Part shown: one piece after another, positions 1 to 24,000 of the stretch
Numbering within the stretch: the stretch's first letter is position 1
Layout of the letters: each line of letters begins with the position of its first letter
Assembly: GCA_020635255.1 (NCBI GenBank)
Contig: JACKAC010000001.1
Location: 976,814 to 1,000,813 of the forward strand
From: Ignavibacteriales bacterium
GTDB taxonomy: Bacteria; Bacteroidota; Ignavibacteria; Tepidaquicellales; Tepidaquicellaceae
Direction of reading: 5' to 3'
DNA length: 24,000 nucleotides
Notes under the pieces: model-generated
What the model was told of the DNA's origin: nothing
Seen by the model: only the letters and a program-made list of their open reading frames with translations
Databases searched by the model: none
Position numbers and translations under genes: made by a program

Positions 1-1051
1 TCGCGTTAAAACTGTGCCGGTTGGATTTAAAATCATGTATGTCGCCTACGTGACTGTACGGGAAAGGGTTCTCCGGTTTTTTGAGGTTCGGCGCGATAGG
101 AATTGGAAATTGCGGTACTATGTCCGAAGTATTATTCACCCTGTGCAGAACCACATTCTTCATCGTATCGATATAGTTCGAGAAAGCCCCGTTGCCCACT
201 CGCGGGCACCCGAATATATACGCCACGATATTATCCACGTCGGGAGCATTCTTATCCAGGTCCGCGCTCAATATCGCCGCGACCGCCGCCCCGGAACTGT
301 GCCCCGCTACCACCACGTTCAACGGCTTCACCGGGTAATTCTTCACCAGGTCCATCACCCCGTTCCTCATATTCAGATACACCTTTAGAAATCCCGTATG
401 CAGCATCACGTCCTTATAATAATCATCCCCCGTGTAACCCAAAAACGCCGCGGGAGTCAGATCGTACTCGATGTCCTCCAGCCACTCCGTGTTTGAGTTC
501 GTTCCCCGGCATATTATAGCCAGCGTGTGCGGATTCTCGTCTATCGACAAAACCATTATAAACGCGTCGCCCCTCGATGCGAACCCCTCATCTGTGAACA
601 TCTTCACCAGCTTCGTCCCCGGGGGAAGCTCCAGATCCTTGTCCTTATGTGTGGTAACGTTCGCTTCCAGGCGGATTATTCCGTCCATGCACCAGCGTCC
701 CAGCGCCGGGTCCCAGCGGGTAAAATCCGCCGTATCCTGCTCCGTAAGAGGTCTCGGGATGGGCATGTTTATCACGCGGTTCGAATCTATCCTCTCGTTA
801 CTGTTCGTGATAAGCCCCAGCACGGTGTCCTGCACCTTGCCCACGACGAGGAAGTACGTAAAGCCCGTCATCAGCAATAACCCCGCCGCCAGCTCGCCGA
901 ATATCATCCACTTCATCCAGCGCGGTGTGCTTTCGCGGATCTTTCTATTTGTAATGATGTGAAGATACGGCAGGAATATCACAGCCGTAAAGCCCAGGAC
1001 GACCATCAGGAGGTCCTCAAACTTCAGGATATCGAGGAGATCTGTACCCAT
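1..1051 (-). CDS. Class-3 lipase (Lipase_3, alpha/beta hydrolase) family protein with N-terminal TM helix; its C-terminal end lies beyond the window start
   Basis: Own translation of the minus strand from ATG (complement of 1051-1049): MGTDLLDILKFEDLLMVVLGFTAVIFLPYL..., open down to position 1. It is absent from the ORF track because no stop falls in the window. It contains the nucleophile elbow VVVAGHSSGAAVAA (GxSxG), then DIVPQFP and YSHVG, the class-3 lipase pattern. The + strand ORFs at 14-962 are antisense shadows. Confidence 0.75.
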   Translation of the reverse strand, partial: MGTDLLDILKFEDLLMVVLGFTAVIFLPYLHIITNRKIRESTPRWMKWMIFGELAAGLLLMTGFTYFLVVGKVQDTVLGLITNSNERIDSNRVINMPIPRPLTEQDTADFTRWDPALGRWCMDGIIRLEANVTTHKDKDLELPPGTKLVKMFTDEGFASRGDAFIMVLSIDENPHTLAIICRGTNSNTEWLEDIEYDLTPAAFLGYTGDDYYKDVMLHTGFLKVYLNMRNGVMDLVKNYPVKPLNVVVAGHSSGAAVAAILSADLDKNAPDVDNIVAYIFGCPRVGNGAFSNYIDTMKNVVLHRVNNTSDIVPQFPIPIAPNLKKPENPFPYSHVGDIHDFKSNRHSFNA

Positions 1052-1300
1052 GCGTAAAAATACTAATATATGGAGTATTTTGTAAGGATTAAATTAATGT
1101 AAACCCATTACCGCTATGGACCTTATACCCCCTCATATAAAGAACTGAGCGGAGCCTCGATAATCTGAGACCCCGCTTTAAGGGATGAAATTTTGGTTTG
1201 AAGAGCCTCCTTCAGGCTCCCCCTAAAGATATGTTATTTAGGTTAGGCGGAGCCAAACAACCACGTAAAAACTCCGCTAAAAGATTTGTAATGTTGAGAA

Positions 1301-1612
1301 CTAAACTGCGCCCGTTCCGTTCTTCGGGTACCAGAATGCCGAGATATTATCCACCAGCCTGTAAAACTCATCCTCCATTATCTTCATCTTGCTCATGTCC
1401 TCGCGGGAAAGCTCCTCGCCCGCGTTCAGCTTCACGATGTACAGCTTAAAATATGAATTGATCTGTATTATCTGCAAAAGGGATTCCTCTGTCAGCCCGT
1501 CCAGTATCTCGTTAGCGTTCCTTACGGGTATCTCATCGCCCACGATCTTCACTATATCTCTCGTGATCCCTGTGTTCCTCTCCAGTTTCCTTATCAGTTT
1601 TTCTGTTTCCAA
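1301..1612 (-). CDS. Hypothetical small protein (103 aa), predicted helical and charged
   Basis: ORF track entry with a TTG start and no recognisable motif. Its silent sites are G/A-ending (CTG, GTG, ACG, AGG, ATA), matching the native strand bias on this side of the window. That favours it over the overlapping + strand ORF 1389-1628. Confidence 0.45.
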   Translation of the reverse strand: METEKLIRKLERNTGITRDIVKIVGDEIPVRNANEILDGLTEESLLQIIQINSYFKLYIVKLNAGEELSREDMSKMKIMEDEFYRLVDNISAFWYPKNGTGAV

Positions 1613-1879
1613 TTTTTTCTTTCTTTAGTTTTGCGGTGCTTTCCTTACCGCTCTGATACAAATTATAAAAAATATGCCCTCTCCCCAAAGAAAGATTTCG
1701 CGATTGTCACAGTAAAATAGGAGATTGTTTTTACATGAGGTTAAGAATTAGGGAAGATGTTTAGAAAAATTAATTATCTATAATTCACCAAGGGTTTAAT
1801 AGATTAACGCCAAAAGTCCTGTAATAATAATTTTTTTTTCTTATTTTTATATTTTTTATATTCATAATTTCACCTATTG

Positions 1880-2569
1880 ATGACTAATCAAATTGATGAA
1901 AAAATAACACTTTTCAAAGAGGACATAAAATCACAGAAACTATCGCCAGAAGAAGTCTTTCAAAAGCATATAATTGATGGTAATTCATTTTTTTATGAAG
2001 TATATCAGAATGATTTAGATAGTGAGTATAAGGCAAAGAAGACTATTACTGATTTTCTGATAACGGATATTAATAATATAAGGATAATTGGTTCGGCCAA
2101 GTTAGGCTATAGCTTGAAGCCAAACAATTTATTTAAGTTGTTTGACGCAAAGTATGAAGAAACTAATCAAAATAAGGATAAGTCTGATATTGATATCGCT
2201 ATTATAGATGATATTGTGTTCGAAAGGATTAGTAAGAAATTATTTGAGTATACGAATTCATATTCTATGTCAGAAAGATGGTCGGAAAATGAATATTATA
2301 ATGGAAATAAATTAGATCGTTTCGAAGGCATTCCTTTATGTTTTAAATATTTTGAATATTATACAAAAGGGTGGTTTAGGCCTGATATGAAGCCTCAAGG
2401 ATTTGAAATATGTGACAATAGTAATTATGAAGAATTAAAAAAAATATTTTTTATGAATCATAAAAGAAAAATTAGTTTAGCAATTTATAAAAATTGGTTT
2501 TATTTTAAGGATTACCATTTAAATAATATTAAAAGCCTTTCATTTAGAATTCAAAGTGAAGTAATATGA
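1880..2569 (+). CDS. Hypothetical protein, possibly a polymerase-beta-fold nucleotidyltransferase-like protein
   Basis: ORF of about 229 aa (ATG at 1880, directly after the TTG at 1877 used by the track) in a strongly AT-rich island. The motif IIGSAKLGYSL...(22 aa)...SDIDIAIID resembles the NTase signature hG[GS]-x(n)-DhDh, but the spacer is longer than canonical, so the fold call is weak. Its stop overlaps the next gene's start (ATGA at 2566-2569). Confidence 0.55.
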   Translation: MTNQIDEKITLFKEDIKSQKLSPEEVFQKHIIDGNSFFYEVYQNDLDSEYKAKKTITDFLITDINNIRIIGSAKLGYSLKPNNLFKLFDAKYEETNQNKDKSDIDIAIIDDIVFERISKKLFEYTNSYSMSERWSENEYYNGNKLDRFEGIPLCFKYFEYYTKGWFRPDMKPQGFEICDNSNYEELKKIFFMNHKRKISLAIYKNWFYFKDYHLNNIKSLSFRIQSEVI

Positions 2570-3723
2570 AGAATGTAAAATTAGATTCTAGCATTCCCGC
2601 AAATAATATTAAAATTATTGAGATTTATAATAAACTAAAAAAAAATGAATTATATTTTGATAGGGGATATCAAAGAAAACTTGTTTGGAGAAAACAACAC
2701 AAATACAAATTTATTGAAACCATATTGCTTAATTTTCCATTTCCAGAGGTATATTTTGCTCCAGGAGAATTGAATACAGACAAACTTTTACTGAGTGATC
2801 AAGTGGTAGATGGACAACAACGTTTAACAACGATTTACAATTATATAGAGGAGAAGGATGTATTTGTGTATGAAAATCTTCCTATTAAAAAGTTTTCTGA
2901 ATTAGGGAAAGGTGAAAAAAATGAATTTCTAAATTATGAAGTATCAGTTAGATACTTGAAAAATGCTAATCATAAACAAATAAAAGAAATTTTTCAAAGA
3001 ATAAATAGTACAGAATATTCATTAAACGCAACAGAAAGAATAAATGCCCAATGGGGAGATAGTGAATTTATTTGTTTCTCGAAGCAAATAGTAGAAGTTG
3101 ACTTAGATATAGATTTAGATTTAATTAATTATAAAATATCTGAAGCAAACAGAACTTTCTTTGTAAATTTTTTCCATAAAAAGTATAATATTTTTACAGA
3201 AAATGATATTAATCGTATGTTAGCGCTTCAGTATATTTTAACTCTAGTAACAACATTGTGCGAGAAAGAATATTTTAGAAGAAACACTAAGGTTCAATCA
3301 TACATAGAAAACTATTTTGATGAATTTATTGATGCTGGGGAGGTTGAATTAAATTTGCTGGAAACTCTCAAATTTATAGATAACTTAAACCTGCCAGATA
3401 ATTCTTATTGGTTTAATAAGGCTAATATCTTTACACTTATAGTGGAGTGTTATAATTATAATTTGACTAGAGTTAATCCTGTTTTATTTAAAATGGAATT
3501 GGAGGAATTGGAATACTATAACTTAAATCATGATTTCGTTTTAATATTTAAAGAGGATATAGAGAGAGGACAACTTAAATTTGCAGAACCTGTAAAAATA
3601 CCTAAGGATATGATTAAGTATTTTGATTTAGCTAAGGAAGCTGTTAACGAAAAGAATTCTAGAGAATATAGGGGGAAAATGGTTAGAGAAATGTTAGATT
3701 CATCTTCAAAAGATGATGCTTAG
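2566..3723 (+). CDS. DUF262 (ParB/Srx-like, GmrSD N-terminal type) domain protein without a recognisable DUF1524/HNH module
   Basis: The N-terminus GYQRKLVWRKQHKYKFIETILLNFPFPEVYF ... VVDGQQRLTTIYNYI matches the DUF262 hallmarks (QR-x-x-VW and DGQQRLTT). No His-Me/HNH motif is seen in the C-terminal half. The gene has a 4-bp overlap with the upstream ORF and sits in the AT-rich island. Confidence 0.8.
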   Translation: MKNVKLDSSIPANNIKIIEIYNKLKKNELYFDRGYQRKLVWRKQHKYKFIETILLNFPFPEVYFAPGELNTDKLLLSDQVVDGQQRLTTIYNYIEEKDVFVYENLPIKKFSELGKGEKNEFLNYEVSVRYLKNANHKQIKEIFQRINSTEYSLNATERINAQWGDSEFICFSKQIVEVDLDIDLDLINYKISEANRTFFVNFFHKKYNIFTENDINRMLALQYILTLVTTLCEKEYFRRNTKVQSYIENYFDEFIDAGEVELNLLETLKFIDNLNLPDNSYWFNKANIFTLIVECYNYNLTRVNPVLFKMELEELEYYNLNHDFVLIFKEDIERGQLKFAEPVKIPKDMIKYFDLAKEAVNEKNSREYRGKMVREMLDSSSKDDA

Positions 3724-3829
3724 ATCTTTTTGGTTATAAAAATAGTTTCTATAAAAAAGTATATATACGTATCTAACCCTTTCTTCTTTGCATTAAAATA
3801 CCCTTCCCCTTAAATTCATATATTGAAAT

Positions 3830-3925
3830 CCCCTCCGATGGGTCAACGACTCGACTCGTAGAGAGGGGTGGTCCCGACAAAGTCGGGAGCGGGTCTATGA
3901 CCTCGTAGAGGGTGGGTTGACTTAG
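3830..3925. repeat. Cluster of GC-rich hairpin repeat modules (dispersed family)
   Basis: tcccgacaaagtcggga (3872-3888) is nearly identical to tcccgacaagtcggga at 11273-11288. gagggtgggttgacttag (3908-3925) is a diverged inverted copy of tagattcaacccacccc, which occurs at 9648, 11254 and 15521. Confidence 0.6.
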
Positions 3926-3958
3926 TATCCACACCCGCAATAAATCACACTACCACGA

Positions 3959-4765
3959 ATGAGATATAGGATCACGCTGTCATCTGACCAAACTCAGACA
4001 ATACCCATAAACTACCAGTACGAACTCTCACGTCTCGTCAATCGTACTATCAAAAACGGCAACCCGCGCCTCTCACGCTTCATACACGGCGGAGGTATCA
4101 GCTTCAACCGCAGGCAATACCGCGCTTTCACCTTCTCGCGCCTCTGGATTCCTAACCGTCAGATACTCAATAACCGCATTCTTATTATGCCCGGTGAGAT
4201 CAAATTCGTTTTCTCCACACCCAGCCTTATGATACGCGACGCTCTCTATGACGGACTCCTAAAGCGTGGTCCCTTCCGCGTCGGCTCCGCGGGCTTCCGT
4301 GTTACCGCGGTCGAAGACCGTGCTCAGCCTTACTTCGGACACCGCGCCCGCTTCACCACTCTCTCGCCCGTGGCGCTCTCCAAAAAGAAGGACTTCCGCC
4401 GTCCGCTCTCCGGCAAAAATGTAAAACAGACATACCTGCGCCCCGGCGACAGCTTCTTCAATAGCTTCCTCAAAAAAAGTCTCGAAAATAAATATATAGC
4501 TCACCGCGTTGCCAGAGGTGAGCCTCTCTCAAAATTCAAAAAACCCTTCTACAGATCTCTCATAGATCATATCAATATACGGGGCAGTCCGCGCCCCAAA
4601 CTCATCACAATAAAAGAAGGAACAAGGCAAAGCTACCGCGTTCCGTGCGCCCTGTTCGAGATCGAACTCACCGGCTCGCCCGCCATTATCGAATTTGCTT
4701 ACGACGCGGGCATCGGAAAACACACCTCGCTCGGCTTCGGATGCCTCGACACTTTGTCATGCTGA
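3959..4765 (+). CDS. cas6: CRISPR-associated endoribonuclease Cas6 (RAMP family)
   Basis: 268 aa. The N-terminus MRYRITLSSDQTQTIPINYQYELSRLV is a typical Cas6 start. An internal TTLSPVALS segment and the C-terminal glycine-rich loop AGIGKHTSLGFGCL (G-x-G...GFG) are also present. Codon usage is host-like (C-ending, matching the local strand bias), so the gene does not look recently acquired. Confidence 0.85.
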   Translation: MRYRITLSSDQTQTIPINYQYELSRLVNRTIKNGNPRLSRFIHGGGISFNRRQYRAFTFSRLWIPNRQILNNRILIMPGEIKFVFSTPSLMIRDALYDGLLKRGPFRVGSAGFRVTAVEDRAQPYFGHRARFTTLSPVALSKKKDFRRPLSGKNVKQTYLRPGDSFFNSFLKKSLENKYIAHRVARGEPLSKFKKPFYRSLIDHINIRGSPRPKLITIKEGTRQSYRVPCALFEIELTGSPAIIEFAYDAGIGKHTSLGFGCLDTLSC

Positions 4766-4809
4766 ACCTTGATTCAGCATCTAGATCATCCCCCCTTTAC
4801 AAAGGGGGG
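4759..4809 (+). terminator. Two consecutive hairpins after the cas6 stop (possible terminator or processing structure)
   Basis: atgctgaa(4759-4766)/ttcagcat(4773-4780) form an 8-bp stem that overlaps the TGA stop. It is followed by cccccctttacaaagggggg (4790-4809). No clear U-tract follows, so a terminator function is uncertain. The second hairpin recurs at 11112-11132. Confidence 0.3.
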
Positions 4810-4948
4810 AAAAGAGGGGGGTTAAATAAATAGCTTACCTCCGTTCTTTAACTAAGGGGGGTTAAATAAAAAACCTCACCTAATCAACCTACAAGCGGCA
4901 GGCTTTCTCCTTAGAAAGCATCCGTTCCGCGTTCCGTCCTTGACGGGA

Positions 4949-4969
4949 TTAGAACATGTGTAAATTGGG
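4949..4969 (+). repeat. 21-bp direct repeat, copy 1 (ttagaacatgtgtaaattggg)
   Basis: Matches 5417-5437 (ttggaacatgtgtaaagtggg) at 19 of 21 positions. The two copies bracket the tandem array. Confidence 0.7.
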
Positions 4970-4986
4970 ACAATAATTAAACGACT

Positions 4987-5042
4987 CGCCGTTGTTGGTG
5001 TTATAGGCGAAATAAAATGAGCCGTCACCAACAACACTATTA
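4987..5042 (+). repeat. 56-bp hairpin-containing direct repeat H1, abutting the left end of the tandem array
   Basis: cgccgttgttggtgttataggcgaaataaaatgagccgtcaccaacaacactatta. It holds a 10-bp perfect inverted repeat, gttgttggtg (4991-5000) / caccaacaac (5026-5035). It recurs at 5654-5708 with a single 1-nt deletion. Confidence 0.85.
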
Positions 5043-5411
5043 CTGTCACCGAACTTTTGCCGTAGGCACTCCTTCGGAGAAATCAACCTCAGAAGGAGAT
5101 TCGGGAAATTATTGTCACCGAACTTTTGCCGTAGGCACTCCTTCGGAGAAATCAACCTCAGAAGGAGATTCGGGAAATTATTGTCACCGAACTTTTGCCG
5201 TAGGCACTCCTTCGGAGAAATCAACCTCAGAAGGAGATTCGGGAAATTATTGTCACCGAACTTTTGCCGTAGGCACTCCTTCGGAGAAATCAACCTCAGA
5301 AGGAGATTCGGGAAATTATTGTCACCGAACTTTTGCCGTAGGCACTCCTTCGGAGAAATCAACCTCAGAAGGAGATTCGGGAAATTATTGTCACCGAACT
5401 TTAAATCAACC
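5038..5411 (+). repeat. Perfect 69-bp tandem repeat: five identical full units (5044-5388) plus a sixth unit with a 22-nt internal deletion (5389-5411)
   Basis: The unit is tgtcaccgaacttttgccgtaggcactccttcggagaaatcaacctcagaaggagattcgggaaattat. Unit starts at 5044, 5113, 5182, 5251 and 5320 were checked base by base and are identical. Each unit contains the 7-bp inverted repeat ctccttc/gaaggag with a 16-nt loop, plus ccgaa/ttcgg pairings. The period equals a typical CRISPR repeat plus spacer, but there is no variable part. Confidence 0.95.
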
Positions 5412-5416
5412 CATAC

Positions 5417-5437
5417 TTGGAACATGTGTAAAGTGGG
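5417..5437 (+). repeat. 21-bp direct repeat, copy 2
   Basis: See 4949-4969. This copy is also the left arm of an imperfect hairpin, gaacatgtg ... catatgttc (5420-5450). Confidence 0.7.
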
Positions 5438-5545
5438 CGGTCATATGTTCAGTGAGGCGCCGCGCCGTTCTTTAAATCAACCTACCATGGTGCAGAGTGA
5501 CTTCTGGCCATCATAGAAAAGTAAATAAGTTAAAATTAGGAGGGT

Positions 5546-5595
5546 CCGCGGGCTTCACGCTTGCCTCACCGCGTCAGCGAAGCCGGATCCCGCGG
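5546..5595. other. GC-rich compound hairpin in the non-coding tract
   Basis: Three stem segments separated by bulges: ccgcggg (5546-5552) pairs with cccgcgg (5589-5595), cttc (5553-5556) with gaag (5579-5582), and acgc (5557-5560) with gcgt (5571-5574). Function unknown. Confidence 0.4.
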
Positions 5596-5653
5596 GCTCT
5601 GAGCTTGTCCGGTTCCTTGTCATATTCATCACCTTGAGATTTCTCCCCAATTC

Positions 5654-5708
5654 CGCCGTTGTTGGTGTTATAGGCGAATAAAATGAGCCGTCACCAACAA
5701 CACTATTA
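5654..5708 (+). repeat. 55-bp hairpin-containing direct repeat H2 (second copy of H1)
   Basis: Identical to 4987-5042 except for one missing A in the loop (gcgaataaaatga versus gcgaaataaaatga). Confidence 0.85.
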
Positions 5709-5805
5709 AGATCTCTCCTCAATTTCTTCACTGAAGTTGACTTTTAAATTAGTTATCTTTGTTAATACATTACATAGCTAAGACAAAAATAACTATATAT
5801 AAATA

Positions 5806-8800
5806 ATGAGATTAGAAGATCTGACGGAAGAGCAGAGGGAGAAGATCTCCGAGTTTGGCGTTAATACATGGTTTGTGCTCGACCTCTTCAGCGATTATAA
5901 AAAAGACCCGTCATCCGTCAGCGATGACTGGAAGGACTTTTTCAAAGATTTCGATTCCGGTGAATTAGGTTTCCATACCAACGGCGGAAACGGTAAGCAA
6001 TTAACGCTTACCCCGTCACCCAAGCCTGCTCACAGAGAAGAAAGTAAGGTCGTGATGCCTAAGCCCGGCGAAGGCGAAGAGCCTGTCCTGATAAAAGGAG
6101 CCGGCGCCAGGATAATCGATAACATGACCGACTCACTGAGCATTCCGACGGCGACCACGTTTAGAGAACTCCCTGTTAAGCTCCTCGAAGAGAACAGGAT
6201 CGTCATAAACAATTTTCTCAAACAGACCGGCGGTGGTAAGATATCTTACACGCACATCATCGGCTGGGCAATCGTAAAAGCCATCGAGACCGTTCCTAAC
6301 ATGAATAACTCCTTCACTGTAATGGAGGGTCAGCCCTACCTGGTGAAAAAGCACGACGTCAATCTCGGTCTCGCTGTGGATATTCAAAAGAAAGACGGTT
6401 CACGTTCGCTGATAGTTCCCAATATAAAGAAGGCGAACGGGATGAACTTCAAAGAGTATTTCGACGCTTATAATGATATCATAGACCGTTCGCGCTCCGG
6501 TAAAATAGAGGTAGCCGATTTCCAGGGCACTTCCATTTCACTCACAAATCCCGGTACGATCGGCACCAGCGCTTCACACCCGCGACTTATGATGGGGCAG
6601 GGCGCGATAATCGCGACCGGCTCGATAGACTATCCGCCGGAGTTCCGCGCCGCCACAAAAGACGTTCTCGTCACGCTTGGCGTAAGTAAGGTCATGAACA
6701 TGACCAGCACTTATGACCACCGTATAATCCAGGGCGCTGAATCGGGTATATTCCTGAAACGCATCAACGATCTGCTAATGGGTCAGGATAATTTCTATGA
6801 TGAGATATTCCGCGACCTCAAAGTGAACGTCCTCCCGGTCTACTGGACCGAAGACGACAACGCCGAAGACTTCGTCGGTATCAACAGCATAAAGGAGATC
6901 GAGAAGCAGGCAAAGGTCATCCAGCTTATAAATATGTTCAGAGTACGCGGGCATTTGCAGGCACACCTTGACCCGCTCAGCGACGAGCCCAAGTATCACA
7001 AAGAACTCGACTCGTCTTATTACGGGCTCACGATCTGGGATTTCGACCGAGAATTCATCACAGATGGATTAGCAGGATTACGGACCGCATCGCTCCGTGA
7101 CATACTCGACATTCTGCTGGAGACATATTGCGGAAATATAGGGGTGGAATTTAAACATATACAGGACCCGGAAGAGAAAGAGTGGCTTCAATCGAAAATG
7201 GAGCCGGTAAGAAATAAACCGATACTGGATAACCGCGATAAAAAGAATATTCTCTATAAGCTGATGCAGGCTGAGAATTTCGAGAAGTTCATCGATCGCA
7301 AATACCTCGGTCACAAGAGATTCTCGCTGGAAGGCTCCGAAACGATAATCGCGGTGCTGGACCACTTGCTGAATATCGGCGCTGAAGCGGGCGTCGAGGA
7401 AATGGTGCTCGGCATGGCGCACAGAGGCAGACTTAACGTGCTGGCGAACATTATCGGTAAATCGATGCACGCGATATTCTCGGAATTCGAGGATAACGTG
7501 GAGCAGTCAGCGCAGGGAAGCGGTGACGTGAAATACCACCTTGGCGCGACCGGCACATACGAAACCATCCACGATAAAAAGATCAACGTAGCTGTAGCAT
7601 CTAACCCGAGCCATCTTGAATTTGTGAACCCGGTGGTAGAGGGTATAGTGAGAGCAAAACAGACCAGGCAGGATGACGCACAGCAGGATAAATTCGTGCC
7701 GGTATTATTGCATGGTGACGCGGCATTCGCGGGTGAGGGGATAGTGGCGGAGACGCTGAACCTCTCACAATTACAGGGGTACAGCACAGGCGGTACGGTG
7801 CACATCGTTATAAATAATCAAATAGGATTTACGACAGCGCCGGTGGACGCACGAAGCACGGTTTACGCGACGGACGTGGCGAAGATGGTGCAAGCGCCGA
7901 TATTCCATGTGAACGGTGACGACCCGGAAGCAACGATGTGGGTTACGCAACTTGCGTTCGAGTTCAGGCAGAAATTTAATAAGGACGTGGTGATAGACGT
8001 ATTCGGGTACAGGAGATTAGGGCATAATGAAACAGATGAGCCGGCATACACACAGCCATTGATGTATAAGAGGATACGGTCGATGCCATCGGTAGTAGAA
8101 AAGTATAAAGTGAAGCTATTAAAAGAGCAGGCGGTGACGGAAGATGAAGTGAAAGCGATGGAGCATGACATAGATGAGAAGATGGACAAAGATTATAATT
8201 TAGTGAAGAATAAAGATGCGGGTACATTCGAAGCGGATGCTCCACTCGCGGTGACTCAGGAAGAGATAAAAGAAAAAATGACCGCGGAGCCAACAAGGGT
8301 AAGCGCGGAGGAATTAGATAAGGTCGTGAATGCTCTTACAACAGTGCCGGAAGGATTTACGATACATCCGAAGCTGAAAAAGTTCGTTGAGAGCAGGGGA
8401 CACTTCCCGCAGGATGCGGACTTTAAAGTAGATTGGGCGTTTGCGGAGTCGCTGGCGTTTGGTACGCTGATGCTGGAGGGTACACCGATCAGATTGAGCG
8501 GGCAGGACAGCGCGAGGGGGACATTCTCGCAAAGACACGTGGTACTGACGGACGCAAATACAGGCGCGGAGATAATTCCTCTGAATCAGCTGGACACCCC
8601 GGCAAAAATAGAACCACTGGATAGTTTATTATCGGAGGCGGCGGTACTGGGATTCGAATACGGGTACAGCACGGCGGACCCGATAACACTGGTGATGTGG
8701 GAGGCGCAGTTCGGTGATTTTGCTAACGCGGCGCAGGTGATAATAGATAATTTCATAAGCTGTTCATATACAAAGTGGGATCTGCCGAATAACGTGGTAA

Positions 8801-9474
8801 TGCTATTACCGCACGCGCAGGAAGGTCAGGGACCGGAACACTCAAGCGCAAGACTGGAAAGATATTTAGCACTGTGCGCGGAGGATAACATGTTCGTAAC
8901 GAACCCGACGACTCCGGCGCAGTATTTTCATTTATTGAGGAGAAGAGCGAAAGCGAAATTCCCGAAACCGCTTATAATAATGACACCGAAGAGTTTACTC
9001 AGGGATAAGATGGCAGTATCCGTCGCGAAAGATTTCACGGACGGGCATTTTCATGAGGTACTAAATGACGAGAGATATTGGGCTGAAGGAAGCGAGAAAG
9101 GCAGAGAGAACGTGACGAGGGTAGTATTGACGAGCGGTAAGGTTTACTATGACCTGGTAAAGTACATGGAGAAAGAAAAAATAGAAGGTGTCGCGGTATT
9201 GAGAACGGAACAGTATTATCCATTCCCGGAAGAAACGCTGAAAGAGATGCTTGCGGGATATAAGAACGCAAAGGACGTGGTATGGGTACAGGAAGAGCCG
9301 GAGAATATGGGAGCGTGGTTATTCATGTCGCATAGACTTCCGAACGTACTGGCAAAGGGACAGAAGCTGGACTACGTAGGCAGGAAGGCGAGCGCAAGTC
9401 CTGCACCGGGAAGTAAGAGGAAGTTCGACTCGAGCCAGGAACTGTTGATGAAAAGGGCGTTTGGAGTAGAGTAA
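5806..9474 (+). CDS. kgd: Multifunctional 2-oxoglutarate dehydrogenase/decarboxylase E1 component with an N-terminal E2-like acyltransferase domain (Kgd/OdhA architecture)
   Basis: 1222 aa. The N-terminal part carries a 2-oxoacid dehydrogenase acyltransferase catalytic core (…SISLTNPGTIGT…STYDHRIIQGAESG…). The remainder is a typical E1o sequence (GMAHRGRLNVLAN, YHLG, HGDAAFAGEG, NNQIGFTT, GHNE.DEP, WEAQFGDFANGAQ-like WEAQFGDFANAAQ, QEEPENMGAW). Confidence 0.92.
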   Translation: MRLEDLTEEQREKISEFGVNTWFVLDLFSDYKKDPSSVSDDWKDFFKDFDSGELGFHTNGGNGKQLTLTPSPKPAHREESKVVMPKPGEGEEPVLIKGAGARIIDNMTDSLSIPTATTFRELPVKLLEENRIVINNFLKQTGGGKISYTHIIGWAIVKAIETVPNMNNSFTVMEGQPYLVKKHDVNLGLAVDIQKKDGSRSLIVPNIKKANGMNFKEYFDAYNDIIDRSRSGKIEVADFQGTSISLTNPGTIGTSASHPRLMMGQGAIIATGSIDYPPEFRAATKDVLVTLGVSKVMNMTSTYDHRIIQGAESGIFLKRINDLLMGQDNFYDEIFRDLKVNVLPVYWTEDDNAEDFVGINSIKEIEKQAKVIQLINMFRVRGHLQAHLDPLSDEPKYHKELDSSYYGLTIWDFDREFITDGLAGLRTASLRDILDILLETYCGNIGVEFKHIQDPEEKEWLQSKMEPVRNKPILDNRDKKNILYKLMQAENFEKFIDRKYLGHKRFSLEGSETIIAVLDHLLNIGAEAGVEEMVLGMAHRGRLNVLANIIGKSMHAIFSEFEDNVEQSAQGSGDVKYHLGATGTYETIHDKKINVAVASNPSHLEFVNPVVEGIVRAKQTRQDDAQQDKFVPVLLHGDAAFAGEGIVAETLNLSQLQGYSTGGTVHIVINNQIGFTTAPVDARSTVYATDVAKMVQAPIFHVNGDDPEATMWVTQLAFEFRQKFNKDVVIDVFGYRRLGHNETDEPAYTQPLMYKRIRSMPSVVEKYKVKLLKEQAVTEDEVKAMEHDIDEKMDKDYNLVKNKDAGTFEADAPLAVTQEEIKEKMTAEPTRVSAEELDKVVNALTTVPEGFTIHPKLKKFVESRGHFPQDADFKVDWAFAESLAFGTLMLEGTPIRLSGQDSARGTFSQRHVVLTDANTGAEIIPLNQLDTPAKIEPLDSLLSEAAVLGFEYGYSTADPITLVMWEAQFGDFANAAQVIIDNFISCSYTKWDLPNNVVMLLPHAQEGQGPEHSSARLERYLALCAEDNMFVTNPTTPAQYFHLLRRRAKAKFPKPLIIMTPKSLLRDKMAVSVAKDFTDGHFHEVLNDERYWAEGSEKGRENVTRVVLTSGKVYYDLVKYMEKEKIEGVAVLRTEQYYPFPEETLKEMLAGYKNAKDVVWVQEEPENMGAWLFMSHRLPNVLAKGQKLDYVGRKASASPAPGSKRKFDSSQELLMKRAFGVE

Positions 9475-9511
9475 ATAACCAGCAAGACACGGAGACATCT
9501 AAGAAAAAATG

Positions 9512-9745
9512 GATTCCCGCTTTCGCAGGAATGACAAACTAGAGATTCTTCGCTTCGCTCCCACGCTAAAGCGGGGCAGGCAGAATGACAAGAAATTTGA
9601 ATGACAGATAGACCCCGGGAGACCGGGGTTTTTTGTTGGTTTATGCTTAGATTCAACCCACCCCTCTCCCCGCAGGGACCGTAGGCAATAGGGGAGTTTT
9701 AGAATACCTCACCCCCAACCCCTCTCCTTGTAAAGGAGAGGGGAG
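9512..9745 (+). repeat. Intergenic mosaic of GC-rich hairpin repeat modules (kgd/selU convergent spacer)
   Basis: Modules shared with 10961-11319:
- gattcccgctttcgcaggaatgacaa...gagattcttcgcttcgctc (9512-9560 versus 11161-11208)
- cgctaaagcggggcagg (9564-9580 versus 10977-10993)
- tagattcaacccacccc (9648-9664, exact copies at 11254 and 15521)
- cctcacccccaacccctctccttgtaaaggagaggggag (9707-9745 versus 11007-11045, 34/39). Confidence 0.85.
9613..9634 (+). terminator. Rho-independent terminator downstream of kgd
   Basis: Stem ccccgg (9613-9618) / ccgggg (9623-9628) with a gaga loop, followed by six T (9629-9634). Confidence 0.7.
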
Positions 9746-10918
9746 TCAATTAATATTTAAAATTTGTAGTAGTTCCTGTTTTGCTTCAATTGGGTTGTCG
9801 TTGTTTATGACAGCGAGGGGAGTTTTATGTTTGTCTTTATAAATTTTGTCGTAGTATTTTACCATCATGAGTTCGGTGAATGTGTATGTGTCGCCTGATT
9901 CCAGGAGTGAGAGTGCGGTTGTGTATATTTCTTTGCTGAGACGGGATTTAAGAAATGATTCATTCTTCCTCATTATTTCGAGCATGCGTGTAATACCTTT
10001 ATTCCCTGCACCAAAGTAATCGTTAACAATCCTTTTAACACGAGATTCAAGCGAAGAGCCGACGCTTATCGACGGGCAGATCTTCATGGCATTAAATAGG
10101 CTTTTAGGAATGAAGAAGTCGCCTACTTTTTTTGATTCGCTTTCGATTAGATATGTGCTGTGATACTCCGGGAGTTTTTTAATCCCGCGTATGATATCGC
10201 CGTAGATATTGTTTTCAAAGGAAGATTGGTTGTGTATGGGTTCATAATTGAGATTATCATAAGGAACCTGTCCGAATATGCTAGAATAGTGGCGTGCGGA
10301 TAACTCAAGATCGATGACAGGGAAATCGTTTTTCACTGAATTAAGGAGCTCAGTCTTCCCAGAGCCTGTGAGACCGGAGAGTTCGATAAGTCCGAACGGA
10401 ATAGTATTCATCGAAAAAAGTTCAACGACGAGAGAACGGTAGGCTTTAAAACCGCCTTCAATGCGTGATGGTGAATAGCCCAGGTCAGAGATCATCTTAG
10501 CGAGATAACTGGACCGTCCGCCTCCGCGCCAACAGTAGACAAGGATATTCTTATTTTTTGCATCGTGTTCATCGAGGAAGCGAGCGAGTTCGTCCGATTT
10601 CGGGTCGGCATATTGCATAGCGAGCCACACGGCGGCTTGCTGGGAATATTTTTTATAAATTAGTCCCGTGAAATGGCGTTCGATAGTTGTCAGGACAGGG
10701 AAATTGATAGCACCGGGGAGGTGAGATATATCGAATTCTTTTTCGGAGCGTCCGTCGATGAGCAGAGTGTTGTCATTATATAGAAGAGGGATAGCTTCAG
10801 ACGCAGAGTAGAGCTTCCAGTCATATTTCTTGAAAATATCTTTTAATGAAGGTACACTGCTGTCAACAACACCTCTGATAAAAGAGAATAGATCTTTTTC
10901 CGATTCAAATTGTTTCAT
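9746..10918 (-). CDS. selU: tRNA 2-selenouridine synthase (rhodanese plus P-loop domains)
   Basis: Rhodanese active-site loop CWRGGGRSS and Walker A GLTGSGKT in the SelU/MnmH arrangement. The track starts at GTG 10933. I prefer ATG 10918 (MKQFESEKD...) because a relic copy of exactly this start (ATGAAACAGTTTGAAACGGAA) sits 2 nt after the selD stop. Confidence 0.88.
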   Translation of the reverse strand: MKQFESEKDLFSFIRGVVDSSVPSLKDIFKKYDWKLYSASEAIPLLYNDNTLLIDGRSEKEFDISHLPGAINFPVLTTIERHFTGLIYKKYSQQAAVWLAMQYADPKSDELARFLDEHDAKNKNILVYCWRGGGRSSYLAKMISDLGYSPSRIEGGFKAYRSLVVELFSMNTIPFGLIELSGLTGSGKTELLNSVKNDFPVIDLELSARHYSSIFGQVPYDNLNYEPIHNQSSFENNIYGDIIRGIKKLPEYHSTYLIESESKKVGDFFIPKSLFNAMKICPSISVGSSLESRVKRIVNDYFGAGNKGITRMLEIMRKNESFLKSRLSKEIYTTALSLLESGDTYTFTELMMVKYYDKIYKDKHKTPLAVINNDNPIEAKQELLQILNIN

Positions 10919-10960
10919 AAAAGAATATACCACAAATTATCACAAATTTTTACGAATTTT

Positions 10961-11319
10961 GCTTGTTGGTGATCGCCGCTAAAGCGGGACAGGTAACACC
11001 GCTTAACCTCACCCCCACCCCCTCTCCTTAGTAAGGAGAAGGGAGCTTGGAGTAGATATTATTTTGTTTCCATCTTATTTTTTTAACCCCCGTCCCGATT
11101 TCATCGAGACACCCCCCTTTGTAAAAGGGGGGATTATTCTTCTTGTTCGGAAAGGGAGAGGATTCCCGCTTTCGCGGGAATGACAAAATGAGATTCTTCG
11201 CTCCGCTCAGAATGACAAAGAATACTCAGAATGACAAAATGTTAATGAAAAGCTAGATTCAACCCACCCCGTTCCCGACAAGTCGGGACCACCCCTCCGT
11301 CGGAGGGGAGTGAATTCCC
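10961..11319 (+). repeat. Intergenic mosaic of GC-rich hairpin repeat modules inserted between selD and selU
   Basis: It contains the modules listed for 9512-9745 in a different order. It also has cccccctttgtaaaagggggg (11112-11132, compare 4790-4809), tcccgacaagtcggga (11273-11288, compare 3872-3888), cccctccgtcggagggg (11292-11308, exact copy at 15552-15568) and three agaatgacaa motifs. Confidence 0.85.
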
Positions 11320-11340
11320 TTCCGTTTCAAACTGTTTCAT
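11320..11340 (-). pseudogene. Relic duplicate of the selU 5' end abutting the selD stop
   Basis: 11320-11342 (ttccgtttcaaactgtttcataa) matches 10898-10920 (ttccgattcaaattgtttcataa) at 21 of 23 positions. On the minus strand it reads ATG AAA CAG TTT GAA ACG GAA (MKQFETE) against the selU start MKQFESE. One difference is synonymous and one conservative. The relic frame then runs into repeat modules and stops at 11242. Confidence 0.6.
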
Positions 11341-11342
11341 AA

Positions 11343-12383
11343 TTATTCAAATTCGAAAATCAATTTGCCATTTCCTTCTTCAACTGAGCCTACTATAGAG
11401 GCTTTCTCAACACCATTATCTTTTAGCGCGAGAAGAAGTTCCTCGGACCTCTCAACCGGTACGGAAATAAGAAGACCTCCGGATGTTTGCGGGTCGTAGA
11501 GCATATGCTCGATGTCCTCATTTATATTTCCTTCATTTATAACATTGTCCTGTGTGTAAACACGGTTAGATTTATCGCCGCGAGTCCATAGTTTTTTCTC
11601 TATCGCATCCATAGCGCCTTCCAATACGGGGATGTCACTTACTTTTATTCTCAGAGCTACATTGCTTGCCATCGCCATCTGCATTGCGTGTCCTGCCAAT
11701 CCGAATCCTGTAATGTCAGTGCAGGCGCTTGCATTAAATTTCACCATAAGTTCAGATGAGGTTTTATTCAATGTGGTCATCGAAGTAATTAGCCCATTAT
11801 ATATGATTTCATCGAGTTCACTGTATTTGACACAGTTATTGAGCAAGCCCGTGCCGAGGGCTTTTGTAAGAATGAGGATATTACCGGGTTTAGCACCTGC
11901 ATTCGTCTTCAGATCTTTTGGGTCGATCGTTCCCGTAACAGCCAATCCATAGAGAATATTTTCAATGTCGACGGAATGTCCGCCGATAATGGGAGCGCGC
12001 GCCTCGGTCATCTTGTCAGCGCCGCCGCGTAGGATATCTTTGAGTATGGTAAGTTCTTCGGTTTGCGGAAATGCAACGATATTAAGACCGTTGATGGGTG
12101 TACCTCCCATTGCGTAGATATCGCTGAGCGCATTTGTAGCGGCGATCTGTCCGTAGGTGTACGGATCATCCACAACGGGAGTGAAGAAGTCGGTTGTGAG
12201 TATCAGCGCGAGTTCATCACTTATTTTGTAAACTCCTGCATCATCTTTACCATCGAAGCCGACCAGGACTTTATCATTTGTGTACCAGTCGATGCCTTTT
12301 AACGCGTCAGAGAGAATGTGCGGAAAAATCTTAGCGGCACAGCCGGCGGATTTGACCATCTGTGTGAGGCGAACATTAGACAT
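11343..12383 (-). CDS. selD: Selenide, water dikinase (selenophosphate synthetase), Cys-type
   Basis: The N-terminus MSNVRLTQMVKSAGCAAKI matches the SelD signature (RLTQ...GxGC.xK), with Cys rather than Sec. The rest has the AIR-synthase-like PurM fold pattern (DDAGVY, TTDFFTP, GGHS). Confidence 0.92.
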   Translation of the reverse strand: MSNVRLTQMVKSAGCAAKIFPHILSDALKGIDWYTNDKVLVGFDGKDDAGVYKISDELALILTTDFFTPVVDDPYTYGQIAATNALSDIYAMGGTPINGLNIVAFPQTEELTILKDILRGGADKMTEARAPIIGGHSVDIENILYGLAVTGTIDPKDLKTNAGAKPGNILILTKALGTGLLNNCVKYSELDEIIYNGLITSMTTLNKTSSELMVKFNASACTDITGFGLAGHAMQMAMASNVALRIKVSDIPVLEGAMDAIEKKLWTRGDKSNRVYTQDNVINEGNINEDIEHMLYDPQTSGGLLISVPVERSEELLLALKDNGVEKASIVGSVEEGNGKLIFEFE

Positions 12384-12394
12384 AATTTATTAAT

Positions 12395-13057
12395 TTAGTT
12401 CGAGAAAGTGGCATTGACTCGCCGGGAGAATACCACATATGCTAAAATTACAATTGATATTTGAAGAAGGAAACTCATATAAATGAAACTCTGATAAACA
12501 ATTTCGTGATTTTGTTCGAATATCTGCGTGAACAGCAGGTATTTGAGACCGGATATAATGAGATCGAGAGGGAGAAATATTATAACAGCTAGCTTGAATA
12601 CGCGCTTCTTTTTTGTCGCAAGCAGAATAAGGAAAAGGGAATACAATAGGAGGAAGAAATTAGTCGCAATAATGTATAATATTGCAAGAATCCATAACGA
12701 GCTGGGATATTTTTCGTTCTGCGTAGTAAGGAAATCCCACGCATTACTGCCATACAGGAAGAGGCTGTTATAGAAGTTGATGCAATTGATCATAATAATG
12801 AAAAGTATCAAAAGGAGAGCTATTCTGAGAAGACCGCGAAAGCCTTTAAGTTTTGGAGGATATTCGTTTGGGTCGTAGTGTTTATAATCGGGTTTTCTTT
12901 CGTAAATGAATTTGCCGAGGAAAAAAGTAATAGCAAGAATGATAATGGGTACAATTAGAAGCGGGAAATTCACAGAGCCGAACGCGGAAGTATTGGAATA
13001 ATGAGTTACGAACTCATGAAGCAGATTGATAGAATAATCGTAATATTTTAGCCCCAT
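12395..13057 (-). CDS. Hypothetical multi-pass membrane protein
   Basis: 220 aa with about 5 hydrophobic segments and no recognisable motif. It ends 11 bp before the selD start on the same strand, so it is probably co-transcribed. Confidence 0.6.
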   Translation of the reverse strand: MGLKYYDYSINLLHEFVTHYSNTSAFGSVNFPLLIVPIIILAITFFLGKFIYERKPDYKHYDPNEYPPKLKGFRGLLRIALLLILFIIMINCINFYNSLFLYGSNAWDFLTTQNEKYPSSLWILAILYIIATNFFLLLYSLFLILLATKKKRVFKLAVIIFLPLDLIISGLKYLLFTQIFEQNHEIVYQSFIYMSFLLQISIVILAYVVFSRRVNATFSN

Positions 13058-13170
13058 TAAAGCAAAGAAAGATAAAATTATTGCAAAAGTCAGGTATCGA
13101 ACAAATTAATGATTTGAATACATTATTTAAATGGAGTATTTTTAATTTTTGCTAACCAAATCACAGATTA

Positions 13171-14139
13171 ATGCAGTATTACACAGAAAATCCCGAAATG
13201 AAGGAAACCAGAAAAGGATTCGCCGATGCCCTGGAACAGCTGGGAGCAGAAAACCCGGATGTTGTGGTGCTTGGCGGAGACGTAACGGGTTCGGTACGCA
13301 CGAACCAATTCAGGGACGCCTATCCCGACAGGTTCTTTTCGGTTGGAATAGCCGAGCAGGACATGATGGGAACTGCGGCAGGACTCGCGCTGGTAGGGAA
13401 GATACCGATCGCATCGACATACGGAGAGTTCGCTACGGGACGGCCATTCGACCAGATAAGGCAGTCGATAGCGTACAGCGAGATGAACGTGAAGATATGC
13501 GCTTCACACGCGGGGATAACTGTGGGATATGACGGAGCAACACACCAGTCATTCGAGGACGTTGCCATAATGAGGGTACTGCCTCATATGACCGTGTTGA
13601 CACCGTGCGATTATAACCAGACATTTAACGCGATAAAGGCAAGCGTGGATTTTGTAGGACCGTGCTACGTGAGATTTTACAGGGAGAACTCGCCGAACTT
13701 CACTGACATAAATGAGAAGTTCGAGATAGGGAAGGCGAAGATAATGGTGGAAGGTGACGATATTACATTGATGGCGAGCGGGCTGATCGTGTGGAATGCC
13801 ATAGTGGCGGCGCATAATCTTGCTAAGGATGGAATAAACGCAAGGGTAGTAAATATGTCTACGATAAAGCCGATAGACAGGGAGATGATATTAAAATGCG
13901 CGGATGAGACGGGAATGATAATCACATGCGAAGACCACCAATGGACAGCGGGGCTTTACGGCGCTGTGGCGGAGGTGCTTTCCAAGGAGAGACCGACTCC
14001 GATGGATTGGATAGCCATAAATGATACATTCGGGGAAAGCGGAGCCGGTGACCAATTGATGGTAAAATACGGCTTAGACCATACGGCGATCGAGAGGAAG
14101 GTCAGGGAGCACGTAAAAACAGCAGTGAATCAAAAATAA
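13171..14139 (+). CDS. Transketolase family protein, C-terminal half (pyrimidine-binding plus C-terminal domains)
   Basis: 322 aa. The segment RFFSVGIAEQDMMGTAAGLALVGKIPIASTYGEFATGRPFDQIRQ...SHAGITVGYDGATHQSFEDVAIMR is typical of the B subunit of split transketolases. Confidence 0.85.
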   Translation: MQYYTENPEMKETRKGFADALEQLGAENPDVVVLGGDVTGSVRTNQFRDAYPDRFFSVGIAEQDMMGTAAGLALVGKIPIASTYGEFATGRPFDQIRQSIAYSEMNVKICASHAGITVGYDGATHQSFEDVAIMRVLPHMTVLTPCDYNQTFNAIKASVDFVGPCYVRFYRENSPNFTDINEKFEIGKAKIMVEGDDITLMASGLIVWNAIVAAHNLAKDGINARVVNMSTIKPIDREMILKCADETGMIITCEDHQWTAGLYGAVAEVLSKERPTPMDWIAINDTFGESGAGDQLMVKYGLDHTAIERKVREHVKTAVNQK

Positions 14140-14189
14140 GGCGGATACGTAAATTTTATTAAATCCATAAATGTTAAGAATAGAAAAAG

Positions 14190-15377
14190 ATGGAAGCTGT
14201 AATAAAAGACAAAACCAATATGAGTAAGCTAAAAGTCGCAATTCCGATAGTAGTGCTGGTAGTTCTAATAGGAGGAGTATTACTGGGTAAGATGTATTTC
14301 GGGGGGAATAACGGTCCCAGCGTAAATACTGTAATGACTAAGCAGGAAGCCAACCAGGATATTACGGATGACAGGCAGAATGCTATTACAAGAGTAGTAA
14401 GCAAGGTGTCCGATGCTATAGTGGGCATCAATGTAGAGGAAGTGCAGGAGGTTCAGAACCCTTTCATGGACGATCCATTCTTCAGGCAGTTTTTCGGGGA
14501 GTCAGCTCCCAGGAAGCAAGTCGTGAGGGGACTTGGATCGGGATTTATAGTTTCCGAGGACGGGTATATAATCACAAACGACCACGTGGCGGGGAATGCA
14601 ACGAAGATCTCGGTGACATTGACGACGGGTGAGACGATACAAGCGAAACTTGTCGGCAAGGATCCGGTGAGTGACGTGGCGCTTTTAAAGATCGAAAAGA
14701 GCGGGCTGCCGTATTTGAAGTTCGCGAATTCGGATAATGTAATGATAGGCGAGTGGGCGATAGCGTTAGGAAACCCATTTGGGTTGTTTGAGATAAACGA
14801 TAAGCCGACGGTGACGGTAGGTGTGGTCAGCGCGACGAATATGAAGGTGTTTTCGGGGCAGAACAGAGTGTATAGCGACATGATACAGACGGACGCTTCG
14901 ATCAACGCAGGTAACTCCGGCGGACCGTTGCTTGATGCAAACGGTGATGTGATAGGAATGAACACGATCATCTATACGGGCGGAGGTTACGGACAGGGAA
15001 GTATCGGTGTGGGATTTGCAATATCGATAAACAGGGTGAACAGTATAGTAGAAGAGCTTAAGAAGAACGGTAGCATAGACAGGAATTTCAATGTTGGATT
15101 TAAAATACAGGCGATAGATGACAGGATTGCTGATTATCTCAAGCTGGATGATACGGAAGGCGCGGTGGTTGTGCAGGTACAGCCGGGAAGTTTATCCGAT
15201 AACGCAGGATTGAAAACAGAGGATGTGATAATCAAAGTGAACGGACTTGACGTAAAGAATGACCAGGAAGTGGCATTTGCGATAAACGATCTGAGGGTAG
15301 GCGACAAGCTAAAGCTGACGATACTCAGAGGCGGAAGCGAGAAAGATATAGAGATGGAGCTGGTAAGAAGTAAATAG
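14190..15377 (+). CDS. HtrA/DegP-family (S1C) serine protease with one PDZ domain and an N-terminal membrane anchor
   Basis: Catalytic-triad contexts ITNDHV, DVALLKI and GNSGGPLLD, followed by a C-terminal PDZ-like segment. An N-terminal hydrophobic helix is present. Confidence 0.9.
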   Translation: MEAVIKDKTNMSKLKVAIPIVVLVVLIGGVLLGKMYFGGNNGPSVNTVMTKQEANQDITDDRQNAITRVVSKVSDAIVGINVEEVQEVQNPFMDDPFFRQFFGESAPRKQVVRGLGSGFIVSEDGYIITNDHVAGNATKISVTLTTGETIQAKLVGKDPVSDVALLKIEKSGLPYLKFANSDNVMIGEWAIALGNPFGLFEINDKPTVTVGVVSATNMKVFSGQNRVYSDMIQTDASINAGNSGGPLLDANGDVIGMNTIIYTGGGYGQGSIGVGFAISINRVNSIVEELKKNGSIDRNFNVGFKIQAIDDRIADYLKLDDTEGAVVVQVQPGSLSDNAGLKTEDVIIKVNGLDVKNDQEVAFAINDLRVGDKLKLTILRGGSEKDIEMELVRSK

Positions 15378-15390
15378 AATTTTATAAATG

Positions 15391-15414
15391 CTTGTTGGTG
15401 ATAACACCAACAAG
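15391..15414. repeat. Perfect 10-bp-stem hairpin of the ttgttggtg family
   Basis: cttgttggtg ataa caccaacaag. The same arm sequence (g/c)ttgttggtg occurs in H1/H2 (4991, 5658) and at 10962-10971. Confidence 0.6.
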
Positions 15415-15447
15415 GGCAGAATAAATAACACTATATTCGGTGATTGT

Positions 15448-15477
15448 AGCCCGGTCAAGAATTTGATCGGGCTTTTT
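15448..15477 (+). terminator. Rho-independent terminator downstream of the HtrA gene
   Basis: agcccggtcaa (15448-15458) pairs with ttgatcgggct (15463-15473), giving 11 bp including one G-U pair, with a gaat loop and then tttt. Confidence 0.75.
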
Positions 15478-15520
15478 GTTTAGCTCTGCCGGGTTTACTT
15501 ATGGGAGCAATTTTAAAGGT

Positions 15521-15568
15521 TAGATTCAACCCACCCCCCGCCTACGGCGTACCCCTCCGTCGGAGGGG
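15521..15568 (+). repeat. GC-rich hairpin repeat modules
   Basis: tagattcaacccacccc (15521-15537) and cccctccgtcggagggg (15552-15568) are exact copies of modules at 11254-11270 and 11292-11308. The cgcctacggcg between them contains the reverse complement of gccgtaggc, which is found in the 69-bp tandem unit. Confidence 0.8.
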
Positions 15569-15581
15569 ATTGGAAAATATT

Positions 15582-16001
15582 CTATTGGATCTCTTCTTCT
15601 GCGGTGGAACTATCGTCTATGATGAGCTTTTTCTGAGGCTCCTGGGACATTCCTTTAGTTTTACAGCCGCCATTGAATTTGCCGCCCCGTTCCATCGTAA
15701 AGTAGGAAAGGTCGAGATTTCCGTTCACCGTACCGTTTTGCTTAATGGTAAGGCTTTCGGTGGTAATATCACCGGTCACATCACCATAAACAACAACGTC
15801 CGGCGCTTTTATATTTCCTTTTATCGAGCCTTTATCACCGACGATAATGCTTTTTTCCCCGGAGAGGTCGCCCTCAATGACTCCGTCAATGCGTGTAGAT
15901 GAAGGAGAGAAGAGATTTCCTTCAAACTTGCATCCTTCGCTGATCAGTGTGCGAATCTGATCGTTTCCTCCGGAAACCCCGTTTTCTTTTTTGTCAAACA
16001 T
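15582..16001 (-). CDS. Bactofilin (polymer-forming cytoskeletal protein, DUF583)
   Basis: 139 aa with repeated beta-helix-type motifs (RIDGVIEGDL..., IKGNIKAPDVVVYGDVTGDI..., VNGNLD...) characteristic of bactofilins. Confidence 0.85.
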   Translation of the reverse strand: MFDKKENGVSGGNDQIRTLISEGCKFEGNLFSPSSTRIDGVIEGDLSGEKSIIVGDKGSIKGNIKAPDVVVYGDVTGDITTESLTIKQNGTVNGNLDLSYFTMERGGKFNGGCKTKGMSQEPQKKLIIDDSSTAEEEIQ

Positions 16002-16009
16002 AATAAGTA

Positions 16010-16840
16010 TTATTTAAGATTAATGTAATCCTTTGGGTCAATGTCCGTACCATACCGTCTTATCTCGTAGTGAATGTGTGGTCCTGTGGACCGTCCCGTC
16101 GAGCCGAGAAAGCCGATAATGTCGCCTGCTTTGACTTTCTGTCCGGAAAGAACGTTGAATCCGGAGAGGTGTCCGTAAACAGTTTCATATCCGTAATCAT
16201 GCTGAATAACCACGGCGCGTCCGTAACCGCCCTTCCAATCGGCAAGAGTAACAGTTCCGTCGGCAGTGGCTTTGATCGGGTCGCCTATATTTCCTTTGAA
16301 ATCCATTCCTGAATGGAATTCGGTGCTTCTGCCTCCAAAGGGGTTGCTTCTATAACCATAAGGAGAGCTTTCCTCACCAATGTACGGAAGTCCAAGAGGT
16401 ATATTCTGAATATCGTGAATGAGTTTGGAAGTGTGGTACTCGTAAAAATCGTAAACCCTGAAATCGAATCCGCGGTTCTCGTTCACTTCACCGCCTATAG
16501 GCTCGCTTTCGTTGTTGATACCTTTTTCTTCGAGGAAATTATCTATCTTGTGTATCTTTTCCTCAATGTTATTGACCTTATTTTTTATATGCAGGCTGTC
16601 CATTAGTTTGAGGTCATTCTGCATAACTGTAATTTGCTCGTTGAGCCCGGAATTTTTATTTATTACAAATATTAATCCCACAAGAAGCGCCAGCGATATT
16701 ATCACCAAACCCGACAGGGCGGCAATCGATCCCTTTATAATTGCTTCTTTTTTCTTAATAAATTTACTAGGAATTTGCAGAGAGAAAGGTTTTTCGCCCT
16801 CGCTTCCAACAAAAAGCACGGTAGTGTAATTTTTCTCCAT
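16010..16840 (-). CDS. M23 (LytM-type) metallopeptidase with N-terminal membrane anchor and coiled-coil
   Basis: HSGMDFKG...DPI.A.ADGTV...GGYG..V.I.H..GYETVYGHLS....G..V..G..IG..GSTGRSTGPHIHYEI is the canonical M23 HxxxD / HxH motif set. The gene ends 8 bp before the bactofilin start. Confidence 0.9.
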   Translation of the reverse strand: MEKNYTTVLFVGSEGEKPFSLQIPSKFIKKKEAIIKGSIAALSGLVIISLALLVGLIFVINKNSGLNEQITVMQNDLKLMDSLHIKNKVNNIEEKIHKIDNFLEEKGINNESEPIGGEVNENRGFDFRVYDFYEYHTSKLIHDIQNIPLGLPYIGEESSPYGYRSNPFGGRSTEFHSGMDFKGNIGDPIKATADGTVTLADWKGGYGRAVVIQHDYGYETVYGHLSGFNVLSGQKVKAGDIIGFLGSTGRSTGPHIHYEIRRYGTDIDPKDYINLK

Positions 16841-17005
16841 AGTTGAGTGTAAATTTAAGCAGAACTTTAAACATACTAAAAAAGCTTTCTATCTTCAATT
16901 TATATCGTACGTCTTTACAGTAATATAAAGCTATCGTAAAAGTGGTCTAAGTATATTAAATATAAGTAAGTTGATTATACTAAGCTAAATAAGTATTTTA
17001 AAGAA

Positions 17006-18406
17006 ATGTACACGAAAATCGACCCCCAAATACTCGAAAAACTTGCCTCAATAGCCGGCAAAGAGAACGTAATTACGGATGAATATAACCTGGATGTATA
17101 TTCAAGGGATTACACGGAAGATTTTTCATTCAAACCCGAAGTCGTGATAAAACCCGGCACTGTCGAGGAAATTTCCCAGATAGTAAAGCTAGCCAATGAA
17201 GAGAACATCCCCGTTTACCCGCGGGGGGGCGGAACGGGATTATCAGGCGGAGCGCTTGCGCTTTTAGGTGGGATGTGCCTATCAATGGAAAGGTTTAAAA
17301 AGATCATAAAGATAGACGAGGATAACTTCCAGGCGGTAGTGGAACCGGGAGTTATAACGCAGAATTTTCATGACGAGTGTGAAAAGAGAGGATTGTTTTA
17401 TCCTCCTGACCCGGCATCGAGAGGAAGCTGTACACTGGGAGGCAACCTGGCGGAATGCGCAGGCGGTCCCAGAGCAGTAAAATACGGTGTAACGAAGGAT
17501 TATGTGCTGGGAATAGAATTCGTAAGCCCGGAGGGTGAAATAATAAACACAGGCGCAGGTGTACTGAAAAACGTGAGCGGGTATAATCTTACGCAGCTGA
17601 TAGTAGGAAGCGAAGGGACGCTGGGGATAATTACAAAGATAATATTTAAGCTGATACCACTGCCAAAGTATAAGAAGGTGATGATGGCGGCTTATGACAG
17701 CCTGGAAAATTGCACAAGGTCGGTCGCGGAGATATTTAAAGCGGGTGTAACACCGTCCGCGCTGGAATTTATGGAGAGAGACGCAATAAAGGCGGCAGAG
17801 GACAAGATGGGGAAGAAATTTCCAAACAGCGGAGCGGAAGCCCAGCTATTGATAGAATGTGACGGGAATTACGAGGAGCATGTGGACGCGGACATAGAAA
17901 AAATAGCAGAAGTGGTGGAGAGAGAGGGCGCTATAGACATGGTGCTGGCAGAGGATTCTAATAAAATGAATGAGCTGTGGGGACTGAGGAGGTGTATCGG
18001 TGAAGCAGTGAAGTCTATATCCGCATATAAAGAAGAGGATACGGTTGTTCCGAGAGCGAACATACCTCCGCTTGTTAAAGGGGTAAAGGACATTACGAAA
18101 AAGTACGGAATTACGGCTATATGTTACGGACACGCGGGCGATGGTAATGTTCACGTGAATATACTCAAAGGGAATGAAGTAAATCCTGCATGGGATGAGA
18201 ACCTGGATAAGGCAATCAGGGAGATATTCGCGCTGACAGTGAGCCTGGGCGGGATGATATCAGGCGAGCACGGTATCGGTTATTCGCAGAAGGAATACCT
18301 GGGAATTGCGCTGGAAAAGAATGAAATAGACATGATGAAAAAGATAAAGCAAACGCTGGACCCGAAGAATATACTAAACCCGGGGAAGATCTTTCCGGGA
18401 GAGTAA
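17006..18406 (+). CDS. FAD-linked oxidase (GlcD / D-lactate dehydrogenase family)
   Basis: 466 aa. FAD-binding PCMH-type segment PRGGGTGLSGGA, followed by the C-terminal FAD-oxidase_C pattern (GHAGDGNVH, SGEHGIG, LDP.NILNPGK). Confidence 0.85.
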   Translation: MYTKIDPQILEKLASIAGKENVITDEYNLDVYSRDYTEDFSFKPEVVIKPGTVEEISQIVKLANEENIPVYPRGGGTGLSGGALALLGGMCLSMERFKKIIKIDEDNFQAVVEPGVITQNFHDECEKRGLFYPPDPASRGSCTLGGNLAECAGGPRAVKYGVTKDYVLGIEFVSPEGEIINTGAGVLKNVSGYNLTQLIVGSEGTLGIITKIIFKLIPLPKYKKVMMAAYDSLENCTRSVAEIFKAGVTPSALEFMERDAIKAAEDKMGKKFPNSGAEAQLLIECDGNYEEHVDADIEKIAEVVEREGAIDMVLAEDSNKMNELWGLRRCIGEAVKSISAYKEEDTVVPRANIPPLVKGVKDITKKYGITAICYGHAGDGNVHVNILKGNEVNPAWDENLDKAIREIFALTVSLGGMISGEHGIGYSQKEYLGIALEKNEIDMMKKIKQTLDPKNILNPGKIFPGE

Positions 18407-18453
18407 CCAGCCACAGAGGCACTGAGTACACAGAGAAAAATTATATTATTTAA

Positions 18454-18855
18454 ATGGTAGAGACTAAAATTCAAATAAGAGTTTTGTATGCTCATACAGA
18501 TAAGATGGGAGTGGTGTATTACGGCAGGTATTATGAGTATTTCGAGGCGGGCAGGAATGACATGCTTCATAAGCTTGGATACCCTTATGTAGAGATGGAA
18601 AAGGAGAACATAATGCTTCCCGTGATAGAGTCGTATTGTAAATACTTTTCCGGGGCGAAGTATGATGATATAATTACGGTCAAAAGTATGCTAAAGGAAG
18701 TTCCAACCGTCCGTATAAGAATAGAATATGAAATTATGAAAGGTGATGAGCTGATAGTAACAGGTCACACGGTGCACTCATTTGTAAATGCGGAAAAAAT
18801 GAAGCCGACACGCCCCCCGGAGAGATTAATACAAATAATTAAGGAAAGAATATAA
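18454..18855 (+). CDS. YbgC/FadM-type acyl-CoA thioesterase (hotdog fold, 4HBT family)
   Basis: 133 aa. The segment IRVLYAHTDKMGVVYYGRYYEYFEAGRNDMLHKLG carries the 4HBT motif with the catalytic Asp context. Confidence 0.8.
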   Translation: MVETKIQIRVLYAHTDKMGVVYYGRYYEYFEAGRNDMLHKLGYPYVEMEKENIMLPVIESYCKYFSGAKYDDIITVKSMLKEVPTVRIRIEYEIMKGDELIVTGHTVHSFVNAEKMKPTRPPERLIQIIKERI

Positions 18856-18861
18856 CCTGTT

Positions 18862-19254
18862 TTGATCAGCGAAGAAAATATCTTATTTATTCTTTATGTA
18901 AAAGATCAATCTGTCAGCAAGGATTTTTACAGGAATGTTTTTGCAAGGGATCCCGAGCTGGATGTAGAGGGAATGACAGAATTCAGACTAAGCGATAACT
19001 GCCGGATAGGTTTGCTGCCGGAGCGGAATATTTCAAAATTATTGACAGGTATGCCGGCACCTGAAACAGGGAGCGGGATTCCCAGATGTGAAATGTATAT
19101 ATATGTGGATGACCCGGATGAATATGGCAGCAGAGTTGTAAATAATAATGGCAGGCTTATAAACGGGACGGAAATGCGGAGCTGGGGTGACGAAGTATGT
19201 TATTGCGCAGATCCCGATGGACACATACTAGCCTTTACAAAAATTAAGAATTAA
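18862..19254 (+). CDS. VOC (glyoxalase/bleomycin-resistance-like) family protein
   Basis: 130 aa with a TTG start. ILYVKDQSVSKDFYRNVF... and the C-terminal ...CADPDGHILAF resemble the paired beta-alpha-beta-beta-beta modules of VOC proteins. This is a motif-level call only. Confidence 0.5.
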   Translation: MISEENILFILYVKDQSVSKDFYRNVFARDPELDVEGMTEFRLSDNCRIGLLPERNISKLLTGMPAPETGSGIPRCEMYIYVDDPDEYGSRVVNNNGRLINGTEMRSWGDEVCYCADPDGHILAFTKIKN

Positions 19255-19256
19255 AA

Positions 19257-20120
19257 TTGGACTATTACAAGAATTTCGATCTCGAGCAGGCGAGGAAGAC
19301 GATAAAGCTTGCTCTAAAGGAAGACATTGGAAGCGGTGACGTTACATCGGATAATTTTATATCGAAGGATTCCGTGTCAAGGGCAGACATTCTTGTAAAG
19401 GAGAATGGTGTAATAGCCGGTTTGAAGATATTCCAGATGGTATTTAACGAAGTAGATCCGAAAGTTAAGGTAAGATTTAGGGTTAAAGATGGAGCTAAAG
19501 TAAGGAAAGGGCAAATTATCGGGGAGGTAAACGGAAGAAGCAGGAGCATTTTGAAGGCGGAAAGGGTAGGGTTGAATTTATTGCAAAGGATGAGCGGGAT
19601 AGCCACCCAGGCAATGAGGGCAAAGGAGGCACTTGGCGATAACAGGATAAGTGTAGTAGATACCCGCAAAACTACACCAAATATGAGGCTCTTTGAGAAA
19701 CTGGCTGTAAAAATGGGAGGGGGAGCGAACCACAGAGAAGGTCTTTATGATATGATATTGATAAAGGATAACCATATCGAAGCCAGCGGTGGGCTAGAGA
19801 AGACTATTGAAAAGATAAAAAAAGTAAGAAAAAAAACGGAACTCAAAATCGAGGTAGAAGTAAAAAATCTGAGAGAGTTCAAATTACTCACCGAAAATGT
19901 TAAGGGGCTTGTAGATAGGGTAATGCTGGATAATTTCAGTATTGCCGATGTGCGGAAGGCAATCAGGGGAAACAAAGCCGGGTTTGAGATAGAGATATCA
20001 GGTGGAGTAAATCTAAAGAATATAAATAAATACAAAGGTATAAGAGGAATAGGTCTTATTTCGATGGGGTCGCTGACACATTCTGTAAAATCAATGGATA
20101 TTGCGCTGGATTTCAAATAA
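19257..20120 (+). CDS. nadC: Nicotinate-nucleotide pyrophosphorylase [carboxylating] (quinolinate phosphoribosyltransferase)
   Basis: ALKEDIGSGDVTS, AERVGLNLLQRMSGIAT, DTRKTTPNMRLFEKLAVKMGGGANHR and LIKDNHI are canonical NadC motifs. The start is TTG, 2 nt after the preceding stop. Confidence 0.92.
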   Translation: MDYYKNFDLEQARKTIKLALKEDIGSGDVTSDNFISKDSVSRADILVKENGVIAGLKIFQMVFNEVDPKVKVRFRVKDGAKVRKGQIIGEVNGRSRSILKAERVGLNLLQRMSGIATQAMRAKEALGDNRISVVDTRKTTPNMRLFEKLAVKMGGGANHREGLYDMILIKDNHIEASGGLEKTIEKIKKVRKKTELKIEVEVKNLREFKLLTENVKGLVDRVMLDNFSIADVRKAIRGNKAGFEIEISGGVNLKNINKYKGIRGIGLISMGSLTHSVKSMDIALDFK

Positions 20121-20192
20121 AGGTAATTTAACTTGAATAAAAATTCGTTTTAAGTTAATTTTTCAAAGTTTCCAAAACCAAAATCAAGAAAT

Positions 20193-20726
20193 ATGCAGAA
20201 TTTGAAAAACCAATTAGGCTTTTTGCTTGCAATTTTTATTTCAGTTGCAGTGGTCTTTGCATGTAACAAGTTGAAAGAGGAGACAAGCTCTGACGACAAA
20301 ACAGAAAAGACCGAAAAAACAGAGAAAACCGAAGATGACAGCAAGGATGATAAGAGAACTTCATCCGGTGATAAATTCGATGGATCTAGATTATACTTCT
20401 GCGAGAGATATTCATCAGCCAGCGGAGAGGTAGGAGAATCCAGCGTATTTACCATTCCGAGAAGCGGTGGTTACTTAACAGTTATGATCGACCTTCGCCC
20501 GGCAGATGCAACTATCGGTACAGGAAAGGTTGACCTCAGAATCTCAAGGTACGAAGGAAGCAAAGAGAAGATAGTTGATACTTTGCCATTCGACGTGCAG
20601 CCTGATTGGGATTATATTCACTTTGATAAAGTAACATTCTATAAATCCGGTGATTACAAGGTTACTTTGTTAAAGAGCGATGGTACACCTGTTGCTTCAG
20701 GAGAGGTTACCATCAATTACAGATAA
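20193..20726 (+). CDS. Secreted/lipoprotein paralog 1 of the FCE-motif small-protein family (with an acidic KTE-repeat linker)
   Basis: Signal peptide ending in the lipobox-like VFAC, then a low-complexity DDKTEKTEKTEKTEDDSKDDK linker. The conserved domain follows (LYFCERY, GGYLTVM, DWDYIHF, GDYKVTL). Confidence 0.75.
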   Translation: MQNLKNQLGFLLAIFISVAVVFACNKLKEETSSDDKTEKTEKTEKTEDDSKDDKRTSSGDKFDGSRLYFCERYSSASGEVGESSVFTIPRSGGYLTVMIDLRPADATIGTGKVDLRISRYEGSKEKIVDTLPFDVQPDWDYIHFDKVTFYKSGDYKVTLLKSDGTPVASGEVTINYR

Positions 20727-20759
20727 GAAACTATTCCTAGGAAACTTTCAAGAATCGGG

Positions 20760-21191
20760 ATGAAGAAAATATTTTTTATCCTAGGCATATTTCTTTATGT
20801 ATTTGCGACAGACGTTCATTCTCAACAAAAGCAGTTATTATACTTTTGTGAGACTTATGATGAAGCGAACGGGAGGGAAGTAGGGGTTTCTGATATATTC
20901 GAGATCCCCCCGACAGGCGGTTACCTGACGGTGATGGTTAATCTAGCTCCCATAGGTACTGTAATAGGAACGACGGACGTCGATCTAAAGATATACAAGG
21001 TAGAGAACGGAGAACTAAGATACATTAGTACCGAACCATTTAATGTGGAAACAGATTGGGATTACATTTTTTTTAGTGAGATAACGTTTTATGAGGAAGG
21101 AATTTACAAGGTAGAATTGGACAAGGGAGACGGTACGTATGTTTGCTCTGGATATGTGGAGATAGTTTTCCCGGATTCAAACGCTTATTAA
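20760..21191 (+). CDS. Secreted paralog 2 of the FCE-motif small-protein family
   Basis: Signal peptide, then LYFCETYD, GGYLTVM, DWDYIFF and GIYKVEL. Confidence 0.75.
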   Translation: MKKIFFILGIFLYVFATDVHSQQKQLLYFCETYDEANGREVGVSDIFEIPPTGGYLTVMVNLAPIGTVIGTTDVDLKIYKVENGELRYISTEPFNVETDWDYIFFSEITFYEEGIYKVELDKGDGTYVCSGYVEIVFPDSNAY

Positions 21192-21265
21192 CGGAACATT
21201 TTATAACCATTGAGGTTTACACTAAAGTTTCAAAAATTAATTTAAATAACTAACAGGAGAGTAAA

Positions 21266-21688
21266 ATGAAAAAACTTTTAGTCGCATTTTCTTTTTTAAT
21301 GTTGCTTTCGCTTTTTGGCATGAACCAAAAGACATATGCTCAGAGCGGACCAGTAATGTATTTCTGTGAAAGATATGATCCGTCATTGGGTGAAATCGGT
21401 ATCAGTGACAGGTTCACAACCGGCTATCTTACCGTTATGGTAAAGTGTAATTACGAATTAGGTCTGAGCGATGTTTCTATTCAGTTTGACAAATGGAATC
21501 CATCCGAGAAGAAGTTTGAATATTACAAGGATTTCAATTACAGTGTCGAGCCGAGTATGAAATATATATATTTCTCAAAGAATTCCGAAAGTGATATGCA
21601 GTTTGACACGCCCGGTATTTACAGGGTATTCTTATTGGATAACAACAGGAATACAGTGACAAGCGCATTAATAGAAATTATTCCGTAA
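21266..21688 (+). CDS. Secreted paralog 3 of the FCE-motif small-protein family
   Basis: AGGAGA Shine-Dalgarno motif upstream. Signal peptide, then MYFCERYD, GYLTVM, YIYF and GIYRVFL. Confidence 0.75.
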   Translation: MKKLLVAFSFLMLLSLFGMNQKTYAQSGPVMYFCERYDPSLGEIGISDRFTTGYLTVMVKCNYELGLSDVSIQFDKWNPSEKKFEYYKDFNYSVEPSMKYIYFSKNSESDMQFDTPGIYRVFLLDNNRNTVTSALIEIIP

Positions 21689-21716
21689 GCACAGGTGCTT
21701 ATAAAGGACAGAGATC

Positions 21717-22118
21717 ATGAAGTATGTAAAGATAGCAGTGTGTGTTATATTATTGTTTGTTGTAAATGAATTATCTTATTCTCAGACATTACAGTTCTGT
21801 GAAAAAGTAAGTGACAATGGTACGGCTGTTAACCCCAAGACCTTATTCACGATAGATAAGAGCAAGGGGGGTACGATAAAGTTTTTGGTAAAACTTCCAT
21901 TCAGCGTAGGGACCGATAAAGTGACATATGAGCTATACACTGTCGACGGTTCCGGAGCCGAGAGTTTTATAAGGAGCATCAGCCAGGATGTAGGTACCGA
22001 CTGGCTGTGGTTTTGGAAGGATGTAAAATTTGCCAAAAACGGGTCATATAATGTAAAAGTATATGACGGACAGGGAAACCATCTGGTCACGGCACATTTA
22101 ACAATACAATATAATTGA
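21717..22118 (+). CDS. Secreted paralog 4 (most divergent) of the FCE-motif small-protein family
   Basis: Signal peptide, then LQFCEKV, GGTIKFLV, DWLWFW and GSYNVKV. It has the same length and motif order as paralogs 1-3. Confidence 0.7.
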   Translation: MKYVKIAVCVILLFVVNELSYSQTLQFCEKVSDNGTAVNPKTLFTIDKSKGGTIKFLVKLPFSVGTDKVTYELYTVDGSGAESFIRSISQDVGTDWLWFWKDVKFAKNGSYNVKVYDGQGNHLVTAHLTIQYN

Positions 22119-22140
22119 CATTAATTTCATATAATTTTTA

Positions 22141-22190
22141 AAAGGTTATCCCGATATTATCTTCTAATGATATGACGGGATAACCTTTTT
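22141..22190 (+). terminator. Long-stem hairpin terminator after the paralog cluster
   Basis: aaaggttatcccg (22141-22153) pairs perfectly with cgggataaccttt (22176-22188) and is followed by tt. The loop is large (22 nt) but partly self-pairing. Confidence 0.55.
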
Positions 22191-22195
22191 ATATT

Positions 22196-23623
22196 ATGCT
22201 GGATAAAATAAAAAGCCTTTCAAAAGATACTCTCACATATGGTGTAAGCACCATGGTGAGCAGGTTTTTGAATTTTATCCTCGTACCCTTCTACACTAAC
22301 TTCATTTCCCCGGCAGAGTATGGTATTGTCGCGAACATATTCGCTTATATTGCGATACTGAACGTGCTATTCTCGATCGGCATGGAGTCGGGGTATTTTA
22401 AGTTCGCGTCCTCGCTCGAAGTAGGGAACAAGAAGCAGAATTTTTCTCACCCATTTATTGCGGTTTTTATTAATGCCCTTATATTATCCTCGGTAATATT
22501 TTTCTTTCCTGCGGTATTCGAACCGTTCTTCCAGACGGGGTATGATCATCTAATTCTGATAAAATATACCGCATTGATACTATTCTTCGATGCGATAGTA
22601 CTGGTTCCTTTTGCTTACTTGAGGCTGAACAATAAGGCTAAGATATTCGCTATGTTTAAGGTCATAAACGTGGTCATAAACGTCGCGATGAATCTTATCT
22701 TGATAATCGGTTTCAAAATGGGCATAGAAGCAATACTTATCAGTAATGTTATTGCATCATTCTGTACGGTGTTATTGCTTTTACCGGTTATTATAAAGAA
22801 CCTTGATTTCGAGTTCAACAGTGAGCTCTTTTCAGAATTACTGCGGTTCTCTCTTCCTTATATACCGGCGGGAATAAGTTCGAACATTATCCAGGTGATA
22901 GACAGACCTATATTATTGTATTTGACAGATGATAAAGTAACAGGTATTTATACGGCTAATTATAAGCTGGGAATAATAATGATGCTTTTTGTTACGATAT
23001 TCGATTTTGCGTGGAGACCTTTCTTTTTGAACCACGCGAAAGATCCCGACGCGAAGAAAATATTTTCAAAGGTGATGACATTGTTTATAGCCGTAGGAAG
23101 CATGATATGCCTGGCGACGTCGGTCTTTTTGCCAGAGATAATAAAGATATTCGGGCAGGATTTCAGATCGGGCTATTATATAATCCCGGTAGTACTATTG
23201 GCATATTTATTCAATGGTATCTATGTAAACCTGATGCCGGGGATATACTTCGAGAAAAAGACAAAGTATCTTCCGCTTATCACGGGTATAGCGGCGGGAT
23301 TGAACGTGGGAGTGAATTTTCTTTTGATACCGGTTATGGGAATGATGGGGGCGGCATTGGCTACGCTGGTGAGCTATATGAGCATGGCAATAGGGTTATA
23401 TATAGTTGTGCAGAAATTTTACAAAATCGATTATGAATACGGCAAGATTATGTTTTTGCTTATTTCATTATTTGCCAGCTTCGGGCTGTTTTTATTTCTC
23501 GAGAGCGTAATGGGTGTACACTGGTATGTGGGTGTGATAGGGGTGATTGTCTTTACTACACTTGTCTTTGTCTTCAGGGTATTTGATATAAGGATGGCAG
23601 GAAGACTTCTTTCAGGTAAATAA
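22196..23623 (+). CDS. Oligosaccharide/polysaccharide flippase (MOP superfamily, Wzx/RfbX-like)
   Basis: 475 aa with about 12-14 TM segments. The N-terminus SLSKDTLTYGVSTMVSRFLNFILVPFYTNFISPAEYG is typical of polysaccharide biosynthesis (Wzx-type) proteins. Confidence 0.8.
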   Translation: MLDKIKSLSKDTLTYGVSTMVSRFLNFILVPFYTNFISPAEYGIVANIFAYIAILNVLFSIGMESGYFKFASSLEVGNKKQNFSHPFIAVFINALILSSVIFFFPAVFEPFFQTGYDHLILIKYTALILFFDAIVLVPFAYLRLNNKAKIFAMFKVINVVINVAMNLILIIGFKMGIEAILISNVIASFCTVLLLLPVIIKNLDFEFNSELFSELLRFSLPYIPAGISSNIIQVIDRPILLYLTDDKVTGIYTANYKLGIIMMLFVTIFDFAWRPFFLNHAKDPDAKKIFSKVMTLFIAVGSMICLATSVFLPEIIKIFGQDFRSGYYIIPVVLLAYLFNGIYVNLMPGIYFEKKTKYLPLITGIAAGLNVGVNFLLIPVMGMMGAALATLVSYMSMAIGLYIVVQKFYKIDYEYGKIMFLLISLFASFGLFLFLESVMGVHWYVGVIGVIVFTTLVFVFRVFDIRMAGRLLSGK

Positions 23624-23655
23624 ATTTTTCCTTGACAATCCTATATAATTATGCC

Positions 23656-24000
23656 ATATTAATATATGGATAAACTCACAGATAAGCAAAGCAAGATATT
23701 GGATTTTATCAGGGAATATACCCTGGATAATCCGTATCCGCCTACATTTCAGGAAATTGCGCAGAAATTCAAAATAACTATCGGTACAGTGCAGGATCAT
23801 ATATCAGCACTGCAAAGAAAGGGCTATATCGAAAGGATACCTGACGTAGCCAGGGGATTTAAGGTGGTTGGTGATGATGCGGCTGATGTACCTCAGGAAG
23901 ATTATATGATCCCAGTATACGGAAATGTTGCAGCCGGTGAGCCGATATTTGCCGACGATAATATACAGGGGTATATCGCTTTGGAAAAGAATATCCGTGG
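23656..24000 (+). CDS. lexA: LexA repressor (N-terminal wHTH domain and start of the S24 peptidase domain); truncated by the window end
   Basis: Own translation from ATG 23656: MDKLTDKQSKILDFIREYTLDNPYPPTFQEIAQKFKITIGTVQDHISALQRKGYIERIP...IPVYGNVAAGEPIFADDNIQGYI. The wHTH domain plus the VAAG(EP) self-cleavage site region are diagnostic of LexA. It is not in the ORF track because no stop falls in the window. Confidence 0.9.

Follow-up and report, generated by a model that had tools for sequence, protein, structure and literature searches.

A foreign-looking, AT-rich gene pair joining a DUF262 protein to an unannotated, plausibly nucleotidyltransferase-like partner: a probable undescribed anti-phage module

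DUF262 is a recurring sensor module of bacterial immunity, described in GmrSD, BrxU, SspE, Menshen, Dazbog and PD-T4-2, in each of which it is combined with a different output partner. The type IV enzymes that unite DUF262 with DUF1524 are often found beside or inside restriction-modification loci (PMC4619093), and the embedding of defence genes within other defence systems is itself a documented pattern (bioRxiv 10.1101/2024.01.29.577857). The DUF262 protein of Dazbog is thought to recognise methylated DNA (PMC10952713), and SspE-type DUF262 proteins are able to arrest growth if unrestrained (PMC12707154). Three motifs of the domain, QRxxxW, DGxQR and FxxxN, were delineated together with the C-terminal domain of the Menshen protein NsnA, named “ParBDB” (PMC12065111). 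Here, we address a pair of overlapping genes from an Ignavibacteriales bacterium, located in a window of 24,000 nucleotides (the whole stretch of DNA that was analysed), which adds to this set a partner family devoid of any Pfam, NCBIfam or PADLOC model and yet large, comprising about 1250 clusters at 50% identity. The pair is probably an undescribed anti-phage module; to the more specific reading, an acquired two-gene module in which a DUF262 DNA sensor and a catalytic partner of nucleotidyltransferase (NTase) type would act against phages or mobile DNA, we assign a probability of roughly one half.

The cassette is compositionally foreign. In 300-nt windows its G+C content amounts to 0.20-0.30 over approximately 1650-3750, against 0.41-0.58 upstream (1-1650) and 0.44-0.57 downstream (3750-5000), and G+C at third codon positions (GC3) is 0.23 in gene 1 and 0.21 in gene 2 compared with 0.40-0.67 in the 13 other ORFs of the window. 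The initial annotation had recognised this AT-rich stretch of about 2 kb and its foreign origin by composition, and had placed it at 1740-3790, which is roughly right, the AT-rich block extending nearer to 1650-3800 and its coding part being narrower (Table 1). Its further assertion that neither gene shows the strand bias at silent sites seen in the native genes is not supported: GC3 skew is +0.43 for gene 1 and +0.33 for gene 2, with the sign common to most other genes of the plus strand, and the outlier is cas6 (-0.55). As had been stated, the block holds exactly two genes, being the only plus-strand ORFs of at least 60 aa in it, and since bases 2566-2569 read ATGA, the stop codon of gene 1 overlaps the start codon of gene 2. 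In nearly all related loci the two genes likewise overlap by 4 nt or lie a few bases apart, and in every one of these loci the G+C content of the pair lies below that of its flanks (for instance, 0.37 versus 0.70 in L076). Around the cassette, the repeat scan revealed no direct repeats in the flanks, the tRNA scan gave no tRNA gene, and the called genes of the contig include no integrase; promoter- or terminator-like sites are no commoner around it than in shuffled sequence. The cassette is probably a self-contained module of two genes, acquired horizontally and belonging to a widespread, uncharacterised family.

Table 1. Positions of the cassette, its genes, domains and motifs, and of the neighbouring cas6 in the window
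Feature	Coordinates	Strand	Basis
AT-rich block carrying the cassette	1650..3800	.	composition profile, repeat scan, tRNA scan, called genes of public contig
Gene 1, 229 aa, polymerase-beta-NTase-like motifs, unannotated family	1880..2569	+	ORF; identical to public protein P0001
Gene 1 motif G71-S72-A-K74-L-G76-Y-S78 (hG[GS]-type, after strand beta1)	2090..2113	+	conservation and model
Gene 1 motif S102-D103-I-D105 (DxD on strand beta2)	2183..2194	+	invariant in 51 homologues
Gene 1 motif G164-W-F-R167-P-D169-x-x-P172 (candidate third carboxylate)	2369..2395	+	conservation
ATGA stop/start overlap joining gene 1 to gene 2	2566..2569	+	sequence read directly
Gene 2, 385 aa, DUF262 and helical C-terminal domain like that of NsnA, without recognised nuclease domain	2566..3723	+	Pfam, PADLOC, Foldseek
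DUF262 (ParB/Srx-like NTPase) domain, gene 2 residues 19-162	2620..3051	+	Pfam span
DGQQR of gene 2	2809..2823	+	within DUF262 domain
All-helical C-terminal domain of gene 2, residues ~165-379	3058..3702	+	PADLOC NsnA span; model helices 167-379
Solitary cas6, context only, outside the module	3959..4765	+	Pfam Cas6 domains; PADLOC Cas6b E = 2.7e-47

Within 10 kb of the cassette, the surrounding genes comprise cas6, housekeeping genes and genes for which no Pfam hit is recorded, and none of them carries an AAA_15, AAA_21 or DUF3696 domain. The adjacent cas6, whose G+C content is native-like, had been taken as a sign of a defence island, and this part of the initial annotation is not supported: the adjacency of cas6 and the pair is confined to this one locus and its copies, and the pair is absent from all 50 loci encoding Cas6 relatives, meaning that the recurrent linkage to cas genes proper to a CRISPR-Cas accessory module is not found. 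The search for an empty site by way of Cas6 yielded only distant relatives of this protein (at most 32% identity).

Pairing of the two genes is obligate in the loci sampled. Among loci from 80 species-level genomes covering at least 10 phyla, gene 1 is immediately followed by a gene 2 homologue in 76/76 untruncated cases, and the same order is kept in all 20 untruncated viral contigs from IMG/VR. The reverse check, starting from gene 2 homologues, revealed an overlapping upstream gene for a protein of 217-224 aa lacking Pfam matches in 3/3 cases. Pairwise identities of gene 1 and gene 2 proteins correlate with r = 0.91 (Mantel p = 0.001), so the partners are not only adjacent but also coevolve. 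The refuting condition named in the initial annotation, homologues of the 229-aa protein that elsewhere lack linkage to DUF262 genes, fails decisively, as this linkage holds for all untruncated loci examined. An apparent fusion of both genes in viral contig L111 was rejected, as this contig differs from the near-identical L109 by just two homopolymer-length changes, and L109 retains a ribosome-binding site and ATG for a separate gene 2. Distribution of the cassette across genomes is patchy; tblastn with gene 1 gave no match in phage and plasmid collections, and in Myroides the pair adjoins AbiEii and AbiGi on an integrative element.

Gene 2 encodes a DUF262 protein similar to NsnA over almost its entire length. 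The Pfam model GmrSD_N (PF03235) matches it with E = 1.4e-19 and 71.4 bits at a gathering cut-off of 33.2, fully supporting the earlier assignment. All three published motifs of the domain are present, and 32 homologues show no substitution at Q36 R37 ... W41, D82 G83 Q84 Q85 R86 or F143 ... N147. The PADLOC model of NsnA (E = 1.2e-23) covers residues 10-379, corresponding to profile positions 46-381 of 385, while PD-T4-2_A (E = 1.7e-9) is restricted to the 80 N-terminal residues and the DzbA model gives no match at E <= 1. The C-terminal domain, rich in invariant basic and polar residues, may be regarded, from its homology to NsnA, as a putative DNA-binding domain of the “ParBDB” kind. In structural comparison by Foldseek the top match was BrxU (7p9k) with a probability of 1.00 and TM-scores of 0.28 (query-normalised) and 0.20 (BrxU-normalised). 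The absence of DUF1524 noted in the initial annotation persists in profile searches: PF07510 matches neither gene 1 nor gene 2 at E <= 1, nor does it appear in the precomputed Pfam assignments of the 120 gene 2 homologues listed, and no toxic effector or nuclease is recognisable in the bare pair.

Across the family there is a strong association with C5-cytosine methylases and with restriction genes of the MvaI/BcnI type, which, like the similarity of gene 2 to NsnA, the initial annotation had missed. A C5-cytosine DNA methylase is encoded within about 4.4 kb of the pair in 32 of the 80 loci; in 20 of them the methylase gene immediately precedes gene 1 on the same strand, virtually without spacing, so that methylase/gene 1/gene 2 operons are formed, and in four (L029, L030, L036 and L038) the pair is nested between the methylase gene and an MvaI/BcnI restriction gene. 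Long forms of gene 2 in 16 genome loci possess an additional C-terminal domain, hereinafter domain X, which has no Pfam or PDB match and is homologous (E = 1e-30 to 1e-38) to the domain at the N-terminus of the MvaI/BcnI-family restriction enzymes encoded next to the pair. In all 16 loci the methylase, reduced to fragments in L053, is located directly upstream. This shared domain hints at a tie to the restriction enzyme closer than mere co-location, for which our preferred explanation does not account. One might therefore consider the pair as the restriction-side or specificity-reading part of a restriction-modification system, where self DNA is marked by the C5 methylase and the mark is checked by the DUF262 protein in the way SspE, the precedent for sensing of a self mark, reads phosphorothioate; the copy in our window would then be orphaned or act in trans, relying on a methylase encoded elsewhere in the genome. 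The PADLOC model “Type II restriction enzyme”, matching the DUF262 part of gene 2 with E = 6.8e-8, is in line with this possibility, as are the gapless operons and domain X. However, in 48/80 loci, including the present one, no C5 methylase is encoded in the fetched DNA (up to 6 kb on each side), and the profile built from methylases of related loci found none in the entire window, which contains the bare pair only. The methylase-less loci count against restriction-modification, because a system directed at unmarked DNA would be dangerous there; moreover, the methylase varies in position and orientation (upstream, downstream or convergent), looking rather like a second, separable module, and the three-gene form lacks a nuclease. 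We thus regard such a role of the pair as unlikely. Flanks of the methylase-less loci are heterogeneous and often filled with housekeeping genes, as in our window, and therefore support for a “defence island” is uneven as well.

Assignment of gene 1 is less straightforward. Its product, starting with ATG (TTG is present at 1877), is identical to a public “hypothetical protein” and has no match in Pfam or NCBIfam or, at E <= 1, to any of 5027 PADLOC models, in agreement with the previous statement that the pair does not belong to a named system. The family is numerous, with 1254 cluster representatives (clusters at 50% identity) at E <= 1e-3 and 286 matches in a one-genome-per-species collection. 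Two of its motifs, GSxKxGxS and SDxD, are invariant, so that the GS...DID signature noted in the initial annotation is real. Specifically, G71, S72, K74, G76 and S78 do not vary among 51 diverse homologues, and in the AlphaFold model (pLDDT 91.9) they follow strand 67-70 and lead into a short helix, while D103 and D105 lie on strand 104-109. Of the candidate third motif, G164 is invariant, and R167 and D169 are retained in 37 closer homologues and changed in the divergent L053, L058 and L032. The arrangement hG[GS] with [DE]h[DE]h on the succeeding strand is the one expected of polymerase-beta NTases, although the two motifs are set further apart than the 10-15 residues usual for these enzymes, at about 29 (roughly 20 in short forms). 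Weak profile matches point in the same direction. In Pfam, the commonest is Polbeta (17/37 members; best E = 0.0088), covering the DxD strand and the following helix, with NTP_transf_2 and DUF6036 also seen; in NCBIfam, it is the type VII antitoxin MntA (10/51; best E = 0.015); and in PADLOC, where any of the 51 members match only eight models at E <= 10, CBASS “Cyclase” models are matched 7 times (best E = 9e-4). All these matches stay below curated thresholds, the best Polbeta score being 16 bits, in member P0044, against a cut-off of 26.9. Likewise, Foldseek with the gene 1 model found nothing significant in PDB and BFVD (best E-values 3.4 and 0.14, respectively; TM-scores about 0.1-0.3), and profile searches of PDB sequences with three alignments (A1, A3 and the core-only A7) returned a single match to CD-NTase 6e0k at E = 1, the others, a Rossmann-type dehydrogenase and a cyclohydrolase, being unrelated. 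Comparison by hhalign with AadA and KNTase was discarded as support: the GS motifs fell in register, as did SDID of gene 1 with SDIDL of AadA and SDIEM of KNTase, but at a probability of only about 1%. Bona fide MNT genes suitable for an NTase reference profile were absent from the fetched loci. The earlier “NTase-like” call is thus supported in part, by the invariant motifs and by recurrent weak matches in three libraries, though not by curated thresholds or by fold comparison, and the label may be considered plausible but unproven.

The same data permit the opposite view, according to which gene 1 has a novel or unrelated fold, such as that of an adaptor with a structural role or of a new metal-dependent nuclease employing DxD, and its NTase-like motifs are convergent. 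A confident model with no structural match, the unusual spacing, the candidate third carboxylate that is not universal and the otherwise nuclease-free state of the bare pair would all fit. Yet an NTase model is the commonest weak match in each of three independent libraries, where most other models are matched by 1-4 members, no Toprim or nuclease model occurs among the weak matches, and the predicted order helix/strand/GS/helix ... strand (DxD)/helix agrees with the NTase core, making this view quite improbable. A toxin-antitoxin system, where an MntA-type NTase encoded by gene 1 silences the DUF262 protein by nucleotidylation, or a MenT/AbiEii-type NTase toxin is restrained by it, and infection or loss of the cassette frees the toxic partner, leading to abortive infection or addiction, would suit the small operon with overlapping genes, the mobile, AT-rich and patchily distributed cassette, the Abi neighbours in Myroides, the prevalence of MntA among NCBIfam matches and the growth arrest of which SspE-type proteins are capable, but the sub-threshold level of every MntA match, the lack of a HEPN partner and the absence of PADLOC matches at E <= 10 to AbiEii or other NTase-toxin models render it decidedly doubtful.

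For the preferred module, a DUF262 sensor with an NTase-type partner, we infer a defence role and a split into sensor and effector. By analogy with GmrSD, BrxU, SspE, Dazbog and NsnA, gene 2, with its ParB-like NTPase and NsnA-type helical domain, would bind DNA and read how it is modified, cytosine methylation or some related mark being the probable signal, with NTP binding and hydrolysis serving as the switch. Translational coupling would allow gene 1 to be made in fixed proportion to gene 2 and to join it in a complex as the catalytic partner, most likely a divergent polymerase-beta-type NTase that would deliver the output, for instance by nucleotidylating a target or by making a nucleotide signal. 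Gene 1 would thereby take the place that in known DUF262 systems belongs to a DUF1524 nuclease, a HEPN protein or an ABC-ATPase/nuclease partner. Many other genomes carry the same pair as part of C5-cytosine methylase operons, with or without the MvaI/BcnI enzyme. This integration offers a concrete and testable hypothesis on what the sensor recognises. If gene 1 is an active NTase, the pair would link the sensing of DNA modification to nucleotidyl-transfer chemistry, a link for which we found no example among DUF262 systems in the literature searched. A bolder version, in which immunity reads modification without a nuclease, the ParB-like NTP switch scanning cytosine methylation and controlling a divergent NTase that replaces DNA cleavage, is tentative and rather unlikely as a whole; if true, the enzyme might produce a nucleotide signal or nucleotidylate DNA, tRNA or protein, and methylase/gene 1/gene 2 operons would be restriction-modification-like systems with an NTase as the “R” activity.

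Neither PADLOC nor the literature searched contains a name or description for the pair, and we infer that it is a variant of the DUF262-sensor defence systems. As compared to type II restriction-modification, the window has no cognate methyltransferase gene adjacent to the pair, the type of neighbour present in 32/80 related loci. With MntA of type VII toxin-antitoxin systems and with CD-NTases of CBASS, gene 1 shares hG[GS] and [S]DxD on consecutive strands and weak profile matches, and it differs from them in longer motif spacing and in the lack of a HEPN partner, CBASS-type effector or fold match. Dazbog (DzbAB) and PD-T4-2 resemble the pair in being composed of two genes, one for a DUF262 protein without DUF1524 and another for an unrelated partner, but gene 1 shows no match to DzbB or to PD-T4-2_B, the HEPN protein, and none of the 51 family members gives a PADLOC match to them at E <= 10. 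GmrSD, BrxU and SspE have in common with gene 2 the DUF262 NTPase module, BrxU being the best fold match albeit at low TM-scores, and with the pair as a whole the tendency to lie next to or within restriction-modification loci (PMC4619093), whereas the DUF1524 His-Me nuclease is missing from both proteins considered here. In Menshen, NsnA has the same architecture as gene 2, namely an N-terminal DUF262 domain with its three motifs and a C-terminal helical “ParBDB” domain, but its companions, NsnB (ABC ATPase with DUF3696) and NsnC (inactive PIN with nuclease), occur neither here nor in related loci, no conserved third gene of this kind being found in the 76 loci; their place is taken by the upstream protein of about 200-230 aa, unrelated to either.

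The NTase-like candidate gene (gene 1) and the DUF262 gene (gene 2) constitute an obligate unit, always co-encoded, translationally coupled and co-evolving. A one-genome-per-species scan revealed 286 places encoding gene-1 relatives, and the best 80 were fetched: in 76 a gene-2 homologue starts downstream within a few bases of the gene 1 end, often with the same 4-nt overlap, and the contigs of the other four end too early to judge. Three of the 76 pairs seem damaged: L040 contains a 3-kb insertion, and gene 2 is split in both L066 and L075. Hosts of the 80 loci encompass Bacteroidota, several proteobacterial classes, Campylobacterota, Cyanobacteria, Firmicutes, Poribacteria, Acidobacteriota, Spirochaetota, Chloroflexota, Gemmatimonadota and Ignavibacteria. 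Among 22 IMG/VR contigs with gene-1 relatives, gene 2 adjoins in all 20 untruncated ones, and in the reverse search from gene 2, each of three homologues is preceded by a gene that overlaps it, encodes 217-224 aa and lacks any Pfam match. Pairwise identities of gene 1 and gene 2 are correlated across 77 loci (r = 0.91, Mantel p = 0.001). One viral contig, L111, contains an apparent gene 1-gene 2 fusion ORF, distinguished from the near-identical viral contig L109 by only two homopolymer-length changes (A8/A7 and A5/A4), so that sequencing error is probable and phase variation possible.

In the composition profile of the window, G+C falls to 0.20-0.30 at ~1650-3750 against 0.41-0.58 upstream and 0.44-0.57 downstream, substantiating the AT-rich drop described initially, and the ORF scan places in this block exactly two plus-strand genes joined, as had been read, by an ATGA in which the gene 1 stop overlaps the gene 2 start. 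Third-position G+C equals 0.23 for gene 1 and 0.21 for gene 2, with 0.40-0.67 for the 13 other window ORFs. The proposed lack of strand-specific silent-site bias did not hold: GC3 skew is +0.43 and +0.33, respectively, positive as in most plus-strand genes of the window, and the outlier is cas6 (-0.55), opposite to most other genes of this strand. Direct repeats, a tRNA gene and an integrase were looked for around the block, and none was found. The G+C of the pair is lower than that of the flanks in every related locus examined (e.g., 0.37 vs 0.70 and 0.38 vs 0.60); the compositional anomaly is a property of the family. Just outside the block lies a 103-aa ORF of native-like G+C, a called gene in all public copies of the locus; its sole match in the Pfam scan is weak (CtsR C-terminal domain, E = 0.005), and no Pfam hit is on record for it in public contigs.

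Coordinates of the pair, its surroundings and related features (window positions unless a locus is named)
Feature	Location	Strand	Details
103-aa ORF	1301-1612	-	
Gene 1	1880-2569	+	229 aa; ATG start, TTG at 1877
ATGA overlap	2566-2569		sequence read
Gene 2	2566-3723	+	385 aa
Paired motif and hairpin	3836-3925		just upstream of cas6
cas6	3959-4765	+	
Repeat array	5039-5402		69-nt unit
Direct repeat, ~48 nt	4987-5034 and 5654-5700		brackets array region
Domain X in gene 2	residues ~370-505		C-terminal fusion; L016, L019, L020, L022 and others
Domain X on MvaI/BcnI or HNH nucleases	L029:7661-8839		N-terminal
Same	L030:7699-8883		N-terminal
Same	L036:6208-7389		N-terminal
Same	L038:5473-6657		N-terminal
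Same	L013:4475-5983		N-terminal
Same	L013:1737-2582	-	N-terminal
Chryseobacterium locus, fragmented methylase	L053:4952-5898		
Apparent gene 1-gene 2 fusion	L111:5713-7599		viral contig
Compared ORF	L109:5713-6462		viral contig

The assignment of gene 2 to DUF262 proteins devoid of DUF1524 was borne out, as Pfam GmrSD_N (DUF262) covers residues 19-162 (E = 1.4e-19) and DUF1524 matches neither protein of the pair in the Pfam search. The PADLOC model of NsnA, a component of Menshen, spans residues 10-379, i.e., nearly the entire protein (E = 1.2e-23). NsnA is a ParB-type DUF262 protein with motifs QRxxxW, DGxQR and FxxxN and a helical putative DNA-binding "ParBDB" domain, common to NsnA, GmrSD, SspE and DndB (PMC12065111). 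Across 32 gene-2 homologues all three DUF262 motifs are invariant, and so are many polar positions in the C-terminal half; the top Foldseek matches of the AlphaFold model (pLDDT 84) are BrxU (probability 1.00) and next the ParB-family protein KorB. Taken together, domain and NsnA matches, motifs, fold similarity and the absent DUF1524 characterize gene 2 as a predicted sensor-type DUF262 protein without recognisable nuclease.

The product of gene 1 is identical to a public protein of an Ignavibacteriae MAG annotated as hypothetical only; the models of Pfam, NCBIfam and PADLOC all fail to match it, and its sole library hit is to a PHROG of unknown function. The family is large all the same: among 1.84 billion cluster representatives searched with its profile, 1254 match at E <= 1e-3 and 485 of these also at E <= 1e-10, full-length relatives among the 150 best matches listed being single-domain proteins of ~190-280 aa. 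Residues G71, S72, K74, G76, S78, S102, D103, D105 and G164 are invariant in 51 divergent members, while 37 closer ones share G164, R167, D169 and P172, D169 being missing from a few divergent members. In the AlphaFold model (pLDDT 91.9) strand 67-70 precedes the GS motif, DxD resides on strand 104-109 and a helix comes next, so the modelled order of elements is that expected of a polymerase-beta nucleotidyltransferase core. When each member was scanned separately and sub-threshold matches were tallied, an NTase model was the commonest weak match in all three libraries: in Pfam, 17 of 37 members hit Polbeta (NTP_transf_2 was hit by 4, DUF6036, an NTase family, by 2, other families once each); in NCBIfam, 10 of 51 hit the adenylyltransferase antitoxin MntA; and in PADLOC, CBASS oligonucleotide-cyclase models came up 7 times (best E = 9e-4). 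These matches span the DxD strand and the next helix, but none attains the curated threshold of its library. Foldseek with the model found nothing in PDB and BFVD, gene-1 profiles against PDB sequences gave one CD-NTase match at E = 1 and otherwise noise, and hhalign against AadA and KNTase set the motifs in register in a non-significant alignment. The initial NTase-like call is thereby upheld in the invariant GS/DxD and recurrent weak matches and not in any match above threshold or of fold, and we put the probability of gene 1 being an NTase of divergent type at about 0.6. With GS and DxD invariant, an active enzyme is predicted in preference to a scaffold.

The pair is mobile and enriched beside or nested inside C5-methylase restriction-modification loci. 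When the four genes on either flank were clustered for 76 loci, one neighbour dominated, a C5-cytosine DNA methylase (Pfam), and a profile built from neighbour methylases located such a gene within ~4.4 kb of the pair in 32 of 80 loci; in 20 it directly adjoins the upstream end of gene 1 on the same strand, and in 5 it lies <= 250 nt downstream. At a few per genome, the estimated chance of a C5 methylase in a random 12-kb stretch is well under 1%. MvaI/BcnI-family restriction genes directly follow the pair in L029, L030, L036 and L038, directly precede it in L013 and converge with it in L165. Gene 2 reaches ~500 aa in 16 genome loci, most from Bacteroidota, as well as in one viral contig, and its extra C-terminal 130 residues (domain X) share homology with the domain at the N-terminus of these MvaI/BcnI proteins (E = 1e-30 to 1e-38); L013 additionally has domain X fused to an HNH nuclease. 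This ~130-aa domain, with invariant T..T...K...DA, H.Y..Q..G and Y......GD.R, has no match in Pfam or PDB and may be a reader of DNA sites or modification. Other neighbours are AbiEii, AbiGi, an integrase and a relaxase, and also a Dam-type methylase and McrBC; in loci without methylase the flanks are heterogeneous, with no conserved third gene. Methylase, MvaI/BcnI gene and domain X are all absent from the window, which carries the minimal pair. In the Chryseobacterium locus L053 the upstream C5 methylase is in three fragments (181, 140 and 74 aa) and gene 1 no longer has the RPD motif; the locus may represent a three-gene operon in decay.

The cas6 neighbour, initially regarded as a sign of a defence island, is genuine (Pfam, PADLOC) and solitary: in public contigs the 10 kb to each side contain no further cas gene. 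Its adjacency to the pair is unique to the genome of the window: Cas6 is absent from all other loci carrying the pair, and the pair from all 50 loci that encode Cas6 relatives. This adjacency lends weak support to an island. Just upstream of cas6 two copies of CTCGTAGAG(A/G)GG(G/T)GG, spaced 47 nt apart, enclose a GC-rich hairpin, TCCCGAC-AAA-GTCGGGA. The nearby repeat array comprises 5.3 copies of its unit, has no Rfam match and is not a normal CRISPR array, because the units are 99% identical and any "spacers" would be identical too. Independent assemblies of this locus disagree on its copy number and layout: the window has five matches, L003 has two, and L001 and L004 have one each.

What the pair does we infer throughout. 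DUF262 domains of relatives bind and hydrolyse NTP, respond to modification (GmrSD to glucosyl-5hmC; BrxU to 5mC, 5hmC and glucosyl-5hmC; SspE to phosphorothioate; Dazbog probably to methylated DNA) and activate an attached or partner effector (PMC10952713, PMC12707154), and embedding of defence genes within other defence systems is frequent (bioRxiv 10.1101/2024.01.29.577857). Gene 2, whose NTP-binding motif set is intact, would act as a DNA sensor, probably of cytosine-modification state, and gene 1, in complex with it, as the source of catalytic output. Candidates for that output are a nucleotide signal, a macromolecule that gene 1 nucleotidylates, or a modification by which it regulates the DUF262 protein; a restriction-modification role of the pair is a rival reading. 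All versions of this mechanism share one main gap: neither gene of the bare pair encodes a known toxic effector.

Comparison with named systems agrees with the initial view that the pair is not one of them. Gene 2 matches NsnA of Menshen, but NsnB and NsnC are absent, as is the DUF1524 of GmrSD, BrxU and SspE; the partner proteins of Dazbog and PD-T4-2 differ from gene 1; and CBASS and type VII toxin-antitoxin possess an effector or HEPN partner that the pair lacks, the NTase match being not significant. The full-text literature searched, which leaves most subscription journals outside coverage, contains no description of an NTase-like plus DUF262 pair. Its significance lies in a large unannotated gene-1 family and in a specific, testable link between methylase, restriction enzyme and domain X; by analogy, the pair would work like DUF262-sensor defence systems while belonging to no named one.

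Follow-up and report, generated by a model that had tools for sequence, protein, structure and literature searches.

Several described systems offer points of comparison for an endoribonuclease gene that lies beside tandem repeats. In ToxIN, a type III toxin-antitoxin system, an endoribonuclease gene adjoins ~5.x identical, folding tandem repeats of ~36 nt in the same operon, the nuclease cuts their RNA into units by which it is itself inhibited, and functional ToxI-type arrays are near-identical; these repeats reportedly precede the toxin gene, an arrangement attributed to work by Fineran et al. in 2009. In CreTA/CreR, a mini-array within or beside a Cascade-encoding type I cas operon carries one or two sequences akin to the cognate CRISPR repeat, which give 8-nt 5' and 22-nt 3' handles, and a spacer-like segment with partial complementarity to a nearby promoter that has a PAM. 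Intergenic minisatellites (VNTRs, e.g., the mycobacterial MIRU-type) repeat a unit of some tens of bp perfectly, head to tail, are bounded by a short direct repeat, are absent at orthologous loci, and defeat short-read assembly. Orphan or remnant cas genes in decaying loci stand as single cas genes without adaptation or effector genes, with variable defence cassettes adjoining them. In type I-B systems, mini-arrays with highly degenerate repeats adjoin cas6 (PMC8501985; bioRxiv 10.1101/2023.03.03.530964).

The 24,000-nt stretch of Ignavibacteria DNA analysed here (the window) contains a locus that shares features with each of these systems. A solitary cas6 gene is followed by five perfect tandem units with a 69-bp period, and the non-coding DNA next to cas6 carries degenerate repeat-like motifs at CRISPR-like spacing and, as in CreTA/CreR, a mini-ORF followed by a stable hairpin. 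We consider it probable that the locus consists of an orphan cas6b and, on its 3' side, a conserved region of structured RNA, into which a young minisatellite built from one motif of that region has been set.

The orphan cas6 gene and its neighbourhood

The cas6 gene (3959-4765, + strand) encodes a Cas6b-type protein of 268 aa that was recognized by Pfam and PADLOC. The product matched Cas6_I-A (PF21350, 9.7e-15) and Cas_Cas6_C (PF01881, 1.5e-18), its top PADLOC model was Cas6b (2.7e-47), and the nearest solved structures, PDB 5YI6 and PfCas6 3PKM, were matched across the full Cas6 length. The protein is full length, with two RAMP-type domains by Cas6 profiles, and in its C-terminal glycine-rich loop, GIGKHTSLGFG, residues G251, G253, G259, F260 and G261 are invariant in the homologue alignment; these lines of evidence agree with the preliminary description, which had called the gene a confident Cas6. 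The catalytic residues of PfCas6 are Tyr31, His46 and Lys52, and in the alignment with 3PKM these positions correspond to Asn29, His43 and Arg55 of the window protein; Cas6 families differ in their catalytic residues. The base composition of the gene is host-like (GC 0.52, GC3 0.62), but the GC skew of its coding strand is -0.25 while its + strand neighbours all lie between +0.14 and +0.37, so that an earlier claim of native codon and strand bias holds for composition and fails for the strand.

Genomic context was surveyed in the window, 6 kb further upstream (L001) and 10 kb further downstream (L045). Profile matches revealed cas6 as the only cas gene between ~10 kb upstream and 29 kb downstream of it, and the same span contained no CRISPR array or cas operon beside cas6 and no Cascade or effector genes; the earlier observation that no other cas gene lies nearby is still true over this span. 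In relatives with 25-36% Cas6 identity, cas6 is the first gene of type I-B-like or III-A operons, and no CRISPR arrays were found within 10 kb on either side of cas6 in the canonical relatives L023-L026 and L038-L044. Most likely, the window gene once headed a type I-B or type III cas operon and outlasted its other genes, a loss that we infer.

Relatives of this cas6 lineage are few. A word-indexed search returned three matches, an exhaustive HMMER search found only P0002 above 36% identity, and a further search for the lineage gave no match in genome contigs and one match, at 27% identity, in metagenome contigs. The sole close relative, L011, has a Cas6 that is ~60% (59-62%) identical to that of the window, and it keeps the cas6 module without the array; its cas6 is frameshifted and has lost ~26 N-terminal residues. 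L016 represents a sister lineage, with flanks 91-97% identical to the window and an orphan cas6 that is only 34% identical, and in this genome just 204 bp, with no array, separate cas6 from sucA. The comparisons below rest on the two species with this cas6 lineage (window and L011), plus L016. Between the window and L011 cas6 genes, dN is 0.33, pS is 0.77 (saturated) and third-codon-position identity is 40%, and judged from these sequences (dN 0.33, dS saturated), the orphan cas6 lineage is held by purifying selection.

The cas6 module sits at two chromosomal sites, sucA in the window and pheT in L011, and the defence cassette beside cas6 differs among the three loci: in the window it encodes an NsnA-like DUF262 protein, L016 has an OLD-family nuclease there, and L011 a type II restriction-modification system. 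The window cas6 lies in a defence-island hot spot of an uncultured Ignavibacteria species. Like orphan or remnant cas genes elsewhere, the window cas6 is a single cas gene without adaptation or effector genes, variable defence cassettes adjoin it, and the L011 copy is truncated. In contrast to such genes, this lineage is under purifying selection and moves with conserved structured non-coding blocks between two sites.

The locus is also hypervariable, with near-identical genomes swapping entire cas6 alleles and the adjoining defence cassettes. At the left edge of the cas6 module lies a conserved promoter/operator-like element, GTATATATACGTATCTAACCCTTT (3759-3782, + strand), with a near-palindrome formed by TATATAC and GTATCTA. 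It is identical to L011 9902-9925 at 23/24 nt (96%) and to L016 2919-2959 at 85% over 41 nt, and L016 carries a second, inverted copy at 70-114. A MITE-like insertion of ~100 bp (3829-3926) in the cas6 5'UTR is 91% identical, in inverted orientation, to L016 7970-8066 downstream of sucA, and is not present in the cas6 leaders of L011 or L016. The start context ACACTACCACGA(A)TG is common to the window and L016, and L011 has AACTACCACAAATTATG. The right edge of the variable segment is the sucA upstream region (5709-5805, + strand), which is 97% identical to L016 4052-4200. Next to this edge stands the second of two window copies of a 56-bp hairpin element, hp56 (5654-5708, + strand); a ~17-bp duplication of AGATYTCTCCYCAATT lies on its two sides (5628-5652 and from 5709 onward), and the target of this copy is found without interruption at L016 4046-4070. 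Small mobile repeats abound in this genome, so that local repeat turnover is nothing unusual here.

The conserved region 3' of cas6

Downstream of cas6, on the same strand, is ~1 kb of non-coding DNA (a 1,041-bp intergenic region), ~350 nt of which is conserved with L011 despite saturated synonymous sites. After the cas6 stop codon stand a C6/G6 hairpin (CCCCCCTTTACAAAGGGGGG-AAAAGA-GGGGGGTTAAATAAA) and a partial second copy of it (4791-4870, + strand); the hairpin occurs only beside cas6, with one copy in the window, three in L011 and one inverted copy in L016. It is followed by block A (4875-4975, + strand), which comprises the motif TAATCAACCTAC, a GCGG..CCGC clamp, two hairpins, and then GATTAGAA..ATTGGGA. 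The first copy of hp56 (4987-5042, + strand) comes next and abuts the array; hp56 was not found in L011 or L016. Beyond the array is block B (5403-5625, + strand), with two copies of the motif, R2 at 5393-5411 and R3 at 5465-5482. Block B also has a mini-ORF (5487-5516), the AT-rich stretch CATCATAGAAAAGTAAATAAGTTAAAATTAGG and, at ~5541-5602, a long hairpin. L011 keeps cas6, the C6 hairpin and both blocks.

Since synonymous sites are saturated between the window and L011, neutral DNA should be unalignable, yet block B aligns (blastn, 71% over 93 nt, E 2e-7, and runs of 17/17 and 18/19 nt). When each block was folded with its L011 counterpart by RNAalifold, the two-sequence alignment of block A gave 16 pairs, 6 of them compensatory, with -17.7 kcal/mol on the + strand versus -14.05 kcal/mol on the - strand. 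The two-sequence alignment of block B gave 36 pairs, 10 compensatory, at -32.3 kcal/mol on the + strand, and 27 pairs, 4 compensatory, at -21.6 kcal/mol on the - strand. Block B folded whole was no better than its shuffles (z +0.8 and +1.2), and only the alignment-based covariation is informative. The survival of the block A and B hairpins via compensatory changes suggests that selection maintains a structured RNA or regulatory region 3' of cas6, and on this two-sequence covariation both blocks look like structured RNA under purifying selection, with the + strand favoured.

Searches for a known identity of the region were negative. No Rfam family reached the gathering threshold in the window, a relaxed threshold of E <= 10 applied to the surroundings of cas6, both in the window and in L011, returned only chance-level matches with no shared family, and no tRNA or tmRNA was found in the window. 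BLAST of the 1,041-bp intergenic region found nothing in phages and one 37-nt chance match, to Nostoc, in plasmids. A G6-N-G6 pattern gave five matches in viral contigs, all without the C6 arm, and these were rejected as unrelated. A terminator scan of 3600-5900, which includes the interval from cas6 to the array, predicted 0 terminator-like sites, and a sigma-70 promoter scan gave 3 promoter-like sites versus 2.2 expected; both scans were uninformative.

A ~13-nt motif (AAAUCAACC) recurs in the conserved cas6 3' region, in the cas6 5'UTR and in every array unit. In the form AAAUCAAC it is displayed in the hairpin loop of each unit, and this motif occurs at four sites that are conserved in both species, one of them in the cas6 5'UTR; the motif scan placed a copy, AAATCACACTACCA, right before the cas6 ATG (3942-3955, + strand). 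The longer R motif, ACCGAACTTT joined to AAATCAACCT, is intact at R2, at R3 and in L011. Its core is ACCGAACTTTAAATCAACC (~20 nt), and the cores are spaced 69 nt from R1, which is split, to R2, and 71 nt from R2 to R3. An IHF site was considered as the identity of the motif and rejected, because the motif fits the WATCAA core but lacks the TTR portion. Viral contigs were scanned for exact occurrences of the R3 motif, the unit hairpin and the two halves of the unit that might be read as spacers, and none was found.

The tandem array as a probable young minisatellite

The array (5044-5402, + strand; 5.2 perfect copies of 69 bp) starts 279 bp past the cas6 stop codon and occupies a non-conserved gap between blocks A and B, directly after hp56. 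TRF reported a period of 69 bp, 5.3 copies and 99% matches over 5039-5402, and the periodicity is perfect over 359 nt (5044-5402). The preliminary description had placed five identical units ~270 bp downstream of cas6 and, from the invariance of the whole unit, had excluded an adaptive CRISPR array; from 5044 on, the five units are indeed identical in every base, and the 69-bp unit is invariant. Each unit is composed of CACCGAACTTT, a 22-nt insert, AAATCAACCT and a further 27 nt, and contains both halves of the R motif. The claim that each unit can fold was also borne out: CTCCTTC.GAG pairs with CTC.GAAGGAG in a 7+3-bp stem, TTCGG..CCGAA forms a hairpin at the junction, and GCC/GGC makes a small hairpin. 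The fold of three units scored z = -5.1 (+ strand) and z = -6.4 (- strand). The supposed sixth unit with an internal deletion is more plausibly the ancestral flanking sequence, since AAATCAACCCATACTTGGAA is conserved in L011, which has no array.

A 14-nt direct repeat, TGTCACCGAACTTT, stands at both ends of the array. The periodic span equals 5 x 69 + 14 nt, so that this repeat bounds the unit, a signature of repeat-mediated duplication. The features of a VNTR seen here are head-to-tail units, a bounding direct repeat, and absence at the orthologous position in L011 and L016. The locus departs from typical VNTRs in that the unit comes from a conserved cas6 3' motif and every unit is highly structured. 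We propose that replication slippage or unequal crossing-over multiplied a 69-bp segment that had a copy of TGTCACCGAACTTT at either end, this expansion mechanism being inferred from the repeat boundaries. The amplified segment would be a paralogue of the R motif (ACCGAACTTT and AAATCAACCT) split by a 22-nt palindromic insert, and the resulting array would be young, lineage-specific and carried passively. cas6 and its 3' region would be co-transcribed; no terminator is predicted between cas6 and the array. Most of this evidence agrees with an alternative raised earlier, in which a CRISPR locus decayed and its remnant then expanded as a minisatellite, with the addition that some of that remnant evolves under purifying selection and resembles structured RNA. 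The array is no adaptive CRISPR array and is unlikely to be a substrate of Cas6 or an antitoxin. The L011 cas6 is truncated and frameshifted, so the missing array in that genome is not a clean test.

Other readings of the array

Another explanation, which we regard as unlikely but the best placed of the remaining ones, is that the R motifs are decayed repeats of a degenerate mini-CRISPR (CreA/CreR-like), whose conserved intervening RNA guides an effector encoded elsewhere and whose units arose via inter-repeat recombination. Three direct copies of the ~20-nt core, with 69-71 nt spacing, do lie beside cas6, and the unit parses as a 31-nt 'spacer' and a 38-nt hairpin 'repeat' with AUUCGGGA as its end. 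Read on the - strand, the core terminates in ATTTAAAG, one mismatch off the common handle ATTGAAAG, but the structure prefers the + strand. Block B is under selection, as this explanation would have it, but beyond the 20-nt core the agreement of R3 with the 38-nt 'repeat' is near chance (21/38 in the window, 15/38 in L011), and an Rfam CRISPR-DR search at E <= 10 gave no match. The 'spacers' have no match of at least 11 nt elsewhere in the window and none in viral contigs; a search for self-targeting by unit and block sequences, which cannot judge 5+5-nt seeds, found no matches of at least 11 nt in the window or of at least 9 nt upstream of cas6. The locus differs from CreTA/CreR in having no Cascade genes nearby (none, nor any effector gene, from -10 kb to +29 kb) and no detectable target, and its mini-ORF is unconserved in sequence and has no consecutive rare codons.

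The preliminary description had favoured a ToxIN- or CreA-like array, a multi-copy RNA that is processed by Cas6 and serves as its partner in the role of antitoxin, decoy or regulator. The array is co-oriented with cas6, with 0 terminators predicted in between, its identical units fold strongly, their hairpin-loop motif recurs in the cas6 5'UTR and the conserved blocks, and the orphan cas6 is retained under purifying selection; moreover, functional ToxI-type arrays are near-identical, so that the identity of the units does not exclude function. We nevertheless consider this reading improbable. The closest relative, L011, keeps cas6 and has no array, and L016 likewise has none, so that neither comparable locus has the conserved cas6-array linkage on which the earlier proposal had been made to depend. 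The array lies 279 bp downstream of cas6, past block A and hp56, and in the alignment the window Cas6 has Asn where PfCas6 has its catalytic Tyr31. The nuclease is unrelated to that of ToxIN, since only Cas6 families match and the ToxN, AbiQ, CptN and TenpN families do not, and the repeats are 69 nt rather than ~36 nt long and lie downstream rather than upstream of the nuclease gene. No Cas6 paired with a type III toxin-antitoxin system was found in the literature searched. Taken together, the comparative sequence evidence argues against a Cas6-based toxin-antitoxin system or a CreA-like array.

It is about equally doubtful that the copy number, and perhaps the perfect identity, is an assembly product, in which case the real duplication would have 2.3 copies or more, and repeat resolution or gap filling would have produced the 'five units'. 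The five copies come from one assembly, and the short-read assemblies of the same species all collapse, gap or break at the array: two have 1.3 copies (L007, L033), one has 2.3 (L005), three have gaps of 100 N (L001, L002, L009), and in six the array coincides with a contig end or start (L003, L004, L008, L034, L036, L037), with contig ends exactly at 5403. The range of copy numbers (1.3, 2.3, 5.2 or gaps) may reflect assembly collapse and not strain variation. A comparison across related strains had been suggested as a check, and the other assemblies of this species gave up to 2.3 contiguous copies but never five. On the other hand, the gaps and two-sided breaks imply that neither reads nor k-mers reach across the true array, which argues for several copies, and at least 2.3 contiguous copies were independently assembled (L003, L005).

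That the array codes for a small protein with internal repeats is very improbable. The unit length of 69 bp does correspond to 23 codons, three of six frames are open, and the ORFs 5017-5475(+), 5112-5516(+) and 4949-5425(-) cross the array. A coding reading of the array and blocks was rejected, as Pfam gave 0 stretches passing alone for every listed family, no frame has a conserved peptide common to L011, and conserved flanking nucleotides shift frame between the two genomes.

The locus provides a worked example of how a young minisatellite next to a cas gene can mimic a CRISPR by the period of its perfect repeats. It also admits a more speculative idea, to which we assign only a small chance, that Cas6 and its co-oriented structured RNA form a self-contained, CRISPR-independent module that moves between defence-island hot spots, with Cas6 binding a AAAUCAACCUACCA-type motif. 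The targets would be its own 5'UTR, blocks A and B and, in this lineage, the five amplified hairpin units, and Cas6 would process this RNA or be titrated by it, in autoregulation or with the RNA as antitoxin or decoy. If true, a Cas6-based type III-like toxin-antitoxin system or an effector-less CreA-like array would mean that a CRISPR nuclease had been put to a new use. The orphan cas6 lineage, kept by purifying selection along with its ~350 nt of structured non-coding sequence, is a testable candidate for a non-canonical Cas6-RNA partnership.

Orphan cas6 gene

The gene at 3959-4765 (+ strand) encodes a full-length Cas6 on the evidence of Pfam (Cas6_I-A, 9.7e-15; Cas_Cas6_C, 1.5e-18), PADLOC (Cas6b as top model, 2.7e-47) and end-to-end alignments with the solved Cas6 structures 5YI6 and 3PKM (P. 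furiosus), and the glycine-rich loop is present. No other cas gene was found in the window, in 6 kb further upstream (assembly L001 of the same species) or in 10 kb further downstream (extension L045), in agreement with the preliminary description of a genuine Cas6 gene without cas neighbours. When aligned with the P. furiosus enzyme, catalytic His46 is kept as His43, and Lys52 is replaced by Arg and Tyr31 by Asn, substitutions that make the activity of the window Cas6 uncertain. The gene had also been credited with native bias; this holds for its host-like GC content, but not for strand bias, since its coding-strand GC skew is -0.25 compared with +0.14 to +0.37 in every + strand neighbour.

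An exhaustive HMMER search returned 1,200 homologues, and P0002, encoded on contig L011 of the only close relative, is alone in exceeding 36% identity (59-62%). Those at 25-36% identity belong to Ignavibacteria, Chlorobi-like bacteria and Bacteroidota. Where long contigs allowed operon context to be judged, cas6 is the first gene of type I-B-like (Cas3, DevR/Cas7) or III-A (Cas10, Csm2, RAMPs) operons, and by this resemblance the window gene seems to have opened an operon that was otherwise lost. A further non-canonical context of the family is found at 1061-3024 of contig L038, where the gene for homologue P0163 and the TPR-repeat gene that follows it overlap, on a 6-kb contig without other cas genes.

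The 69-bp tandem array

Tandem Repeats Finder detected a period of 69 bp with 5.3 copies at 5039-5402, and periodicity is perfect over 5044-5402, with five units identical base for base, as first described; the orphan cas6b and the perfect array are both real. The units can also fold, as had been noted: three of them gave z-scores of -5.1 and -6.4 on the two strands, far beyond shuffles, and the predicted unit fold comprises a 7+3-bp stem whose loop holds AAAUCAAC, a junction hairpin and a small GCC/GGC hairpin. We compared other assemblies of the species, metagenomic contigs with identical Cas6 and SucA proteins from ENA, NCBI MAG GCA_020437435.1 and Logan, and none of those examined reproduced the five-unit array. 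There are 1.3 copies in L007 and L033 and 2.3 in L005; L001, L002 and L009 have N gaps within the array, L003, L004 and L008 end inside it, and L034, L036 and L037 start exactly at window position 5403. The repeat is genuine and exceeds short-read span, and five units should be taken as a provisional length.

Relatives carry cas6 and lack the array. In L011, a 362-kb JGI contig, cas6 again stands alone, between a type II restriction-modification pair and pheT (not sucA), and there is no 69-bp tandem repeat, homology to the unit being limited to short motifs. In L016, a sister-lineage contig (Ignavibacteriae bacterium HKST-UBA122), sucA and the genes after it match the window at 91-97% DNA identity (SucA protein, 99%), and upstream of sucA lies an orphan cas6 (protein P0004, 34% identical to the window's), preceded by an OLD-family ATPase-TOPRIM cassette; the cas6-sucA spacer is only 204 bp, with an inverted C6/G6 hairpin and no array. 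On these sequences the array is confined to one lineage, which argues against the earlier proposal of a Cas6-processed RNA array; relatives with cas6 and no array were among the outcomes that the preliminary description had named as refuting it. One caveat concerns L011 as an array-less comparison, because its cas6 (9992-10753) may be a recently inactivated gene: it lacks ∼26 N-terminal residues (IPINYQY among them), its frame is shifted with respect to the ancestral ATG, and 12 residues are inserted in frame. The insert is similar to a GC-rich hairpin repeat close by, CCCGCT.GCCCCT.CGGGGCTT.AGCGG, also present at 9776-9812.

The array sits where window and L011 do not align, between non-coding blocks A (4875-4975) and B (5403-5625), directly 3' of a 56-bp nested-hairpin element (4987-5042). 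The periodic span equals 5 x 69 + 14 nt, so that TGTCACCGAACTTT delimits the unit at both ends. Each unit holds ACCGAACTTT and AAATCAACCT, two halves of a motif that is intact at R2 (5393-5411), R3 (5465-5482) and the R3 of L011, separated by a 22-nt insert that generates the main hairpin. What had been read as a sixth, internally deleted unit is ancestral flank, since AAATCAACCCATACTTGGAA is conserved in L011. In the simplest history, the conserved motif would have given rise to a local paralogue, which would then have been amplified recently, the 14-nt direct repeats serving as sites for slippage or unequal crossing-over. We lean towards a young, lineage-specific minisatellite in non-coding DNA 3' of the gene in a remnant cas locus, a reading close to the decayed CRISPR locus with minisatellite that the preliminary description offered as its alternative and consistent with lineage specificity, the bounding 14-nt repeat and the orphan cas6. 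The most serious rival is a CreA/CreR-like mini-array beside cas6, for which three core copies spaced 69-71 nt and the mini-array elements with very degenerate repeats known to adjoin type I-B cas6 genes (PMC8501985; bioRxiv 10.1101/2023.03.03.530964) provide support and precedent, but no Cascade genes lie between -10 and +29 kb, resemblance beyond the 20-nt core hardly exceeds chance, and searches for targets in the window and for matches in viral contigs were negative. A ToxIN-like module, with the array as a Cas6-dependent RNA array, is improbable, given the wrong nuclease family, repeats downstream rather than upstream of the nuclease gene, unconserved array-cas6 linkage and a literature search yielding no paper that couples Cas6 to type III toxin-antitoxin systems.

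A protein-coding reading of the array fails, with no peptide conserved in L011 in any frame and no Pfam match that stands on its own. The second copy of the 56-bp element (5654-5708) lies between two copies (∼17 bp) of AGATYTCTCCYCAATT, a sequence uninterrupted in L016; target-site duplications are usually shorter.

Conserved and probably structured non-coding region

Between window and L011, cas6 has a dN of 0.33, saturated synonymous sites (pS 0.77) and 40% third-position identity, so neutral DNA is expected to be unalignable, yet several non-coding pieces align. Identity is 96% for a 24-nt element that lies upstream of cas6 and includes a 14-bp palindrome, 86% for the C6/G6 hairpin past the stop codon (4791-4870), and 71% over 93 nt for block B (blastn, E 2e-7), with further matches of 17/17 and 18/19 nt; block A is alignable by manual inspection. 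With RNAalifold, block B (window and L011) gave 36 pairs, 10 of them double compensatory, at -32.3 kcal/mol on the + strand, compared with 27 pairs, 4 compensatory, at -21.6 kcal/mol on the - strand; block A gave 16 pairs, 6 compensatory, at -17.7 kcal/mol (- strand, -14.05). Neither a conserved reading frame between window and L011 nor an Rfam match was found in this region. We conclude that a selected, structured non-coding region appears to accompany this cas6 lineage, a lead from two sequences and not proof. It is most likely an RNA on the cas6 strand; we would guess that this RNA has a cis-regulatory or crRNA-like role and goes back to the lost operon.

Every array unit carries a ∼13-nt motif, AAATCAACCTACCA, in its hairpin loop; further copies lie in the cas6 5'UTR, where block A begins, and in block B (R2 and R3). 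Four positions correspond between window and L011, as judged by motif scan (R3), blastn (R2) and inspection (block A start, cas6 5'UTR). The C6/G6 hairpin (C6-TTT..AAA-G6, then a second G6) is restricted to the cas6 vicinity in all three loci (L011 10812-10857, 11062-11107 and 11515-11555; L016 3958-3996), with blocks A and B lying between copies in L011. At a conserved ACCATG in block B begins a mini-ORF of 9 sense codons in the window (5487-5516) and 11 codons in L011 (11335-11370). Its sequence is not shared between the two; downstream of it come an AT-rich stretch, which is conserved, and a long hairpin, an arrangement loosely resembling CreT-type minigenes.

Probable cassette exchange around cas6

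The site immediately left of cas6 is a cassette hot spot, occupied by different AT-rich defence cassettes: an NsnA-like DUF262 protein and a 230-aa unknown in the window (1877-3723; GC about 0.26), an OLD-family ATPase-TOPRIM protein and a 229-aa unknown in L016 (266-2893), and a type II methylase and DUF262-HNH restriction enzyme in L011 (7024-9645). To the right, sucA (5806-9474; 1,222 aa) joins an E2 acyltransferase domain to the 2-oxoglutarate dehydrogenase E1 component, an arrangement of the Kgd/OdhA type, which is more familiar from Actinobacteria.

The cas6 alleles of L016 (3142-3948) and the window (3959-4765), 34% identical, occupy the same site between flanks of 91-97% identical DNA and share a start context, ACACTACCACGA(A)TG, and an upstream element; the difference looks like whole-cassette replacement. 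That element lies upstream of all three cas6 genes (window 3759-3782; L011 9902-9925; L016 2919-2959), its 14-bp palindrome, TAGATAC|GTATCTA, is perfect in L011, and a second, inverted copy (70-114) flanks the OLD cassette of L016. Operator function is one possibility, recombination during cassette exchange another. Small dispersed MITE- or REP-like repeats occur at 3829-3926, 9508-9560, 10922-10973, 11110-11237, 15389-15430 and 15515-15570, the first being a ∼100-bp element of the cas6 5'UTR that is found inverted downstream of sucA in L016 (91% identical).

More interesting than the array, in our view, are the motif and the apparently conserved, structured region found with this cas6 lineage, and what looks like wholesale exchange of cas6 alleles and adjoining defence cassettes between near-identical genomes.
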